In this document: in pieces, positions 1-64,000 of the stretch
How positions within the stretch are numbered: position 1 is the stretch's first letter
How the letters are laid out: every line of letters starts with the position of its first letter
NCBI GenBank assembly: GCA_023898585.1
Contig: CP060229.1
Span: forward strand, 11,388 to 75,387
Reading direction: 5' to 3'
Source of the DNA: Candidatus Nomurabacteria bacterium
GTDB taxonomy: Bacteria; Patescibacteriota; Minisyncoccia; Phycocordibacterales; UBA918
Length of the DNA stretch: 64,000 nt
Notes under the pieces: generated by a model
Told to the model about the DNA's origin: nothing
The model's database searches: none
Seen by the model: the letters and a program-made list of their open reading frames with translations, nothing else
Made by a program: the position numbers and the translations under genes

Positions 1-753
1 CGTCTTATAATAGTTATTACTTCCTTTGTACTCAACATGTTCTGAACTCCCTTCTTGTATCAATATATCCCCACCACTTGAAACAAGTGTCACTTTTGTG
101 AATTCAACTAAGTTTTCCGGTATTTGATGCCAGATGGTGGCTAAGACTTTCTCAAGTGTAGCTAAAGATAAATCTGCTACCACCATTCCATCGTATCCAT
201 CCTGAGATCCAAATCGTTCCACAGGAAATACGTATCTCTTTTTCCAGGTAGTTAAATCGGAGCTTATAATAAAATCAGATACTTGTGGATTACCTTTTAG
301 TATCTCTGATGTCTGTCCTATATTTAACCCGGCCATCTTTTCTCCTATCATGTCTGTTCTCGAAGACGCTCGCACAATTTCTTCTGCATCAACAAAAGAA
401 ACTGATTCCCACAACTCTCGGTACATACCGAATGAATCCAGATCTTCGATTACCCCACCAACCGGGTGAGCCGGCGATTCACCAAGAACGCTGATTTCAG
501 TCAAAAAGTGTTTTGGTGTATGGGAATCCGCAAGCAAAACAACACTTCTTCTACGTTCTAATAAATACTCGTCAATATTGGAGAACACCTCTGAAACGAG
601 CTGGGAATACCGCTCATTCGTAGCATCGCTGTAATGAACTTTGGTAAAGTAGTACGCCACATAAGCAATAGACATGATCGTAACCACGATAGCAACAGAT
701 ATGATAAGAATTATTTTAAATATCAACTTGTTTCGTAGCATACGAAATTTCAT
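1..753 (-). CDS. membrane-anchored sensor-like protein, N-terminal part; gene continues past window start
   Basis: Checked triplet by triplet: minus-strand frame from ATG (753..751) to position 1 has no stop in 251 codons (absent from ORF track because open-ended). N-terminal hydrophobic helix IFKIILIISVAIVVTIMSIAYVAYYF followed by a soluble domain. Confidence 0.45.
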   Translation of the reverse strand, partial: MKFRMLRNKLIFKIILIISVAIVVTIMSIAYVAYYFTKVHYSDATNERYSQLVSEVFSNIDEYLLERRRSVVLLADSHTPKHFLTEISVLGESPAHPVGGVIEDLDSFGMYRELWESVSFVDAEEIVRASSRTDMIGEKMAGLNIGQTSEILKGNPQVSDFIISSDLTTWKKRYVFPVERFGSQDGYDGMVVADLSLATLEKVLATIWHQIPENLVEFTKVTLVSSGGDILIQEGSSEHVEYKGSNNYYKT

Positions 754-884
754 TAAACGAACTCAAGGGCAACAATTGCCGTTTAACACCGTGACCTCTT
801 ACAGTTATCATACAACTATATTTCTCCTTCTTTTATCCCTGTACACAGGTTAATATATAACGATAATGATAAGATTTTGTTAAC

Positions 885-1748
885 GTGAATTACTCCATAG
901 AGAAACTACCGGCTCAGGAATTTCCCGTAGGCTTACGGGAAATTCCTGAGCCTCCAAAAACCCTTTACTACCGTGGCCGATTACCAGACCGTAGCCTTAC
1001 TCTCCTCTCCATTGTTGGTTCTCGTAATTACACGAGTTACGGGAAACAAGTCGTCGATGAGCTCGTTGGCGGACTAGCGGGGTATGAAGTTGGAATCATC
1101 TCCGGACTAGCGCTCGGCATAGATTCACTGGCGCATGAATCAGCCCTACGTCACAATCTCTACACACTAGCCATTCCCGGTAGCGGACTCGAAGATAGTG
1201 TGATGTACCCAGCCACTCACAAGAATCTCGCCTACAAGATACTGGAAGCGGGTGGTGGCCTCCTCTCGGAATTTGAACCGACATTCAAAGCGACCAAATG
1301 GTCATTCCCCATGCGCAATCGTCTGATCGCGGGAATAAGCAAAGCCACATTATTAATTGAAGCGGCGGAAAAATCCGGCACTCTCATTACCGCTCGATTG
1401 GCCACAGATTATAATCGTGAATTACTCGTTGTCCCGGGAAGTATTTTTTCTAAAAACAGCGTCGGGGTTCATCAATTCATGAAACTGGGAGCAACCCCGA
1501 TCACAATGAGCGAAGATATTCTGGACTGTCTTAGAATCGACATAAAATCAATTGAAAGGGCGCAACCCAAGCCGACTTTATCCACAACCGAATCTCTCAT
1601 CCTCTCTCTTCTTCCTGAACCGACCCATCGAGACGAGCTGATCCGCAAAACAAAGCTCGGAACCCAAGAAGCTTCACAATTACTAATGATGATGGAACTT
1701 AATGGTTACATTAAATCAGATAATAATATTTATCGTTCAACTCTATAA
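885..1748 (+). CDS. dprA: DNA-processing protein DprA (Smf)
   Basis: 287-aa ORF with Rossmann-like DprA core and motif SGLALGIDSLAHESAL. Confidence 0.85.
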   Translation: MNYSIEKLPAQEFPVGLREIPEPPKTLYYRGRLPDRSLTLLSIVGSRNYTSYGKQVVDELVGGLAGYEVGIISGLALGIDSLAHESALRHNLYTLAIPGSGLEDSVMYPATHKNLAYKILEAGGGLLSEFEPTFKATKWSFPMRNRLIAGISKATLLIEAAEKSGTLITARLATDYNRELLVVPGSIFSKNSVGVHQFMKLGATPITMSEDILDCLRIDIKSIERAQPKPTLSTTESLILSLLPEPTHRDELIRKTKLGTQEASQLLMMMELNGYIKSDNNIYRSTL

Positions 1749-1805
1749 CCACGGGACAAACGAGTTGACAGATTTTCCATATGCTAGTATTTGTACTACC
1801 TAATT

Positions 1806-4169
1806 ATGTCAAAACAAACACTGGTAATTGTAGAGTCTCCGGCCAAATCGAAGACTATAGAAAAATATCTGGGAAAAGGATTTAAAGTAATGTCTTCAAT
1901 CGGCCACATCCGTGATCTACCAAAAAACAACAAAGACGCCGTCGACATTGAAGGTGGTTTTATTCCCAAATACATTATTTCGCCTGGAAAGAAAAAAGTG
2001 ATTGAAGGTCTGCAAGAGGCCGCCACCAAATCAGATACTGTACTGCTGGCGTCCGACCCCGATCGTGAAGGTGAAGCAATTGCCTGGCACGTGGCGGAAC
2101 TGATCAAAAAACACAATTCTAACATCAAACGAGTGGCCTTCAATGAAATCACGGAAGAGGCTGTCTTAGAAGCGATTGGACATCCACGCAAACTTGACAT
2201 GCATCTTAAAGAAGCACAGGAAGCGAGAAGGGTTTTGGACAGATTGGTCGGATACGATTTGTCTGGTCTGATATGGAAAAAAGTTCGCTATGGTCTATCT
2301 GCTGGGCGGGTGCAATCACCGGCTCTCAGAATAGTGATGGAAAGGGAGCGAGAAATCAGAGCTTTCACACCTCAGCAATATTTTGTGCTCGAAGCCGACT
2401 TAAAAGATACTCAAGAGACCATCACTTTTACCTGCACCAAGGAGCCAAAGGAAGAGGAAGAAGCTAACAAAATCAAGACTATCGGCGAAAGTCATGGGTG
2501 GGAAGTAACTTCCGTAAAAGAAAGCGACACTAAACGCACTCCCTGCCCGCCCTTTACGACTTCTACCTTGCAACAAACAGCCTCAACCAGACTTGGTTTT
2601 ACACCGTCTCGCACCATGGGCGCCGCGCAAAAATTATATGAAGCCGGACATATAACCTACATGAGAACAGACAGCACGACTCTGAGCGTCCAAGCCCAAA
2701 AACAGATATTATCCTTGATAGACAAAGATTTTGGGAAAGAATATGTAATGCCTCGAACTTTTAAGACCAAGAGTAAGTCTGCTCAAGAGGCTCACGAGGC
2801 CGTTCGCCCGACCAAGTTAAGCAAGAAAACAGCGGGAACAACCGCCGACCAGAGGTCCCTTTACCAATTGATCTGGGAGAGAGCAGTCGCTTCACAAATG
2901 ACAGACGCTGTCATTAAACGAACCAAACTCTCAACAAACGTGAAGAACGCAAAAGAAGCGATACCGGATTTTGCAATCAACGGTTCCAGGATCATTTTCG
3001 ATGGCTGGCTTAGAGTCGACAAAAGAGCGCGCGGTGAAGACACTGAGGTACCAAAACTCTCAAAGGGACAGGAGCTTGGGTGTAAAGACGTTAGGATCGA
3101 AGCTAAACTGACTCAACCTCCTAGTCGCTACACTGAAGCCGGACTTATTAAGGAGTTGGAAAAACGAGGTATCGGAAGACCTTCCACTTACGCAGCCATA
3201 ATGAACACTATTGTTCAACGCGGATACGTTGAGAAAGATGGCCGAACACTTGTTCCGACTGACACCGGCGACGTTGTATCAAGCTTTCTGGAAGAACATT
3301 TCCTCCAATATATAGGCGATGATTTTACGAGCGAAATGGAAAACGAACTAGATGAAATAGCTACCGGCGAACGTTCCTACCAAAAAACACTTGAGGATTT
3401 TTACAAACCCTTTAAAAAGGCCGTGGATGATAAGGAAGACATAGAAAAGCTTACCACTCTCGGACCGGGTCCTAAGCAATTCCCCTGCCCAAAATGTAAA
3501 GGAGAAATGGTTAGAAAACTCGGAAAAAACGGCACTTTCCTCTCTTGTTTGAAATTTCCTGACTGCGATGGCGCACGCTTGATTGACGGTTCGGAAGCAA
3601 AGCCGGACGAGCCGATAGGCAAACACCCCGAGACCGGTGAACCGATATTTGTCATGAACGGAAAATTCGGGCCATATGTGCAACTCGGCGAAAATCCTGA
3701 AAAGATAAAAGGCAAACGTCAACCTTCGCCCAAGCGGTCATCTATCCCACCGGGAGTCGAGGTAAAAAGTGTGACTGTAGCTGATGCTGTTAGATATCTC
3801 CTACTCCCGCGCGAACTAGGTATACACCCCAAAACAAACGAGCCGGTTGTAGCCAATTCCGGTCAGTATGGTCCATACATTGCACACGCCGGGGATTTTC
3901 GGCCGTTGAAAGATGAGAAAGATAACCCTTACGAAATCACATTCGAGAGAGCTCTGGAAATATTAAAAAAGCCCAAACAGTTGCGTAAGGGAGAAAAACT
4001 ACTGAAAGAGCTTGGCGTGAATCCGAAAACTCATAAGTTAATTAATGTAATGGAATCCAAATCCGGCCGATACATTAAGAAGGGGTTCAAAAGAATCAGT
4101 ATTCCCGATAACGTTAAGACGGAAGATATTACTCTGGAACTGGCGATCGAACTTCTGCAACAAAAATAA
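1806..4169 (+). CDS. topA: DNA topoisomerase I
   Basis: Toprim N-terminus MSKQTLVIVESPAKSKTIEKYLG, DPDREGE motif, C-terminal zinc-ribbon CPKC/CxxC repeats. Start moved to ATG 1806 (track start 1791 is upstream in frame). Confidence 0.95.
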   Translation: MSKQTLVIVESPAKSKTIEKYLGKGFKVMSSIGHIRDLPKNNKDAVDIEGGFIPKYIISPGKKKVIEGLQEAATKSDTVLLASDPDREGEAIAWHVAELIKKHNSNIKRVAFNEITEEAVLEAIGHPRKLDMHLKEAQEARRVLDRLVGYDLSGLIWKKVRYGLSAGRVQSPALRIVMEREREIRAFTPQQYFVLEADLKDTQETITFTCTKEPKEEEEANKIKTIGESHGWEVTSVKESDTKRTPCPPFTTSTLQQTASTRLGFTPSRTMGAAQKLYEAGHITYMRTDSTTLSVQAQKQILSLIDKDFGKEYVMPRTFKTKSKSAQEAHEAVRPTKLSKKTAGTTADQRSLYQLIWERAVASQMTDAVIKRTKLSTNVKNAKEAIPDFAINGSRIIFDGWLRVDKRARGEDTEVPKLSKGQELGCKDVRIEAKLTQPPSRYTEAGLIKELEKRGIGRPSTYAAIMNTIVQRGYVEKDGRTLVPTDTGDVVSSFLEEHFLQYIGDDFTSEMENELDEIATGERSYQKTLEDFYKPFKKAVDDKEDIEKLTTLGPGPKQFPCPKCKGEMVRKLGKNGTFLSCLKFPDCDGARLIDGSEAKPDEPIGKHPETGEPIFVMNGKFGPYVQLGENPEKIKGKRQPSPKRSSIPPGVEVKSVTVADAVRYLLLPRELGIHPKTNEPVVANSGQYGPYIAHAGDFRPLKDEKDNPYEITFERALEILKKPKQLRKGEKLLKELGVNPKTHKLINVMESKSGRYIKKGFKRISIPDNVKTEDITLELAIELLQQK

Positions 4170-4228
4170 ATTCGACCAAACAATTACAAAACTTGTCAAC
4201 TGCCGATTATGTCTCTAGAATAGATACC

Positions 4229-5785
4229 ATGTATACGGTAGATCAGATTATCTCCAAACTAAACGACCCTAACCAGGCCGATGGTGATCTCATAAGAAAG
4301 GCTTATAACTATGCCTCAGAGGCGCACAAAAATCACAAGCGTTACTCCGGGGAGCCTTACATGACTCACGCCGCCGCAGCCGGCTACAAACTGGCCGCCA
4401 TGGGTATGGGACCGAGAACCATTTGCGCGGGACTGCTTCACGACACAATAGAGGACACACCGGTAACTTCCGAAGATATAGATCGCGAATTCGGAGACGA
4501 GGTGCTATTTTTAGTCGAAGGTGTGACTAAACTAAGTTCGGTTCGGTATTATGGCACCGATCGTCACAACGAGAGTCTTCGTAAACTCTTTGTCGCTACC
4601 AGTCAAGACATCAGAGTTCTTATCATTAAACTGGTTGATCGTCTTCACAACATGGAGACCCTCAGTTATGTACCGGAAGAAAAACAAAGAAGAATCGCTC
4701 GTGAGACTTTGGAAATTTACGTACCAATTGCCCATCGGTTGGGTATGGGGAAACTGCGTAAAGAACTGGAGGATTTGGCTTTTCCTTATGTTTATCCCGA
4801 AGAAGCTAAAAGAGTAAAAAAGACTTTGTCATCAAGATTTGGAAACGCCAACGAAGTCTTGGAAAAAGAAAGAAAAACTCTTCAAAAAAGACTAGCTGAG
4901 TTGAAACTGACAGACTTTAACACTTCATACCGAGTAAAAGGATTATACAGTCTGTACCACAAACTAAAGATTAAAGAATGGGATATAAACGCCATATATG
5001 ATCTTCTGGCCATGCGCGTAATAGTAAATTCGGTGGAAGACTGCTACCGGACATTGGGCATAATTCATGAGTTATGGCGCCCGTTACCAAAAAGAGTGAA
5101 GGACTATATTGCTTTTCCTAAGCCAAACGGCTACCAATCACTCCATACTACTGTCACCACTCAAAACAGTGTTATCTTGGAGATCCAAATTCGCACCAAG
5201 CAAATGCACCAAGAAGCGGAATTTGGAGTCGCTTCACACGTTTTTTATAAACCACCAACCGTATCGGATAACTCCGGTGAGAAGAAACCTTCCATGTTTT
5301 CCAGCCTCGTTCCTGCCCTGTTTCAGCCTTTCTCAAGACGTGAGACAGAATCCGAAAAAAATCTCGAGAAATCAGCCTCAACCCCCCACAACCAAAAGAT
5401 ACCGCGTTGGATATCGCAAATTGGACAAACTTACCATCACGAGTCTAAAAATCCCACCAGTAATTTTGTCGAAGATGCGGAATCTGATTTCTTTTCCAAT
5501 CGTATCTTCGTCTTCACTCCCATCGGCGATGTGGTGGATTTACCGGTTGGTGCTACGCCGATAGATTTCTCATACGCAATCCACTCGGAAATAGGCGACC
5601 ATACTTTTGGTGCGAACGTAAACCGAAAACCAGCCCGTCTGGATAAGGAGTTAAATAATGGGGACATCGTGGAAATCGTGACCAGAAAATCGGCCAAACC
5701 AAGTCCAAAATGGCTACATTTCGCCAAAACTTCAGTGGCACGAAAACATATCCGCGCCGCCATCGAACAGTCAAACAAAATCTAA
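4229..5785 (+). CDS. rel: (p)ppGpp synthetase/hydrolase RelA/SpoT homolog (HD + synthetase + TGS; no ACT/RRM tail)
   Basis: HD motif LLHDTIEDT, synthetase motif YDLLAMRVIV, TGS-like IFVFTPIGDVVDLPVGATPIDFSYAIHSEIG. 518 aa from ATG 4229 is shorter than typical Rel. Confidence 0.85.
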   Translation: MYTVDQIISKLNDPNQADGDLIRKAYNYASEAHKNHKRYSGEPYMTHAAAAGYKLAAMGMGPRTICAGLLHDTIEDTPVTSEDIDREFGDEVLFLVEGVTKLSSVRYYGTDRHNESLRKLFVATSQDIRVLIIKLVDRLHNMETLSYVPEEKQRRIARETLEIYVPIAHRLGMGKLRKELEDLAFPYVYPEEAKRVKKTLSSRFGNANEVLEKERKTLQKRLAELKLTDFNTSYRVKGLYSLYHKLKIKEWDINAIYDLLAMRVIVNSVEDCYRTLGIIHELWRPLPKRVKDYIAFPKPNGYQSLHTTVTTQNSVILEIQIRTKQMHQEAEFGVASHVFYKPPTVSDNSGEKKPSMFSSLVPALFQPFSRRETESEKNLEKSASTPHNQKIPRWISQIGQTYHHESKNPTSNFVEDAESDFFSNRIFVFTPIGDVVDLPVGATPIDFSYAIHSEIGDHTFGANVNRKPARLDKELNNGDIVEIVTRKSAKPSPKWLHFAKTSVARKHIRAAIEQSNKI

Positions 5786-5794
5786 AAAAGCTGT

Positions 5795-7219
5795 TTAGAC
5801 GGTGAAATTGTTTATTGAGTAAAGACTACTTTCATCCTTTGTCTCTTCGTCTTTTTTAGTGATGTGTGATGGTGGTTGTTCAACAGAATCAGGAGCGACT
5901 CTTTCTTCGGTAGCTGGATTGATCGTGGTAGCTTGATTTTCAATCCTTTGATCATAATCATCACCGCCTAAACCACGAACGACACTTGGTGTTTCCTCCG
6001 GCCTGGTTGCGACTTCCTGTTTTGAATATTCAACAACACTTTTTTGATTTCCGGTCTCTTCAATTTGGTTGTGCTGATTTTGTTCAGCACTGACTGAATA
6101 ATGCCCGCCTATAGTTTGCGACACGATGGTTACGTTTGGTGACCGATATACCGATCCAGGTTCAATCCTGGACACCGCCTGCTTTCCGAACTCAGATGTT
6201 TGTCCTGTTTGATATTGAGTTTGTGACTGCGATGGTTCATCTGCAACTGGCTGTTTCGAAGATTCAGGAACTTCTTGAAGTTGATCTGGTTCTGGAGGTA
6301 AAATTTCACTTTCAGACTTATAATCAGTCTCCAGCGGAGTGTGTTCGGCTAAGTGTTCAGCCATTTCTTTTTGGCCGGTTTCTTTAGCAGACGCTTCGTC
6401 ACTCATTCTCTTCAAGATGGAAGCCAGGTCATCCTCTGAAAAATAGTCGATGGTAAGCTTGCCACCAAAATCGGTTTTTTGAATCTGAACTCTTGTTCCC
6501 AACGTCTCAGTAAATTGTCTCTCAAATTCTATCAAATTGGCATCAAATTCATCGGGGTCTTTCTTTCGCACTTTATCAGTGGCTATTTTTCGGACAATCC
6601 TTTCCACTTCACGAACCGATAATTTTTTAAGCAGGATTTCTTTGTAGACCACCTCCTGTTCTTCCAGACGATCGGAAAGCATGAGTAAAGTTCTCGCGTG
6701 TCCCTCAGTCATATCGCCAAGCTTCAAAGACTCCAACATATGCTCAGGCAAGCCAAGCAAACGAATTGTATTAGACACATATTCTCGACTGCGACCAACT
6801 TTTTTGGCAACTAAAGCGTGAGAAAGACCAAAAACATCCGCTAATTGCTTAAATGCGATCGCTCTATCAACAGCGTTCAAGTCCTCACGCTGGAGATTTT
6901 CTATGATGGCCAACTCCAACTTTTCTTGTTCATTCTGTTCACCTTCTCGAATAATAACCGGGACTTGCAGGACTCCAGCGAGCTTACTGGCTCGCAGACG
7001 TCGTTCCCCGGCGATCAATTCATATTCCGTATAAAATGTCCCGTTTTCCTGCTGAACTTCATTTCTAGTGACGGTGAGTGGCTGAAGCACGCCATACATA
7101 CGAATAGAATCCGCCAGTTCCTGCAGTTTATTTTGGTCGAATTCTCGACGCGGTTGAAAAGGATTGGGGACGATTTTCTCGACCTCTACCCAATAGATTG
7201 AATCTCCCTGAAATGCCAT
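5795..7219 (-). CDS. parB: ParB/Spo0J-family partition protein with long low-complexity C-terminal extension
   Basis: ParB box GERRLRASKLAG and HTH in N-terminal ~280 aa; C-terminal ~190 aa Q/E/S/T-rich. Confidence 0.85.
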   Translation of the reverse strand: MAFQGDSIYWVEVEKIVPNPFQPRREFDQNKLQELADSIRMYGVLQPLTVTRNEVQQENGTFYTEYELIAGERRLRASKLAGVLQVPVIIREGEQNEQEKLELAIIENLQREDLNAVDRAIAFKQLADVFGLSHALVAKKVGRSREYVSNTIRLLGLPEHMLESLKLGDMTEGHARTLLMLSDRLEEQEVVYKEILLKKLSVREVERIVRKIATDKVRKKDPDEFDANLIEFERQFTETLGTRVQIQKTDFGGKLTIDYFSEDDLASILKRMSDEASAKETGQKEMAEHLAEHTPLETDYKSESEILPPEPDQLQEVPESSKQPVADEPSQSQTQYQTGQTSEFGKQAVSRIEPGSVYRSPNVTIVSQTIGGHYSVSAEQNQHNQIEETGNQKSVVEYSKQEVATRPEETPSVVRGLGGDDYDQRIENQATTINPATEERVAPDSVEQPPSHITKKDEETKDESSLYSINNFTV

Positions 7220-7381
7220 AAATAAAAACCAATTAATACCTCCGAGTTCTTACGCTCGATATGGGAACATTCTATCATATTTTACTTATACACAGTCTTT
7301 ATACGAAGTGATATGGTTTTATCTATAGCGGTGACATTCCATTCTGGTTTGTTTTCTGCTACACTCTTGGTACAAAAAAAC

Positions 7382-7466
7382 GCCTCGGTGGTGGAATTGG
7401 TATACACGTACGACTCAAAATCGTATGGCGCAAGCCGTGAGGGTTCGATTCCCTCCCGAGGCACCA
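7382..7466 (+). tRNA. tRNA-Leu (anticodon CAA), CCA encoded
   Basis: Hand-folded: acceptor GCCTCGG/CCGAGGC, anticodon loop CTCAAAA, long variable arm, T-arm GGGTTCGATTCCC. Confidence 0.85.
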
Positions 7467-7579
7467 AAAAACTAGTCTAATCTCTTTTGAATTTGAATCT
7501 GTAGTTTTTTGCTACTTTGTAGTAACATGATTCGACGTCACCTTGGCCAATACAGGCATATCAAAATAAGGAGGAAGAC

Positions 7580-8269
7580 GTGAGCACAACTGTTACAGAA
7601 ATCTGGAAGAGAATAGGTCAAATCGCGGATGTGCATGTTGACCGTCATTTCGTCATCGATAATAAGACTCACAGTAATTGTTTAGTTGACTTGTCCGGTC
7701 TGACTAATCCCGAAAACACTGGATTACTTCGAGAAGTAGCGATTGAGCTATTCAGGAGGACAATTGCGGAAGGAAGGTTTGATACAAACAAGGCAGTCAT
7801 GATGGTCGGCACGGCGTTGCTTGATACAAAATTAGTGGAACTGATGAGGGAAATTAATGAATCAGAACCAATGATTGAGTCGCTCGTGCCAGCGGAAATT
7901 CGTGAGGAAAAGCTCTTTGTCGGCAGTGACCTTGTGAATTCGATCACTCCCGAAACGCAAGTAATCTTGGTTCAAGCCCTACTTCAGGAAATAAAGTCTG
8001 TTAACAAGACGATCGGTTCTGTGATCAGACCTCTAGGATCGGGCGTTCGCGCCATAAGTTCAATTATTGACCAGAGTGGACTGGAAGCAGACGATTTTGG
8101 CGTACCTTTCGTTATTGCTCTTCGGTCAGTGGAAGTTTTACACTTTGATCTCAGTACTGGCACCTGTCCGCTATGTTCAGAAGGTAGACCAATCGTGAAA
8201 AATCGTGGACAAGGTGAAGAGCACAAAAGGCATTTCCCGAAGTACAAAGGGGGGTATATTGATCTTTAA
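7580..8269 (+). CDS. hypothetical protein
   Basis: 229-aa ORF preceded by AGGAGG; no recognisable motif; C-terminal CPLC. Confidence 0.45.
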   Translation: MSTTVTEIWKRIGQIADVHVDRHFVIDNKTHSNCLVDLSGLTNPENTGLLREVAIELFRRTIAEGRFDTNKAVMMVGTALLDTKLVELMREINESEPMIESLVPAEIREEKLFVGSDLVNSITPETQVILVQALLQEIKSVNKTIGSVIRPLGSGVRAISSIIDQSGLEADDFGVPFVIALRSVEVLHFDLSTGTCPLCSEGRPIVKNRGQGEEHKRHFPKYKGGYIDL

Positions 8270-8368
8270 CTACAATAATCAGACAAGATTACTTAAAACG
8301 CCGTCGGCAATTGGTTTACCGATGGCGTTTTTATATTGTTTACCAAATATTAGTTATTAATCTTCATG

Positions 8369-8992
8369 CTAGATCTTCCCCACCAAATCAACCCCTGGTG
8401 TTAGAGTATCGTCTCCAGTATTCCAGCTGGCCGGGCAGACATTAGCTGGATGTTCACCAACATACTTGGCAGCCTTGAACTTACGCATGGTCTCCTTGCC
8501 ACTTCGTCCAATTGAATCACAATTCACTTCCACTGTCATAATCTCCCCTTCCGGTGAGATGATAAATGTGCCACGATGCGTCACGCCCTCATCCGGAATC
8601 AATACCCCAAAAATTTCTGAAAGCAGATGGGTTGGATCAGCCGCCATCGGAAACTTAATATCCTTGATGGTCGGAGAACCGTCGTGCCAAGCTTTATGTA
8701 CTTCGACTGTATCGGTGGAAACCGATACCACTTCCGCCCCTTCTTTTTGGAATTCTTCATACAAAGCGTTCATTTCACCTAATTCAGTAGGACAAACAAA
8801 AGTAAAGTCTTTGGGATAAAACATTAAAATAACCCATTTTTCACGTAGTTCTTTGAAGCTGAGTTCGGAAAAATCATCTTTGTGGTAAACGTCAAAACTA
8901 ATTTCCTCCGGGACAATATCACCAACAGTAAGTGGGGTCAAAAATACCGGCTCGTCATCTTCACAACATCCTCCTTTACATGTATTTTCCAT
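8369..8992 (-). CDS. typical 2-Cys peroxiredoxin (AhpC/Tsa family)
   Basis: Peroxidatic motif FTFVCPTE and resolving-Cys motif EVCPASW-like (HPANVCPASW). Start placed at MENTCKGGCC (track ORF extends further upstream). Confidence 0.85.
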   Translation of the reverse strand: MENTCKGGCCEDDEPVFLTPLTVGDIVPEEISFDVYHKDDFSELSFKELREKWVILMFYPKDFTFVCPTELGEMNALYEEFQKEGAEVVSVSTDTVEVHKAWHDGSPTIKDIKFPMAADPTHLLSEIFGVLIPDEGVTHRGTFIISPEGEIMTVEVNCDSIGRSGKETMRKFKAAKYVGEHPANVCPASWNTGDDTLTPGVDLVGKI

Positions 8993-9092
8993 GATAAAAA
9001 TAAAAAAGCTATTAAGGGTATAATAATACCACAATCCAAACATTCACGTTTAAGGTGTTTTTTGAGATGAATTTTTGCTAGACTCAAACAAA

Positions 9093-10001
9093 ATGGCAGA
9101 ACAGAAACCAAAGATAATCGCCATAGTCGGACCAACCGCCGGTGGCAAAACATCACTTTCGATTGAGGTGGCTCGAAAATTTGGTGGTGAAATTATTTCC
9201 GCCGACTCAAGACAGGTCTACCGTCACTTGAATATAGGTACAGGTAAAGTTACAAAAAAAGAGATGGGTAACATACCCCATCATCTTTTGGATGTCCGAG
9301 AACCGACCGAGGTGTATACGGTAGCTGAGTTTAAGTGCGAAGCAACGCAAGCGATTCAAGAAATCAAAAGCAGAGGTCGTCTTCCTATCATTGTTGGCGG
9401 GACTTTCTTTTACCTCGATTCACTAAGAAATAGAGCTTTCTTTGCTCCGGTAAAACCGGACCTTACTTTCAGAAAGAGTCTGGGTAAATTCACGGATGAA
9501 GAACTTTTTGCAAAACTCAAAAAAGCTGATCCTAAACGTGCGACCAACATTGATAAAAACAACCGCAGACGCCTCGAAAGAGCACTGGAAGTGGTTCGCG
9601 AACTAGGAGTTGTTCCAGATTTAAAAGCTACAGAATCACCCTATGACTGGCTTATTATAGGTTTAAGCGTACCAAAGGAAGAATTACGTGAAAACTTTAA
9701 AAACCGCCTAATAGATTGGCTGGATTTAGGTTTTGAAGAGGAGGTGGGTGAGCTGATAGAAAGAGGCGTCTCAGAGAGCCGGTTTGCTGAATTCGGTTTT
9801 GAATACACTCTCATGCTAACTTTTATTAACAAGGAAATTACCAAAGAAGAGTTGATAGAAAAATTCGTCCAGAAAAACTGGCAATACGCCAAAAGACAGA
9901 TGACGTGGCTGAAACGAGATGGAGAAATAAATTGGTTTGCGCCGGAAAATCGCGAAGCGATTTTCCGGCGCGTTGACGACTTCCTTAATAACAAAAGTTG
10001 A
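9093..10001 (+). CDS. miaA: tRNA dimethylallyltransferase MiaA
   Basis: P-loop IIAIVGPTAGGKTSLS, ADSRQVY motif; start ATG 9093. Confidence 0.9.
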   Translation: MAEQKPKIIAIVGPTAGGKTSLSIEVARKFGGEIISADSRQVYRHLNIGTGKVTKKEMGNIPHHLLDVREPTEVYTVAEFKCEATQAIQEIKSRGRLPIIVGGTFFYLDSLRNRAFFAPVKPDLTFRKSLGKFTDEELFAKLKKADPKRATNIDKNNRRRLERALEVVRELGVVPDLKATESPYDWLIIGLSVPKEELRENFKNRLIDWLDLGFEEEVGELIERGVSESRFAEFGFEYTLMLTFINKEITKEELIEKFVQKNWQYAKRQMTWLKRDGEINWFAPENREAIFRRVDDFLNNKS

Positions 10002-10045
10002 CCTAAGTGTCCCTTTCGCCTACTATTACGGTCACAAAGAAAAAC

Positions 10046-10116
10046 GGGTCTATAGTTTAGTGGTAAAATTTCGGTCTCCAAAACCGAAGTCCGAGGTTCG
10101 AGTCCTCGTAGACCCG
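10046..10116 (+). tRNA. tRNA-Trp (anticodon CCA)
   Basis: Hand-folded cloverleaf: acceptor GGGTCTA/TAGACCC, anticodon loop CTCCAAA, T-arm GGTTCGAGTCC. Confidence 0.8.
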
Positions 10117-10300
10117 CAATGGAAAATACCTAGCATACGCTGGATATTTTCTTTTACCCCACATATCAGTTCAGAACTTTTTCTTTTTGTTAGAAAGTTG
10201 TATACTTCTCCTAATGAAACTCACTAACACAATCAAGACGTGGAGTAGCTTTGTTTCAACCAACCACAATCCGCACTAGTGGGTGGTTTTGGTGTCTCTA

Positions 10301-10330
10301 GCAAATCCGCCCCCTGAGGCGGATTTTTTG
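10301..10330 (+). terminator. rho-independent terminator-like hairpin
   Basis: AAATCCGCCCCCTGAGGCGGATTTTTT: GC stem plus T-run. Confidence 0.5.
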
Positions 10331-10365
10331 TTTCAGGACATGTTCTTTCACACACAGGAGGTCAC

Positions 10366-11124
10366 ATGACCAATATCACCATGCGCGACTTTGTTGTCTC
10401 AACCAAGTCAGATCATCCACCCAAGATAGTCCTTTCCGTTCCACACGACGGCTTATGGACACAAAATTTTACAGGCCATTTCACACCTCGAGAAAATGGT
10501 GTCGGTGGGTCTGATCGCTTTGTCACACCAATCGCCAACGACATATTAGTCTACTGTCAGGAAAAAGGACTAGGTGTCGATATGATTCGCTTTCTGATGC
10601 CTCGCAGGTACATAGATGCAAATCGTCCAGCACCCGGAATGCGTGACTATGCCAAGTACGAGGAAACTTCCTTTTCTGATGAAAGGCTACGAGTTTACTA
10701 CAATGCGTACTTCGAAGAATTGGAAGCAAGCATAGATCGAGCCATCGCTACGCACGGAAAACAAAATATCTTAGTGCTGGACCTGCACGGTTTCGTACGC
10801 GGACGCCGAGAAGGTCAAGTGACAGACTTTGATGTTGTACTCGGTACCTGCCACCGCAAGACAATCCGGTATGGAGAACCAGACAAGTCTCTTGGAGGTC
10901 ATCTGAGCAAAGCAGGGTTCAATACATTCACCCCCGGAAATGCTGATGTCTTACCAGGTGGTGACCCATTCTATGGCGGATTTATCTCTGAATATGTCGC
11001 CAACGAATACGAGGTAAACGCTATCCAGATTGAGACCGAAAAAAGATTCCGATCTCAAGACGGAGGACTAGTTGGTGCACGGCTTGCACAAACAATCGGT
11101 GACTGGCTAACAGCAACTTTCTGA
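10366..11124 (+). CDS. N-formylglutamate amidohydrolase-family (FGase-like) zinc hydrolase
   Basis: RYIDANR and LDLHGF motifs typical of the FGase fold; AGGAGG RBS upstream. Confidence 0.5.
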   Translation: MTNITMRDFVVSTKSDHPPKIVLSVPHDGLWTQNFTGHFTPRENGVGGSDRFVTPIANDILVYCQEKGLGVDMIRFLMPRRYIDANRPAPGMRDYAKYEETSFSDERLRVYYNAYFEELEASIDRAIATHGKQNILVLDLHGFVRGRREGQVTDFDVVLGTCHRKTIRYGEPDKSLGGHLSKAGFNTFTPGNADVLPGGDPFYGGFISEYVANEYEVNAIQIETEKRFRSQDGGLVGARLAQTIGDWLTATF

Positions 11125-11375
11125 ACTTTAGCCGTTCTTCTTTGAGGAACGGCTTTTTCATACTAAAAACTCCCGCAATACCTGAATACTACTTTTGATA
11201 TACTCCCGCTCCTTGTAGAGTTCTGAAAGCCACGTTTCTTGCCCGCGAGTACTAAAAACAGTCTGGATAGATTGTTTTTGTTGTACGAGCGAGGTCTACG
11301 AGGACTCGAAACCGCGCCACGACAAAGTCCGGAGTCGGAGCAGGTAAAATTAGCAGGTAAACCCCTAACTCGTGT

Positions 11376-12713
11376 CTATTTATAAAATTTTTCAAAATCA
11401 ACCAGACGTTTCTCGTCGTTTATATAAAGCTGTTTCGTTCGTAGTGAAGAAAAGGCATCTAACATTTCAGCATCTGATGGCTTCACGCCTTTACTTAAGG
11501 TACTCACATAAGTACGCCAAGCGTCACCCCCAAAGTGAAAAAGTATCATGCCCCCTTGTCTTCTGTCAGTACCTATAGGCGAGTAATACAAGGTGTGTTT
11601 AAGTCCCTTTTCCATAAAAGCCTCGTGGTACGCCAATTGCTTGGGCAAACAATTAGCCCCATACTCACCAACAATAACCGGTACCTGTTTCGTCGGCAGA
11701 TCGCGTAGAATATCGTTGAATTCAGCAACAAGTATCCGCTTGGCTCTTTTTTTCGTAAATGTTGGGAATAAACCATCAATAACTCCGCACGAACTGGCCG
11801 AATAATTATGAATCGTGTAAGCAAGATTATCGTCAACATCTTCAAGCTTAATTTCATCGCTAGCAAACACATCCAGTTTGGTCGCCCAGTTATCTCCATC
11901 AAGAATAATGAGGTGGTTCTTGTCAACGGAGCGAATAGCCAAGATGACATCTCGATAAAAATTAAGAAGTACCGAGTCACGTTCGGGTGTGTGCGGATAA
12001 TTATTCGGTTCGTTCATGATGTTGTAGCCAAATATAGTCGGCTCGTGAGCATAATACTTTGCCAACATAATCCACAACTCCAGAGTTTTGTCTCTGTATT
12101 CCTTGTCGTGAAAAAACGGTGCTTCATTCACACTGAGCGTAGGGTCACAGTAACTGGCAGAATTTTGACACCCGGGCACGGTTTGAACGTCAAGCATGAT
12201 ATAGGTGTCGTATTCTTTCGCCCAAGCAACAAGTCTGTCTAAATACTGCAAACCTTTGTGTCGTTCATCAAACATCCAGTAGGCGACCGGGACACGAAAT
12301 GTATTAGCTCCCATCTTGGCCAAAGTGAAAATATCCTCTCTGGTATAAAAATTGTCACGCAATTTTTGGTAAAAGAAGTCTCCGTACCCTTCCTCTACAT
12401 TAGTATCTAAAAAGGTCCGAATGGACGGCTCGTGACCGACTCCTCCTAATTGACTCCCATACCCGGCCAGCAACCAATCCTCAACCTGAAGCCAATCCGG
12501 CAAGTTAAACCCTTTTACACGAAAAGGCTCTCCGCCCGGAGCCACAATCTCACCCGCTTCCGCGTGAACAAAGCCGGTTTTTGTGTACGACTGCGTTGGT
12601 TGTCCAAATTGATATTCCATACTATTCAGTCCGTTACTAAATACCGTATAAAAAATCAATATAAGCGTGATTGCAAACACAGTAACTGAAATTCGGTGTA
12701 ATAAACGTCTCAT
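11376..12713 (-). CDS. secreted/membrane-anchored glycoside hydrolase family 5 (cellulase-like)
   Basis: N-terminal signal-anchor helix; GH5 acid/base NEP motif (GYNIMNEPNN) and nucleophile motif VIVGEYG. Confidence 0.75.
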   Translation of the reverse strand: MRRLLHRISVTVFAITLILIFYTVFSNGLNSMEYQFGQPTQSYTKTGFVHAEAGEIVAPGGEPFRVKGFNLPDWLQVEDWLLAGYGSQLGGVGHEPSIRTFLDTNVEEGYGDFFYQKLRDNFYTREDIFTLAKMGANTFRVPVAYWMFDERHKGLQYLDRLVAWAKEYDTYIMLDVQTVPGCQNSASYCDPTLSVNEAPFFHDKEYRDKTLELWIMLAKYYAHEPTIFGYNIMNEPNNYPHTPERDSVLLNFYRDVILAIRSVDKNHLIILDGDNWATKLDVFASDEIKLEDVDDNLAYTIHNYSASSCGVIDGLFPTFTKKRAKRILVAEFNDILRDLPTKQVPVIVGEYGANCLPKQLAYHEAFMEKGLKHTLYYSPIGTDRRQGGMILFHFGGDAWRTYVSTLSKGVKPSDAEMLDAFSSLRTKQLYINDEKRLVDFEKFYK

Positions 12714-12739
12714 AATTAAACCACTTAGTGCTTAGTAAA

Positions 12740-13654
12740 TTAATATATGGAGAAATGACCGCCTGTTATATGGCCATATCCAGAATCAGAACTGCAATAA
12801 GCTTCCACGCCAGCAGCCCGAGCGGCGTCTCTTTCTGCACAATCTTGGGTTTCGTATACGGCTCTACGCCCAGAAGCAGAAGCTGCGGAATGAATGCTGG
12901 TTATGTTAGACAGCGAGCATTTTCCTGAGTTATCAGCCGGACGGCAGTCAATGTCGACGCAAGTTCCATTTCGATGGCAGGCATTGGTGTGCCCGATTTC
13001 AGTTCCTGCCGTAACAACCACTCCACACTCTGGACAAGCCAGGTGAATATCAACAATATCCTCTACAGTTTCAGTTTGCATTCCGGCCAATCCGGTACAT
13101 TGACGTTGTGACGGGTCGGTACACTCGCCACTAGCTAGTACAACAATACCTTCATCGTCAAATCTCCCTTTCACCCAACTCTCTGATCTACCTGTCCCTA
13201 CCCCCAAGGGAGGCTGACTTCCACTCAACTTAACCGGCCTTGGCGCCTGAGAAGCAGTCAACGAACTACACTCAATCTTCGACCAAAACAATTTTCCGTC
13301 AATCCTGCCGTCACCACCTATCAAAAGTCCTTTCATGACAGTATCAACCATAAGCCAGGCCGCCAAAACGATAATGATACCGATAATAGCGTTGGCTATC
13401 ATGTTTTTAGCGTCTTCTTTGGCTCCCGGATTACCGCCAGAAGTGACCAACTTAAAACCAGCTACCACAATGAGTACAGCAAAGACAACCATCAAAACTC
13501 CGATCAACCATTTTACGATTCCGTTCGCCATTTGTACGAAATGACACTCGGTACACATGGGTTCTCCGGCTCCGCCACAGGTTACGAAGTCGGCGAAGAC
13601 AAGAGTTGGGAGGAGGGTGAGGGTAAGTAGTATGTATAACTTTGCGTGTTTCAT
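12740..13654 (-). CDS. secreted pilin-like (TrbC/VirB2-like two-helix) module fused to Cys-rich C-terminal domain (possible cell-wall hydrolase)
   Basis: Signal peptide, then two hydrophobic helices with GGNPGAKEDAK loop identical to the paralog at 13684..14703; C-terminal 150 aa Cys/His-rich (GHTNACHRNGTCVDID, SGYGHITGGH). Confidence 0.6.
   Translation of the reverse strand: MKHAKLYILLTLTLLPTLVFADFVTCGGAGEPMCTECHFVQMANGIVKWLIGVLMVVFAVLIVVAGFKLVTSGGNPGAKEDAKNMIANAIIGIIIVLAAWLMVDTVMKGLLIGGDGRIDGKLFWSKIECSSLTASQAPRPVKLSGSQPPLGVGTGRSESWVKGRFDDEGIVVLASGECTDPSQRQCTGLAGMQTETVEDIVDIHLACPECGVVVTAGTEIGHTNACHRNGTCVDIDCRPADNSGKCSLSNITSIHSAASASGRRAVYETQDCAERDAARAAGVEAYCSSDSGYGHITGGHFSIY
13265..13626. 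repeat. 362-bp perfect direct repeat, copy 1 (covers the 5' coding part of the pilin-hydrolase gene)
   Basis: By-eye base-for-base identity with 14314..14675. Confidence 0.8.
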
Positions 13655-13683
13655 AAAGTTTAAGCAATTATCGACAGTGTGTC

Positions 13684-14703
13684 TTAACCCTTTAATTTTT
13701 CCGATACGTCACCCACCTTTTTTACATAAGATCTGGTTTCTATATAGCCGGTATTCGGAACACAATCGGTCTTGCCTGTATTATAACAGCCGTCAGAATT
13801 CCATTCACATTCCCACCGCATCAACCCAGGACAATTTTTACTAGGTTCGTTGGCACCTTTACCTCCGTTATATCCAGCATAAATTTTCCTTTCGTCGCCC
13901 TCATAAGCTTTATATAAATCAGCGTAAATCTTTGCCCCGAGACCGATGTTATAATTATCATCATCGCGCAATTTTTGACTTATTTCAGCATCACTCAAAT
14001 TTTTTAGAGCCGGATCATATCCCCTTGCTGTCCCGGGCATTATCTGCATACAGCCCTGTGCACCAACGGGACTTGTTTTACTTCGACAACCACCCGACTC
14101 CACTCTCATCAAAGCTTGCAAATTCCTGGTTTGTTCCGCGTCTAATCCAGCCAAAGCTGCCGCTTGAACAACTTTATCGTCTGGCGCTGTTAGAGATGCT
14201 ATCGATGCTATTTGAGCCGGAGTCAGAGTTCCTTTGGCAGGGTCATAAGCAGTTCCGCGTGAGGCGTCCGGTGTAGGGTGAACAATTTTGGGTGGAAATG
14301 TTTGCGCCATCACACTACACTCAATCTTCGACCAAAACAATTTTCCGTCAATCCTGCCGTCACCACCTATCAAAAGTCCTTTCATGACAGTATCAACCAT
14401 AAGCCAGGCCGCCAAAACGATAATGATACCGATAATAGCGTTGGCTATCATGTTTTTAGCGTCTTCTTTGGCTCCCGGATTACCGCCAGAAGTGACCAAC
14501 TTAAAACCAGCTACCACAATGAGTACAGCAAAGACAACCATCAAAACTCCGATCAACCATTTTACGATTCCGTTCGCCATTTGTACGAAATGACACTCGG
14601 TACACATGGGTTCTCCGGCTCCGCCACAGGTTACGAAGTCGGCGAAGACAAGAGTTGGGAGGAGGGTGAGGGTAAAAAGAGTTAGGAGAAGCGAATATTT
14701 CAT
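13684..14703 (-). CDS. secreted pilin-like (TrbC/VirB2-like) module fused to SLT-family lytic transglycosylase domain
   Basis: N-terminal 120 aa identical to paralog; C-terminal SLT motifs RVESGG, GCMQIMPGTA, AGYNGG. Start set at MKYSLLL (ATG 14703). Confidence 0.7.
   Translation of the reverse strand: MKYSLLLTLFTLTLLPTLVFADFVTCGGAGEPMCTECHFVQMANGIVKWLIGVLMVVFAVLIVVAGFKLVTSGGNPGAKEDAKNMIANAIIGIIIVLAAWLMVDTVMKGLLIGGDGRIDGKLFWSKIECSVMAQTFPPKIVHPTPDASRGTAYDPAKGTLTPAQIASIASLTAPDDKVVQAAALAGLDAEQTRNLQALMRVESGGCRSKTSPVGAQGCMQIMPGTARGYDPALKNLSDAEISQKLRDDDNYNIGLGAKIYADLYKAYEGDERKIYAGYNGGKGANEPSKNCPGLMRWECEWNSDGCYNTGKTDCVPNTGYIETRSYVKKVGDVSEKLKG
14314..14675. repeat. 362-bp perfect direct repeat, copy 2
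   Basis: Identical to 13265..13626; divergence begins immediately outside both ends. Confidence 0.8.
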
Positions 14704-14878
14704 ATAAATAACCAATGGGGTGACAACTTATAAAAATGTTTTACTAACAAACAAGCTGATTGTATTAAAATCACTAACATGAAAATGATAGCACAACAAA
14801 ACTTCCAAAATCGCTTGAGATGTGATATTTTGTTCGCACTCAAGAGTATTCCAATACTTTGAGTTTCAGATTTAATTT

Positions 14879-15401
14879 GCGTCGGTGGAGTAGTATAGGC
14901 AAACTGCTTTGCTTATACTCCGGTCACAAGCTATGCTTGTGAGGCGACGTTGTGAGCATTTGCAAATCAGGGTGAATCAGTTTGGGAAACTGATTCGCGG
15001 GGGCCCGACACCCGCGATTGCCACGCGTTAGCATGACGTTCAAAATTTTATTTGCGTCGGTGGCGGAGTGGATGAGAAATGAAATGTTTCATTTCTCATC
15101 CGTTCTGCGAGCGATAGCGAACAGATTGGTCAATGTGAACGAAAGTGAACAGACCAAAGGAGGACAATGTAATTGATCACGGAGAAACCGTGCAAAATAA
15201 ATTGTCTTTCTACGAAATACAATTTATTTTGCGTCGGTGGCGGAGTGGACAGAAAGTGAACAGTTTCACTTTCTGTCTGATCTGTCGCTTGCGACAGAAT
15301 TGCCGATGTTTATGAGGCAATAAGAGGACAATGAAATTGACCGCGTTTATGTCGCAGAGTTTCTGATGATATAAATGGAGTCAATTCACACAAAATTCAA
15401 C
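14879..15401 (+). repeat. three tandem ~175-bp units each starting with the tRNA-Tyr 5' end (TTGCGTCGGTGG(C)GGAGT) followed by a perfect hairpin; decayed tRNA-Tyr duplicates
   Basis: Units start at 14879, 15052 and 15232 with the same upstream AAATTTATTTTGCGTCGGTGGCGGAGTGGA context as the intact tRNA at 15404. Unit 2 retains the D-loop TGGTCAAT. Confidence 0.7.
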
Positions 15402-15403
15402 TT

Positions 15404-15489
15404 GCGTCGGTGGCGGAGTGGTCAATCGCATTAGACTGTAAATCTAACGGATTTATCCTACGCAGGTTCAAATCCTGCCCGGCGCACCA
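15404..15489 (+). tRNA. tRNA-Tyr (anticodon GTA), class II, CCA encoded
   Basis: Acceptor GCGTCGG/CCGGCGC, anticodon loop CTGTAAA, long variable arm GGATTTATCC, T-arm GCAGGTTCAAATCCTGC. Confidence 0.85.
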
Positions 15490-15631
15490 ATATTGAACTT
15501 GTCGGCTCAAAACCGACGGACGAGTGGGCGGCACGAAGTGCCGCCCACTGCGTTGGGGCATAAACAGAGCCGTTTTGCGGCGCGTCGCCTGCGGCGACAG
15601 CGACGACTTTTCCGCCGAGGCGGAGGTGCGA
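15484..15631. repeat. left 148-bp inverted repeat (GC-rich, internally hairpinned)
   Basis: Exact reverse complement of 18332..18479; contains hairpin AGTGGGCGGCAC-GAA-GTGCCGCCCACT. Confidence 0.8.
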
Positions 15632-15705
15632 CATCAGAAGCGATTTTGCTACATAGTATTTGCTTTGATACAAAAAGCATTTTTGTTTGTGGTACAATGA
15701 GAGGG

Positions 15706-15800
15706 CTATCAATTCAGGTGTTTTTTGTTGTTCGGACTCAAAGAGCCGTCTTGGACAGTTTAGGTTCGCCTGAATTGATAGCACCAAGACGGCTTTTTGA
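15706..15800. other. two interleaved 15-bp inverted repeats just upstream of the recombinase start codon (candidate recombination/att or regulatory site)
   Basis: CTATCAATTCAGGTG...CGCCTGAATTGATAG interleaved with AAAGAGCCGTCTTGG...CCAAGACGGCTTTTT. Confidence 0.3.
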
Positions 15801-15881
15801 GTGTTTGTTATCAGCTATTGTATTTCAATATGAATACACAAAAATACTTTTTGTATGCTCGCAATGGAAGGTACCCCAAAA

Positions 15882-16658
15882 TTAAGACACCTTTTGCAAG
15901 TCTTTTAATAATACCTCATGTTGGTCTCTAAACAACCGAGGTGGTACTTTTAAGACGGAGTGGATGCGTTTTTGATTGTAATAATTAATCGTCTGATAAA
16001 TAGTAGCCACTAACTCACCGAGAGTATCAAACCGGTTTGGGTCACCTAAGTCCAATTTGAACCCTTTATAGAAACTCTCTTGGTAACCATTCTCCCAGGG
16101 ACAACCGGGGGCACTCATGGACTGTTTGATACCAAGCTTTTGGGTTAAGGCAGTGTAGTCTTTTGAGCAGTACTCACTCCCTTGATCGGAATGAATAATC
16201 CGTGGAGGAGCTCGATGGAGCACTGCTGAAGCCAAAGCGTTAATGACGAGCTGTGTCTGATGTGTTGTCAATATCGATACACCAACTATCTCTCTAGTGT
16301 ACGTATCGAGTACTGTAGCCACATACAACCACTTTCCTCGATATTTAAGATAGGTGAAGTCTGAGGCATATATATCACCTGGCCCTCGTGGTTCCTCACT
16401 CATTAAATAGTTGGGAAACACACTACCTTTAGGCTTTCTATAGACTTTTTTGGCTGTTCTTCGATAAGGTTTGATGTCAAAGAGTTTCATCACCCGTAGC
16501 ACCTTCTTCTTGTTCATCTTGAGGTGTTGCGATAACCGTTTGTGTCCGTACCCTGGATGCTCACGAAGAGCCGTCTCAATCTGTTGCTTGGTGTGCCAAT
16601 CCTTTTGAGGTTGTTTATGGTGATAATAGTGATGCGTACGTGAATAACCGATCACCAT
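15882..16658 (-). CDS. IS3-family transposase OrfB (DDE integrase core)
   Basis: rve-like DDE domain: YASDFTYL, HSDQGSEY, ESFY..FK motifs. Confidence 0.8.
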   Translation of the reverse strand: MVIGYSRTHHYYHHKQPQKDWHTKQQIETALREHPGYGHKRLSQHLKMNKKKVLRVMKLFDIKPYRRTAKKVYRKPKGSVFPNYLMSEEPRGPGDIYASDFTYLKYRGKWLYVATVLDTYTREIVGVSILTTHQTQLVINALASAVLHRAPPRIIHSDQGSEYCSKDYTALTQKLGIKQSMSAPGCPWENGYQESFYKGFKLDLGDPNRFDTLGELVATIYQTINYYNQKRIHSVLKVPPRLFRDQHEVLLKDLQKVS

Positions 16659-16927
16659 CCCTTGGAGAGCCCCTTTTTAGCCTCAATGGACATTTTTATG
16701 GTGAGGTCACCGATGATTTGTTTGAGTTGTTCGTTTTCCTTCTTGAGTTTGTTGTGTTCAAGGAGACTGACCGTACCCGTGGCCTTTGTACCTAGCCAAT
16801 CATAAATGGTTCGACTACTGATGCCGTATTGGTTGGCAGTATCACTAACACTCAAGCCTTCGTGTTTGATTTTATTGATAACTTCTTCTTTGATCTCAGC
16901 TGATATCTTGTATCCTTTCTTGGACAT
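16652..16927 (-). CDS. IS3-family transposase OrfA (HTH)
   Basis: 91-aa HTH protein with leucine-zipper-like C-terminus; overlaps orfB. Confidence 0.8.
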   Translation of the reverse strand: MSKKGYKISAEIKEEVINKIKHEGLSVSDTANQYGISSRTIYDWLGTKATGTVSLLEHNKLKKENEQLKQIIGDLTIKMSIEAKKGLSKGW

Positions 16928-18331
16928 ATTGCTTGTATTGTTTAAGTGATAATACTTGCAAAAGTTGTCTTAAGAAAGGGGTACCTTTCAGATAAGCAAG
17001 TGCTTTCGATAGATGCACAGCTCACCGAGTTGCGGGCGTTTGCTCGGGAGCAAGGTTTGCAGATCGTAGAGGAATTTGTTGAGAAGCAATCTGCCAAGTC
17101 TCTTGGGCGCCCTATCTTTGGTGAGATGCTTGAACGGATAGAGAGTGGTGAAGCACAAGGTATCGTGTCATGGGCGCCCGATCGCCTCGCCCGCAATTCC
17201 GTCGATGGAGGTAGGGTGATCTATCTCCTCGACACTGGCAAACTTGCGAGCCTCAAATTTCCAACCTTCTGGTGTGACAATACCAGTCAAGGAAAATTTA
17301 TGCTCTCTATGGCATTTGGACAAAGCAAATACTATGTTGATTCTCTTTCCGAAAATACGAAACGCGGACTGCGCCAAAAAGTCCGTATGGGGCATTGTCC
17401 GAGTTTAGCTCCTGTGGGGTATATCAACGATGTTCGAACAAAGACTATTACTGTGGACAAAAAGCGTTCCAAGATAATCAAGCAAGTATTTCAAGAGTAT
17501 GTTAAAGGCAACATGCGACTGGAAGATGTGGCGGACTTTTTGGCACACTCCGGCGTTACCACCAGAACCGGAAAAAGAATCTCCAAGACCAAGGCGTCTT
17601 TTATCCTCTCCAACCCCTTCTACATCGGTTTGTTCAAGTACGGTGGTGAACTCCACGAAGGCAAGCACGAGCCAATCATTGCAAAGAAACTGTTTGATGA
17701 AGCGCAGGCAGTTTTGAAACGCCGTGGACAACCAGACCGCAAACCCAAGAATGAACCGCAGCCATACTGCGGACTCATTTCCTGCGCTTCCTGCGGGATG
17801 ATGATCACTGCCGAGAACAAAACGAAGCGACAGAAGAATGGAAACGTGCATCACTATGTGTATTATCGGTGTACGAAAAAATCTAAGACACAAAGGTGTA
17901 CTGAAATGTCGCTTCGCTCTGAAGAAATGGATCGGCAGGTATCATCACTTATCAAATCGGTTTCTTTGCCCACAGACTGGGCGGAGGAATTGAATCGCGT
18001 GGCGATAGTCGAACACAAAACCTCCGCCCACTCTGCGACGCGTCTCGTGAAAGAGAAGGAGGAGAACATACAAACCATTGCGATCAAACTAGAGCGACTT
18101 TTGAATGGTTACCTCGATCAAGTGATTGATGAGCAAGATTATCGCACGCAAAAAGCAAAACTGCTCTCCGAAAAGAAGTCACTCGAAGGTGAAATTACTT
18201 CTCTTTCACACCACGCGAATGATTGGCTCGCACCTTTCGAGGATTGGCTAAAAGACGCTATGGACTTGGACAAAATCGCTTCTGATAGTAACCTTTTTGC
18301 CAAAAAGGTTACCGCCAAAGAAATCTTTGGC

Positions 18332-18479
18332 TCGCACCTCCGCCTCGGCGGAAAAGTCGTCGCTGTCGCCGCAGGCGACGCGCCGCAAAACGGCTCTGTT
18401 TATGCCCCAACGCAGTGGGCGGCACTTCGTGCCGCCCACTCGTCCGTCGGTTTTGAGCCGACAAGTTCAATATTGGTGC
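18332..18479. repeat. right 148-bp inverted repeat
   Basis: Reverse complement of 15484..15631; last 6 bp are the tRNA-Leu ...TGGTGC (CCA end). Confidence 0.8.
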
Positions 18480-18563
18480 CCGGGGCGGGAATTGAACCCG
18501 CACGCCACTTTGAATAGCAAGGGATTTTAAGTCCCTCGTGTCTACCGATTTCACCACCCGGGC
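18474..18563 (-). tRNA. tRNA-Leu (anticodon TAA), class II, CCA encoded
   Basis: Minus strand: GCCCGGGTGGTGAAATCGGTAGACACGAGGGACTTAAAATCCC...GGGTTCAATTCCCGCCCCGGGCACCA. Confidence 0.85.
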
Positions 18564-18664
18564 GTAACGTCGATTTTAACATCTAAAATATATTTTGCAC
18601 ACCTCGTGTACGCTCGTTCCAACCGGTTATGTTAGTGGCTGTTGTGTGTTATAGTGTCCGACAT

Positions 18665-18737
18665 GTCCTGGTGGCGAAGTGGTTAACGCTTCGGTTTGCA
18701 AAACCGACATGCGTGGGTTCGAATCCCACCCAGGACT
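18665..18737 (+). tRNA. tRNA-Cys (anticodon GCA)
   Basis: Acceptor GTCCTGG/CCAGGAC, anticodon loop TTGCAAA, T-arm GTGGGTTCGAATCCCAC. Confidence 0.8.
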
Positions 18738-18904
18738 CATACACTACATAACCAAACAGGTACACAGAGTCAGACACGTAATTAAAACGCCTGTTATTGA
18801 TTACAACGACAAGAAACTCACTTTATAACCTTACTTATCTGCACTTGCGGGTAAAAACTCTTGTTTTGCTGTTTGAATTATTGTACACTCTGCGCACGAA
18901 GCAA

Positions 18905-18977
18905 CCGCCCTTAGCTCAGTTGGTAGAGCAGCTCCCTCTTAAGGAGATGGTCCAAGGTTCAAGTCCTTGAGGGCGGA
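18905..18977 (+). tRNA. tRNA-Lys (anticodon CTT)
   Basis: Acceptor CCGCCCT/AGGGCGG, D-arm GCTCAGTTGGTAGAGC, anticodon loop CTCTTAA, T-arm CAAGGTTCAAGTCCTTG. Confidence 0.75.
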
Positions 18978-18990
18978 CAATCGTAAAATA

Positions 18991-19024
18991 AAAACGTTAT
19001 TCTTAAGACTAACGTTTTTATTTT
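18991..19024 (+). terminator. rho-independent terminator after the tRNA cluster
   Basis: AAAACGTTA...TAACGTTTT stem followed by T-run. Confidence 0.5.
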
Positions 19025-19341
19025 AGTCAGCAAACTGCTTTACTGATGGGCGATTGTCGAACCGGAGCGATGTGAGTTTACGGACGAGCGAGGTGGGGTC
19101 GCTAGCCGAATAAATGAAGAGTGAAGCGGCTACATTTATTCAGGACTTGTAACGACAGGAATACACCTCACTTTGCCTCACAATCGAACCTGCTCTAAAA
19201 AATTCTGGCCACGAGCAATACTAGAGTTAGAGCAAAGCAAATAATTAAAGTTGGTGACTATAGAAAACTAGATTTAAAAACGAAAGAGCCACAAACAGCG
19301 TGGCTCTTTTTATAATTTTGAAACGATCATGTACAATTTTC

Positions 19342-20430
19342 TTACCCACCGTACGAAAGTGCAAACATGCGACCACTAGCGACAGATTGTACCGCTCGGC
19401 TGATTCTGTCGGCCTCTTCTTGGGCACTCTCCGCAATTTGCATTTTTTGTTTAGCGTCCTTCTGAAGATCCTCTTCCTTTTGTTTAAGCAAAGAAACCAG
19501 TTCTCCACACAAATCCTTATACGTTCTCTCCAGCTCCTGAATTTCTTCCATCTTAAACCGGATTATGTCATCGAGAGTAGCACCTGCTTTGACCAACTTA
19601 CCTTTCTTGGGACCCTTCTTGCTCTCAAACCCCTCCGGCAACTTCCCAGAAGTAAGAACTCTGAGCCCAATCTCAGTAACACCGAGAATATCACCATTAT
19701 CCTTATTTACAGAAACTAGCGGTTGGTTAACTTTATACAGCGAAGCCAACCACCTACCTACAGTCCCATTGATAGCAAGCCTTTCCTTACTCTTTATAAA
19801 ACGAGACAAAGGGGAATGCATGACGTGATTGTTGGTAAACATACCTCTCGATAAAGACTGTCCTTTGTTGTCACGTATCGATTGGTAGACCAAACTCAGT
19901 ATTGCGATCACGCATTTAGCGTTTGTCTTCGTCTGCATTGTGGCTACATCAGACAAATCAGGTATCGTGAATTCGAGACTATAATCAGTTATTATCTCTG
20001 ATTTTGGTTCGACTACCGGCAATACTTCCTCTTCCTCCCTATCAAGACCTATATCGAGAGACTCATCAATCTCTGTACCAATCTTCGGTAACTTGTTAAT
20101 TCTGAGAACCGAAGGATCTTCGACAAAAACCTTTCTTGACTCGTAAAACTTAAACACTCCCTTGGCCGGTAGTGCCCTTATTCTGTTTTCCAGATCATCA
20201 AGAGATTGGGCCAGAGCGACTTTGTCACCGGGTTGAAAATTTTTGCGGTCTATTTCACCAATATCCATCAAGCTATGGAATATGCTTAATACTGGCAGAC
20301 CATCATCTTTTTCAGCTTTACTGGCATTGTCGTACGCTAGCGCAATACCCCATACAAGACCCATTTCTTGTCTGTTAAAAACGAAGGGTTTACCAAGCTG
20401 AGGCCTGACTTCAAACTTTTCTTCGTGCAT
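19342..20430 (-). CDS. hypothetical protein with C-terminal coiled-coil
   Basis: 362-aa ORF; no recognisable catalytic motif; K/E-rich coiled-coil near C-terminus. Confidence 0.5.
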   Translation of the reverse strand: MHEEKFEVRPQLGKPFVFNRQEMGLVWGIALAYDNASKAEKDDGLPVLSIFHSLMDIGEIDRKNFQPGDKVALAQSLDDLENRIRALPAKGVFKFYESRKVFVEDPSVLRINKLPKIGTEIDESLDIGLDREEEEVLPVVEPKSEIITDYSLEFTIPDLSDVATMQTKTNAKCVIAILSLVYQSIRDNKGQSLSRGMFTNNHVMHSPLSRFIKSKERLAINGTVGRWLASLYKVNQPLVSVNKDNGDILGVTEIGLRVLTSGKLPEGFESKKGPKKGKLVKAGATLDDIIRFKMEEIQELERTYKDLCGELVSLLKQKEEDLQKDAKQKMQIAESAQEEADRISRAVQSVASGRMFALSYGG

Positions 20431-20776
20431 GATTCTTCCCTCACAAAGTTGATTTATAGTTTCTTACTTGTACGTCAAGGTACAAAAGCTACCTGAAAAG
20501 TATTGTATTAACTTAGCTTACAATGTCAAACACACACTTCAGAGAGGTTTCGTGCCTGTGCTGACCAGCTAAAAAGATGCAACTGATCAAACTTTCTGCT
20601 ATACTCATCGACGTTCACTTGAAATTGTAGATGGCGAAATTGGTAGGTGAGAAAGCCTAGGAGGCTTTCTCCCCGAGTTTTAGACACCTCTGAGTTGACT
20701 CGTGGAAGTTGAGATATTATAAAGTATTATCTCAAAAGGGGCCGAATGTTTTGATCATTGAATTTGAATATAGAGT

Positions 20777-20858
20777 GCAGGAGTGGCGAAATTGGTAGAC
20801 GCGCTAGTTTTAGGCACTAGTGGAGCGATCCATGGAGGTTCAAGTCCTCTCTCCTGCA
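20777..20858 (+). tRNA. tRNA-Leu (anticodon TAG), class II
   Basis: Acceptor GCAGGAG/CTCCTGC, anticodon stem CTAGT/ACTAG with loop TTTAGGC, long variable arm, T-arm GGAGGTTCAAGTCCTC. Confidence 0.85.
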
Positions 20859-21060
20859 CTCTGTATTCAAAATATAAGCCACCAAAAAAATCATTGGTCG
20901 AGTCCGCTTTCTACATAAACTGTTGCCTCATGGGCTGATTCTCCTAGCCTCAAATTATTACCGCGCACACTATTCGTTTTTTCAACCTTAGAAACTGTTT
21001 AAAGTCTCATCGGAGTTTAGACAAGAATTTATTCTCTTGTGTAGTAATTTGAGACATGCT

Positions 21061-22110
21061 CTAGGCACTCATCCTGGTTTTCTGAAATGGACGTCTTTTT
21101 CTAATGTAGATGTTGTAATAACGAGCCAAAGTCTTTTTGGATTGGGCGGGTAGTTTATCAACCATCGCACAACCCCAAGAGCAATAACCATCCTTCTTTT
21201 TAACACACTCATCACATCCGATGAAAAGCGTGTGGCAAATTTGATTCCTACAATGATAGTGAGTGTCACTCTTTGTCTTTTTGCAAAGATGACACGTTGA
21301 AATAATTTCATCACCAATTCTCTCGCCAAGACGCTCATCAAACACAAAATTCTTCCCTAAAAACTTATTCTCTAGACCTTGTTGCCGTACCTGATGAGCA
21401 TAGTCGATAATTCCCCCTTTAAGGTGTTTAACATTTCTAAAGCCGTTGTGCTTCAGCCAGGCACTCGCTTTTTCACAACGAATGCCTCCGGTACAGTAGA
21501 TAGCCATCTTTTTGTCTTTATACGCTTGCAGTGTAACCGGCGTATTCTTCAATTCATCGCGAAAAGTGACAAAATTATCCGGAGTGATCGCGTTTTTAAA
21601 GTGACCAACTTCCGCTTCGTAATTATTTCGCATATCAAAGATAACTGCGTCCGGATCATCAACGTACTCATTCATCTCGGAAGCTGTGAGGTATTCACCG
21701 GTATTAGTGACATCAAAGGAACTGTCATCAAGACCGTCGGCCACTATTTTGTCTCGCACCTTAACAGTCAACTTAAAAAATGACGGCCCCTCCCCTTCCT
21801 CAACGGCAATTTTATAAGGAGTCCCTTTTAATTCGGGCTGGGATTGTACAAAGGCGTCGAATTGATCCCAGTACATTGCCGGCACGTTCATCTGAGCGTT
21901 GATGCCCTCTGAAGCGACGTAAACCCGCCCCATACAATCCAACTCAGACCACTTGGTGAAAAGGCGGTCGCGGAATTTTTCAGGATCGACAATTCGTACA
22001 TATCGATAAAACGACAAAGTTCGGCGTGGTCGCGTGTCTGCAATCGCATCCAAGCGCTTTTGTTCACGACTGCGCAAGTCTCGTCTTTGAGTTTTTTTCA
22101 TTCTCAGCAT
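21061..22110 (-). CDS. trhO: rhodanese-domain tRNA U34 hydroxylase TrhO (YceA/UPF0176) with C-terminal Cys-rich extension
   Basis: Rhodanese active-site loop YCTGGIRCEKASAWL; N-terminal SFYRYV...DPEKF; start placed at MLRMKKTQ. Confidence 0.7.
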   Translation of the reverse strand: MLRMKKTQRRDLRSREQKRLDAIADTRPRRTLSFYRYVRIVDPEKFRDRLFTKWSELDCMGRVYVASEGINAQMNVPAMYWDQFDAFVQSQPELKGTPYKIAVEEGEGPSFFKLTVKVRDKIVADGLDDSSFDVTNTGEYLTASEMNEYVDDPDAVIFDMRNNYEAEVGHFKNAITPDNFVTFRDELKNTPVTLQAYKDKKMAIYCTGGIRCEKASAWLKHNGFRNVKHLKGGIIDYAHQVRQQGLENKFLGKNFVFDERLGERIGDEIISTCHLCKKTKSDTHYHCRNQICHTLFIGCDECVKKKDGYCSWGCAMVDKLPAQSKKTLARYYNIYIRKRRPFQKTRMSA

Positions 22111-22397
22111 CTTACCGCAGAAAAGAAATATTGTCAGTAAGATTAAGGGCAGTTGAGAATTTCCAGGGTGGACGGCAAAAGAAACCTCAAGAATCTGCAA
22201 ACCCGAAATTGCCTCGCTTTTAGCAATGACCAACAAAAACTTATAGTACGGCCTTAAATAAGCCTATAATCACTCCCCTTTTCTTGACTTTTCTGACTAA
22301 ATGTGCTATTATAGTAGGTAGAAAGGTGGATTACCCACCTACCAAAAACAGTGTGGCATTTCGCCACGTTGACAATTCAATTATTTAGGAGAACGAC

Positions 22398-23729
22398 ATG
22401 AAAAAATGGTTTGAAGTTGCAGAGAATTGGGTGACTATAAATGTCATCCCGCGCATAAAAACTTTCAGAAGGAAAAAAAGTGTTGGGGCTTCAAAAGTTG
22501 TAGATGGTGTACCTTACCGAAAACATCACGGACTGATTATAAACCCTGTGTGGCTAAACATGTTTTGGAGACCTGTCATAAGTACTTTTATTGGAGCTTT
22601 GATAGCTCTAATAATCTGGATACTGTTTGGTTTAGAATTATCGAACCAAAGATTGTTCTGGGGAACAGCCTTGTTAGCATGTGTAATAATCGCGAGTACT
22701 TTATGGGAGTATCCGGAGACACAGCATATACCCAAAAAAAAGTTTGCTATACTGAGCATTTGGGGCATGCGCATTTCTGTATACTTCTCTGAAGGACGCT
22801 ATGACTGGTCGCTAAGAAAATTTGGTATCCGAATAGAGAAGGACGAGCCAAACGACAGTGCGGCTGTTGACGAGAGCGGTTATCTGCATCGAAAAGCATT
22901 TACGTTCAGAGTCTACAATAATGCTGATTTCGAGAAAGAAAAAGGTCCGGAATACAACATTTTGTCAACTGCAAGCAATGGTGCTGAGGTTAGTTCTAAC
23001 GTCACCGCAAACGTATGTTTCTTTAATGCCAAGCGTTGGCAGGATCACGAGGATCCAAATCAACTTCTTGGAGAAACACTGCGGGACGCTCACCGCTCGT
23101 CAGTAAGGTTTTTCCAGGACAAAAACGCTGCTAAACTAGGCAACGTATTTGACCAGTTGCTGATGCAAAAAACCATCCTTGTCGCGTACCGATCTGACAC
23201 AGGGTCAGTCGTACAAGACCGGGGTAATCATCCTATGTTTTTAGCAGTAGAAGTAGCAGAGCCAGAGGATAAACTCAAAGAAAGTGTCACACTGTTCAGA
23301 AATGGTCTGGCAGATAAAGGTAAACAGGATGACTTGGACAATGTGCACAGAAATAAAGAGAACGAGCTTGAGGTTCATATGTTGAGTGTTAGTAACATCC
23401 TACGTAACCCGCTTGAAACTCTTGGTATATATTTCGAAGGAGTGAAGGTGGCAGATGCTATCGCCTCGGAAGAGGTACGAAAGCAAGCCAACCGAGCATC
23501 TGGAGAAGACTATCAACTGGAAAGCAACGTGAAAAGCGCTGAAGCTTATAGCAAATCCCTTGGAATAAGAAGGACAGCTTCTGAAGATACTTCTGAGTTC
23601 CTGCAGGCGCTGACTGCAGCTGAAGATTCCGAAAGGGTTCATGCTGTAGGTATAGGCGGAGGAAATAAGATAGCGCAAGCAGCAGCAACACACGCAATAC
23701 TTTCAAAAAATGAAGGAGATAGGAAGTGA
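22398..23729 (+). CDS. membrane protein with SPFH/band-7-like domain
   Basis: Two N-terminal TM helices, then pattern resembling stomatin/flotillin (AILSIWGMRIS; NILSTASNGAEVSSNVTANVCFF; A/E-rich C-terminal helix). Weak. Confidence 0.4.
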   Translation: MKKWFEVAENWVTINVIPRIKTFRRKKSVGASKVVDGVPYRKHHGLIINPVWLNMFWRPVISTFIGALIALIIWILFGLELSNQRLFWGTALLACVIIASTLWEYPETQHIPKKKFAILSIWGMRISVYFSEGRYDWSLRKFGIRIEKDEPNDSAAVDESGYLHRKAFTFRVYNNADFEKEKGPEYNILSTASNGAEVSSNVTANVCFFNAKRWQDHEDPNQLLGETLRDAHRSSVRFFQDKNAAKLGNVFDQLLMQKTILVAYRSDTGSVVQDRGNHPMFLAVEVAEPEDKLKESVTLFRNGLADKGKQDDLDNVHRNKENELEVHMLSVSNILRNPLETLGIYFEGVKVADAIASEEVRKQANRASGEDYQLESNVKSAEAYSKSLGIRRTASEDTSEFLQALTAAEDSERVHAVGIGGGNKIAQAAATHAILSKNEGDRK

Positions 23730-25069
23730 ATAATACTGAAAAACTCAAAAACCTGCTATCGAAAAACTTGGTGATAATACCCATATTTTTCATTGCTTCG
23801 TATCTTGTTGCAACGGGGATTTTGCAGGAGTTCACTGAATCTCCTGCAAACCAACCGACGCAAAAAGAAATTGTACAAAAAAAGACTCCGGCAACGGAAA
23901 GAAGGACTTTATCTGGATCACAAAAACTTGCGGTAGTACATACAGAAAAGAACGAATGGTCTTTTTTAGCACTGTTCATAGCAGCCGGTCTGACGTTTTT
24001 TGTCGCGATACTACGCGGTGGATGGGATGCTAAAACAGATTACCCGCTAGTGGCGAGAATACTGTTTTACACTACCGCCGGTGCATTGATTGTTGTTTTT
24101 ATCTCATTTTTGTTTTTTGGCGAAGAAACCACCGAGGATGTAATCACAGAAGCAAGAGAAGCGGCACGACAGTCAGCAAGGGAAAATCTGCTCGGGGAAT
24201 CTTTCAGTAAGTATTTCGACACCACAAACGGATACCCGCGGAAAATGGTCGATCCAGGAGACAACTACAGGATTGTGGAGAAGTGGAACGGCAAGGATGC
24301 CACTCCGGAAAATTGTCTGCCTGAATTTCAGGTTAACGGAGTAACAATGAGAGCACCTCTCGTCTACCCGAAAGGCCATGAAAAAGAAGGACAGTTGTTT
24401 GACTTCGCCAACAATGGAAGGTGTCGTTCTGGCGTTAATGGTCAGAGACTTATACCCATAACACCAGAAATGGTGAAGGAGCGTAGTCTAGAAGTAAAGG
24501 TCGCTAAGGCGTGGGAGGTGGCAAGGGAGAATCCATGGATTGCAGGAGCGGTGGTGGTGTTGATACCACTGTTCCTGTGGAGGATATTCGGGTCTGGGAA
24601 ATCAGGTGAGACAAAGCCGGCAAAACGATCGACAGCACTGGATGTGTTGATCATAGTTGTTGTACTAGGCCTAATCCTGTTTACCCTCGATCGGACCGGC
24701 ACCCTAGGCAAAGTGTTGCCTTGGGCCGGAACGGTAAGGGCGACGGAGTCGGTGGAGCAAAGGAATTGCTACACCGACGATATGTCAAGCAAAATCAGGT
24801 TTGGCGAGAAAGGACAGACCATTCTGATCTGCGATGGTCAGGGCACGGTCAGACTGATCGCTGAATATGGACATGACGACCTTCGGCTAAGCATACCTAA
24901 GAATTTCAGTGAGGAGACCGGCATTACTGCCTGGAAAAATCACATGGAACTTAAAAGGGACGCTTACAGGAACACGTTCCGCTGGTACCTCGAACCCTTT
25001 AAGAATGCCGTCGACAAAAACGGCAGAACTGTTCAGGCGATACCGGTGACGATAACAGCCACCAGATAA
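23726..25069 (+). CDS. polytopic membrane protein, hypothetical (possible partner of SPFH protein)
   Basis: ATGA start overlap with upstream gene; about five hydrophobic helices. Confidence 0.45.
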   Translation: MNNTEKLKNLLSKNLVIIPIFFIASYLVATGILQEFTESPANQPTQKEIVQKKTPATERRTLSGSQKLAVVHTEKNEWSFLALFIAAGLTFFVAILRGGWDAKTDYPLVARILFYTTAGALIVVFISFLFFGEETTEDVITEAREAARQSARENLLGESFSKYFDTTNGYPRKMVDPGDNYRIVEKWNGKDATPENCLPEFQVNGVTMRAPLVYPKGHEKEGQLFDFANNGRCRSGVNGQRLIPITPEMVKERSLEVKVAKAWEVARENPWIAGAVVVLIPLFLWRIFGSGKSGETKPAKRSTALDVLIIVVVLGLILFTLDRTGTLGKVLPWAGTVRATESVEQRNCYTDDMSSKIRFGEKGQTILICDGQGTVRLIAEYGHDDLRLSIPKNFSEETGITAWKNHMELKRDAYRNTFRWYLEPFKNAVDKNGRTVQAIPVTITATR

Positions 25070-25140
25070 AAAATCCTAATAAATAATTGTGTGTTCTTTG
25101 AAGGAGGGAGAACGAAATAGCTCCGGTTTGCATTTTACAG

Positions 25141-25180
25141 GCCGGGGCTTTTTATTTTGGAAAAATAAAAAGCCCCGGGC
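25141..25180. terminator. bidirectional terminator hairpin between convergent genes
   Basis: GCCGGGGCTTTTTATTTT-GG-AAAATAAAAAGCCCCGGGC near-perfect palindrome. Confidence 0.55.
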
Positions 25181-25431
25181 CCTAGAGCATGTCCAAAAAC
25201 CCTCCGAGCTCCAAAGGTTTGCAAAATTTGAGACAAAAAATTGATAGAATTTCGAGCCATACTGATGTACGGTAAGAAATCATAGCGGTTTTTTGACCAA
25301 ATTTTGCAAACCGACGAGCCGGAACAAAATATTAGAGAAGGATTTACTCCTTTGTGTAGGGTTTTGGACATGCTCTAACCCACTCAAAAACTGAGTCGCA
25401 AGCACAAACCAAACCAAGAACCTCCAAACTA

Positions 25432-25809
25432 TTAGTTACAAGCTCTGGTGGCTGAATCCAGATCGCCACTCAAGCCAAAGGTATTGGCAGCGATAGCAAG
25501 GATGGTGAAGGCGGAAAGCATCACCACTAGCCCAATGATGCCGTAGGTGATGTGCTTGACGCCATCTTGTCTTGCTTGATCATTCGTTGCATTCATAAAA
25601 TACTGCCCGCAACCCCAAAGAAACACCAAAAAAGCAACAGCCGATAGTAGAGCGATGGTGGGATAAAGAATAACATCATTTAACTTAGCAACGAAACAAG
25701 CAGCTTGATTAGCAGCCTGGTCGGAAGGAGTTTGAGCAAATAAAGCGATGGGCAGAATGATCAGACCGGAAATTGTCGAAACTAAATACGAGACCTTATT
25801 AACTTTCAT
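25432..25809 (-). CDS. pilin-like two-helix membrane protein (TrbC/VirB2-like family), paralog A, with signal peptide
   Basis: Signal peptide, then helix-loop-helix with WGCGQYF...ITYGIIGLVVML motif shared by the family. Confidence 0.6.
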   Translation of the reverse strand: MKVNKVSYLVSTISGLIILPIALFAQTPSDQAANQAACFVAKLNDVILYPTIALLSAVAFLVFLWGCGQYFMNATNDQARQDGVKHITYGIIGLVVMLSAFTILAIAANTFGLSGDLDSATRACN

Positions 25810-26013
25810 TAGAATAGTTTATCACAAAGCAAAATGGTACAACCGGATAATTCACCGCCAAACCACCGCCCACGGTCGCGACCATTATTCTCCAGCTCAG
25901 GGGCAGTCCTCGGACTGAAAAACAACAGAGAGGAGTGAAACGAAAGTGAATGATACCAAAAAAGCCGCTTCGCGGCTTTTAAAGAGGGTACCTGCACCTG
26001 TGCTGTCTTATCG

Positions 26014-26409
26014 CTATGTCTGCTGTTTATTGGGGCCAGTAGGAATATCTGGAGCAGTCTTACCCTGAAGACCAGTACTTGATGAGAGAAGATTAATGAT
26101 TCCCCAGAAGATAATAATCAAAACGAAACCGAGGGTAGCATAAATCATCAGATTTTTACCCGATTCTTTTGCTTCCTCGTTGGCACCTCCAGCAATAAAG
26201 TAACGAAACATTCCCCAGACAAAGACCAAGAAACCTATTGCTAGAATAAATGGGATTAATACACCATTGGCAAATTTTACCAGGTCTGTTAACAGCTCGC
26301 CAAAAGGCCCAGCGTCGGTTGGAAGAACCTTTTGTGCGGTTTGTGCAAAAGTCATTAGAGGAAGCAAAAGCAAACCGACACCACTGACTGAATAAATAAT
26401 TTTTTTCAT
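26014..26409 (-). CDS. pilin-like two-helix membrane protein, paralog B
   Basis: IPFILAIGFLVFVWGMFRYFIAGGANEEAKESGKNLMIYATLGFVLIII. Confidence 0.65.
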   Translation of the reverse strand: MKKIIYSVSGVGLLLLPLMTFAQTAQKVLPTDAGPFGELLTDLVKFANGVLIPFILAIGFLVFVWGMFRYFIAGGANEEAKESGKNLMIYATLGFVLIIIFWGIINLLSSSTGLQGKTAPDIPTGPNKQQT

Positions 26410-26437
26410 AATCTTTTGTATATGTGGATAATTAAAA

Positions 26438-26821
26438 CTAATTGGTCTTATTTATTGCTGGAGCGACAGGTGTCCCAAAACTCGCACCCTCATCAAGACC
26501 GGTACTTTCTGTGATAAGATTGATGACTCCCCAAAATACAATAATCAAGACAAAACCGAGCGTGGCATAGATCATCAAACTTCTACCTGACTCTCTTGCT
26601 TCCTCGTTGGCACCTCCAGCAATAAAGTAACGAAACATTCCCCAGACGAAGACCAAGAAACCTATTGCTAAGATAAATGGTATTAAAATTTTATTTGACA
26701 GATCGACAAGTTCCCTTAATAAAGTGCCAAAAGCATTATTATCAGGGTCAAAGGCTGCTGAAGCTATAAACGGGAGAACCAGAGCCGATGTGCTACCCAA
26801 AATGTACCCAATTTTTTTCAT
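26438..26821 (-). CDS. pilin-like two-helix membrane protein, paralog C
   Basis: Core identical to paralog B (…FIAGGANEEARESGRSLMIYATLGFVLII). Confidence 0.65.
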   Translation of the reverse strand: MKKIGYILGSTSALVLPFIASAAFDPDNNAFGTLLRELVDLSNKILIPFILAIGFLVFVWGMFRYFIAGGANEEARESGRSLMIYATLGFVLIIVFWGVINLITESTGLDEGASFGTPVAPAINKTN

Positions 26822-26923
26822 ACGTATTTTACAAAACTTATAACGTTATAACGTTTACATTTAATTATAGTTCATACGTAATAACAAAACGATGAACTAT
26901 CCACAATGGAAATTGAGTATTGG

Positions 26924-27322
26924 TTATGGTCGAGGGACCGGGACGGTAGGAACATTGCGCAAAATCTCCCCGTCAAGACCGGTACTGGAGGTGATGAGGT
27001 TGACCACACCGAAGAAGATTATTATCACAACGAAACCGATGACCGCGTAAATCATCAAGCTCTTGCCTTTTTCTTTTTTCTCTTCATCGGCTCCACCGAG
27101 AATGAAGAAGAGAAACATGCCCCAGACGAAAAACAGGAAACCGATACCGATAATGAACGGTATCAAGACATTGTTAATAAACACCATAAGGTTCAACAAT
27201 AGTTCTTGAAATTCGCCACCATCGCCGGTATCGGCGAATTGAGCCAGGGCTGAATTAGGCAAAAAAGCCAACATCAAGAAGGCTGTTGCTCCACTGATCA
27301 TTCTTTTAATTTCGGATTTCAT
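26924..27322 (-). CDS. pilin-like two-helix membrane protein, paralog D
   Basis: IPFIIGIGFLFFVWGMFLFFILGGADEEKKEKGKSLMIYAVIGFVVIII; start placed at MKSEIKRMISG. Confidence 0.6.
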   Translation of the reverse strand: MKSEIKRMISGATAFLMLAFLPNSALAQFADTGDGGEFQELLLNLMVFINNVLIPFIIGIGFLFFVWGMFLFFILGGADEEKKEKGKSLMIYAVIGFVVIIIFFGVVNLITSSTGLDGEILRNVPTVPVPRP

Positions 27323-27397
27323 ACTTATTATTTTCGAAAATATTATGTTAATACTATACATCAGAATGTTGAATTGTAAATAGCTAGATGTGTTTTT

Positions 27398-27652
27398 CTA
27401 TCCGAACAACGAGTTTTTGATTAAAGCGACGATTCCCCAGGCACTCACCATCACCACAAACACGATCACGGCAGTTAGTGCATATTTCTTCCCTTCATCC
27501 CGTTTCGTCTGATCACCGGCGTGAATAATCCAAGAATCAATCATTTTCCAGATGAAAAATATAAAAAGTACGGCAAAAATGGCCGGAATTATTAGGTTGA
27601 TGATGTCTATAATCGAGCCGATCAGTTCTTTGTAGGTGGTTGGTTTAGTCAT
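27398..27652 (-). CDS. pilin-like two-helix membrane protein, short paralog E (no signal peptide)
   Basis: 84 aa; IFAVLFIFFIWKMI...GKKYALTAVIVFVVMV. Confidence 0.5.
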   Translation of the reverse strand: MTKPTTYKELIGSIIDIINLIIPAIFAVLFIFFIWKMIDSWIIHAGDQTKRDEGKKYALTAVIVFVVMVSAWGIVALIKNSLFG

Positions 27653-27680
27653 AAAATGAATTTGGTTACCGATTACTTTA

Positions 27681-27941
27681 TTATTTAAATCCTGTCACAA
27701 TGCTTTTTACTATCACCATTATCGCTTCCGCCCCGATGATAATTACCCCGCCAATTACTCCATAGAGAAGGGCTCTGCCCGCTTTTTGGATTTGTTCAGC
27801 GTTACCTCTTGCGGTCGCGTACAAAAAACCACCCCAGATGAGGAAAAAAACCACGATGGGAATGAGTACAATGACAAAAACATTCACAATCGCCATGATC
27901 AAATCGGGAATATTTTTAAAAGTAAGCGGGTTACTGAACAT
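27681..27941 (-). CDS. pilin-like two-helix membrane protein, short paralog F
   Basis: 86 aa; FLIWGGFLYATARGNAEQIQKAGRALLYGVIGGVIIIGA. Confidence 0.5.
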   Translation of the reverse strand: MFSNPLTFKNIPDLIMAIVNVFVIVLIPIVVFFLIWGGFLYATARGNAEQIQKAGRALLYGVIGGVIIIGAEAIMVIVKSIVTGFK

Positions 27942-27981
27942 AGATGAATTTGAATTTGATAAATTTACCTTTATGAAGTGG

Positions 27982-28377
27982 CTATGTAGTAAAAGATTTG
28001 ACGATATTTTCGATAATCTTGGACAAGGTTACCGCCCCAATAATAAGCACGCCACCAATGATGGAATAAGTTAAGGAAGTGGTGGCTTTTCTGATTTGTT
28101 CTTGATTGCCACCGGCGGTCACATACTGAAAGCCGGAGTAGATGATGTACAAGACCACAATCGGAATAGCGATGATGATGAAAACATTGAGTATGTCCAC
28201 TATCAATCCTTCAATCGAAGTCGGATTGATAAAACTATCTAGACAAAAACTGATACTGATACCTTTACCTCCTCCACTGAAGCCGGAACAGTTAGAGGCT
28301 AGAGCTTGTTCGGATCCCAAAATAAACATCCCGATTGAAGTTACATTTACCCAAACTAAACGTGATAATTTTTTCAT
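27982..28377 (-). CDS. pilin-like two-helix membrane protein, paralog G, with signal peptide
   Basis: YIIYSGFQYVTAGGNQEQIRKATTSLTYSIIGGVLIIGA; start placed at MKKLSRLV. Confidence 0.55.
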   Translation of the reverse strand: MKKLSRLVWVNVTSIGMFILGSEQALASNCSGFSGGGKGISISFCLDSFINPTSIEGLIVDILNVFIIIAIPIVVLYIIYSGFQYVTAGGNQEQIRKATTSLTYSIIGGVLIIGAVTLSKIIENIVKSFTT

Positions 28378-28403
28378 AATCAATAAACAACCTAACACTT
28401 ATC

Positions 28404-29702
28404 CTAATACTTATCTTTGAGACGTCCGGAAACATCTCTCACTGCAGACGAGACATCATTGCGGTTTTCGTTGATGTCTCTCGCCATGGTAGCAAAAATG
28501 CTTTCAGTCGCACTAAGTTCCGGGTTCAACCAACCCTTGGCAATAAAAGCCGACTTAAAAGATTCCCGTCCGAAGTCGTCATCGCTACCCAAATTAACAG
28601 TACTGCGGTGTGCCGGAGCCATATTGGAAGCGATGGCGATTCTGGTCGCGATATTTTCTCCGCCCAAAAGATTCATTAGATTACCGGCGCCGGTGAAGTT
28701 GTCTGATGACTTAAGCAATGACAGGGCATAAAATTTTCCGTAGGTACGTCTCACCGTCGCGGTTGCACCCTGTGGAATCTCGGCAATGGCAAAATTCAAG
28801 TTGGGATTACTGTTTTCAATCTCGCGACCTTCGCTACCATAACCGAAGTAGAAGACTAGGTCCTCAGAAGTGAAGAGGAAGCGATCTTCAGCCAATGAAC
28901 GATTCCATGAATAGAGAGTGTTGCTTGGCTTGCTGAATTTTGTGTAGAAATCGGCGGCTGAGAAAAGTGGGTCGGAGCCTCCCGGAGCGGATTGTAGCTT
29001 AATGACGTAGTTTCCGTCTTTGTCTTCGGCTACCAACTCTGACCCGCCCTGAATCATAAGAGCGGAGATTATCCCGAAAGCGTTACGGATATTGCTATAC
29101 TCACCCATCGCTACGACACTGCGGTTTATCGTACGGTCGAAATCTCGCGAAATAAGCTCCGGAAACATTATGTTGACCAGATTTTCCCAAGTCTGAGGAG
29201 GGTTCAAATATCCCTTGTTGGTGAGAATATCTTTGTTCCAGTACATCATAAGAGGATCAACCGCAATCGGCAAACCGTACACGCCATCTGACATGTAAAA
29301 GACTGAGGCGCCATCAAGGTATAGATTTCCAAAATCGACTTTTGGAATGGAAACTGGTTGAATGCGCCTGCGCATCTCAACCAACTTTTCCTGTGAGACG
29401 AGAATGAGATCGGGCCCGACCCCATCGGCTAACGCGCTTAATAAGGCGGAATCGAAATCGCTTGGTCGAAAATATCGGTAAGTGACATTATTATAAGCTT
29501 CATTTTCTTCCGCCAGTTCAGACAGGATTTGGTTTATGCCATTTCCGGGTAGGGTGCCCCAAATAGAAACTGTCCCAATGGTAACCAATTCGGATGAAGA
29601 AGAGTTAGACGGTGGGTCGATGATTTTCAGAACAAACAACGCCACAAAAGCGAAGAGTACAAAGATAATCACTAGAGCCAATTCAAAAGGACGCAGTTTC
29701 AT
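28404..29702 (-). CDS. extracellular solute-binding protein-like (ABC-type SBP fold), membrane-anchored
   Basis: N-terminal TM anchor, then SBP-like sequence pattern (VSIWGTLPG...GPDLILVSQE). No permease genes adjacent. Confidence 0.4.
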   Translation of the reverse strand: MKLRPFELALVIIFVLFAFVALFVLKIIDPPSNSSSSELVTIGTVSIWGTLPGNGINQILSELAEENEAYNNVTYRYFRPSDFDSALLSALADGVGPDLILVSQEKLVEMRRRIQPVSIPKVDFGNLYLDGASVFYMSDGVYGLPIAVDPLMMYWNKDILTNKGYLNPPQTWENLVNIMFPELISRDFDRTINRSVVAMGEYSNIRNAFGIISALMIQGGSELVAEDKDGNYVIKLQSAPGGSDPLFSAADFYTKFSKPSNTLYSWNRSLAEDRFLFTSEDLVFYFGYGSEGREIENSNPNLNFAIAEIPQGATATVRRTYGKFYALSLLKSSDNFTGAGNLMNLLGGENIATRIAIASNMAPAHRSTVNLGSDDDFGRESFKSAFIAKGWLNPELSATESIFATMARDINENRNDVSSAVRDVSGRLKDKY

Positions 29703-30247
29703 ATTTTACGAAAAGCTAGCCCGTAGTGGTGATCTCCGGCCGGATATTCTCTATCGAAAGTAAAGCCGTTGGCTTCAAAAAGAATGGTGGCGTCATCGGC
29801 TGAGATGACTTGTTCGGGTTGTGGTCCCATGCCAGCAAATGACTCCGCCCAATCAATGACAAAAAACTTTCCACCGGAGCGAACCGTTCTACCCATTTCC
29901 TTGACAGCGGTTTCTTTGTCTTCAATCAAAAATAAAGTGTTGGACAATAAAGCCACGTCCAACTCTCCATCGTCTATCATAATACCGTTGGCCTCTTCCA
30001 GATCACACCAGAGAGGATGGATATTGGTGAGTCCCATTAGACGGGCTTGATCGCCGAGTTTCTCGACTAGCGGTTTTTGGATTTCGCAGACGTAAACCCG
30101 CCCGGTCCCGCCTGTGGCTTTTGACAAAACTTTAAGAAAAAAACCGCTTCCGGCACCGAAGTCGGCGATTATGTCACCCTCTCTAATATGAAAATGTGTG
30201 GCTACTATATCCGGTACCACAAACCGCCCGCCAATTGGTGTATTCAT
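29699..30247 (-). CDS. class I SAM-dependent methyltransferase
   Basis: Motif I IADFGAGSGFFLKVL; small 182-aa MTase; stop overlaps SBP start (ATGA). Confidence 0.7.
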   Translation of the reverse strand: MNTPIGGRFVVPDIVATHFHIREGDIIADFGAGSGFFLKVLSKATGGTGRVYVCEIQKPLVEKLGDQARLMGLTNIHPLWCDLEEANGIMIDDGELDVALLSNTLFLIEDKETAVKEMGRTVRSGGKFFVIDWAESFAGMGPQPEQVISADDATILFEANGFTFDREYPAGDHHYGLAFRKI

Positions 30248-30416
30248 TATATTTATTATACATGTTCAGAGCGGTTGTTTGGAAGAGTGTTGTGAAAAAC
30301 GGGGCGGAACACAAAGGGTTCCGCCCCGTTTTTCCACCAAACAGGACTTACTTTACTCCCTCTCAAAAACCTTTGCCACGTCTAGCTTTGTATATCAGTG
30401 CCTTTATGGACAGTTT

Positions 30417-32885
30417 CTAAACAAACACCACACTAGCGATGGAGTCTCCAGCTCGCATTTTCATCACTCTCACTCCTTGAGTCTGCCGACCAAGAGTAGG
30501 CACCTGCTTGAGCGGGAGTTTGATCACTTGACCTTTCTTGCTCATAATAACCAACTCACCTTCCATTCTCTCCTCTCCGGTCACAATAATACCCCTAACA
30601 ATCTTGCCTGTTTTGTCAGTCACTTTTGCTGTTTTGATACCAGAGCCACTACGTTTTTGAGTCTTGTATTCTTTGGCCGGTGTAGTTTTTCCGTAGCCAT
30701 ACTCGGTCACGATCAACACTTCTCTGCCTTTGTCACCACCTTTCAACACATCCGCGGACACGATTTTATCACCTTTTGCCAGTTTCATAGCTGTGACACC
30801 GGCTGCCGTTCTTCCCATTTGACGCACGTCTGATTCCTTGAAACGAATCGCCTGACCTTTCTCGGTAATTAAAGAAACTTCATCCCCTTTCCCGACAAAC
30901 TGAGCCGCGATCAGGGAGTCTCCGTCTTTGAGAGTAATACCAATCAACCCGCTACGCCTTACGTCTTTAAACGAAGCTGCGTCGCTTTTCTTAGCGACAC
31001 CACTCTTGGTCACCATCATCAAAGACCAATCACCGTCCCACTCTTCCTTCCGCACTGCCAAAACCGAGGTAACATTCTCCTCGCTACTGAGAGAGAGAAA
31101 GTTCATAATTGACTTACCTTTAGTCGCTTTTCTACCTTCCGGTATTTCATACATCTTGCACTGGTAGACCTTTCCGGAGTCAGTGAAGAAAAGTAAATCG
31201 CTGTGAGAAGAAGTGGTAAGAAGAGTAGTTACCACATCTTCTTCTTTGGTATTGAGGTCGACCACACCGACGCCACCGCGTTTTTGCGTTTTGTATTCGG
31301 CAGGATTGGTACGTTTGACATAACCACCTTTGGTAAGAACCAACACACTTTCATCGTCCGGAACCAGGTCTTCGGGACTGAGCTGTTTGACTCCCCCCTT
31401 CACGATTTTGGTGCGACGGTCATCGCCAAACTTGTCAGCCACTTCTTGCAGTTCGTCTTTGACGATTTTCATCATCTTAGCTTTACTCTTAAGAATCGCT
31501 TCCAACTCTTTAATAAGTTTTTGAATGGCAGTCAATTCGTCTTCGATCTTCTTACGCTCCAAGCCAGCCAACTTCTGCAAGCGCATATCAAGAATAGCCT
31601 GAGCCTGAATAGCTGAAAACTTGAATTGCTTCATCAAGGAGGCGTGTGCTTCCGGTACATCCTTGGCTGCCCGGATCAATTTAATAATCTTGTCGATGTG
31701 GTCAAGCGCTTTTTTGAGTCCGAGCAAGATGTGCTCACGGTCTTTGGCTTTTTCCAAATCATATTCCGTACGACGTTTGATCACTTCGGCACGGTGTTTT
31801 ACATACTCCTCTAAAATAGCTTTGAGTGATAAAGTTTGTGGCACGCCATCAACCAACGCCACCATGTTGTAGTGAAAGGTATCTTCCAGCTGAGTGTGTT
31901 TGTATAGCTTGTTCAGTACAGTCTGAGGTTGGGCGCCGGTCTTGAGGTCGATCACCACTCGAACATCATTTGTCGATTCGTCCCTCATTTCCCGGATTCC
32001 GTCAATTTTTTTCTCGCGCACCAAATTGGCGATTTTTTCTTGTAGATCAGCCTTATTGACTCGAAACGGTATTGAAGTGATAACAATTGAGAAGGAGCCT
32101 CTCTTATCCTCCACTATTTCGGCTTCCCCACGTACCACCACTCCACCTCGACCATTGGCGTAAGCTTGAGCAATAGCCTTCTTATCAAAGGCGATGGCTC
32201 CCATTGGAAAATCAGGACCCTGAATATATTTCAAAAGATCGTCAGTGGATGCCTCGGGATTATCTATCAAGTAATTGGTAGCCTCGACCACTTCACGCAA
32301 ATTATGCGGTGGAATATTGGTAGCCATTCCAACGGCGATACCAAGCGAACCTAGAAGAAGCAGGTTGGGAGCAGCGGCCGGAAGAACGGTCGGTTCTTTT
32401 TTTGTGCCGTCGAAGTTTGGTCGCCAGTCAACCGTATTTTTTTCCAAATCACGAAGCATTTCCTCCGCCACCTTGGACATTTTTGCTTCAGTATAACGAT
32501 AAGCGGCCGGACTATCTCCATCAATTGAACCGAAATTACCCTGTCCAATAACCAGTGGATAACGTGTGGAAAAGTCCTGCGCGAGCTTCACCATCGCTTC
32601 ATAGACCGCAGTATCTCCATGGGGGTGAAAACTACCGAGCACGTCTCCGACCACAGTTGCCGATTTGCGGAATTTAGCGGTGGAAGTAAGACCATTAAGA
32701 CGCATGGAGTACAAGATACGGCGGTGTACAGGCTTCAAACCGTCACGCACATCGGGCAAGGCACGTTGAGTAATAACCGACATCGCGTAGTCGAGATACG
32801 CTGTTTCCATTTCACTGGTTATATTCTGCGGAATGATTCCGTTGTTAGGTTTTGTCGGTTCTGGGGCGGATGTTTTTTTCGGCAT
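30417..32885 (-). CDS. gyrA: DNA gyrase subunit A
   Basis: [16 protein letters not shown], active-site Tyr region AAYRYTE-like, C-terminal beta-pinwheel repeats. Confidence 0.95.
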
Positions 32886-32939
32886 ATTTTTTATTGCAAA
32901 TCAGGAAAACTGTAAAAATTGGGTGGTATTATAGCACAA

Positions 32940-33458
32940 TTACTCATTTGGGGCGGTAGTCGATGAATTTTCCCCTACGTCAGGAACAGTGACTATTCTC
33001 ACTTCTCTTGGCGGTGAAACAACAGTAGGTGTAGTTTTTGTCTCATTTATACCGACAGAGCTTGTAGAGGAGTCGGTTGCGTCAGAAGTTGTGCCAGAAT
33101 AAGTGGAGGTGGTAGTGGTAGCAACTGAAGAAGAAGCTTCGATAAAACCATAAAATGCTGGTTCATTCTCTATTTTACGCTCAGCATTTCGGAGCGTCCC
33201 TTCACTCACAGGCTCCGCTTCTCCCTTAACTGCCTCCTTAACAGCTGAAATTTGCCCCTCCACTCCTTGAAACATTTTGAAAAAACCGGGTGAAGAGTCA
33301 TCATTTTGCAGTTCGACCAAGGCCGCGTTTCGCGCCGGCATATGGTACAACCACACCATAAAAACAACCGCTGTGAATGAACCGGCTATGCTGAGGGCGA
33401 TATTATCACGTACTCCTTTAGGCTTGCGACGAATTGCTCTTATGAGACGTTTTATCAT
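32940..33458 (-). CDS. hypothetical membrane-anchored protein with S/T-rich C-terminus
   Basis: One TM helix (ALSIAGSFTAVVFMVWLY); low-complexity T/S-rich tail. Confidence 0.45.
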   Translation of the reverse strand: MIKRLIRAIRRKPKGVRDNIALSIAGSFTAVVFMVWLYHMPARNAALVELQNDDSSPGFFKMFQGVEGQISAVKEAVKGEAEPVSEGTLRNAERKIENEPAFYGFIEASSSVATTTTSTYSGTTSDATDSSTSSVGINETKTTPTVVSPPREVRIVTVPDVGENSSTTAPNE

Positions 33459-33466
33459 GTATCACA

Positions 33467-34087
33467 TTAAAACTTTAGTACAACCACATCTCCCGACATG
33501 GCGTGAACATCCTTTTTTTTCAGGGTGAGTTTATCAACCGGTTTTAAATCCTCTTCACTTTCTTCCTTCAAAAAAGTTTTTAGAGAGGTGGCGTCGTAAT
33601 GCATAGGAATGATCAAATGCGCTTCGAGCTTAACCGCTAGTTTGGAAGCTTGAGGTACGGATAACACGTCACCACCTCCGATCGGTAGAAAGAGAATGTC
33701 GATATCGCCGAGTTCACTGAGGATTTTCGGGTCGATTTCAGGATTACTCAACACTCCCAGAAACACTATGTTCATGTCCTCAAAATGAACTTGGTATATG
33801 GTGTTGTAGTATTCTTGATTGTGGTAAGTGGTTTTTACGCCAAAACCGCGGGCTGTTACTTGACCTATCTCATATTCACCCGGCCCATCGGCGATGAAGG
33901 GCTGTTTGGAACCGTGAGCGACTTGATCAACCCCGTTAAAATCCGGGTGCCACAGCGTGACAAAAGTGGCATCAGCACCGAATTTAACAACATCTAATTT
34001 TGATTTTTTAGCAATCGGGTTAAAAGCTATGGTCGTGCCCCCGAACGATAATTTAAAGCACTGACCCCCGTGATATGTGATAACCAT
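33467..34087 (-). CDS. MBL-fold metallo-hydrolase (UPF0173-like)
   Basis: Small 206-aa beta-lactamase-fold pattern; LFLPIGGGD...HLIIPMHYD. Confidence 0.65.
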   Translation of the reverse strand: MVITYHGGQCFKLSFGGTTIAFNPIAKKSKLDVVKFGADATFVTLWHPDFNGVDQVAHGSKQPFIADGPGEYEIGQVTARGFGVKTTYHNQEYYNTIYQVHFEDMNIVFLGVLSNPEIDPKILSELGDIDILFLPIGGGDVLSVPQASKLAVKLEAHLIIPMHYDATSLKTFLKEESEEDLKPVDKLTLKKKDVHAMSGDVVVLKF

Positions 34088-34676
34088 AGTGTGGCTAGTA
34101 TACTTTATTCTGGCCGGAAGCCAAAGTTTTGCCGTCTTTCGGTGGACTCAATCCGGCTATTGACAAATATTTTGGGTGTGCTAGGGTATGTGGCGAAGTA
34201 GTTCCCCACAACGACCCGCAACCCTAAGCCAGGAAGGAGATGATCATGCGAACGTCCATGACGCACACCAATATCTTTTAAACCTGCCACGGCGCCGCCT
34301 CCCAACCCGTAAGGGTGCTGGGAAACAAGAAGAAAGCCCCGACATCAAAGTTTTGATGTCGGGGCTATTATTTTGCTCGACAAAAATTACTTTCTATACT
34401 ATATTTGTCGCACCTTTTTAGGTAATTAATAGTTCATCCCGCACCAAGTTAATTTCGTGGTACTGATGTTTGATCAGGATGGTTGGTGAAACAAACTCAT
34501 CATCACCATCGGTACTGAGAGATTAATTTGGTGCAGGGACTTCTAGCGACACACGTTTAACCCTGCGTTCATGAACTATGGCCAGGGCGGGGTGGAAAAT
34601 TTCGAAGAAATTTTCCACCCCGCCCGTACGAGCAACAGTTACGCAGACGCGTGTCGTCGGAATAACAAAAAAATAA

Positions 34677-35798
34677 ATGTTTGGATTTAAAAAAGCCAGT
34701 GAGACTGAAACATCACCGGCATCTACACCCGCGGGTGTAATGGATAAGTATTTAGCTGAGACACCATCTTCCCCCAAGGAAGGAGAAGTGGTCGAGGGAG
34801 TGGTTTCAGCCATTGGTCGAGCTCGGGTCTATATTGATATCGCCCCATTTGGTACCGGACTTATTTATGGCCGAGAATACATGAACGCACGCGATATATT
34901 GCGTAAAGTTCACGCCGGCGACACCATCGCTTCAAAAGTAGTAATGCCGGAGAATGAAGACGGCTACATAGAACTTTCACTCAAAGAAGCGCGACAAGCT
35001 TTGATTTGGGCTGATGCGGAATCCGCGGTAAAGAACGGTACTGTTCTCAGTTTGGAGGTGAAAGAGGCGAACAAGGGTGGACTTATTATAGAGTGGCAAG
35101 GTATTCAAGGATTCCTTCCTGCATCACAGTTGTCAGCAGAAAATTATCCACGAGTTTCAGACGGAGACAAGGACAAGATCCTCACCGCTCTCAATGAGCT
35201 GGTCGGCAAACACCTTTCAGTGGTGATGATAACCGCAGATTCAAAAGAGCATAAATTGATTTTCTCGGAAAAGGGATTGCAAGAAAAAGAAGAGAAAGAA
35301 GAGAAGGTCAACAAATACGAAATTGGAAACGTGATAAGAGGTGAAGTTACCGGCGCTGTCGATTTTGGTGTGTTTGTAAAGCTGGAGCCCGGACTCGAAG
35401 GTCTGGTGCATATTTCCGAACTTGACTGGGGTCTTGTCGAAGACACCAAAGCCATGTTCAAAATCGGCGATGAAGTCGATGTGAAAGTCATAGAAGTTAA
35501 AGACGATAAGATCTCACTTTCTATCAAACAACTGAAAGAAAATCCGTGGGTAACAGCGTCAAAGAGATATGAAAAAGGTCAGATTGTGGACGGAGTGGTT
35601 ATTAAATACAACAAGCACGGGGCTCTTGCTTCGATTGAAGAAGGGGTAGCCGGGCTTGTTCACGTATCTGAATTTGAGACAGAAGAAAAGCTCAAAGCCG
35701 AATTGTCGCTTGGTAACGTTTACAAATTCAAGATTTCCCTTTTTGAGCCAAGTGAACAAAAAATGACACTCTCATTCAAAGAAGCAAAGGTCAAATAA
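34677..35798 (+). CDS. rpsA: ribosomal protein S1-like (four S1 domains)
   Basis: Repeated S1 motifs (GEVVEGVVSAI.., GDTIASKVV, GNVIRGEVTGAVDFGVFVKL, GQIVDGVVIKYNKHGALASI). Confidence 0.8.
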   Translation: MFGFKKASETETSPASTPAGVMDKYLAETPSSPKEGEVVEGVVSAIGRARVYIDIAPFGTGLIYGREYMNARDILRKVHAGDTIASKVVMPENEDGYIELSLKEARQALIWADAESAVKNGTVLSLEVKEANKGGLIIEWQGIQGFLPASQLSAENYPRVSDGDKDKILTALNELVGKHLSVVMITADSKEHKLIFSEKGLQEKEEKEEKVNKYEIGNVIRGEVTGAVDFGVFVKLEPGLEGLVHISELDWGLVEDTKAMFKIGDEVDVKVIEVKDDKISLSIKQLKENPWVTASKRYEKGQIVDGVVIKYNKHGALASIEEGVAGLVHVSEFETEEKLKAELSLGNVYKFKISLFEPSEQKMTLSFKEAKVK

Positions 35799-35956
35799 TC
35801 TAAACAAAATTTTGACGAGCAAGAACCGGCCCATAAAGCCGGTTTTTGTACAACAAATATAGGTTGCGTTCTCTGTTAAATATGCTCTAATTATTATACA
35901 ATCGGAAAAGATTTGGCCGGTTAGTACAAAACACATCTTAGAGAGGAGGAGCTGTA

Positions 35957-36154
35957 ATGTACCACAAAAAAACTGAGCTACATTCACCTCTTGAGGTAGT
36001 GATAGCAATCGTAGTGATGTGTGTTGTCGGCATGATATCGCTGGAAAATATCAGATTACTCGTTGCATTCAGCGTAGCGATAATCTTAATTTTTTTAGTA
36101 GCCGGACCCATAAAGAGACTACTTGATAAACACCTCACCCCTCCGTCCCGCTAG
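35957..36154 (+). CDS. small two-TM membrane protein, hypothetical
   Basis: Strong SD GAGGAGG 7 nt upstream of ATG; 65 aa with two hydrophobic helices. Confidence 0.4.
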   Translation: MYHKKTELHSPLEVVIAIVVMCVVGMISLENIRLLVAFSVAIILIFLVAGPIKRLLDKHLTPPSR

Positions 36155-36195
36155 GGACACCTAACCACCCTCGATCTCCGGATTTGAGGGTGAAT

Positions 36196-36783
36196 TTAAT
36201 TACATTTATTCATAGCCACTTCTGCCCCTTCAGAAACTACCATTTCAATAGCACGCTTCACTTTTTCAAACACTTCGAGTAGCTGTTTCTGTTCTTTTGT
36301 CGTAAACGGTTTCAAAACAAAACGCTCAAGTGGACCACCACCTGCTGGTCTTCTTATCTTTCCTGTCCAAAAATTTTTAGTAGCTATTCCCACCCGTACA
36401 CGAATAAAATCCTTTGAATTAAGTTTTTCTATAATTGACTGCACACCTTTATTTCCCCCTGCCCCTCTGCTCTGCACTACTTTTATCTCGCCAAAGGGCA
36501 AATCTATGTCATCGTGAACGACAATCAACTGTGAGAGCTCTTTTTTAGGAACCAGTTTCACTACTGCGCTACCAGAATTATTCATGTATGTGTTCGGGTA
36601 CAGAATTTTTACTTCCATTCCCAAAACATTACCTTCGCTTACTCGTCCCGAAAAAGTTTTTGATTCGATCGGGTCAGGCAATTGCGATTCTTCCAAAAAA
36701 TAATCCAGACACAACCACCCGACATTATGTCTCGTTTTCACATACTCATCACCCGGATTGCCCAACGCAACAATGTATTTCAT
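36196..36783 (-). CDS. pth: peptidyl-tRNA hydrolase
   Basis: MKYIVALGNPGDEYVKTRHNVGW N-terminal signature; start at ATG 36783. Confidence 0.9.
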   Translation of the reverse strand: MKYIVALGNPGDEYVKTRHNVGWLCLDYFLEESQLPDPIESKTFSGRVSEGNVLGMEVKILYPNTYMNNSGSAVVKLVPKKELSQLIVVHDDIDLPFGEIKVVQSRGAGGNKGVQSIIEKLNSKDFIRVRVGIATKNFWTGKIRRPAGGGPLERFVLKPFTTKEQKQLLEVFEKVKRAIEMVVSEGAEVAMNKCN

Positions 36784-36888
36784 TAACGTATTGTACACGA
36801 AAAATGTAAACGGGATGTGTTTTTCGTAACCATTCGCCAAGTTTGTTTTTGCCTGCAAAATTTCGTATACTACTGACAACTTAATCTT

Positions 36889-37530
36889 ATGTCATTACTT
36901 ACAGATAAAAATTTTACCGATGATATGAGTGATGACTTGTCTGACAACGAAAGCACGAAGCACCCTCTGACGGAAATCTTCCATTTTTCCATAATAGCAA
37001 TATTGATTGTTATACCGATACGAATGTTTGTAGCTCAACCTTTCATTGTGTCTGGCGCCTCCATGGACGACACTTTTGCCACTGGCCAGTACCTGATTGT
37101 CGATCAACTTACCTACCATTTTGAAAAACCAGAGAGAGGTGATGTTGTAATATTCCGCCCACCCATTGACCTCTCAAAATTTTATATAAAAAGAGTTATT
37201 GGCATCCCTGGTGACACCATCATCATAGACAAAGGCGAAGTAACTATTAAGAACGAGGGGTACCCTGATGGCTTCGTTCTTGATGAGACGTACATAAAAG
37301 AGATGTCTCCTGCTCCCAAATTAACGGAAATACTAGGTGACAGAGAATATTTTGTCATGGGTGATAATCGCAACCAAAGTTCAGACTCTCGAAGTTGGGG
37401 CATATTACAAGAAGAACTGATCATCGGTCGCGCTCTAGTTCGTCTGTTTCCTCCCAATGCAGTGAGTTACCTTCCCGGTGCGGTTGAAATAAAAGAAAAG
37501 AAGGAGAAACCAATAGACGAGCAACAATAA
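36889..37530 (+). CDS. lepB: signal peptidase I
   Basis: Catalytic Ser box SGASM, Lys box YIKRVIGIPGD, GDNRNQSSDSR box. Confidence 0.85.
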   Translation: MSLLTDKNFTDDMSDDLSDNESTKHPLTEIFHFSIIAILIVIPIRMFVAQPFIVSGASMDDTFATGQYLIVDQLTYHFEKPERGDVVIFRPPIDLSKFYIKRVIGIPGDTIIIDKGEVTIKNEGYPDGFVLDETYIKEMSPAPKLTEILGDREYFVMGDNRNQSSDSRSWGILQEELIIGRALVRLFPPNAVSYLPGAVEIKEKKEKPIDEQQ

Positions 37531-37554
37531 AAAATAAATTGTCATTTTAAAAAA

Positions 37555-38730
37555 TTGTTTATGTCACACACACCAACAGAGTTCCTCAAAATCGCCAATC
37601 GAACAGCTGAACATTTCGGCTTTCAAACGATTGACCAATTGAAGAGGTGCCCCGAATGCAAAAGGTGTGAAAAAACGATGCCTCATACTGTGACCAGTAC
37701 AAACAAACGAACTGACTCACACCAAGGATTACTCAGTTCCGGAATAGCTACTTTTTGTGAAGAAAAACTCCACTCTCTGGAAAAACCGATTCTTTTATAC
37801 TCTTTCGAGCAAGTGCCGAGAACCGGCGAGACCGCCGTCACATTTCATATATTCAATGTCGAAAGAAGTATCGCGGAAGCAATTTTGATTCATGCCACAC
37901 GAGCCCTAATAAACGATTTAGGCTACATAGACCACACCGTTCGTATCAACTCCTTGGGTGACACTGATTCCCTGACCAGATACAGTCGAGAGCTAACGAA
38001 CTTTCTCAGAAAACGCTTGGATATGATGCCTCCGGTTGCGAGAGAGCTTATGAAGGAACACCCTTTGAGCACACTCTCTTATCTCGTTGATCAAAACCAC
38101 GAGTTGGCCAACCGTAGCCCTAATCCTTTGGAATACTTGAGCGATCCGAGCCGTAAACACTTTAGAGAAATCATCGAATACTTGGATATGAGTGAGACTC
38201 CCTACGAAATAGATCCTAAAATGCTCGGTCATCACGAATGCTACTCCGATACTATTTTTTCTCTCGATATATCAAGTGACGATCCTGAATTCGAGACACC
38301 AGTAACTGCAAGGGGAGGAAGATTTGACGAATTCGTCTACCGCACCACTAGGACAAGAACCCCGGCCGTCGGGGCGGTCGTGGTATTAAAAAACAGCAAA
38401 GCCCCTGTTCGATCTCCAAAAGCAAAAACGCAAACCCCTTCGGTCTATGTGGTACAACTTGGATTTGGACCCAAAATTAAAAGCCTGTTACTTATCGACT
38501 CGCTTCGACAGGCCGGCATACCCACCTATCACAACCTTGCCAGCGATTCTCTTTCATCTCAATTGCGTGACGCTGAGGCACGAGGAGTTAAGTACACATT
38601 GATAATCGGCCAGAAAGAGTTTGTTGAAAATACCGTTATTTTTAGAGATATGGATGTCAGGAACCAGGAATATGTCGATCAAGCAACTTTAATCCGCAAG
38701 CTCAAACGCAAGTCTTCAGTCACAACTTAA
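37555..38730 (+). CDS. histidyl-tRNA synthetase-like protein (class II core + anticodon-binding domain; motif-2 arginines not conserved)
   Basis: HisRS-like blocks RINSLGD, ARGGRFDEF (motif 3-like), C-terminal anticodon-binding-like KYTLIIGQKEFVENTVIFRDMD; motif 2 region reads FEQVPRTGETAVTFHIFNVE. Confidence 0.55.
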   Translation: MFMSHTPTEFLKIANRTAEHFGFQTIDQLKRCPECKRCEKTMPHTVTSTNKRTDSHQGLLSSGIATFCEEKLHSLEKPILLYSFEQVPRTGETAVTFHIFNVERSIAEAILIHATRALINDLGYIDHTVRINSLGDTDSLTRYSRELTNFLRKRLDMMPPVARELMKEHPLSTLSYLVDQNHELANRSPNPLEYLSDPSRKHFREIIEYLDMSETPYEIDPKMLGHHECYSDTIFSLDISSDDPEFETPVTARGGRFDEFVYRTTRTRTPAVGAVVVLKNSKAPVRSPKAKTQTPSVYVVQLGFGPKIKSLLLIDSLRQAGIPTYHNLASDSLSSQLRDAEARGVKYTLIIGQKEFVENTVIFRDMDVRNQEYVDQATLIRKLKRKSSVTT

Positions 38731-38776
38731 AAAAGCTTGCACCATTAACTTCGAAGTGCTATGCTCTTCCCCACAT

Positions 38777-39022
38777 ATGGCAACCAATGTTGAAGTAAAA
38801 AAGAATAACAACGAAAGCAGTGCGAATATAATTCGTCGTTTTACGAAGCGTGTACAAAGCGCAGGCATAGTGCCGAAAGTTCGAAACGGCAGGTACTTTA
38901 CCCGTATCAAGAGCAGAAATGTTCAGCGGACAGCCAAGCTTAAAAAACTTGATAAGCGAGATGTGTACGAAAAGCTCGTAAAACTCGGTAAGGTTCAAGA
39001 GTTTCGCACTCGACGTCGCTAA
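38777..39022 (+). CDS. rpsU: ribosomal protein S21
   Basis: IIRRFTKRVQSAGIVPKVRNGRYFTRIKSRNVQRTAKLKK matches the S21 pattern; basic 81-aa protein. Confidence 0.7.
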   Translation: MATNVEVKKNNNESSANIIRRFTKRVQSAGIVPKVRNGRYFTRIKSRNVQRTAKLKKLDKRDVYEKLVKLGKVQEFRTRRR

Positions 39023-39093
39023 CAACCAAATCTTATTCAAGAAAAACAGCCGGTACACAGTGCCGGCTGTTTTCAGTCTACCGACAATGTATA

Positions 39094-39489
39094 ATGCCTG
39101 TACCAATGAATACCTTTTCAATAACAAGCACTATAAAGAGATATCCGATTGACCATCCTTACGAGAACATAAAGAATAAAATTCTTGGAGTGAAATACGA
39201 ACTGTCTTTAACCTTTGTTGGAAAAACGCGCGCTACCAAACTCAATAAGAAATATCGTAATAAAACCTATTTGCCAAACGTGCTTTCCTTCCCTCTCTCA
39301 CTCAACAACGGAGAAATTTTTATCTGTCCTTTGGTTGCTAAGTCGGAAGCTTCAGAATACGATCTTTCTCCGGACGGCTATGTTGCCTTTTTGTTTATCC
39401 ACGGACTGCTTCATTTGAAAGGTTATGATCATGGCGATACAATGGACAAAATGGAACAAAAGTATCTTAAGATGTTCAATATTTCTTAG
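39094..39489 (+). CDS. ybeY: rRNA maturation RNase YbeY
   Basis: HGLLHLKGYDH zinc motif. Confidence 0.85.
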   Translation: MPVPMNTFSITSTIKRYPIDHPYENIKNKILGVKYELSLTFVGKTRATKLNKKYRNKTYLPNVLSFPLSLNNGEIFICPLVAKSEASEYDLSPDGYVAFLFIHGLLHLKGYDHGDTMDKMEQKYLKMFNIS

Positions 39490-39491
39490 TT

Positions 39492-40661
39492 ATGTCCGAG
39501 CAAATCATTACAGGGATAGACGTCGGAACTTACCACATTAAAGTGGCTATTGCTCGTATGCCACAAAAAGGTAGCGGGGTTGTAAAACCAGAAATAATTG
39601 GTACTGGTCTGGCTGAGAGCCGAGGCTTAAAGAGTGGCTACATAATACAAACAGCAGAGGTGGCACGTAGCATAAAAAGTGCTATCTCTCAAGCTGAAAA
39701 AAATGCCGGGGTCACCATCAAGACCGCCCATGTAGCAATTGGAAGCATCGGTCTCGAAGAGATATATTCTCACGGAGAAATAATTCCGGCCCGAGCTGAC
39801 TCGGAAATAACTGCCTCTGACTTGGAAAAAGTGATGCAGGACAGTGAAGAAAGGATTATCGATCATATTCCAAACAGACGAATACTGCACAGCATCCCAC
39901 TGCGACACGTAGTAGACGGCACGGAAGTACTCGGTCGAGCCGAAGGTCTTAAAGGTACAAAGTTGGAAGTTGACAGTCTTTTTATAACGACATTTGAGCA
40001 ACATATCAATGATCTGATTGGAGCGATAGAAAGCCTAGGTGTTTATGTTGAAGATGTTATCGCCTCACCCTTGGCCGCCAGTTTTGTTATGCTATCAAAG
40101 GCACAGAAGAGAGCCGGTTGTATATTGGCAAATATTGGAGCTGAGACCACTTCTATAGTTGTTTTCGAAGACTCAACTCCCATATCTCTGAAAATTTTTC
40201 CTATCGGATCAAACGACATCACAAATGACATAGCACTCGGTCTACGCATGTCTTTGGAAGATTCTGAAAAAATAAAACGTGGAGCAATCAACAATGCTAC
40301 ATATTCCAAAAAGACCCTGGATGAAATTATTAAAGATAGACTGACAACCATATTCAACCTTATTGACAGCCACCTCAAAAAAATCAAAAGAGACGGCTTG
40401 TTGCCCGCTGGAATAATATTAACTGGAGGAGGTGCTAATGTGGGAGGAATAATCGACACTGCAAAATCCGTACTTGAACTGCCGGCTCGAACAGCCACGT
40501 TAGACATCGGTAAGAATGTTAAAATTCGTGACGCATCGTGGGCGGTCGCTTACGGTCTTTGTATGTGGGGGGCGAGTGACGCAACCGAAACGACGGCTCT
40601 TGGTATAGTGAAGCACACACGAAGAAGCATCCTTTCTTGGTTGAGTCAGTTTCTTCCTTGA
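39492..40661 (+). CDS. ftsA: cell division protein FtsA
   Basis: Actin-fold N-terminus ITGIDVGTYHIKVAIA, GGGANVGGI motif; lies immediately upstream of ftsZ. Confidence 0.9.
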   Translation: MSEQIITGIDVGTYHIKVAIARMPQKGSGVVKPEIIGTGLAESRGLKSGYIIQTAEVARSIKSAISQAEKNAGVTIKTAHVAIGSIGLEEIYSHGEIIPARADSEITASDLEKVMQDSEERIIDHIPNRRILHSIPLRHVVDGTEVLGRAEGLKGTKLEVDSLFITTFEQHINDLIGAIESLGVYVEDVIASPLAASFVMLSKAQKRAGCILANIGAETTSIVVFEDSTPISLKIFPIGSNDITNDIALGLRMSLEDSEKIKRGAINNATYSKKTLDEIIKDRLTTIFNLIDSHLKKIKRDGLLPAGIILTGGGANVGGIIDTAKSVLELPARTATLDIGKNVKIRDASWAVAYGLCMWGASDATETTALGIVKHTRRSILSWLSQFLP

Positions 40662-40802
40662 TATTAACAATTTGTCAATTACACGATTATGGATTATGTC
40701 AATATGGTGACAGATATTTTTTTGACGTGTATTATGTAGTACGTTAATAGAAACTGATACTCATGGGTGGGTACGCAGGCAATAGACACAATAATATTCT
40801 GT

Positions 40803-42056
40803 ATGGAACAAATTAGATCAGACATCGAATCATTCGCACGAATCCGTGTAGTCGGCGTAGGCGGCTCAGGAAAAAACGCGGTGAACCATATGGTGTCATC
40901 AAAAGTAAAGGGGGTTGAATTTATCGCAATCAACAGTGATGCACAAGACCTTCACCATTCTCTTGCCAAGAAAAAAATTCACATTGGTAAAAATTTAACC
41001 CGCGGACTTGGAGCGGGAGGAAATCCCGACATGGGAAGAAGAGCAGCTGAAGAAACTCGTGAAGAAATCTCAAACGCGATCAAAGGGTCTGACATGATCT
41101 TCATTACTGGAGGTATGGGAGGCGGAACCGGAACCGGAAGTGCGCCGGTTGTGGCAAGAATTGCACGCGAAAGCGGAGCACTCACCGTCGGTGTTGTAAC
41201 AAAGCCATTTTTGTTTGAAGGTCAAGAAAGAATGAGGCTCGCGCTTGCCGGTATAGAAGAATTGAAACAGGAAGTAGACGCGCTAATCACTATCCCTAAT
41301 GACAGATTGCTTGCGATTGTTGATAAAGAAACGACAGTCCAAAGCGCCTTTGAACAATGCGACAACATTCTCATGCAGGCCGTTGAGGGTATTTCCGACC
41401 TCATCACCATGCCCGGTATTATCAATGTTGACTTTGCCGATATTCGTAGTGTGATGGAGAATGCTGGATCGGCATTAATGGGCGTTGGGATTGCCTCCGG
41501 TGAAAAGAGGGCTGAGGAGGCCGCTCAATCTGCTATAAACTCTCCCCTTCTTGAAGTGTCAATCACAGGAGCAAAGGGTGTCTTGTTCGCTATCGCCGGA
41601 GGCGATGACTTAGGTATGCTTGAAATACAAGACGCCGCCAGGGTGATAACAGAGTCTATAGACCCGCAAGCGAGAGTGATCTTTGGGGCGATAAGAGACG
41701 AGAAACTAAAGAAAAATGAACTCAAAGTCACAGTGATTGCAACTGGTTTCCCGGAAGATCCAGAGAACGGGGGTAGCTACAACATATCACGTCGAGCTCC
41801 CACAACCTCAGAATCAAATGAACGCGAAAAGGAAACTGTCTCGACAACGTCCGAACAAACCGGACGTGGAAGAATCTTCAATTCCCTTCCCAAGAAAACA
41901 GAGCCAACCAAAGTCTCAGACCAGATACCTAAAAGTAATGCTCCATCTGCGCCGGAACCATTAAAAAGAGAGCCCAAGCCCGTTGATCCTGTTGATGACG
42001 ATGATGACGATTGGGGAGCTGTTCCGGCATTCCTGAGAAGAAGTAAACTGAAGTAG
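40803..42056 (+). CDS. ftsZ: cell division GTPase FtsZ
   Basis: [13 protein letters not shown] and tubulin signature [12 protein letters not shown]; C-terminal [15 protein letters not shown] tail. Confidence 0.95.
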
Positions 42057-42279
42057 CTACCGAAACTCTTCGCGAATATATTCACCAAGTCGATTACTCT
42101 TTCAGACCTGTCCAATAATACAGAAGTGGGAGTTATCTTGATTGACTTACCAGAACCTGACCGGATATCACGAGAACAGGTTGATTCGACCAACTTCTTA
42201 ACAGCTTTGATTTACAGCCATTATGTGTGTGTTATCCTGTTGTGGATTACAAGAAAATCTGTTTGCAATTCTATAAATT

Positions 42280-43203
42280 ATGTATGATCTATTAATAATT
42301 GGTGGGGGCCCGGCTGGTATCTCGGCAGGTATTTACGCGTCAAGAAAACAACTGAGAACTCTGTTTATAACCAAAGACTGGGGCGGGCAAAGTACGGTCT
42401 CCGATGACATACAGAACTGGATCGGTACTCCATCAATCAGTGGTGTGAAGTTGGCTGAAAACCTACGTGCTCACCTTGAAGCTTATGCTGGAGACAAGGT
42501 TGATATAATTTCAAATCAAACCGTACTGAAATTAGACAAGATACAAGATGGGTACTCAGTTAAATTGTCTGACGAGAGTATACACGAAGGCAAAGCTGTC
42601 TTGATCACATCCGGTTCTGAGCGCAAGAGGTTACCAATACCGGGGGCCGATGAATTCGAACATAAAGGAGTCACCTACTGTGCCAGTTGCGACGGTCCCA
42701 TATTCGCAGGACAAGACGTAGCTGTTATCGGAGGGGGAAATGCAGGGTTCGAAACGGCAGCTCAGCTTCTCGCCTACACCAAAAGTGTGACGCTTCTGCA
42801 ACATGGTCCACAGTTCAAAGCTGATCCGGTTACGGTTGAGAAAGTTCTAGCTCACGAAAACATGACCGGGCTTCTAAATGTAGAGACTAAGGAAGTGGTG
42901 GCTGATAAATTCGTCAAAGGGATAAAATATGTCGATACACAAACTAAAGCAGAACATATTTTGCCAGTCTCGGGCATTTTTGTGGAAATTGGGATGATTC
43001 CCAACACTGATTACGCCGGTGATATTGTAGAGAGAGATGAATATAAGAGAATTGTCATTGACCCCTGGACACAGAAAACATCGGCCGACAATATCTGGGC
43101 TGCTGGTGATTGCACCAATGTGAAATATCACCAAAACAATATAGCCGCTGGGGATGCGGTTAGGGCACTGGAAGATATCTACGTGACATTGAAGGCCAAG
43201 TAA
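42280..43203 (+). CDS. trxB: thioredoxin-disulfide reductase
   Basis: FAD motif IIGGGPAGISAGIY, redox CASCDG, NAD(P) motif VIGGGNAGFETA. Confidence 0.9.
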   Translation: MYDLLIIGGGPAGISAGIYASRKQLRTLFITKDWGGQSTVSDDIQNWIGTPSISGVKLAENLRAHLEAYAGDKVDIISNQTVLKLDKIQDGYSVKLSDESIHEGKAVLITSGSERKRLPIPGADEFEHKGVTYCASCDGPIFAGQDVAVIGGGNAGFETAAQLLAYTKSVTLLQHGPQFKADPVTVEKVLAHENMTGLLNVETKEVVADKFVKGIKYVDTQTKAEHILPVSGIFVEIGMIPNTDYAGDIVERDEYKRIVIDPWTQKTSADNIWAAGDCTNVKYHQNNIAAGDAVRALEDIYVTLKAK

Positions 43204-43215
43204 TCACCCAAAAAC

Positions 43216-43245
43216 AAAAACGCCCCCTCCAGGGCGTTTTTGTTT
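43216..43245 (+). terminator. rho-independent terminator of trxB
   Basis: ACGCCCCCTCCAGGGCGTTTTTGTTTT. Confidence 0.6.
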
Positions 43246-43605
43246 TGTACAACGTAGAGTTCGGTTTACGCGCTTTGCTCATATTCTTGAGCTAGTATTT
43301 TTAATACTTCACCACCGCGCAAACCTGATATATAGATTCTCATGACCAGAAAATAAGTCAATACTACAAAGAAAGCCTTATTTCAATGGGTAGCTGTGTA
43401 TAAACTGTGCAAAACTATGTAGATATCCGGTGTGAAACTATGGCGATAACTACATTGACTAAAGTTAAGCAAAAGTTAGCATTGAACAACTGTTGAGCGA
43501 ATCGTCACCAGACTGCATAGGTGGTTTTTCTGACACTCACGCTTCTCTTTTTACACAGTCCAACGTAAGGAATTATTAGCGTAAAACGCAACCTGCGATG
43601 AACTT

Positions 43606-44046
43606 ATGATTAGATTTTATTCACTATTTGTTACGGACGATAAGCTACTGGCAAGTCCGTATATTCGACGTTTCAACCTATTTCATGATTTGACTCTTCA
43701 TCTAGGAAAAGAGGAGGTCGTTCATTTCTTATTACAAACTCCCATAACAGAAAAACAACAGCAAAACTTGAACGTAATATTTGACCCGTTATCATTCGGA
43801 CTTTCTAAAGTTGAGGTCAAATCGTTTGAACATCAAACTTTAATAACAGTGACACTCACCCCCAAAGAACTAGGCTCGATGAAACTTGGGTTTACTTTCC
43901 CTCAAACTGAACACGAAAACGATAGTCACCTTAAAAAAGTTCCTTCGCCCTTTACTTCTGTGCCATGCTTGAGTTTTGGCTCCAGATATCTGACAAACAA
44001 AAGAAAGGCTGGTTTATCACGCCGGAAAAAAGTTTCCGCTAAGTGA
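43606..44046 (+). CDS. hypothetical protein (low confidence ORF)
   Basis: 146-aa ORF, no motif, weak RBS. Confidence 0.3.
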   Translation: MIRFYSLFVTDDKLLASPYIRRFNLFHDLTLHLGKEEVVHFLLQTPITEKQQQNLNVIFDPLSFGLSKVEVKSFEHQTLITVTLTPKELGSMKLGFTFPQTEHENDSHLKKVPSPFTSVPCLSFGSRYLTNKRKAGLSRRKKVSAK

Positions 44047-44224
44047 AGACATCTTCGGTAGACTACATGGATGCAAGATTTTGTCTGGGTGTTGCAGTTA
44101 TTTCTTTAACTAAGACTCTAAAAAGCTAGCATTTTTTTGATTATTTGTTATCATTTGGCGCACTTGTTATTAACTGCTTATTTTAGAATTTGAAGTATAG
44201 CAAGCCGAAATTGACCACATACAT

Positions 44225-44300
44225 TGGTCCCATCGTCTAATGGTCAGGACGTCAGGTTTTCATCCTGGAAATCGGGGTTCGATTCCCCGTGGGATCACCA
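44225..44300 (+). tRNA. tRNA-Glu (anticodon TTC), CCA encoded
   Basis: Acceptor GGTCCCA/TGGGATC (one G-U), anticodon loop TTTTCAT, T-arm CGGGGTTCGATTCCCCG. Confidence 0.8.
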
Positions 44301-44306
44301 TTGACA

Positions 44307-44349
44307 GCTAGCTGTTTATGGGTCATATTATGACCCATAAACAGCTAGC
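44307..44349. repeat. 43-bp perfect palindrome immediately 3' of tRNA-Glu
   Basis: GCTAGCTGTTTATGGGTCATA-T-TATGACCCATAAACAGCTAGC. Confidence 0.8.
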
Positions 44350-44357
44350 CCAAATCA

Positions 44358-44393
44358 ACACAAAAGCCACTCATTTTTGAGTGGCTTTTGTGT
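44358..44393. terminator. hairpin terminator for the minus-strand gene cluster ending at 44402
   Basis: ACACAAAAGCCACTCA-TTTT-TGAGTGGCTTTTGTGT. Confidence 0.55.
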
Positions 44394-44401
44394 TGATTCC
44401 C

Positions 44402-44817
44402 TTAGATTGTCTCTAAGAAACTTTCAATGTCTGGATATCGTTCATCGAACATCAAATAAAGAGTTTCAGGTTTCTCTACCTCCCCAATTAAAATCATCTT
44501 TTTACCAAATCCAAACGAAGCACCGGCTTCCATGTGTGCAGCCAAACCAGCAGGTAACAACATAACGATAGTATCTGCGTTCTTAAGACCATCCATATCA
44601 GTTTCAAAGTGATTCTGATGGACTGGATCGTTCCAAAAGTCGGGATGAGATCCGGTATCTCCATTTGTTTTTCCCAAGGCAGGTCAGGATTATCTGGAAC
44701 GGCTGGTTTATGGAGGAAGTTGTAGCAAGTGAACCCTTTAGCCTCAATACCATCAACGAGTCGTTGGATATTCTCAGAGTTACGAACTCTACCGATTACC
44801 ATATAGTCAGTTTTCAT
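44402..44817 (-). pseudogene. nucleoside 2-deoxyribosyltransferase-like (NDT/Rcl fold) gene with internal frameshift
   Basis: Two overlapping frames (44494..44817 and 44402..44677) together give an NDT-like protein: MKTDYMVIGRVRNSEN...; downstream frame NADTIVMLLPAGLAAHMEAGASFGFGKKMILIG resembles the NDT nucleophile-Glu region. Confidence 0.5.
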
Positions 44818-44821
44818 AAAA

Positions 44822-45211
44822 CTATTTTAGTACTTTAATTAAATCTTCTGGTGTAGTGAAGTAACCTCTGAACAGGACACTCCTGCACAATTCTTCGTCT
44901 TTGTCCGAAAAGGCATAAATCGGCTTTTTAGTTGCCATGGCATAACCAATTTCTAGCGTAGTGCTGTTACCACTGTATCCGTCTTTGTTGTATACAAATA
45001 CGACATCTGCCATCTCAATCTTATGAAAATGGTCGTGAGTTAGTCCTAGAGCAGTAAACTTTTTGTACTGATCTGATAGTTTCTCCCACTCGTCTTTACC
45101 CTCATGAAGATACTGAGCAAACACAACCACTCCTAATTCTTGCAGTCTCTTGGCGAACTCCACAATTTCTGGACGATAACGACGGCTACCGCAAATAACT
45201 ACTGATCTCAT
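44822..45211 (-). CDS. nucleoside 2-deoxyribosyltransferase-like protein (NDT/Rcl fold)
   Basis: ICGSRRY N-terminus and ADVVFVYNKDGYSGNSTTLEIGYAMATKKPIYAF. Confidence 0.55.
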   Translation of the reverse strand: MRSVVICGSRRYRPEIVEFAKRLQELGVVVFAQYLHEGKDEWEKLSDQYKKFTALGLTHDHFHKIEMADVVFVYNKDGYSGNSTTLEIGYAMATKKPIYAFSDKDEELCRSVLFRGYFTTPEDLIKVLK

Positions 45212-45750
45212 ATTTTTTTCTCAATGTCTTTAAAGAGGGATAATCCATCCTCATCTAGTAACGTCGGAATGAACTTTGACGCCTCTTGCTCGTCTAAGTT
45301 GAGTAAGGTAGTGACAGGATACGAAACAAACCCAAGAGCCTTACCCGCCTCAACAGTAAGGTCTTCTATAGCAACTTTTCTCTTGAGCAGATAAATATTG
45401 CGTCTTGGATGGTTGGTCATTCCTGTAACTTCATCAAAACTATTTCTTATTTCAGTTCGTAGAAAAATCAGCTCGCTAGGTTCGGCATCAAGTCCGGTCT
45501 CTTCCTTAAGCTCTTTAATGGCTGACTCCTCGTAAGTTTCTCCTAAATCAACATGACCTCCGGCAGTGGCGTCTAGTAGGTCTGGGTAGGTGTCTTTATC
45601 TTTAGCTCTATGCTGAAAGATCAATTCATTTTCTGGCGTAACGCACCACACATGGACCTCACCATGTAGCAATCCTTTCTGGTGAATTACATCTCGGTAT
45701 TCTTGACCGAGTATATTTCCTTGTTCGTCTAGAATGTTCAGTTTTTCCAT
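45208..45750 (-). CDS. NUDIX hydrolase
   Basis: Nudix box GGHVDLGETYEESAIKELKEETGL. Confidence 0.8.
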   Translation of the reverse strand: MEKLNILDEQGNILGQEYRDVIHQKGLLHGEVHVWCVTPENELIFQHRAKDKDTYPDLLDATAGGHVDLGETYEESAIKELKEETGLDAEPSELIFLRTEIRNSFDEVTGMTNHPRRNIYLLKRKVAIEDLTVEAGKALGFVSYPVTTLLNLDEQEASKFIPTLLDEDGLSLFKDIEKKI

Positions 45751-45752
45751 AA

Positions 45753-46334
45753 TTATTCTTCGATGGCATTAATATCAGCTAGTTCATTCTCAGCTTTCTC
45801 CCAAGGGAAAATGGTAATACCATCTCTCAATCCTAGTTCTTTTGCTTCCTCTGGTGTCGCCTTAAAGTTTTCATTGGTCATTGTCCCATAAAAGATACCG
45901 TCGATATCCTCCAAAGTTTCAAATCCTCCGTACACTTTTGAAAGGGTTGCCAAGTAGACTTTCGCCTTGGGGTACTTTTCTTTGATTGCCTTTGCCGCTC
46001 GCTTAGCAATAGACCCTGAGCTGGTATTACCCTCTGCTAAAATTACGTTCATCTCTTCAGGAACATCAACCAAAATGTCGGACACAGAAATAATCTGTGT
46101 GATTTCAGTAGGATTGTAGGAATATTTGAACTGTACTGGCAAGAGTGGCACCACCTCCATCTTTATTGCTAACACACTACCAACGATGCCGCCGGTCCTG
46201 TGTAGCTGAGAGATGACATGGACTTTATCAGTACTACCAAAGTGATCTGTTATTTTCTGTATCAAAACATCAATGAGTTGGTCAAACTCATGCCAGCTCA
46301 TTTGGTTCGTGTCTTTTTCTGTGTATTTATTCAT
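45753..46334 (-). CDS. phosphoribosyltransferase-like (type I PRTase fold) protein
   Basis: PRPP-loop-like NVILAEGNTSSGSIAKRA (degenerate VLLVDDVLTTGGT pattern). Confidence 0.4.
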   Translation of the reverse strand: MNKYTEKDTNQMSWHEFDQLIDVLIQKITDHFGSTDKVHVISQLHRTGGIVGSVLAIKMEVVPLLPVQFKYSYNPTEITQIISVSDILVDVPEEMNVILAEGNTSSGSIAKRAAKAIKEKYPKAKVYLATLSKVYGGFETLEDIDGIFYGTMTNENFKATPEEAKELGLRDGITIFPWEKAENELADINAIEE

Positions 46335-46337
46335 AGT

Positions 46338-46730
46338 TTATCTCTCCCATTGGGTTATGTGTGGCGAAAAGTCCACCTGATAATCTGGAATACCGAGTGA
46401 GATACCGTACTCAGTCGCTTTGTCATACTGAGCCTTATCGGTCCTGTCAGTTACATGAAATACCTTGTCACGATAAATGATGTAGTGCTCAGTATCAGAC
46501 TTAAAATCTGCGTACCAATCATGTTCTGGATCAAGTGCGTGGCTAATTTTCTCAGCTACGAGAGATGCTCTATCAGCATCAATCTCAACATTGTGCATGG
46601 TCCATTGTTCTACCCACGGAGTCTTATGACCCTCTGTAACCGACTCAACTTCGGTAGATGCAATCGTTACATCATCTAGGACCGATGTATCAACTAGGCT
46701 CTCCTCGATAATTACTCCAATGAATTTCAT
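46338..46730 (-). CDS. hypothetical protein
   Basis: 130-aa acidic ORF co-directional with and 3 bp from the upstream gene. Confidence 0.45.
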   Translation of the reverse strand: MKFIGVIIEESLVDTSVLDDVTIASTEVESVTEGHKTPWVEQWTMHNVEIDADRASLVAEKISHALDPEHDWYADFKSDTEHYIIYRDKVFHVTDRTDKAQYDKATEYGISLGIPDYQVDFSPHITQWER

Positions 46731-46894
46731 ACTTCAATTTATCTAACCTAACATTCATAATCTCTGAGTAAACAAAGAGAGCCGTGCCGGACACCCTTTC
46801 TTGACCTGTCTCTATCACCATATCAAACTTCACTACAAAGAGGACAGAAACTTCTTTTTAGTTAATCGTCCTCTTACTGAGCACAAAAAATGGA

Positions 46895-47047
46895 AAAAAT
46901 GGTGTCAGAGGAAAAAATGGTGTCAGAAAAAATGGGGAAAAATGGTGTCAGGGAAAAATGGTGTCAGGTACCTTTTTTAGGTCTTCCCCTCCCTCTAGAG
47001 GGAAAAATGGTGTCAGGTACCTTTTTTAGGTCTTCCCCTCCCTCTAG
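46895..47047 (+). repeat. REP-like tandem repeats: five copies of AAAAATGGTGTCAG, last two extended to a 48-bp unit
   Basis: AAAAATGGTGTCAGGTACCTTTTTTAGGTCTTCCCCTCCCTCTAG twice in tandem, preceded by three shorter copies. Confidence 0.75.
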
Positions 47048-47678
47048 TAGTAGCGTCAAGGTCATACTTATCAATCATATCGCCCGACCACTGCTCTCCT
47101 CCGAACGGCTTACCTTTGTTCACCGAATAACGAGCGACTTCTAGTTCTCCAGCAGTTAGGGGTGTGTGGATAAAATCTTCGTAGTCTCTAGGGAGTGCTA
47201 CTGGTAGTTTCGTTAATAGATTAGCTTTGTTGTTCTCTCTTCTATAGAAACTAGAATACTTCCAGTTATTCAGGTTTTTGACTAGCTTGGCCCTAAGTGG
47301 ATTTCGTTCAACATACCTAATGACAGTTAGCAGGTGTTGATCTTGTTCAATGAGGAAAGATTTATATCGCCCTTGGTACAAGTGCCCTGAACCGATGGTT
47401 TTATTCTGTACGTGCCATCTTTGCGTGTGAGTGAGAGTAAGCCACTGCATAAAACGCTGGAGGTCCCCATCCTTTTTGGGATACAAGATAAGATGGAAAT
47501 GATTAGGCATGATGCAGTATGCAATGATGCGCATATCGTACCTCTCAGCAGCATCTTCCAAGATAGACTCGAACAATTGATAGTCCTCCTCTTTGAAGAA
47601 AATCTTTAGTCTGGCATTGGCACGGTTGATTACGTGATACACCTCGTTACCCACATCTACTCTTGGTACCCTGCCCAT
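47013..47678 (-). CDS. HUH Y1 transposase, IS200-like / REP-associated tyrosine transposase (RAYT)-like
   Basis: N-terminal MGRVPRVDVGNEVYHVINRANARLKIFF (YHV..R.N.R..IF pattern) and HUH motif IMPNHFHLIL; flanked by inverted REP-like repeats. Confidence 0.75.
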   Translation of the reverse strand: MGRVPRVDVGNEVYHVINRANARLKIFFKEEDYQLFESILEDAAERYDMRIIAYCIMPNHFHLILYPKKDGDLQRFMQWLTLTHTQRWHVQNKTIGSGHLYQGRYKSFLIEQDQHLLTVIRYVERNPLRAKLVKNLNNWKYSSFYRRENNKANLLTKLPVALPRDYEDFIHTPLTAGELEVARYSVNKGKPFGGEQWSGDMIDKYDLDATTRGRGRPKKGT

Positions 47679-47698
47679 ATGTGTATTGTATCAGAAAA

Positions 47699-47717
47699 GG
47701 TACCTGACACCATTTTT
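47699..47717. repeat. inverted copy of the REP-like unit on the other side of the RAYT gene
   Basis: GGTACCTGACACCATTTTT is the reverse complement of AAAAATGGTGTCAGGTACC. Confidence 0.75.
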
Positions 47718-47967
47718 CACAATACCCCACTGTTTTCAGAGTCTACGAATAAGGACGATTTTTAGCTTTTTTAATTGTACTTTATTTTAAGAGTATTGTC
47801 AAGTAATCGTAATGCTCCGCAGGTAGGATTCGTCCCGCTTTTTCTAATTCACTACGTTCATAAGAACGCTGGACGCAGCTCGCTCGTTTTCTGCTCTAGG
47901 GATGAGCAGAAAACATCACTCCGCTTTTCGAATCCTAACGCAAGACACGAAGGTGTCTTGCTCCTGC

Positions 47968-48040
47968 GGAGCACTAAAATCAAAAGCCGCGCTGGTGCGC
48001 GACTAAGCTTTTATGTGCTCCGCGTGCTGGACGAGTTTGA
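47968..48040 (+). repeat. ~75-bp repeat copy A (GGAGCACTAAAATCAAAAGCC...TGGACGAGTTT)
   Basis: ~80% identical to 52302..52382, same orientation. Confidence 0.6.
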
Positions 48041-48182
48041 CCTAATTTTTAATGACTGAAAGGAGTATAAAAATGGAAATACTCTTGTGGTGCGAACCTT
48101 GGATTGGGTGAGTGTCGAGGAAACGATGCGACGTATTGGGCTTGTGACGTAAAAAACCAAACAATATAGTGAGATACAGAAG

Positions 48183-49418
48183 CTACTCCGCCCGTAGAGC
48201 ATCGACTGGATCGAGTCTAGATGCCTTGTATGCAGGATACAAACCAAACAACACACCGGTCAGGACTGAAAAGATGAAGCCAAGCAAGACCCCCGTCACC
48301 GACGGTATCATGGTGAGGCCGCTTAGGTGTGAAAGGAGTGGCAGTGTCGCTTGAGCCAGAATGATACCAGTCACACCTCCCACTACTGCCAAAACTGATG
48401 ATTCGAGCAGGAACTGCCACATGACGGTCTTGCTCTCAGCCCCCACCGCTTTCATGATGCCGATCTCGCGCGTACGCTCGGTCACGGTCACCAACATCAC
48501 ATTCATGATGCCAATGCCAGACACAACCAAGACAACTGCTGCTACAATGGTGAGCAACATCGCCATCGTGTCAGCAGATTCTTGAGCGGTAGTCACTTTT
48601 GAACCCTGATCCTTTAAGCGGAAATCATCGGGCGTGCTCGCTCGCAATTTATGATTATCTCGTAACAAGAGCGTTATTTCGTCCATGGCCGGGGCGATAG
48701 ACTCAATGTCATTAGCATTCGCTACTAAGCGTACAGTACCAGACGTGCCAAGCACTACTTTCTCAGCGGTTTCGTACGGCATGTAGACACTATCATCAAA
48801 GACCGTTGGCCCGATCGCTGCCCCACTCTGTTCGATCACTCCCACCACCTCGAACTTCTTGCGCGCGATCGAGACCGACTCACCGATCGCATCTTCAGGC
48901 ATATCACCAAAAAGATCCTCGACCGCGCTTGAGCCCAAAATGATCACCCGGTCACGACTTTCAAGCTCTGTTTCAGTCAAATTTCTTCCGGCAATAATTT
49001 CCAGATTGGTAACCGCGAAAAAACCTTGATCGATACCAAGGATGGTCAACTGACTCTCCAGTGCACCAAACGTGATCGGCAATTTGCCTTGGTACATGGC
49101 AGTCGCAGCTTCAACAGTGGTCGCCTGTTCCCGCAGCAAAACAGCGTCATCAAAATTAAGTAAAGCCGGCGAACCTTCCGTTGAAGCTGGATTGATCGAG
49201 ATGGCAGTGACACTCAGATTCTTGAACTGTTCTTCAATATCCGCCTTGGCTCCTACTCCGATCGCGACCACCAAAATGATCGTTGCGACGCCGATCACAA
49301 TGCCGAGAATAGAAAGAATATTACGGCTCTTTTTAGCCCATAATTGTTGTATCGCTATCAGTGCAAGATCGAGACTAAACATGGCTGAGTTCGTAATTAT
49401 TACTGACCACTGCGCCAT
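48183..49418 (-). CDS. ABC transporter permease, MacB/FtsX type
   Basis: N-terminal TM, large extracytoplasmic domain, C-terminal FtsX-like 3-TM bundle ending GLYPAYKASRLDPVDALRAE. Confidence 0.85.
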   Translation of the reverse strand: MAQWSVIITNSAMFSLDLALIAIQQLWAKKSRNILSILGIVIGVATIILVVAIGVGAKADIEEQFKNLSVTAISINPASTEGSPALLNFDDAVLLREQATTVEAATAMYQGKLPITFGALESQLTILGIDQGFFAVTNLEIIAGRNLTETELESRDRVIILGSSAVEDLFGDMPEDAIGESVSIARKKFEVVGVIEQSGAAIGPTVFDDSVYMPYETAEKVVLGTSGTVRLVANANDIESIAPAMDEITLLLRDNHKLRASTPDDFRLKDQGSKVTTAQESADTMAMLLTIVAAVVLVVSGIGIMNVMLVTVTERTREIGIMKAVGAESKTVMWQFLLESSVLAVVGGVTGIILAQATLPLLSHLSGLTMIPSVTGVLLGFIFSVLTGVLFGLYPAYKASRLDPVDALRAE

Positions 49419-50085
49419 CGGCTAAGAAGATCACACGGTCAGCGTACTTCGCTATTTCTGCTGAGTGCGTGACCATGATGATGGTCTTTCCTTGCTGATG
49501 CAGTTCGGTCAACAATTCCATCACCTGATCTCCTGTCTCTGAATCAAGCGCTCCGGTCGGTTCGTCGGCCAGCACGATCTCGGGATCATTGATAAGGGCC
49601 CGGGCGATCGAAACACGTTGCTGTTGCCCACCGGATAGCTCCTTTGGTTTATGGTCAGTTCGTTCCTCTAGTCCCACCTTTGCCAAGAGCTCCTTCGCCC
49701 TCGCTTCCCGCTCTTCGCGTGCCGCTTTTCGGTACAGACTGGGTAATATCACATTGCGTAAGGCAGAGATGCTGCCAATCAGATTGAACGATTGAAAGAT
49801 GAATCCGATCTTCTTGTTCCGGATAAAGGCTCTGGTATGATCGTCTTTAACGGCGCCAATATCTTCTCCATTGATGAAGTAGCTACCAGTGGTGGGATAA
49901 TGGAGCAGTCCGATGACATTAAGCAAGGTCGTCTTACCACCGCCACTCTCCCCCATCAGCGCCACAAATTCTCCTTTCATGATTGCCAGATCGATCCCTT
50001 TCAAAACCGGCACTTCCTCACCGCCAGCCAAGTAGTATGACTTCCGAATCCCTCGCATCTCTATCAGCGGCACACTATTCGACAT
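49375..50085 (-). CDS. ABC transporter ATP-binding protein (MacB/LolD type)
   Basis: Walker [13 protein letters not shown], signature [15 protein letters not shown], Walker [12 protein letters not shown]. Confidence 0.9.
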
Positions 50086-51718
50086 AGATAACAGTGTCTC
50101 CTACTTTAAGACCAGCCGTCACTTCGACCTGCTTACCATCGGTAAAGCTGGTCGTCACCGGCACCCATTCGCCACTCTCTTTTTGTACACTTGGCGCGCC
50201 ATCGTGTGGACGAACAGCCGCGACCGGGATCACCAACACATCACGTACGCCACTGGTGATCACGTCTACATACGTCGTCATACCGGCCCTAATGCGATCA
50301 TCAGCTTCTTCAGTAGCCACCACCATGCGGTACGTTACAATTCCATTTCCATCAATGGTTGGAGTATCAGAAATAAAGGTGACAACACCCTCAAACGGAA
50401 CAGAATCAAACGCATCAAAGGTGATGAGAGCCACCTGACCGACCGCTACTTTTGCCACATCGGCTTCTTCTACATACGACTCGACCGAGATACCCTCCGC
50501 GCCGACGATCGACAATACCGGTGTGTCCTTATCAGTACCAACAAATTCTCCGACCCTGAAGTTGATCGGCCCAACCGTACCACTGATCGGTGCCCGAAGA
50601 ACTAGGTTTTCATATTTCAATTGCGCAGCGGTAAGCGCTAGTTTGGCTTGCGACACTTGTGTCTCATCAGAAGTCACTCCTTGGTTCGCGGCTGCAACCT
50701 TAAGTTCCAGCGAGCGAATGAGTGCCAGCTGATCGGCAATGTCCTCCTGCTGGTCAGCTTCCAAAGATGACAACGCGTCACGGAGCTCAGTCATCTTTAA
50801 GATCTCGGCTTTCACTTTTGTCTGATGTGACTGGAGGTCGGTTAGCGAAGAATCAATGATACTTTGTGTGAAATCCTCATATGGCTCTGAATCAGAAAGA
50901 GAATTTATCCCCGCTTGCAAAGCTCGGTTCACCATTTTTCCTAGCTCTACTGAATCGGCGATGATCTGTTCCAATGCTGCCTGGTCAATGGTTTGCTTCT
51001 GGGTTTCAAGCGCATCCAAAAAACTCTCGTACGCACTCTCAGCCGTGCGATAGTTCTCGATCGTATCGAGTCGCTCACCCATCTCTCCCTTGGAGTATGG
51101 CACTACTCGTGTATCAATGATAAACACAACGTCGACGGCATGGAGAGCGTTGCTGTACACATCTTCAGTTTGACTCACTTTGATCAAAGCTTGCTTGTAT
51201 TCCTCTGCCCTGTCAGGGGCCTGGTCAGCATACATGGTCTCAAGGTCAGCTTTAGCCCGGGCCAGATCCTCAGCTGCGGCTTCCACCGTAGTGAGACCTG
51301 TGTTACCACTACTTACAGCAACGTTCTTTTGTGCTGTCTCCAAGGCTAACTCTGCCTGCGCGATCGCGAGACCAGCGTCTCGAGTATCTTGTTTAGCCAA
51401 CACCTCCCCCGCTTTGACTGACTGACCTTCTGTGACCAATACTTCCTTCAAAATACCTTGACTGGGAAAGAATAGGTCAACATCGGTCATCGAGACCACC
51501 CGACCAGTGGTAGAGATCGAGAGCACAATATCACCCTTTTGGGCCTTAGCTTGGAGCACTTCTGGTACAACTTGGTCAGAATCACCTGTAAACAACCCGA
51601 ATGCGAGTGCCCCAACGATCACTACGATACCAACCCCCCAATAGAGCTTAAGCGAGAACTGCTTCGCCTTAGCACTCTCAGCCAACAATGACTCTTCTTT
51701 GATCTCACTCATACGCAC
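50075..51718 (-). CDS. HlyD-family periplasmic adaptor / membrane fusion protein with long coiled-coil
   Basis: N-terminal TM, biotinyl-lipoyl-like and beta-barrel segments flanking ~250-aa coiled-coil. Confidence 0.8.
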   Translation of the reverse strand: MRMSEIKEESLLAESAKAKQFSLKLYWGVGIVVIVGALAFGLFTGDSDQVVPEVLQAKAQKGDIVLSISTTGRVVSMTDVDLFFPSQGILKEVLVTEGQSVKAGEVLAKQDTRDAGLAIAQAELALETAQKNVAVSSGNTGLTTVEAAAEDLARAKADLETMYADQAPDRAEEYKQALIKVSQTEDVYSNALHAVDVVFIIDTRVVPYSKGEMGERLDTIENYRTAESAYESFLDALETQKQTIDQAALEQIIADSVELGKMVNRALQAGINSLSDSEPYEDFTQSIIDSSLTDLQSHQTKVKAEILKMTELRDALSSLEADQQEDIADQLALIRSLELKVAAANQGVTSDETQVSQAKLALTAAQLKYENLVLRAPISGTVGPINFRVGEFVGTDKDTPVLSIVGAEGISVESYVEEADVAKVAVGQVALITFDAFDSVPFEGVVTFISDTPTIDGNGIVTYRMVVATEEADDRIRAGMTTYVDVITSGVRDVLVIPVAAVRPHDGAPSVQKESGEWVPVTTSFTDGKQVEVTAGLKVGDTVIYVE

Positions 51719-52239
51719 TAGTTAACCACTGATGATATCTTTACAAACTCTGCAACCTTCTTGTCAGAAACAGTAGTATCTATCCATACCGACAGCAGCG
51801 AACCTACAGAGACATCTGCCAAAGTTCCTTCTACCTCTGGAGCATCGGGACCCTGCGCTGTCTTTTTGGTCATTGGGATACCTACCGGGATCATTACCGT
51901 CACTTCACCCAAGGTGGCATTTTGTGTCACCTCTTTCAGGGCCATTCGCTCTTCTTCTGAAAGTGACTGTTTGTATGCCTGTTTCTCCTCGGTTGTCATC
52001 TCTGCAGTGGGATCAGCGGCCAGATCGATCTGAGAAATGGTCACCAGGTTACCCTCCATCTTTATTACCTTACCGTACACCTCAGCTTTCCGCTCTGGTT
52101 TTTGTGCGACAACTGACACTTCATCAGCAGCAATGTTGGTTGTAGGTAATGGATCATTATTAGTAAGTGACGTGCCGATGTAGTACGCAGCGATAGCGAG
52201 TACTACTATCAAAATTGGTGCGATCATTTTAAATTTCAT
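51718..52239 (-). CDS. hypothetical membrane-anchored protein, first gene of the efflux operon
   Basis: Start placed at MKFKMIAPILIVVLAIAA; single TM then soluble domain. Confidence 0.5.
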   Translation of the reverse strand: MKFKMIAPILIVVLAIAAYYIGTSLTNNDPLPTTNIAADEVSVVAQKPERKAEVYGKVIKMEGNLVTISQIDLAADPTAEMTTEEKQAYKQSLSEEERMALKEVTQNATLGEVTVMIPVGIPMTKKTAQGPDAPEVEGTLADVSVGSLLSVWIDTTVSDKKVAEFVKISSVVN

Positions 52240-52301
52240 GGCCCATATTGTACCATTTTGTCGAAGAAAAACCCTGACCACCGATATGTTTCACTTCGAC
52301 G

Positions 52302-52382
52302 GGGCACTAAAATCAAAAGCCCCGCTGACGCGTGACTTAAGATTTTACGTGCTCCCTCTCTTGGACGAGTTTAGAACTACAA
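52302..52382 (+). repeat. ~75-bp repeat copy B
   Basis: GGGCACTAAAATCAAAAGCCCCGCTGACGCGTGACTTAAGATTTTACGTGCTCC...TTGGACGAGTTT. Confidence 0.6.
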
Positions 52383-52708
52383 ATTGGTATAAGTTTCAAC
52401 AAGAATTGAAGTTCAGCGGAATACTTGAAGAATTTAGTTTAGAACTTAGCTAAACAAAACCTTGTAAAAATCCTCTCTTCCAATGCTATTCAGACTTTCA
52501 ATGGCCTTTCTTCCTTCTTCAAAATCTTCATCATCAGACCAGCTTATACCTAGTAGGAAGATTAGTTTAAGGGCATCAAAAATATATCTTTTGTCGTCTT
52601 CACTAAGTGGATTAACCTCATTATATGCCTGCATTAGAAAAATCGCCTGCTCTGCTTGAAAGCCCTTACTAGGAGGAAAAGCCCACCAATATATTAAACT
52701 TGCTATAT

Positions 52709-52975
52709 AAATAGGGACAGGGACAATATTCTAGGCAAAAGTGTGTTCTGATTGCTCTTTGGACTCCCTATTACATGCAGTGTATACTCGAGATTATTGG
52801 CCTTAACTGTCTCCTCCTCCAATCAAGGAGGCCGTGTTAGTGGCGGGGTATAAAATATTATATATTATGCCACGTGATTTAAGATTTTATTGTCCCTGTC
52901 CCTATTTACTATTGTCCCCGTCCCTACTTATGTCTGTCCTTATTTATTCTGTCCCTTTTTGCCTAAAATAATCAG
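52709..52975. repeat. 20-bp perfect inverted repeats (AAATAGGGACAGGGACAATA / TATTGTCCCTGTCCCTATTT) plus a run of GTCCC(T) direct repeats
   Basis: Inverted arms at 52709..52728 and 52889..52908; five to six TGTCCC(T/C) units follow at ~10-bp spacing. Confidence 0.6.
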
Positions 52976-53064
52976 AGTTACCCAAGAAATCTGCGTGTTT
53001 TGAAACGGTGACATCCACCATTTCTGCAACATTTCTGGTAAACTACTTTTTACACAGATTATAC

Positions 53065-53153
53065 GGAAGCGTGGCTGAGTTGGTTGAAGGCGCACGACTC
53101 GAAATCGTGTATGCGGTAATCCCGCATCGAGGGTTCAAATCCCTCCGCTTCCG
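53065..53153 (+). tRNA. tRNA-Ser (anticodon CGA), class II
   Basis: Acceptor GGAAGCG/CGCTTCC, anticodon loop CTCGAAA, long variable arm, T-arm GAGGGTTCAAATCCCTC. Confidence 0.85.
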
Positions 53154-53868
53154 CAAGTACAAAATAGCGTCCCGCAGGGCGCATATTTTGTTCACGGAAG
53201 CAGAGCAAAATGCCTATACACTTTGCGTGAGGAATTCGAAAGATGGAATGCTTCCTGAGACACATAAAGCAACACGGTTAGTGCTGTTTGTTGGTGAAAG
53301 CGAGAAATAAAATTTAGACATAACCAGATTAGTCGGGGCTATGTTTTTGTCCGGCAACAGATATTTCATCTTCCTGGTATAATGTTTTTTCAGCAGGGTA
53401 TGAAAATCATTTCACTGAACATGGAGAAAAACAAACACGAAGAAAGTGTTTTGGATTTGTTATCAAAAGAGAATGCTGACATCGTTTGTTTAATGGAAGT
53501 GCCGGATTACTTTTTGTCAGCCTTGGAAGAAATCGGTTACCACACGACTTTTGCTCCCATGTGTCTTCAAAAAAGTGACAGATTATTCACTCAAGGAATT
53601 ACGTTTGCTACAAAAGAAAAACATGAAGCAGAGATTTTTTGTTACCACAAACCTAAAGCCGGAATAGTTGTTCACCAAAGTGACAAAGTTGCAGAGACGG
53701 TCGCCAATCCGATTATTTTCGCTGATTATCAAAACTTTTCGGTCGCTACCACACATTTTACATGGAGCGCAAACGCTGTCGAATTTAGGGGCTAAAGAAA
53801 CAATCTAGGACCTAAAACACCAAAACCACGGCTCTGTATAGCCGTGGTTTTATGTTTATCTAGCTCGC

Positions 53869-54624
53869 ATGGTTAATAAACGAGTTAGATGTCCCTATTG
53901 TTTATCATTACAAACTAAAAAGAAAGGTAAACAAAGTGGTAGACAGCGCTATGGTTGCAACGATTGTGGTAAACGATTTCAAACTAAGCAGAGAGAAACA
54001 GGGTTGGTTAATAAATTATGGGAAGAGTATACACATCAAAAACAAACGCTGACCGAACTGTCTAACAAATACAAGAAGAGTCACGTCTGGGTACGTACAC
54101 GATTAGATCAAGTTAAAACCTCAATACCAAACATACAACCACAAAAGACGGTTATCGTAGCTGACACCACCTTCTGGGGACGACACTACGGTGTCTGTGT
54201 CTTTAGATCATGGAACTTACGAAGAAACATTTGGTGGGGTGAGGTTGAGACTGAGAAAGTGTCTCACTATCACTACGCTCGTAAATTATTAGAAGAACGT
54301 GGTTGGACATTCATCGCTGCCGTAGTGGACGGAAGGCGTGGATTAGCAACGGTTTTTAAGGATATACCAGTACAAATCTGTCAGTTTCATCAACTGAAGA
54401 CCGTGACCAAGTATTTAACTAGAAAGCCAAAGACTGAAGCTGGTAAAGAACTGCGAAAACTGGCTTTAACACTCACGAAAACAAACGAAGAAGACTTTGC
54501 TAAAGCTCTAACTATTTGGGAGGAGAAGTATCATAATTTCTATACTGAGAAAACGTACGTTACCTGTACTAACCATTGGTACTACACACACACAAGAATG
54601 TACGTAGTGCCTATATGTCACTGA
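53869..54624 (+). CDS. IS transposase, N-terminal part (zinc-ribbon + HTH + start of DDE domain)
   Basis: InsA-like zinc finger CPYC...GRQRYGCNDCGKRF; DDE aspartates in VIVADTTFW and AVVDGRRG. Confidence 0.65.
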   Translation: MVNKRVRCPYCLSLQTKKKGKQSGRQRYGCNDCGKRFQTKQRETGLVNKLWEEYTHQKQTLTELSNKYKKSHVWVRTRLDQVKTSIPNIQPQKTVIVADTTFWGRHYGVCVFRSWNLRRNIWWGEVETEKVSHYHYARKLLEERGWTFIAAVVDGRRGLATVFKDIPVQICQFHQLKTVTKYLTRKPKTEAGKELRKLALTLTKTNEEDFAKALTIWEEKYHNFYTEKTYVTCTNHWYYTHTRMYVVPICH

Positions 54625-54800
54625 AACGAAACTTGCCTAATTTATTTACCTACCAAAAATATCCAGAGCTTAATATTCCTAACACCACCAATACTATTGA
54701 TGAATACTTTGCGTCACTCAAAAAGAAAATCGCCCAACACCATGGACTGAGGAGAGACAGAAGGCTTAGGGTTATTTCTGAGCTACTAAATAGGTCCTAA
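54576..54800 (+). CDS. IS transposase, C-terminal part in overlapping frame (frameshifted or programmed -1 as in IS1)
   Basis: Carries the DDE glutamate region NTIDEYFASLKKKI; overlaps the upstream ORF by 48 nt. Confidence 0.5.
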   Translation: MVLHTHKNVRSAYMSLKRNLPNLFTYQKYPELNIPNTTNTIDEYFASLKKKIAQHHGLRRDRRLRVISELLNRS

Positions 54801-55181
54801 AAAGTTTCTTTACTCCGAATTTAGTGAAAAACAACACGCTGACCTACAAAAAATGCGTGATTTTTTAGAGCCCAGACCACCACACGTATTGTGCGGGGAT
54901 TTTAACATTCCGAGAAAAATCAGTCCTCACTATAAAGATATGGTGTCCGGATATACTGAAAATGTCCCCGCCACCTACCAAAGTAGTCTGGACAAGAATC
55001 ATCATCGACTCAAAGATAATGTTGATAAAAAAACATCTTTTAGATATTTTTATGGTTGATTACTTGTTAACCCAACCACCATACACAGCAAAAAATGTGG
55101 AACTTATATTTAACGTTAGCGATCACGCAGCCATAGTCGGCGACGTTTATGGAGAACAGGAGATTATGTCATAATATTCCT

Positions 55182-55694
55182 ATGCGTAGCGCAGGTCTGT
55201 TAAAAATTATTGCCGGAATCTTTCTCTGTACCAATGCCTTAGAACAAATCTTTTCGCACCAAACCTGGTGGTTCATTCAAAACGTAAACCTAATCTTTCA
55301 CGAAGCAGGACATTTCATATTCATGTTTTTTGGCAAATTTATGGCCGTACTTGGGGGGAGTTTGTTAGAAATACTCGTACCAACAATTGTGATCTTCAGT
55401 TTTTGGCGAACCAGACAATATTTCTCGGCTACTTTTGGTTGTTGGTGGTTGGCTACCGCTTTACTAAGTGTCAGCGTTTACGCCTCTGACGCTCAGGAAA
55501 AAATGTTGCCTTTACTTGGTGGCAAGCATGTCGTACACGACTGGTCTTTTCTTCTTACACAACTTGGTTTACTAAAATACGATAATTTGGTTGGGTATGT
55601 TTTCTGGTTAGGCAGTATTTTAGCGATTGTTTGGTCATTATACTTCTTAACTAGAGACAGGGGTGTTGCGTCATTATTTAAAAAAACCGACTAG
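55182..55694 (+). CDS. polytopic integral membrane protein, hypothetical
   Basis: About five hydrophobic helices; start placed at MRSAGLLKIIAG. Confidence 0.5.
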   Translation: MRSAGLLKIIAGIFLCTNALEQIFSHQTWWFIQNVNLIFHEAGHFIFMFFGKFMAVLGGSLLEILVPTIVIFSFWRTRQYFSATFGCWWLATALLSVSVYASDAQEKMLPLLGGKHVVHDWSFLLTQLGLLKYDNLVGYVFWLGSILAIVWSLYFLTRDRGVASLFKKTD

Positions 55695-55737
55695 CAATTG
55701 AGCCAGCCGGTTTAAAAAATTGTTCTTTACGCTCGAA

Positions 55738-56193
55738 CTATATCCGTATAAATTGCATCGTTGTGGGGATATCCAAGACAGTTCCGGTCTCCCTTTTCAC
55801 AAACCGAAACCCGATTCTGATCAAAAGTTTGAGTAAGGACGTATTAGTGTCTATATTCAAGCAAGCTTCAGGAGTACCGACCGAATCAAAGTATCTAAGT
55901 ATTCCAGCAAACAAAGTCAGTATAACCTCAAGTGAGACGGCGCGGTACAAGCCCGGTTTGGTGCAAAACCTAGCAACCTGCGGAGGAGTGTCTCCTTCCT
56001 CGGTAACCCTGAAACCGCCAACAACTCCACTCTCGCGCACCACGACGACAAAGATAGCGTTTTCATCTTTTTCATCTTTATCTTTGTCTCCCCAGTTTTC
56101 TTTTCTTATTTGGAAAAATTCTTCCTTGGATTCTTCGTCACCATCTTCCAAAATGTAGCAAGTACAAGAGTCTCTTTGGTAAATCTCTTTCAT
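55738..56193 (-). CDS. possible GNAT-family acetyltransferase-like protein
   Basis: Weak: VVVRESGVVGGFRV and IGFRFV segments; acidic insert. Confidence 0.3.
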   Translation of the reverse strand: MKEIYQRDSCTCYILEDGDEESKEEFFQIRKENWGDKDKDEKDENAIFVVVVRESGVVGGFRVTEEGDTPPQVARFCTKPGLYRAVSLEVILTLFAGILRYFDSVGTPEACLNIDTNTSLLKLLIRIGFRFVKRETGTVLDIPTTMQFIRI

Positions 56194-56366
56194 TTACTAT
56201 CTCCTTTTCTGACTCACACTATTTCTTTGTGAAAGCGATAAAGACGTACGAGGAACTGAAGTGTATTACAAAATTCGCTAAAAATTATATACCGAGATTA
56301 GCCAGTTGTCAATTTTATTGACCTTTACTAACTATTATCAATCTGTTAGGCCAAAAGTGAACAAAC

Positions 56367-58181
56367 CTACTCAACCGTCACACTTTTCGCCAAATTTCTT
56401 GGTCGGTCGACATTAAGCCCTTTTTCTACCCCAACATAATAAGAAAGTAATTGTAGCGGAACAGTTGAAACAATCGGTTGGAGAATAGGATGAACTTTCG
56501 GAACGAATATCACATCATCAGCCACTCCAGAAATACTTTTGTCATCTTCCGTCGCCACAACTAAAGTCGGCGCTTTTCTGGCTTTTACCTCTTCTACATT
56601 GGAAATCATTTTTTCATAAACATCGTCTTTCGGAACCAATGCTACCACCGGAAAATTTTCATCCAGCATAGCGATAGAGCCATGTTTCAGTTCTCCTCCC
56701 GCATAGGCTTCGGCATGAATGTAGGTTACTTCCTTCATTTTTAAAGAGCCTTCGTAGGCAATCGGAGTGTGTGATTTTCTTCCGATAAACATCATGTCGC
56801 GATAGTTCGCGTATTTTTTTGCGACCCTCTTAATATCATCAGTATTCTTGAGATAACTTCTTAAAGTTTTGGGCAAATTAGCTAAATCCTCGGCTATCCG
56901 CGTGCCCTCTTCTTGTGACAAACCTTTTTCACGACCAATCAACAAAGTGAGAAGAACAAAAACCGTAAGTTGTGAGATGAAGGCTTTCGTGGAAGCAACA
57001 GCCACTTCGGGACCAGCATGATTATAAACACCAAAATCTGTCTCACGAGCAATAGTGGAACCAACCACATTAACGACACCGAGAGTAAGCAAGCTTTGTT
57101 CTTTAGCGGACCTGATGGAAGCAAGTGTGTCGGCTGTCTCTCCCGATTGAGTAATGGCTAAAACCGCGGTTTTTTTGTCTGTTAGATTTCGTTTATACCG
57201 ATACTCGCTTCCCAACTCAACCTCAACCGGCAAGCCAGCGTATTCTTCCAACATAAAACGTCCAACTAAGCCGGCATAGTAGGCGGAACCACAGCCAACG
57301 ATAACCAGACGGTTTAGTGCGGTTAGCTTATCAACCACCATCTCCACACCTCCGAGTTTAGCCCTTCCTTTACCTGGCATCAGTCTGCCTCTAATGGTAT
57401 TTTCTATCACTTCAGGAACTTCGAATATTTCCTTTTGCATGAAATGTTCATAACCTTGTTTTTGTACAGACTCAATATCCCACTCCACAGTTTCCGGCTT
57501 TTTCGATAGCCTTTTTCCTTTGGTGCTCAAAACCTCATAGCTATCTTTTGACACAATGGCGCATTCCCCGTCTGCAAGGTAAATGACGTCTTTCGTGTGA
57601 GCCAAGAGAGCTGAAGGGTCGGATGAGACAAAATTCCCGTCGACAGCCAAACCCAGTACAATGGGACTACCCATGCGAGCGGTGACAATTGTATTGGGGT
57701 CGTTTTCCGCGATAACAATAATACCGTAAGTGCCTCGAACTAAGGACAGGGCGTTTCTGGTCGCAGTAAACAAATCTCCTTTGTATAGAGTACCAATCAA
57801 TTTTGCCAAAACTTCAGAATCGGTCTCCGATTCAAACTCAATTCCTCTCATCACGAGACCTTCCTTTAATTCTCGATAATTCTCTATGATGCCGTTGTGG
57901 ACCAGTGCCAATGTGCCGGACATATCAAGATGGGGATGAGCATTTACTTCTGTTGGCGCTCCATGAGTCGCCCAACGGGTGTGCGCTATGCCAGATGTTC
58001 CCGACAAAGGAGAAATTATCTTTTTCGCCAGATTATCAATCGGACCAACCGCTTTTATAGGACTGTACCCGGGGACATAAATACCCGCAGAATCATACCC
58101 ACGGTACTCTAACGTCCGCAGACCATCGAGCAAAACCGGCGAAGCAGTTCTAGAACCAACGTAACCAAAAATTCCACACAT
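56367..58181 (-). CDS. glmS: glutamine--fructose-6-phosphate aminotransferase
   Basis: N-terminal MCGIFGYVG nucleophile; two SIS domains; C-terminal VE. Confidence 0.95.
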   Translation of the reverse strand: MCGIFGYVGSRTASPVLLDGLRTLEYRGYDSAGIYVPGYSPIKAVGPIDNLAKKIISPLSGTSGIAHTRWATHGAPTEVNAHPHLDMSGTLALVHNGIIENYRELKEGLVMRGIEFESETDSEVLAKLIGTLYKGDLFTATRNALSLVRGTYGIIVIAENDPNTIVTARMGSPIVLGLAVDGNFVSSDPSALLAHTKDVIYLADGECAIVSKDSYEVLSTKGKRLSKKPETVEWDIESVQKQGYEHFMQKEIFEVPEVIENTIRGRLMPGKGRAKLGGVEMVVDKLTALNRLVIVGCGSAYYAGLVGRFMLEEYAGLPVEVELGSEYRYKRNLTDKKTAVLAITQSGETADTLASIRSAKEQSLLTLGVVNVVGSTIARETDFGVYNHAGPEVAVASTKAFISQLTVFVLLTLLIGREKGLSQEEGTRIAEDLANLPKTLRSYLKNTDDIKRVAKKYANYRDMMFIGRKSHTPIAYEGSLKMKEVTYIHAEAYAGGELKHGSIAMLDENFPVVALVPKDDVYEKMISNVEEVKARKAPTLVVATEDDKSISGVADDVIFVPKVHPILQPIVSTVPLQLLSYYVGVEKGLNVDRPRNLAKSVTVE

Positions 58182-58271
58182 GATAATTTATGTTATAGCG
58201 TATATGCTATATATTACCATCGATCAGATCATTAGGTTATGTTTCCTGGAAACAAACAAGAAGTGTCTTTT

Positions 58272-60041
58272 TTATTCATCTGGCATAAAACCACCGGCTT
58301 GATGGTTCCATAATTTTTCGTAGACTCCGCCGGATCGTGATAACTCTTCATGATTACCATCCTCAATAATTCGACCGTTTTCCATGACTATTATCCGGTC
58401 CATTTTACGTAAAGTGGAAAGACGATGAGCAATCGCGATCACCGTTCGCCCCTCCATCAGACTCTCCAGGGCTTTCTGAATAGCTACTTCACTCTCGCTA
58501 TCAAGGGCTGAGGTAGCTTCATCAAGCACCAGTATAGGAGCGTCTTTTAACATTGCTCGAGCTATCGCTACCCGTTGTTTTTGTCCACCCGAGAGCTTGA
58601 CGCCACGTTCCCCTACCAAAGTCTCGTATCCGTCCGGTAATTCTGAAATGAAGTCGTGGGCTTGTGCTTTTTTAGCCACCTCTAACATCTCCGCTTCGGT
58701 AGCATTGGGGTTACCGTAAAGTATATTCTCACGAATACTGCGGTGGAAAAGCGCCGGCTCTTGAGGTACTACTGCGATCGCTTGGCGCAATGAATCCTGA
58801 GTAACGAGTGCGATATCCTGCCCATCAATCTCAATCGAGCCGGCGCTTATGTCATGCTGTCTAAGCAAAAGCGAAACGAACGTTGTCTTTCCAGCCCCCG
58901 ATTGACCGACAAGACCGAGCCGTTGGCCGGAAGGAATATGTAGGTCGAAATCTTTAAAAACAGCATTGCCACTGAACTCAAAACCAACCCCCTTCCAGTC
59001 AATTTGAGCTTGATCAGCCAAAAGTGGTTGAGCATTGGGAGTATCAATGATTTCATATGGTAACAATATTTCTTCCAGACCTTCTCTCATCTCGCCCACC
59101 ATTTCAGCCGCGTTGTTGAAAGCACGCCCGATAAATATGAGAGTACCGGCAATCTGTGAATACAAGGCGAGAATCAGTACAACTTCTCCAGTGCTGGTTT
59201 TTCCGTTTTGCCAACCATAGACCAGAAACCAAAACATCACCAACGAAAACACAAACAAAATGATGCCGTTCCAAAACATAATCCGTACCGAGTACCCCCA
59301 ATTCTTATCAAAGATGTTTTTTAATTGGGTAGATAAATTGAAAATTCTTTCTGCTTCCAGTTTGTTACGACTGTATTGTCGTACCGCTTGCACGTTGGTA
59401 ATAGTGTCAATCAAACCTGCCCTCAGCGCTGTATTAGCAGCCGCATTTTCCCTTGAATATTTCACTTTAGTCGGCGCAGCATATCGATTATACAAAACAA
59501 GTGTAGCAATTAGAAAGGCAAAAGTCAGGGCCGCATTGATATCGACTACTATCAAGAAAATAATTGTGACAATAAATGAAACTAGGGCTGTAAGATGTTG
59601 CCACAACATATCAGGGATAAGATTGCTAACCGCGTTGTTGACATTCTGCATCTTACTCATAAGCGAACCGGCAAACCGATCAATAAAATATCCATGACTA
59701 TGTCCGAGCAAATATTCCGTCAAACGGTCATAAGAATACTTGGAAGCATTAGTAACCCATTGTCTACCCAACAAACCACTACCCCGAAACATTAACTGAA
59801 TAATTAAGACAGCCACAGGATACAAAAGAGCATAACGAAGGGCTTTGACGGGGTCATCAGCTTCGACAGCATCAACAATCAATCTAAAGAAGTAAGCTGA
59901 GGACTGATTAAAAACCGCTGCAATAATAACAACCATCGTGACAGCTAGCGCCCACCACTTAAATGGCTTGGTAACAAACCAAAAATACCGAAATGGAGTT
60001 GATGGAATAACAAGTTTTTCTTTGCGAGGGATGGTTTGCAT
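58272..60041 (-). CDS. ABC exporter, fused permease/ATPase (MsbA/lipid A export type)
   Basis: Six-helix TMD, Walker A GQSGAGKTT, signature LSGGQKQRVAIARAM, Walker B ILVLDEATSALD. Confidence 0.85.
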   Translation of the reverse strand: MQTIPRKEKLVIPSTPFRYFWFVTKPFKWWALAVTMVVIIAAVFNQSSAYFFRLIVDAVEADDPVKALRYALLYPVAVLIIQLMFRGSGLLGRQWVTNASKYSYDRLTEYLLGHSHGYFIDRFAGSLMSKMQNVNNAVSNLIPDMLWQHLTALVSFIVTIIFLIVVDINAALTFAFLIATLVLYNRYAAPTKVKYSRENAAANTALRAGLIDTITNVQAVRQYSRNKLEAERIFNLSTQLKNIFDKNWGYSVRIMFWNGIILFVFSLVMFWFLVYGWQNGKTSTGEVVLILALYSQIAGTLIFIGRAFNNAAEMVGEMREGLEEILLPYEIIDTPNAQPLLADQAQIDWKGVGFEFSGNAVFKDFDLHIPSGQRLGLVGQSGAGKTTFVSLLLRQHDISAGSIEIDGQDIALVTQDSLRQAIAVVPQEPALFHRSIRENILYGNPNATEAEMLEVAKKAQAHDFISELPDGYETLVGERGVKLSGGQKQRVAIARAMLKDAPILVLDEATSALDSESEVAIQKALESLMEGRTVIAIAHRLSTLRKMDRIIVMENGRIIEDGNHEELSRSGGVYEKLWNHQAGGFMPDE

Positions 60042-60441
60042 ATGGTTAAAGAGACGGATAAATATGGGTTTTCTTACAGTTTACACCACAGTCAGCTATA
60101 GAATGGTAGAATCAGTGCATTATCAAATTTGGAAATCATTTCACTGAAGGAGTAAATTAAAAAAATAATTATTTATGAAATACGATTACGCAGAAAACAT
60201 AGACCGTAAGCACGAACACTCTCCCAAGGAAGAACAACAAAATAGATTAGGAGAAGCTTTTGAAAATGCTAGCATTGATGTTAACAAACTCTACAAAATC
60301 ATTTCGAAATTAAATGATGATTTACCACTAAATGAAGAAGAGCGTGAAATTATCAAATTGGTTAATGAAAACGAAAGAGGAAAAAACAACTGATATATGT
60401 TACGTATCAAAAAAGGCGCGGGTTTGAAAACACGCGCCATG

Positions 60442-60672
60442 TTAGACAGTAGAACCTGAACCGGTTGTTTTGTGGTAGATGATACAAAGAGTACCTCTCA
60501 CCTCAATTCTACCGACTTCAGAATAGTAGTATTCGTCTACTTCCGTTTCAGAAAGAGCAATATATTTCTTTCCGGAACCGGTAAGATGACGAATCTCCCC
60601 TACTTGCAGGGGGTTTTTTTCTATGTTACCCAATATTCTTTGAGCGAAGGTTTTAGTCAAGAACATGTTCAT
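60442..60672 (-). CDS. small hypothetical protein overlapping (ATGA) the kinase-like gene stop
   Basis: 76-aa ORF translationally coupled to upstream gene. Confidence 0.3.
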   Translation of the reverse strand: MNMFLTKTFAQRILGNIEKNPLQVGEIRHLTGSGKKYIALSETEVDEYYYSEVGRIEVRGTLCIIYHKTTGSGSTV

Positions 60673-61589
60673 ACTCCTCGTGTTCTTTCACGGTGACCGG
60701 AAAGTGCTTCTCTGACTCTATTAACTAGAGAGGTGTCATTTAAATGTAAAAAGTCATCATTGTCAACAAGAGTGACCTTGTACGGATCATCGCCTGGGTA
60801 CACATACGCTGACAAGCCGAAATCTATTAGATAACCCCACTTACCATCTTCCGGCATGTCATCAGATTGACTAATCATGATATTGCCGAAGTTTGTATCA
60901 CGATGATACAAGTTATTGTTATGAAGCGTTTCAATAAATGTGTTAAGGTTGCTACAAAACACATCAACGTCAAGCCAGTCAGGCAGCTTACCAATGCCGG
61001 CCAAAATATCTTTCATACTAGTAGCCGGCAATTTCTCCATCGCAAAAACCTTATCATTTCCAATCTCAATCAAATAGTAAGGAGTAGGGACTCCTATTCC
61101 AAGCTCACTATTGTCTTCCGCCAATCGATAAAAATCTTCATGTAAATTCACCTCAGCAGACATTACGTTTCTACCGCGTTGAATTTTTTCTTTCTTTTCA
61201 ACCTTGTAACAAATTTCAGCTGGAAGCTCATTACACTCACTCTTATCTATGACAACGAATGCGTCTAATCCTGAACCAATTCTCTGTTGGTTAGCTTTGA
61301 TGGAATCTAGCATTTTAATGATACCAGGAATATTAACAGATATCTCTTCAATTCCTTCTACTGCGCCCAATGATTTCATTTTGAACGTCCCTTCCAGACG
61401 TTTTAGGATTAGACTTTTAGCAATACTTAGCGCTTCAGCTGCGGTTTCTGCATTGTCAATTTTTTCTCGATTGCTGAGATGCTCAGAAAGAAAGGCATTA
61501 TCAGGATCATCCAAAATTTTTTGCAGAGCCAATTCTGCCTCTTTCTCGACAGAAATCTTTGTTTTTTCAGTTTTCTGGAATTCAATCAT
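60669..61589 (-). CDS. protein kinase-like fold protein (HRD and DFG motifs)
   Basis: Catalytic-loop-like YHRDTNFGNIMI and LIDFGLS; size compatible with an atypical small kinase. Confidence 0.5.
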   Translation of the reverse strand: MIEFQKTEKTKISVEKEAELALQKILDDPDNAFLSEHLSNREKIDNAETAAEALSIAKSLILKRLEGTFKMKSLGAVEGIEEISVNIPGIIKMLDSIKANQQRIGSGLDAFVVIDKSECNELPAEICYKVEKKEKIQRGRNVMSAEVNLHEDFYRLAEDNSELGIGVPTPYYLIEIGNDKVFAMEKLPATSMKDILAGIGKLPDWLDVDVFCSNLNTFIETLHNNNLYHRDTNFGNIMISQSDDMPEDGKWGYLIDFGLSAYVYPGDDPYKVTLVDNDDFLHLNDTSLVNRVREALSGHRERTRGV

Positions 61590-61732
61590 GGTGTCAATTC
61601 AAATCATGTAATTTGTATGCTATCATCTTACCACTTTATTCGACTTAAATGTTTAGTAACCGCTTGGGTACGGCTGGTCGAATAAAAGTCGCACGAGTGA
61701 TTAGCTCATTAGAAGAATAAATTTATTGTGAG

Positions 61733-61756
61733 CGATTAGCTCAGCTGGTAGCGGTT
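61733..61756 (+). repeat. exact copy of the first 24 nt of tRNA-Val (one of several tRNA-Val fragments in 61733..62178)
   Basis: GTGAGCGATTAGCTCAGCTGGTAG identical to 61933..61956. Further fragments at 61895..61912 (5'), 61866..61880 and 62068..62085 (anticodon arm), 62153..62177 (3' end). Confidence 0.7.
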
Positions 61757-61934
61757 CGAAAGTCTTCTTGCAGAAGCAGTACACCTTTTGAATGATGTGT
61801 TCACAGACTCCGAAACATTTCAAAAGGTCTTGCGAAGTGACATTTGTCACCCACACTTTCTCACCCTTTCCATTGTAGAGGTCAATCGAATAAATTATAT
61901 GTGAGCGATTAGCTCACCGAAATGAGTTTAATGT

Positions 61935-62007
61935 GAGCGATTAGCTCAGCTGGTAGAGCGCTACATTGACATTGTAGAGGTCACAAGTTCAAGTCTTGTA
62001 TCGCTCA
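61935..62007 (+). tRNA. tRNA-Val (anticodon GAC)
   Basis: Acceptor GAGCGAT/ATCGCTC, D-arm GCTCAGCTGGTAGAGC, anticodon stem CTACA/TGTAG with loop TTGACAT, T-arm CAAGTTCAAGTCTTG. Confidence 0.85.
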
Positions 62008-62262
62008 CATTGAACTCATTCAAAAAATTGCTTGGTAGCGGTAAAAAGTCATCCCATGATTTTTTACCATTTCCATTATAGAGATCACAAGGCGCCCTAG
62101 AATCCAAGGAGACGACAGTCGACTATGGGTTCGGAAGTGCTCTTGGGGCGCAAGTCTTGTATCGCTCACACAATTTTTATCCTCGTATAATAAACAAGTT
62201 CAATTCTTGTTCGCTCATTTTAATTTACACTACCACCTGAGTTTGTGTTCAAAGTATTTATT

Positions 62263-63120
62263 ATGGATAAAAATCTGAAAGATATTGTCATTATCTATCA
62301 CGACCAATGTCGTGATGGTTTTGGGTCGGCTTATGCTGCATGGAAGAAGTTTGGCGACAAAGCGGATTATTTACCACTTAAAACTCAAGCCAAACCTCCA
62401 GGAGGATTGACGGGTAGAGAAATTTACATATTGGACTATAGCTTTGATAAAGACACCTTGCAAAAGCTAGTCGATCAAAACAAATCGGTTCTTGTTATAG
62501 ACCACCACAGGAGCACAGAAGAAGCCGTGACCAGTTTCCCTGCTAACATATTTGACAAGAATCATTCGGGGGCTGTTTTGTCGTGGAAATATTTTCACCC
62601 CAACACCGCTACGCCACCTCTGCTTGAATATATCGAAGATCACGACCTCTGGCAGTTTAAATTACCAAACAATCGCGAATATAACGTTGCACTATCTCAA
62701 TACCCAACCACATTCGAGGATTGGGACAGGTTGGTTGAGGATCTTAAAAACGAGCAATTTTTATCTGAATACCTGAAAAAGGGTGCGATTATATCGAAGT
62801 TTGAAGACAAATTGGTTGAAAATTTACTCCAATATAAAGAAAGAGTTCTGTTTGAAGGTCACGAAATTTGGGCGTTAAACGTAGCTCGCACTTACCGCTC
62901 TATCTTGGGCCATCACCTGGCGACGATAAACGAGAAGTCCGGAGGGGTGGCCTTTGGTGTCGTATATTACAGGAATAATGGTGGGGTACATTTATCCCTT
63001 CGCAGTAATGGAGATTTTGACGTCAGCGAGATTGCAGTTAAATACGGGGGTAGGGGTCATAAAAACGCAGCTAGTATCAGAGTAGACTCTTTCACAGACC
63101 TTCCTTTTACTTTTTTATAA
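62263..63120 (+). CDS. DHH-family phosphoesterase (NrnA-like)
   Basis: DHH motifs IYHDQCRDGFGS and VIDHH; start placed at MDKNLKD. Confidence 0.75.
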   Translation: MDKNLKDIVIIYHDQCRDGFGSAYAAWKKFGDKADYLPLKTQAKPPGGLTGREIYILDYSFDKDTLQKLVDQNKSVLVIDHHRSTEEAVTSFPANIFDKNHSGAVLSWKYFHPNTATPPLLEYIEDHDLWQFKLPNNREYNVALSQYPTTFEDWDRLVEDLKNEQFLSEYLKKGAIISKFEDKLVENLLQYKERVLFEGHEIWALNVARTYRSILGHHLATINEKSGGVAFGVVYYRNNGGVHLSLRSNGDFDVSEIAVKYGGRGHKNAASIRVDSFTDLPFTFL

Positions 63121-63146
63121 GACCCGGCATAGGCGCTGAAGATGAA

Positions 63147-64000
63147 CTACTCAAAAGCGTGGCCGGCGGCTTTCAGAGCTGACTCTTTGGTTTTAGCTAC
63201 GAAAATATATCTTTCCTTATGACAAAAAACCGCTCCTTCAACTCCCGATTCTTTTTCCAGATCTCCGTCAACCAAACCGCCCCACGACTCAGGAAAAATA
63301 GCGCGGTTCTGAAAACCGTATCGGGAAACCGGTATGACTGAGGCCATCCAGCAGTCTGAATCGGGAGAAGGCACGGGAGTAACCACTACCCTCACTTCCT
63401 GAAATTCTATAAAAAAATGTCTGGGGATTGATTCGGAAAATACCAGTATGGATTTTCTGACCGCAGAATCGTAGTTGGCTTTGATTTTTTCCGACACAGC
63501 AACCCTGGCCTTACCGTGCATAATTTTTCTCTCTAGTAAACCGCGCGCGAATTCAACCGCTTGAAGAAATTGAGAATCGAAGCTTTCTTCACTCCCCCAC
63601 ACTGGTTTAATAGCATCAATAACGTCAAAAAATTCAAACGGTATTACGTCCTGTTTGTTTGGATGAGAAATGGCTATGTGATTGTCGGCGGCGTCAATCG
63701 GATAAACCAGTTTTCTTTCAATATGAAGAGCTAGGCTTTCGGAATCACAGATAGCCACCCCAAACTCTTTCCAGATAAGACCAAAGGCAGAATATGGTAT
63801 GCCATTTTCACGCTTCGGAACACCGTTTTGGTGATGATCAAAGCGCCTTTTTTCAGCATCATATACTCCACCAACATCCACCACCCAATCGGCGCTGTCA
63901 ATGATTTCTTTATTACGACTACGAATCACTTTCGTATTCTCAACACCTAGATATAGTTGCAAGGACGCGATCGCCAAAACATCATCCGGATCAAAACTGC
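63147..64000 (-). CDS. MYG1/UPF0160-family metal-dependent hydrolase, C-terminal ~285 aa; N-terminus beyond window end
   Basis: VVDVGGVYDAEKRRFDHHQ motif; the frame stays open upstream of the track's TTG start (…SFDPDDVLAIAS matches the family's FH.DEVLA segment), so the gene runs off the window. Confidence 0.6.
   Translation of the reverse strand, partial: SFDPDDVLAIASLQLYLGVENTKVIRSRNKEIIDSADWVVDVGGVYDAEKRRFDHHQNGVPKRENGIPYSAFGLIWKEFGVAICDSESLALHIERKLVYPIDAADNHIAISHPNKQDVIPFEFFDVIDAIKPVWGSEESFDSQFLQAVEFARGLLERKIMHGKARVAVSEKIKANYDSAVRKSILVFSESIPRHFFIEFQEVRVVVTPVPSPDSDCWMASVIPVSRYGFQNRAIFPESWGGLVDGDLEKESGVEGAVFCHKERYIFVAKTKESALKAAGHAFE

Follow-up and report, generated by a model that had tools for sequence, protein, structure and literature searches.

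A probably native, operon-like row of small nucleotide-metabolism genes with one dead NDT-like gene in a Candidatus Nomurabacteria genome

A row of five small genes lying between a tRNA gene and a transposase may be the cargo of a mobile island, a defence module, or a part of the host's own metabolism, and the question is which of these applies to the row found in the window (the whole stretch of 64,000 nucleotides analyzed here). The sequence-only reading had taken it for horizontally acquired cargo, with nucleotide salvage and anti-phage action as its alternative roles. All the elements it listed (tRNA-Glu, palindrome, hairpin, five-gene minus-strand row, and REP-flanked RAYT) were recovered at the positions given for them by ORF, Pfam, tRNA, and repeat searches. 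Its NDT-like, NUDIX, and PRTase fold assignments were right (by Pfam for NDT2 and NUDIX, by a structure model for PRT), and so was the salvage alternative, PRT being, as modeled, a salvage enzyme of the Gpt class. The row is probably a native, vertically inherited, operon-like set of small nucleotide-metabolism genes which serves nucleotide recycling. Its functional core consists of NUDIX, NDT2, and NDT1, which recur in Patescibacteria, with NDT1 being a fixed pseudogene here; immediately upstream of this core, the present species has the genes for a predicted Gpt-class purine phosphoribosyltransferase (PRT) and for the conserved protein U130. On this reading, RAYT with its REPs, the two hairpins, and tRNA-Glu adjoin the row and do not make up a mobile island with it. 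Within the row, intergenic gaps measure 2–4 nt, or genes overlap by 4 nt, and the last gene is followed by one predicted terminator; the four products that could be assigned are all predicted to act on nucleotides. In the Rfam search around the row, the tRNA was the sole match to pass, with no riboswitch, and a sigma-70 scan upstream of U130 yielded no consensus promoter, a scan which may not suit CPR promoters.

The tRNA-Glu gene (anticodon UUC; 44226–44300, plus strand; predicted by ARAGORN, 63.1 bits against the Rfam tRNA model) is convergent with the gene row. Relatives L022/L023 and L025/L026 carry a convergent tRNA-Glu, with anticodon CUC, at the same position. Directly 3′ of the tRNA, repeat search and folding revealed a perfect 43-bp palindrome (21+1+21; 44307–44349), which occurs a single time in the window (0 matches expected by chance) and is lineage-specific, being absent from the homologous spacer of L022 and L026. 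Next to it is a hairpin with a perfect 21-bp stem, flanked by A and T runs (44353–44398; by folding), which is predicted to act as an intrinsic terminator in both directions, separating NDT1 from the tRNA that converges on it. Palindrome and terminator hairpin jointly fold at −68.7 kcal/mol (z = −17). At the terminator's place, L022 and L026 have an analogous hairpin of different sequence.

NDT1 (44402–44817, minus strand), delimited from ORFs and by alignment to intact orthologues, derives from a gene for a 138-aa protein of the NDT/DrHyd superfamily (PF15891-like) and is split over two frames. DNA alignment with intact orthologues located the lesion, a 1-nt deletion, in the codon for Glu56, between plus-strand positions 44650 and 44651. 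A run of five A was considered as the frameshift site and rejected, as the alignment puts the deletion ∼20 nt downstream of it. Programmed frameshifting and sequencing error were likewise rejected, owing to the lack of a slippery heptamer or homopolymer and to the lesion being shared by assemblies; it was identical in three others (L001, an NCBI MAG contig; L002, from Logan; L003, from ENA), two of which stem from other samples. The matched genes of L001 were all 100% identical to those of the window, and NDT1 of L003 additionally carries a nonsense codon (TCG>TAG). A lesion outside any homopolymer, its identity in three assemblies, and the nonsense codon in L003 thus establish NDT1 as a pseudogene here. 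The family is widespread in Patescibacteria (178 homologues, mostly of 133–143 aa among those listed). In the Pfam search, the fragments from the window scored only 18.7 bits; intact orthologues carry PF15891/PF05014, and one of them (P0121) matches phrog_12607 (E = 5e-14). Searched against the PDB, the family profile matched the CMP N-glycosidases MilB and BlsM (E = 5e-3); an H-M-E-A-G motif is invariant in the family, with E97 aligning with the "HVEIG" motif of MilB. Independent breakage of NDT1 was counted in ∼7 of 30 lineages, that of the window included, and this recurrence is a new point of the present analysis.

The neighboring NDT2 (44822–45211, minus strand) is intact and encodes an NDT-family protein of 129 aa, which passed the PF05014 threshold (30.0 bits, cut-off 28.8; E = 6e-7); PF05014 was matched by 25 of the 26 members of the family alignment, and homologues amounted to 1662 representatives at E < 1e-3. 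Solved NDTs were matched by the NDT2 profile, that is, 6evs (E = 5e-5), 4hx9, and 1f8x. An ICGSRR loop lies at the N-terminus of the protein, and Glu87 is conserved within LEIGYA; N75, G81, and E87 are invariant in the family, and in 6evs and 4hx9, the residue aligned with E87 is likewise the Glu. Judged from these alignments, both the NDT2 and the NDT1 family are predicted to keep the catalytic Glu nucleophile of the NDT/DrHyd superfamily. No Rcl/DNPH1 chain was among the PDB matches at E ≤ 1, whether the search started from the sequence of NDT2 or from the profile of either family; the N-terminal "CGSRR" loop of NDT2, which we take to be Rcl-like, is the sole feature of this kind. Tandem two-domain NDT2-like proteins were considered as NDT1–NDT2 fusions; this was rejected, as they are composed of NDT2–NDT2 repeats, and they therefore lend no support to an NDT1/NDT2 heterodimer.

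Upstream of NDT2 lies NUDIX (45208–45750, minus strand), encoding a 180-aa hydrolase of the YfcD/DR0079/IDI-like branch, which scored 44.4 bits against PF00293 (threshold 21.1; E = 2e-11). Its Nudix box, GHVDLGETYEESAIKELKEETGL, is intact at residues 65–87, with K replacing the R of the consensus (GX5EX7REUXEEXGU). PDB matches comprised YfcD (2fkb; E = 3e-8) and DR0079 (1q27; E = 4e-6). All NCBIfam equivalog scores stayed under their cut-offs, and the protein is not orthologous to any characterized enzyme. Of the ∼24 lineages for which upstream sequence was available, 7 have a NUDIX gene immediately before NDT1 or an NDT2-like gene, and among these, the NUDIX of L031, L035, and L043 is not orthologous to that of the window. 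As the density of ORFs with a NUDIX box is as low as 0.024 per kb in the loci examined, ∼0.4 such adjacencies were estimated to arise by chance. The recurrent placement of NUDIX upstream of NDT1, non-orthologous NUDIX included, is likewise new here; a NUDIX/NDT cluster in CPR, or an NDT pair behind NUDIX, was not described in the literature searched. In L013, NUDIX lies directly upstream of PRT, and in L025/L026, it is frameshifted. With NDT1 dead in several lineages and NUDIX frameshifted in the latter pair, the module is dispensable, and both an accessory and a housekeeping role fit.

PRT (45753–46334, minus strand) encodes a divergent type I purine phosphoribosyltransferase of 193 aa, an assignment that comes from profile and structure searches; PRT itself had no match in Pfam, PF00156 included, and PF00156 was matched by only 1 of 120 PRT homologues. 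Homologues numbered 125 (52–100% identity), and the PRT profile matched 4trb (E = 7e-4). With the AF2 model (pLDDT 87.7), the best Foldseek match was 1vdm (E = 2e-10, TMt 0.84), followed by purine PRTases of S. solfataricus, H. pylori, and E. coli; purine PRTases made up nearly all of the best 50 PDB matches, which also included two PyrR entries. Conserved motifs are HRTGGIVG, EGNTSSG, and FPWE. The loop NVILAEGNTSSGS has a conserved S/T-G pattern at the right position for a PRPP loop, but E-G at the site of the two acidic residues. The modeled fold marks PRT as a predicted Gpt/XGPRT-class purine PRTase with a C-terminal insertion. A literature search on nucleotide salvage and PRTases of Parcubacteria retrieved nothing relevant. 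The first gene of the row, U130 (46338–46730, minus strand), encodes an acidic protein of 130 aa (pI 4.5), for which the homologue search retrieved 898 family members in Patescibacteria; the 120 listed are mostly of 130 aa and 68–79% identical. None of them has a Pfam domain. In the AF2 model (pLDDT 79), the N-terminal half is ferredoxin/ACT-like, and searches of the PDB and BFVD gave no significant match. PRT and U130 join the NUDIX–NDT2–NDT1 triple in this species and in none of the relatives examined, so that the two may have come to lie in the row by coincidence.

Beyond U130 is a REP-like array on the plus strand (46885–47047; repeat analysis), consisting of degenerate AAAAATGGTGTCAG units and then of a perfect 49-bp tandem duplication (46950–47047), each copy of which carries a 24-nt REP. 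The gene for the RAYT-type Y1/HUH transposase follows (47013–47678, minus strand; PF01797, E = 9e-19), with HFH at residue 60 and YVERNP at residue 122; its NCBIfam REP_Tyr_transpos score of 79.3 bits is borderline (cut-off 80). On the other side of the gene, an inverted 24-nt REP copy (47695–47718, minus strand) is 100% complementary to 46953–46976 and 47002–47025. Within the window, the REP sequence is confined to the surroundings of RAYT. In L002 and L004, the contig breaks at the RAYT/REP point, which hints at repeats elsewhere in the genome.

The reading as a horizontally acquired island, with tRNA-Glu as its insertion site and RAYT as its boundary, draws on a block which adjoins a tRNA, has a lineage-specific palindrome beside it and a transposase at its far border, and has outer flanks that vary between lineages. 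It is nevertheless very unlikely, and horizontally acquired cargo was not borne out. No integrase was among the ORFs of the window, and in a search for att-like direct repeats, the 3′ end of the tRNA did not recur. The expected deviation in composition did not materialize either, as codon usage (z 0.3–1.3) and GC content (z −0.6 to −1.5) were native, and the tetranucleotide distance of the block, at the 85th percentile, was also read as such. RAYTs mobilize REPs and are not known to carry cargo genes. Synteny of NUDIX–NDT2–NDT1, the terminator, and the convergent tRNA-Glu extends to the closest relatives (L022/L023/L027 and L025/L026), with the outer flanks of the triple differing between these lineages; adjacency to tRNA-Glu is common to relatives without RAYT, palindrome, PRT, or U130 at the site. 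In relatives, PRT and U130 are located elsewhere. The sequence-only reading had contrasted its island with a block of conserved synteny, salvage orthology, and native composition; the latter is largely what was found (synteny of the triple, salvage class, composition), except that PRT and U130 are joined to the triple here only. This joining and the recurrent loss of NDT1 are the two features that do fit the term "accessory." Each of the five families has a wide distribution among Patescibacteria, with 55–90% identity and near-constant length. The identity of the triple between the lineage of the window and its relatives (76–91%) is uncalibrated against genome-wide identity, since the loci of the relatives share no housekeeping orthologues with the window, and an older transfer of all three genes therefore stays conceivable. 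The flanking proteins of the window fall into 90% clusters confined to this species. An anti-phage or NAD+/ADPr conflict module, with NDT/DrHyd-like effectors that degrade NAD or deplete nucleotides and with NUDIX and PRTase partners, is highly improbable. Such domains occur in retron effectors. DrHyd/NDT-like, NUDIX, and PRTase-like domains are known from conflict systems (PMC9503650), and NDT1 is patchy and often inactivated, which would suit such a module. Searches of PADLOC-DB 2.0 with all proteins of the block gave no significant match to a defence model, the weak ones to ThsB (NDT2; E = 0.004, 14 bits) and PDC-S07 (NUDIX; E = 5e-4, 18 bits) being generic and at the level of the fold, and no relatives were found among the 2.9 million viral contigs of IMG/VR. 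A sensor, an NTPase, an RT, and a nuclease that could serve as partners are all missing from the row, its composition is native, and the modeled fold of PRT corresponds to that of genuine enzymes of purine salvage. Moreover, NDT1 and U130, as listed, are of near-constant length and 65–90% identical across the phylum, unlike fast-evolving defence genes.

Two further explanations concern what the genes have to do with each other. That five unrelated housekeeping genes became adjacent in a compact genome by chance, without a common pathway, is rather unlikely. The neighbors of PRT differ in every relative examined, those of U130 vary as well (GrpB, TPR, or none), and NDT1 stands alone in most lineages at ≤80% identity, all of which speaks for chance. 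Against it, the NUDIX–NDT linkage recurs far above chance, the triple is kept together with terminator and tRNA in relatives, the NUDIX–PRT adjacency is met again in L013, and nucleotides are the predicted substrates of each of the four products with an assignment. A tentative but conceivable alternative is sanitation of the nucleotide pool, in which NUDIX would turn noncanonical or modified (d)NTPs into (d)NMPs, and the NDT-like N-glycosidases would destroy these irreversibly and keep them from DNA and RNA, in analogy to DNPH1 acting on hmdUMP and MilB on hmCMP. The adjacency of NDT-like genes to non-orthologous NUDIX genes would agree with this, and so would the closest solved relatives, which are the CMP/hydroxymethyl-CMP N-glycosidases MilB/BlsM for the NDT1 family (E = 5e-3) and include DR0079 for NUDIX. 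DR0079 prefers (d)CDP and (d)CTP. The recurrent pseudogenes indicate conditional dispensability, which fits niche-dependent cleaning. Conversely, the PDB similarities are weak and leave the substrate unfixed, neither NDT profile retrieved an Rcl/DNPH1 chain at E ≤ 1, and the data are neutral between modified and canonical substrates.

For the preferred reading, nucleotide recycling by a native gene row, the order of reactions NUDIX, NDT, PRTase is inferred by analogy with the chemistry of the families. NUDIX would trim scavenged or surplus (d)NDP and (d)NTP, or another nucleoside-diphosphate compound, to (d)NMP; enzymes of the NDT/DrHyd family would then cleave the N-glycosidic bond, or exchange the base there, via the conserved Glu nucleophile; and the Gpt-like PRTase would re-attach the freed purine bases to PRPP, yielding NMPs. 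The net effect would be that nucleotides are interconverted and recycled. The predicted catalytic equipment is intact, as judged from motifs and model, comprising Glu87 of NDT2, H-M-E97 of the NDT1 family, the Nudix box, and the candidate PRPP-loop motifs and purine-PRTase fold of PRT. A bolder and rather speculative proposal is a phylum-wide, conditionally dispensable module of Patescibacteria, in which a NUDIX pyrophosphatase would feed one to three small DrHyd/NDT-like N-glycosidases which irreversibly dismantle particular scavenged nucleotides (e.g., modified or deoxy-cytidine-type) to base and sugar phosphate; the NDT1 family, as the key member, would be lost repeatedly wherever it is of no use, or does harm, in a given host or niche, and U130 would be a further player. 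De novo synthesis of nucleotides is widely reported to be missing from Patescibacteria (CPR), and dismantling and rebuilding scavenged nucleotides would therefore be central to their dependent lifestyle. The locus adds three phylum-wide families that are not or poorly annotated (the predicted Gpt-class PRTase missed by Pfam, the 138-aa NDT-like protein, and the 130-aa U130), and its recurrent NUDIX/NDT-like linkage is open to biochemical test. The main value is a negative one, in that an apparent defence or HGT island is probably native metabolism with one dead gene.

Compared with known systems, the element at the border of the row resembles RAYT systems in its Y1_Tnp domain, its HUH and YxxxNP motifs, and its inverted REPs on both sides, and differs in that a tandem duplication of 49 bp, which contains one of the REP copies, overlaps the 3′ end of the ORF. 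The N-terminal extension of NUDIX can be aligned to both YfcD and DR0079, but the protein scored 53.3 bits against the YfcD equivalog of NCBIfam (cut-off 152) and 48.8 bits against that of IDI type 1 (cut-off 127), i.e., below either. PRT, as modeled, shares its fold with P. horikoshii 1vdm (TMt 0.84), E. coli Gpt, and S. solfataricus GpT-1 and HGXPRT, and at the positions expected for a purine PRTase, it has a PPi-loop-like RTGG, E-G-N-T-S-S-G as the candidate PRPP loop, and, toward the C-terminus, (F)PW(E/D). It departs from them in a sequence identity of only 13–18%, in the E-G that stands in this loop for the usual acidic pair, and in an insertion of ∼35 residues before FPWE. With the NDT/DrHyd superfamily (PF05014, PF15891; Lactobacillus NDT, Rcl/DNPH1, MilB/BlsM), NDT2 shares the predicted catalytic Glu in (L/M)E(I/L)G(Y/F)A. 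Relative to the characterized enzymes of this superfamily, NDT2 (129 aa) and NDT1 (138 aa) are short and distantly related, the best PDB E-values being 5e-5 and 5e-3 for the respective profiles, and the window differs from known NDT/DrHyd systems in having two paralogues in tandem behind a NUDIX gene.

Between a thioredoxin-reductase-like gene and tRNA-Glu(UUC) (44226–44300) lies an ORF of 146 aa (43606–44046, plus strand). A family search with it gave nothing significant, and its 90% cluster has only three members, so it appears species-specific. The tRNA gene is followed by a perfect palindrome (21+1+21; 44307–44349), found once in the window, and a perfect hairpin with a 21-bp stem (44353–44398); folded jointly, the two reached −68.7 kcal/mol (z = −17). 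Five co-directional minus-strand genes follow, separated by 2–4 nt or overlapping by 4 nt: NDT1 (44402–44817), whose reading frame is split in two; NDT2 (44822–45211; PF05014, E 6e-7, exceeding the cut-off); NUDIX (45208–45750; PF00293, E 2e-11); PRT (45753–46334; 193 aa); and U130 (46338–46730), encoding an acidic protein of 130 aa (pI 4.5). Neither PRT nor U130 has a Pfam match. Beyond U130, a RAYT-type Y1/HUH transposase gene (47013–47678; PF01797, E 9e-19; 79.3 bits against NCBIfam REP_Tyr_transpos, cut-off 80) has inverted 24-nt repeats on both sides, one side inside a perfect 49-bp tandem duplication. The duplication with its REP (46950–47047) overlaps the 3′ end of the transposase ORF, so that the last ∼11 codons are encoded by REP sequence; at its junction, the palindrome CCCTCTAGAGGG is created. 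Every feature listed in the sequence-only reading (tRNA-Glu, palindrome, hairpin, five genes, and RAYT) was found at the locus.

Intact NDT1 homologues are mostly 133–143 aa long (178 matches). When the DNA of the window was aligned with intact orthologues, one base was found to be deleted in the Glu56 codon (GAGATACCGGA-TCT in the window vs ...CTAGAGTCA in relatives), between 44650 and 44651 of the plus strand, which bears out the frameshift proposed for this gene. An A5 run considered as the frameshift site was rejected, as the alignment places the deletion nearby, in the Glu56 codon. The identical lesion is present in three other assemblies carrying the same block, L001 (NCBI MAG), L002 (Logan), and L003 (ENA); downstream of the shared deletion, L003 carries an extra nonsense codon (TCG>TAG). 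Sequencing error and programmed recoding are both rejected, and NDT1 of the window is a fixed, decaying pseudogene.

NDT1 was independently broken in ∼7 of the 30 lineages sampled. Beside the deletion at codon 56 in the window, the lesions comprise GAG>TAG, likewise at codon 56, in L029 (954–1343), frameshifts near codon 13 (L033) and near codon 72 (L053), a deletion plus frameshift (L048), several lesions in L049, where NDT2 is missing, and an in-frame deletion of ∼62 codons in L051/L052. That the Glu56 codon was struck in two separate lineages, by a 1-nt deletion and by a nonsense mutation, could be coincidence or reflect a mutational hotspot. The “mini” NDT1 (L051, 3182–3427; L052, 3676–3921), in which approximately codons 17–80 are gone, retains the N-terminal GRxRN loop, the catalytic HMEAG half, and an open frame, but probably represents a remnant. 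A sister lineage, sampled by two metagenome assemblies (L025/L026), has a frameshifted orthologous NUDIX (KDKD|TYPDLLD; 965–1506) next to intact NDT2 and NDT1. PRT, by contrast, was intact at all nine loci recovered by an equivalent DNA-pattern scan, but nine PRT loci against ∼30 NDT1 lineages are too small a sample for a firm statistical claim on NDT1 loss. The NUDIX/NDT module looks conditionally dispensable, yet strongly conserved where intact.

The block had been interpreted as horizontally acquired cargo, possibly anti-phage, at a tRNA gene. While the underlying observation was correct, this slant proved mostly incorrect. The composition of the block is native: its codon-usage log-likelihood z was 0.3 to 1.3, its GC z −0.6 to −1.5, and its tetranucleotide distance ranked at the 85th percentile among chunks of equal size from the window. 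No integrase was found, and the tRNA 3′ end is not repeated. The most telling evidence against acquired cargo is synteny. The nearest relatives (L022/L023/L027 and L025/L026) share the order NUDIX-NDT2-NDT1 and, after it, a terminator hairpin analogous to that of the window plus a convergent tRNA-Glu; identities to the window are 86–88% (NDT1), 86–91% (NDT2), and 70–82% (NUDIX). The outer flanks of the triple are unlike those in the window, and the palindrome, RAYT, PRT, and U130 are all absent from the homologous site. The tRNA-Glu adjacency, previously read as a sign of acquisition, therefore goes back to the ancestor of these lineages rather than marking an insertion. The syntenic tRNA-Glu has the anticodon UUC in the window and CUC in L022 (1718–1792) and L026 (2401–2473), with compensatory differences in the anticodon stem; either the anticodon has switched or a different isoacceptor has replaced the gene.

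The anti-phage reading fared no better. PADLOC returned just two weak fold-level matches (ThsB, E 0.004; PDC-S07, E 5e-4), and profiles of NDT1, U130, and PRT found zero relatives among 2.9 million viral contigs. All families of the row occur widely across Patescibacteria, their members being highly identical and nearly constant in length. When tested for membership, the block belonged neither to a defence system nor to a genomic island. The evidence says that the block is not acquired cargo; the locus probably serves native nucleotide metabolism, and one of its genes is dead.

The neighbours of PRT differed in every relative examined (nine GTDB genomes and three further lineages); in L013, a NUDIX gene lies immediately upstream of it. 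U130 is solitary in L020; in L024, two NUDIX genes and the gene of a YfbR-like HD phosphohydrolase are nearby; and in CP060231 (L059, 6001–6914), a complete Nomurabacteria genome, it shares 4 nt with a GrpB (PF04229) gene. A Nomurabacteria MAG (L060) carries two U130 paralogues ∼1 kb apart (4539–4931 and 6001–6393). Because the neighbours of PRT and U130 vary among relatives, the row of five genes is peculiar to this species. Linkage of NUDIX and NDT, on the other hand, is recurrent. Across all loci, family-alignment HMMs and a Nudix-box pattern placed an orthologous NUDIX immediately upstream of an NDT1 or NDT2-like gene in the window, L022, L026, and L049, and a non-orthologous one in L031, L035, and L043. 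At the density of NUDIX-box ORFs observed in these loci (0.024 per kb), we estimate that chance would yield ∼0.4 such adjacencies among ∼24 lineages. The linkage is reinforced by the more distant relative L031 (1958–3686), in which NDT2, a non-orthologous MutT-like NUDIX, a third NDT-like paralogue, and NDT1 form a row in this order. In the literature searched, no account of a NUDIX/NDT cluster in CPR came up.

The “PRTase-like” call was right and can be made more precise. The homologues of PRT are labeled Paceibacterota or Parcubacteria, and a profile built from 24 homologues matched the purine PRTase GpT-1 of S. solfataricus (E 7e-4). The AlphaFold model (pLDDT 87.7) matched P. horikoshii purine PRTase in Foldseek (1vdm; E 2e-10, TMt 0.84), followed by S. 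solfataricus APRT/HGXPRT, H. pylori XGHPRT, and E. coli XGPRT, and conserved motifs (HRTGGIVG, (L)xEGNTSSG, and FPWE) occupy the expected positions. Profile, model, and motifs together indicate that PRT is a divergent Gpt-class purine salvage enzyme, missed by Pfam.

NDT2 retains the invariant Glu87, the counterpart of the nucleophile in alignments with NDTs of known structure, and carries an N-terminal “ICGSRR” loop, which we take to be similar to the phosphate-binding loop of Rcl. Four metagenome proteins (P0397, P0403, P0414, and P0387) contain two to three tandem NDT2-like domains (“ICGS...YIGxST..E..YA” repeats). In the NDT1 family, the H-M-E97 motif is invariant, and among proteins of known structure, the CMP/hydroxymethyl-CMP N-glycosidases MilB/BlsM are nearest (E 5e-3). 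The Nudix box of NUDIX is intact, and YfcD and DR0079 are closest; the preferred substrates of DR0079 are (d)CDP and (d)CTP. Salvage would be the simplest scheme to fit these parts together: NUDIX would yield (d)NMP, the base of which would be cleaved or exchanged by the NDT-like enzymes, and the Gpt-like PRTase would use PRPP to put purine bases back into the nucleotide pool. Sanitation, that is, destruction of modified nucleotides, is a serious alternative to this salvage scheme. The N-terminal half of the U130 model is ferredoxin/ACT-like (pLDDT 79); structure and profile searches with U130 gave no significant match.

The locus is of modest interest, on three counts: NUDIX and NDT-like genes are recurrently linked, NDT1 has been lost repeatedly, and the U130 family is highly conserved and unannotated. 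Compared with known systems, the components of the locus are new, divergent members of the known superfamilies NDT/DrHyd, NUDIX, type I PRTase, and RAYT.

Follow-up and report, generated by a model that had tools for sequence, protein, structure and literature searches.

A probable TIRtron in a Patescibacteria genome, with truncated repeat copies on the outer side of its downstream terminal inverted repeat

Background

RAYT-like genes flanked by terminal inverted repeats (TIRs) carrying the motif GGGGWSAS have been described under the names TIRtron and TIRYT (Di Nocera, De Gregorio and Rocco 2013, BMC Genomics 14:522, PMC3733652), and in that paper the motif is said to hold for "some" TIRs, not for all. 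TIRYT has since been equated with TnpA-Y1 subclass 2.1 and with Bertels' RAYT Group 1, with GGGG[AT][CG]A[CG] quoted as the TIR consensus of the subclass (Quentin, Siguier, Chandler and Fichant 2018, PMC6006769). These proteins form the largest and most widely spread RAYT-like branch and are common in the reduced genomes of the Patescibacteria (candidate phyla radiation). In the literature that we searched, they are treated in two comparative papers only, and neither a substrate nor a cleavage site or function has been established for them. Since that literature contains no biochemistry on any TIRYT, binding, the cleavage site and autoregulation are presented below as what we infer.

Here, we describe a locus in a 64-kb stretch of DNA (the window), which represents 6.4% of a small patescibacterial genome. 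An initial annotation of this DNA had interpreted the locus as a RAYT-like gene flanked by REP-like repeats.

Results

A RAYT-like Y1 HUH protein

The presence of a minus-strand gene for a Y1 HUH protein was borne out by a Pfam search, in which Y1_Tnp (E 8.9e-19) was the sole domain in the whole of the 221-aa protein (Table 1). The N-terminus reads ...EVYHVINRANARLKIFF, the HUH motif is PNHFHLIL (H60-F61-H62), the catalytic tyrosine is Y122 in RYVERNP, which is of the Y-x-x-x-N-P type, and the C-terminal tail is RGRGRPKKGT. Residues H60, H62, Y122 and N126 were invariant among 49 orthologs. In the comparison of RAYT and IS200 profiles that the initial annotation had proposed, the NCBIfam model REP_Tyr_transpos (NF047646) yielded 79.3 bits, just under its cut-off of 80, and transpos_IS200 (NF033573) yielded 22.8 bits against a cut-off of 55. 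By its sequence, the protein resembles the RAYTs and is not a canonical IS200 TnpA.

The top match by sequence among solved structures was E. coli TnpA-REP (4ER8, 6.9e-5), with Y122 aligned to the region of its catalytic tyrosine, and the same entry was the top PDB fold match (E 4.2e-10, TM 0.73) in a Foldseek search with an AF2 model of the protein (pLDDT 90.2). As modelled, the protein consists of a TnpA-REP-like fold, a helical C-terminal region with four short helices and a disordered GRPKK tail. No HTH domain was detected by Pfam in residues 131-221, for which the search returned just a sub-threshold match to AT_hook (E 1.1, 9.8 bits versus 17.4); the GRPKK sequence may represent such an AT-hook.

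There is one copy of the gene in the window, and its site is the same in all contigs from the same species. Gene and window do not differ in GC content, indicating that the gene is not recent foreign DNA. A tblastn search with the six neighbouring proteins in the window against all retrieved related loci identified no conserved neighbourhood, and the gene neighbours vary from species to species.

Table 1. Features of the locus, in coordinates of the window
Feature	Position	Strand	Remarks
TIRYT gene (RAYT-like Y1 HUH single-strand DNA endonuclease/transposase)	47013..47678	(-)	221 aa; Pfam, NCBIfam and TIRYT homology
Upstream terminal inverted repeat (LE TIR)	47695..47718	(-)	100% complementary to 47002-47025
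Downstream terminal inverted repeat (RE TIR), gene-proximal copy	47002..47025	(+)	24-nt perfect complement of LE TIR
Array of truncated TIR outer-arm copies	46885..46952	(+)	AAAAAATGG / AAAAAATGGTGTCAG x3 / AAAAAATGGGG
Extra copy of perfect 49-bp tandem duplication	46950..46998	(+)	Second unit 46999-47047
Candidate internal promoter, extended -10 box TGATACAAT	47685..47693	(-)	Read from sequence
External sigma-70-like promoter TTGACA-17-TACAAT	47774..47802	(-)	Consensus match, 11/12; upstream of LE TIR

Terminal inverted repeats

The gene is bracketed by an inverted repeat that was present as initially described but is longer than noted at the time, with 24 nt of perfect complementarity. The LE TIR reads GAAAAATGGTGTCAGGTACCTTTT on the gene strand and ends 16 nt from the ATG, and it is 100% complementary both to the RE TIR and to a further copy at positions 46953-46976. 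The protein's last codons had been thought to come from the repeat, and indeed the RE TIR contains the four final codons (K-K-G-T) together with the stop codon (47013-47015). Five tandem units on one side and one inverted unit on the other had also been counted correctly: the 14-mer AAAAATGGTGTCAG occurs exactly five times on the plus strand (46895, 46913, 46938, 46954 and 47003) and once inverted (47704-47717). When up to 2 mismatches were allowed, 9 matches were obtained, as compared to 0.95 expected, and none of 100 shuffles reached 9.

The 14-mer has no exact copy elsewhere in the 64-kb window, and no further copies of the repeat were identified in the 62.5 kb of the window outside the locus. 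With 6.4% of the genome sampled in this way, a family of more than about 50 copies placed at random is disfavoured, and we take the repeat family to be essentially local in the source genome.

Neither TIR has a 5' GT[AG]G head, and their self-folding energies of -2.7 and -2.4 kcal/mol are not better than those of shuffled sequences (z -0.7 and -0.9), which makes recognition of a hairpin in the style of TnpA-REP uncertain. A stable REP-like hairpin in the window copy was rejected on the basis of these values. Across the family, the repeat contains a short symmetric A/T-rich tract of 5-6 bp with one covarying pair, in which pairing amounted to 80.9% versus 73.1% in shuffles (0/500). Searches against Rfam yielded 10 tRNAs and nothing else for the whole window at gathering thresholds, and no match for positions 47700-48200 at E values up to 1, so no known RNA family accounts for the repeats. 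A literature search with the repeat sequence as a string returned only unrelated primer matches.

Candidate promoters

The TGATACAAT box is located directly after the LE TIR, 6 nt ahead of the ATG, and as a promoter it would be expected from its position to yield a leaderless or near-leaderless mRNA. TATGAT or TA(C/T)AAT boxes are kept at the equivalent position in the orthologs. The external promoter was the one site identified, as compared to 2.7 expected in shuffles, and is as such a consensus match alone; if used, it would place the TIR in the 5' UTR. Because this external match is strong, the internal promoter is not established.

Truncated copies and the 49-bp duplication

The locus contains four truncated copies of the repeat, all of which lie outward of the RE TIR. 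The last two units had been described as extended to 48 bp; the extended pair is there, and it is a perfect tandem duplication of 49 bp, the unit of which comprises the RE TIR and the last 11 codons of the gene. Two near-identical contigs lack this duplication. A comparison of contig L001 with the window revealed identity over 12.9 kb, with 0 substitutions, except for the duplication, a 2-nt indel at position 43435 and a run of Ns, leaving the duplication as the only real structural difference apart from the indel. No microhomology was seen by eye at the duplication junction, which disfavours slippage as its origin.

Of 77 distinct TIR ends inspected, 37 bear partial copies, 72 in total; every one lies outward of the TIR, and the inner side has none. 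A second, independent sample of 111 copies taken from GTDB genomes showed the same polarity, and nested partial copies are found on about half of the repeat ends in several phyla. Breaks at motif positions 7-9 account for 40 of the 72 partial copies, and the copies break mostly at GGGGTCA/G. Overall, the breakpoints are spread over positions 4-9 with no single site, a pattern that polymerase stalling or slippage fits as well as enzymatic cutting.

Related loci in other genomes

Homologs of the TIRYT type are common in Patescibacteria, in which we found 6,235, and orthologs from different lineages within the group are 60-76% identical and have retained the layout of the locus. Among 80 related metagenome loci, of which 70 were scorable for a flanking repeat, about 60 share the layout, with a perfect inverted repeat of 13-24 nt at the two equivalent positions; direct-repeat controls at related loci were typically 7-9 nt. 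The conserved order is a repeat, 16-17 nt with a -10-like box, the ATG, the gene and a stop codon within the second repeat. Among 38 distinct upstream regions of orthologs, 26 have the motif start 32-33 nt from the ATG, and in most orthologs with at least 50% identity the RE TIR begins 12-13 nt ahead of the stop codon's end. The repeat sequence varies between patescibacterial lineages, with both sides changing in step, and its core is nearly unchanged from Patescibacteria to Nitrospirales, Acidobacteria and Bacillaceae. The family motif is GGTGTCAG in the window and GGGGTCAG or GGGGACAG in relatives.

Flanking sequences of the orthologs, 244 kb in total, contained 6 extra copies of the repeat. 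A scan of GTDB genomes with AAATGGTGTCAGGTACC returned 106 stretches, none of them from the source contig, with 1-4 exact copies in each of the patescibacterial genomes. Solo intergenic copies and close inverted pairs of the same repeat were observed in related and other genomes. Other genomes also harbour gene-less pairs and MITE-like multi-copy elements that have these ends in common.

Discussion

Evaluation of the alternatives

We consider it probable that the locus is a TIRtron, in which a single-copy TIRYT gene is bracketed by its cognate terminal inverted repeats. In BLASTP searches against the published TIRYTs (Additional file 5 of PMC3733652), the protein was 45% identical over its full length to each of rba2408 (1e-73), gbm2474 (6e-71) and dau2153 (8e-66), whereas the identity was 22% to the E. 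coli RAYT and 22-29% to RAYTs from E. coli or Pseudomonas.

The alternative that fares best, although in our judgement unlikely, is that the repeats are regulatory elements around a domesticated gene, with an operator upstream, a terminator-like or mRNA-end element downstream, partial copies generated by slippage, and no cutting of DNA. The constant distance that separates the upstream repeat from the -10 box and from the ATG is consistent with this explanation, as are the A-run, stem and T-run that make up the layout of the repeat and the occurrence of partial-copy breakpoints at more than one position. Further support comes from the Nitrospirales, where the identical 17-mer is located just upstream of a TTGACC -35 box and most relatives have the upstream repeat alone, as would be expected of a regulatory site more than of the end of a transposon. 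However, the invariant catalytic HUH and tyrosine residues are hard to explain for a mere repressor, and the downstream repeat is kept as an exact inverted copy even though it constrains the last codons. The solo copies, gene-less pairs and MITE-like elements elsewhere also speak against it, as does the apparent lack of microhomology at the duplication junction, and slippage alone would not be expected to produce a strict polarity of 72 to 0.

Members of REP families are dispersed in extragenic space, typically in more than 100 copies per genome. A classical REPtron, that is, a RAYT gene flanked by members of such a dispersed high-copy family that the RAYT mobilises, is what the initial annotation proposed, and two parts of that proposal stand, namely the RAYT-like protein, as inferred from the profiles and the match to 4ER8, and the inverted orientation of the flanking repeats. 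The self-complementary tract with its covarying pair and the solo copies and close inverted pairs in other genomes could be taken as additional support. Nevertheless, the repeats are not REPs, lacking the GT[AG]G head, folding weakly and being local rather than dispersed, with no extra copies in the window, 6 in the ortholog flanks and 1-4 per patescibacterial genome. Moreover, the protein scores just under the RAYT cut-off of NCBIfam and is far closer to the TIRYTs than to the RAYTs of E. coli or Pseudomonas, and we regard a REPtron as improbable. The two outcomes that the initial annotation had itself held against its interpretation were a repeat confined to this locus and a protein that groups with IS200 TnpA; within the window the repeat is local, while related genomes contain solo copies and the protein does not group with IS200.

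Finally, an ordinary autonomous insertion sequence of the IS200/IS605 family, as might be suggested by the Pfam family name "Transposase IS200 like", the NCBI label and the dissimilar gene neighbours in different species, is scarcely credible given the low score of the IS200 model, YxxxNP in place of YxxxQ, a protein of 221 aa with a C-terminal extension rather than about 150 aa, terminal inverted repeats rather than subterminal hairpins, a gene that is present once in the window and whose site does not change among contigs of the species, and a layout conserved among patescibacterial orthologs.

A proposed model for the probable TIRtron and its implications

For the preferred TIRtron, we suggest that the enzyme recognises its own repeats, by analogy with the recognition of REPs by E. 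coli TnpA-REP. Bound to the upstream repeat, it would cover its own promoter and thereby limit its own synthesis. It may nick within or beside the central TCAG of the repeat, and mis-joining or repair of such nicks could generate the truncated outer-arm copies, longer duplications from the same outer boundary, including the 49-bp duplication here, and the solo copies and close inverted pairs in other genomes. We propose only tentatively, and with some doubt, that the enzyme has acted on its own ends and left the nested, outward-only partial copies as footprints, and we read the 49-bp duplication, by which otherwise identical strains differ, as a similar event. In that case, the partial copies would mark both the cleavage site, at the central TCAG, and the rejoining point, at the outer boundary, and a widespread Y1 HUH family would still be active in minimal patescibacterial genomes.

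With an upstream repeat locked to the candidate promoter of the gene and a polar trail of truncated copies at the repeat ends that varies among near-identical strains, the locus and its relatives provide concrete, testable oligonucleotide substrates and a predicted cut site. Arrays of outward-only truncated TIRs and strain-level polymorphism are not mentioned in the accessible part of PMC3733652, and neither these arrays nor a strain-variable 49-bp duplication were found in the literature searched, as far as its accessible text extends.

Comparison with known systems

The arrangement was already described in 2013 as a TIRtron, and the locus adds a further probable instance, for which the current NCBI annotation of the protein is "transposase". 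Its closest named kin are the TIRYTs of Rhodopirellula baltica (rba2408), Geobacter bemidjiensis (gbm2474) and Desulforudis audaxviator (dau2153), with which the protein shares the blocks FMQWLTLTHTQR, GHLYQGRYKSF, LLTVxRYVExNP, PFGxExW and GRPKK. As in the TIRtrons, the distance between the TIRs and the coding sequence is fixed; likewise, according to the accessible text of PMC3733652, overlap between the downstream TIR and the gene's 3' end can occur ("3ov") and TIR copy numbers are low to moderate, with some dimers or clusters. The locus differs in its host, since that text mentions no hosts from the candidate phyla radiation, and in its core GGTGTCAG, which matches the consensus GGGGWSAS at 7/8 positions, being off at one (GGTG), whereas GGGGTCAG or GGGGACAG, found in most orthologs, match at 8/8.

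The features described for TnpA-Y1 subclass 2.1 agree with a length of >200 aa with a C-terminal extension, with the HuH motif NH[YF]H / NHVH (here NHFH) and the class-2 motif Y---NP (here YVERNP; Table 1 of PMC6006769), and with a low copy number without canonical REPs. Its C-terminal HTH domains (Bac_DnaA_C, HTH_23 and HTH_28) were undetected here by Pfam, and its W motif is W[EQ], as compared to WH in the locus protein.

The best structural match is the REPtron protein TnpA-REP of E. coli (YafM, PDB 4ER8; Nunvar 2010; Ton-Hoang 2012; Messing 2012), which resembles our locus in its catalytic motifs and in having a single-copy gene bracketed by cognate inverted repeats. It differs in sequence, at 22% identity, and in that the locus protein has an extra C-terminal region of ~75 residues plus the GRPKK tail, while the repeats here have neither a GTAG head nor a stable stem-loop and are not abundant. 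The IS200/IS605 TnpA proteins (IS608, ISDra2) have the HUH/Y1 fold in common with the locus protein (Foldseek E about 1e-7 to 1e-5), but are about 150 aa long, without a C-terminal region and with a YxxxQ motif, and are encoded by multi-copy elements with subterminal hairpins, in contrast to the single copy with terminal inverted repeats observed here.

A RAYT-like enzyme between perfect inverted repeats

The initial annotation had placed at this locus a minus-strand gene with an HUH motif, five repeat units on one side, two of them extended to 48 bp, and a single inverted copy on the other side, with the repeat supplying the last codons of the protein. All elements of this observation were recovered, with two differences in size: the extended units form a perfect tandem duplication of 49 bp, and the inverted repeat is longer than noted, at 24 nt (GAAAAATGGTGTCAGGTACCTTTT). 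Five plus-strand copies of the 14-mer AAAAATGGTGTCAG lie within 46895-47016 and one inverted copy at 47704-47717, with no exact copy beyond this locus in the 64-kb window. With up to 2 mismatches allowed, 9 matches were found in the window against 0.95 expected, a count reached in none of 100 shuffles. The gene has a single copy in the window and a GC content of 0.438 (window, 0.437).

Features of the locus and its surroundings
Feature	Position	Strand	Remarks
Array of truncated outer-arm copies	46885-46952
49-bp tandem duplication	46950-46998 / 46999-47047		perfect
Duplicate of downstream repeat	46953-46976		100% complementary to 47695-47718
Downstream repeat	47002-47025		100% complementary to 47695-47718; contains stop codon (47013-47015) and K-K-G-T codons
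RAYT-like gene	47013..47678	-	ORF listing; 221 aa, N-terminus MGRVPRVDVGNEVYHVINRANARLKIFF, contains PNHFHLIL, C-terminus RGRGRPKKGT
Candidate extended -10 box, TGATACAAT	47685-47693	-	conserved box position
Upstream repeat	47695-47718
Predicted external promoter, TTGACA-17-TACAAT	47802-47774	-	strong consensus
Structured element, ~165 nt	47812-47975		between MacB-type operon terminator (48004-47985, -) and upstream repeat

The gene encodes an intact, conserved Y1 HUH enzyme with a fold like that of TnpA-REP. It matches the Pfam family Y1_Tnp (E 8.9e-19) and is RAYT-like, not IS200. In the comparison of profiles proposed in the initial annotation it scored 79.3 bits on the NCBIfam model of REP-associated tyrosine transposases, just below the cut-off of 80, and 22.8 bits on the IS200 model, far below the cut-off of 55. 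The tyrosine lies in the motif RYVERNP; Y---NP is the signature of the RAYT-like class 2 and Y---Q that of IS200 transposases (Quentin et al. 2018, Table 1, PMC6006769). Residues H60, H62, Y122 and N126 are invariant among 49 orthologs. Among solved structures, E. coli TnpA-REP (4ER8) is closest in sequence (6.9e-5, versus 0.11 for ISDra2 TnpA). A search of the PDB with an AlphaFold2 model built from the alignment of the 49 orthologs (pLDDT 90.2, pTM 0.89) likewise returned 4ER8 at the top (E 4.2e-10, TM 0.73 on the target), with the ISDra2 and IS608 transposases ranking behind it. Residues 130-211 are modelled as several short helices and the final ten residues with low confidence. Pfam detected no HTH domain in the C-terminal region, the sole match being a sub-threshold AT_hook on RGRGRPKK (E 1.1); this tail may be an AT-hook.

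An identical protein, annotated 'transposase [Candidatus Kaiserbacteria bacterium]', is present in assemblies with contigs of up to 994,774 bp. The search yielded 6,235 homologs, the best 120 of which are 61-100% identical over the full length and 197-328 aa long (most 216-227), the named hosts among these 120 being Parcubacteria/Patescibacteria. In six contigs of the same species the gene occupies the same site, with a MacB-type ABC transporter operon on one side and a small cluster including NUDIX and nucleoside deoxyribosyltransferase-like genes on the other.

The predicted RNA fold of the structured element upstream, closed by a long stem and including two perfect hairpins, has energies of -84.1 kcal/mol (z -7.7) for the minus strand and -75.5 (z -7.4) for the plus strand. 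No Rfam match was obtained even at E up to 1, and nhmmer gave weak matches in Patescibacteria at two further loci, L055 (6968-7107, E 1.2e-6) and L179. The element could represent an ncRNA not yet described, or a palindrome in the DNA.

Conserved layout and changing repeat sequence

We collected 80 related loci from metagenomes, 70 of which could be scored. In about 60 loci, with protein identities as low as about 50%, a perfect inverted repeat flanks the gene; it measures 13-24 nt, compared with typically 7-9 nt for direct-repeat controls in the same two regions. The two sides vary together with lineage: the repeat differs by clade (AATGGGGTCAGGTACCTTT, ATTGGGGTCAGCCACCATT, AATGGGGTCAGGACCCATTT, TTATTGGGGACAGGGACAATATT) and is identical on both sides of each gene, while the core GG(G/T)G(T/A)CAG is invariant. 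The C-terminal residues of the protein change with the repeat: KKGT accompanies GGTACC, KNGS accompanies GGGTCC and KNGG accompanies GGTGGC. The upstream repeat carries a C-to-A change at window position 47699 in two contigs of the same species, L005 and L006 (GGTACA versus GGTACC), and therefore the two repeats are not identical in every strain.

The spacing from the upstream repeat to a -10-like box and the start codon is fixed. Most related loci have 16-17 nt between the end of the repeat and the ATG. The core motif itself starts 32-33 nt ahead of the ATG in 26 of the 38 distinct upstream regions. Between repeat and ATG, 6 nt before the latter, the orthologs carry TATGAT or TA(C/T)AAT boxes, often TG-extended. 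The start of the downstream repeat usually precedes the last base of the stop codon by 12-13 nt.

Polar arrays of truncated arms

Beyond the full repeat, upstream or downstream of the gene, many loci contain nested copies of the outer arm, which restart at a common outer boundary and end inside the core. This trail of partial copies is polar and varies between strains. Partial copies accompany 37 of 77 distinct repeat ends. All 72 of them lie on the outer side; 40 agree with the repeat up to core positions 7-9 (GGGGTCA, GGGGTCAG, +1) and 25 extend 11-46 nt into the promoter or gene. The window contains both types, the array being truncated and the 49-bp duplication extended. The same polarity was seen in an independent GTDB set of 111 copies (35 outer-arm copies outward, 6 inward), in which 8 solo copies have inner-arm duplications on the inner side. 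At loci L021, L027 and L017, some upstream duplications span the ATG and first codons, followed by a fresh repeat and promoter, mirroring the 49-bp duplication at the 3' end in the window.

A same-species contig of 12.9 kb from assembly GCA_020428745.1 (L001) has no substitutions relative to the window over its 12.9 kb and differs solely by lacking the 49-bp duplication, by a 2-nt indel (TC) at 43435, which may reflect a frameshift or an error in assembly, and by an N-run. The duplication is also missing from L003, of the same species. No microhomology was seen by eye at its junction. We found no description of polar truncated-arm arrays in the literature searched; in the accessible part of the paper that described TIRYTs, RAYT-like genes flanked by terminal inverted repeats (TIRs), the words 'truncated' and 'partial' do not occur and 'tandem' is used only for GTAG REPs (PMC3733652).

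Copies away from the gene

No further repeat copies were detected in 62.5 kb of the window, loose family patterns included, and 244 kb of ortholog flanks contained 6 copies at distances of over 400 nt from the gene. Locus L016 (7430-8500) has a solo downstream-type copy retaining the RPKKGT-stop codons, and an upstream-type copy paired with a downstream-type copy without a gene between them; together these bracket an unrelated 251-aa membrane-protein ORF.

A scan of GTDB genomes with the 17-mer AAATGGTGTCAGGTACC returned 106 stretches, the source contig not among them. Each Patescibacteria genome has 1-4 exact copies, and in many cases the 8-kb block concerned does not contain the gene; in one MAG two solo copies flank an unrelated gene of ~330 aa (L106 and L177, contig JAZJXK010000005, ~39.5-40.7 kb). 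About a dozen Nitrospirales genomes encode 51-54% identical homologs with the identical 17-mer upstream, directly preceding a TTGACC -35 box, and usually have no downstream repeat. In the Nitrospirales MAG loci L102, L117, L123, L126, L146, L150, L159, L161, L169 and L176 the 17-mer lies ~42-58 nt before the ATG and a neighbouring gene is conserved; a single one of these loci has the downstream inverted copy.

In larger genomes, short elements with these ends are present in several copies: one Terriglobia MAG has four and one Acidobacteriota MAG two. The four Terriglobia copies (L113, L183, L190) are near-identical, ~80 nt long and start with the 17-mer, as do those of the Acidobacteriota MAG (L168, L172) and L141; others of these genomes have paired inverted copies 20-40 nt apart. 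The short elements resemble MITEs or REPINs. Bacillaceae (Neobacillus, Heyndrickxia and others) contain the same repeat core (GGTGTCAGGTACC / GGTGTCAGGCACC) in clusters of direct and inverted copies, several per genome (L090, L092, L094, L100, L120, L128, L148, L155, L156, L189); the 8-kb blocks retrieved around them contain no homolog of the gene.

Possible roles of the repeats

TnpA-REP and the IS608 and ISDra2 transposases cleave ssDNA site-specifically through a 5'-phosphotyrosine intermediate and then rejoin it. By analogy, the enzyme described here would bind its own repeats, and binding at the upstream repeat would occlude its own promoter, although transcription may start from the strong external promoter instead. 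It may also nick in or near the central TCAG, and mis-joining or repair of such nicks could generate truncated arms, longer duplications and, occasionally, solo copies elsewhere. The spread of the breakpoints over positions 4-9 is as compatible with polymerase stalling as with cleavage. The Nitrospirales loci, with an upstream site alone, favour a regulatory role of the upstream repeat, which is compatible with a role in cleavage. The polar arrays and a repeat core that is constant across phyla provide leads to the mechanism of an unstudied enzyme family.

Comparison with known TIRtrons and REP systems

The interpretation as a REP-RAYT-REP unit holds for the protein and fails for the repeats, which are not REPs. 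A GT[AG]G head is absent, and the folding energy of the window repeat as ssDNA is only -2.7 kcal/mol on the gene strand (z -0.7) and -2.4 on the other (z -0.9). Across 61 distinct repeats, 80.9% of the cells in a 6-pair symmetric tract are paired versus 73.1% in shuffles (0 of 500 as high), and every slid control falls below this value; covariation is clear at one pair (U-A 28, A-U 23), and another is unpaired in 35 of the 61. The repeats thus contain a short self-complementary tract, not a REP-type stem-loop.

The locus is a TIRtron, the unit of gene and TIRs, in a Patescibacteria host, an element of a kind already described in 2013. In that description, RAYT-like genes with TIRs instead of GTAG REPs were named TIRYTs, and the units TIRtrons; some TIRs lie at a similar distance from the coding sequence and share GGGGWSAS, and some have a self-complementary tract; the flanks can extend into the gene at its 3' end; and TIR families reach no more than moderate copy numbers, occurring in certain genomes as dimers or clusters (Di Nocera, De Gregorio, Rocco 2013, PMC3733652). 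TIRYTs correspond to TnpA-Y1 subclass 2.1 and to Bertels' Group 1, with the HuH motif NH[YF]H, no REPs, ~1.9 copies per genome and the TIR consensus GGGG[AT][CG]A[CG] (Quentin et al. 2018, PMC6006769). The 16-mers flanking Group 1 genes number ~12 per replicon versus 57 and 140 for REP-associated groups (Bertels et al. 2017, PMC5581495). In the literature searched, the terms TIRYT and TIRtron are confined to two comparative papers. Among the published TIRYT sequences, taken from the supplementary alignment of PMC3733652, the window protein is 45% identical over the full length to each of rba2408, gbm2474 and dau2153 (E 1e-73 to 8e-66), compared with 27-30% identity to other TIRYTs and 22-29% to the RAYTs of E. 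coli and Pseudomonas.
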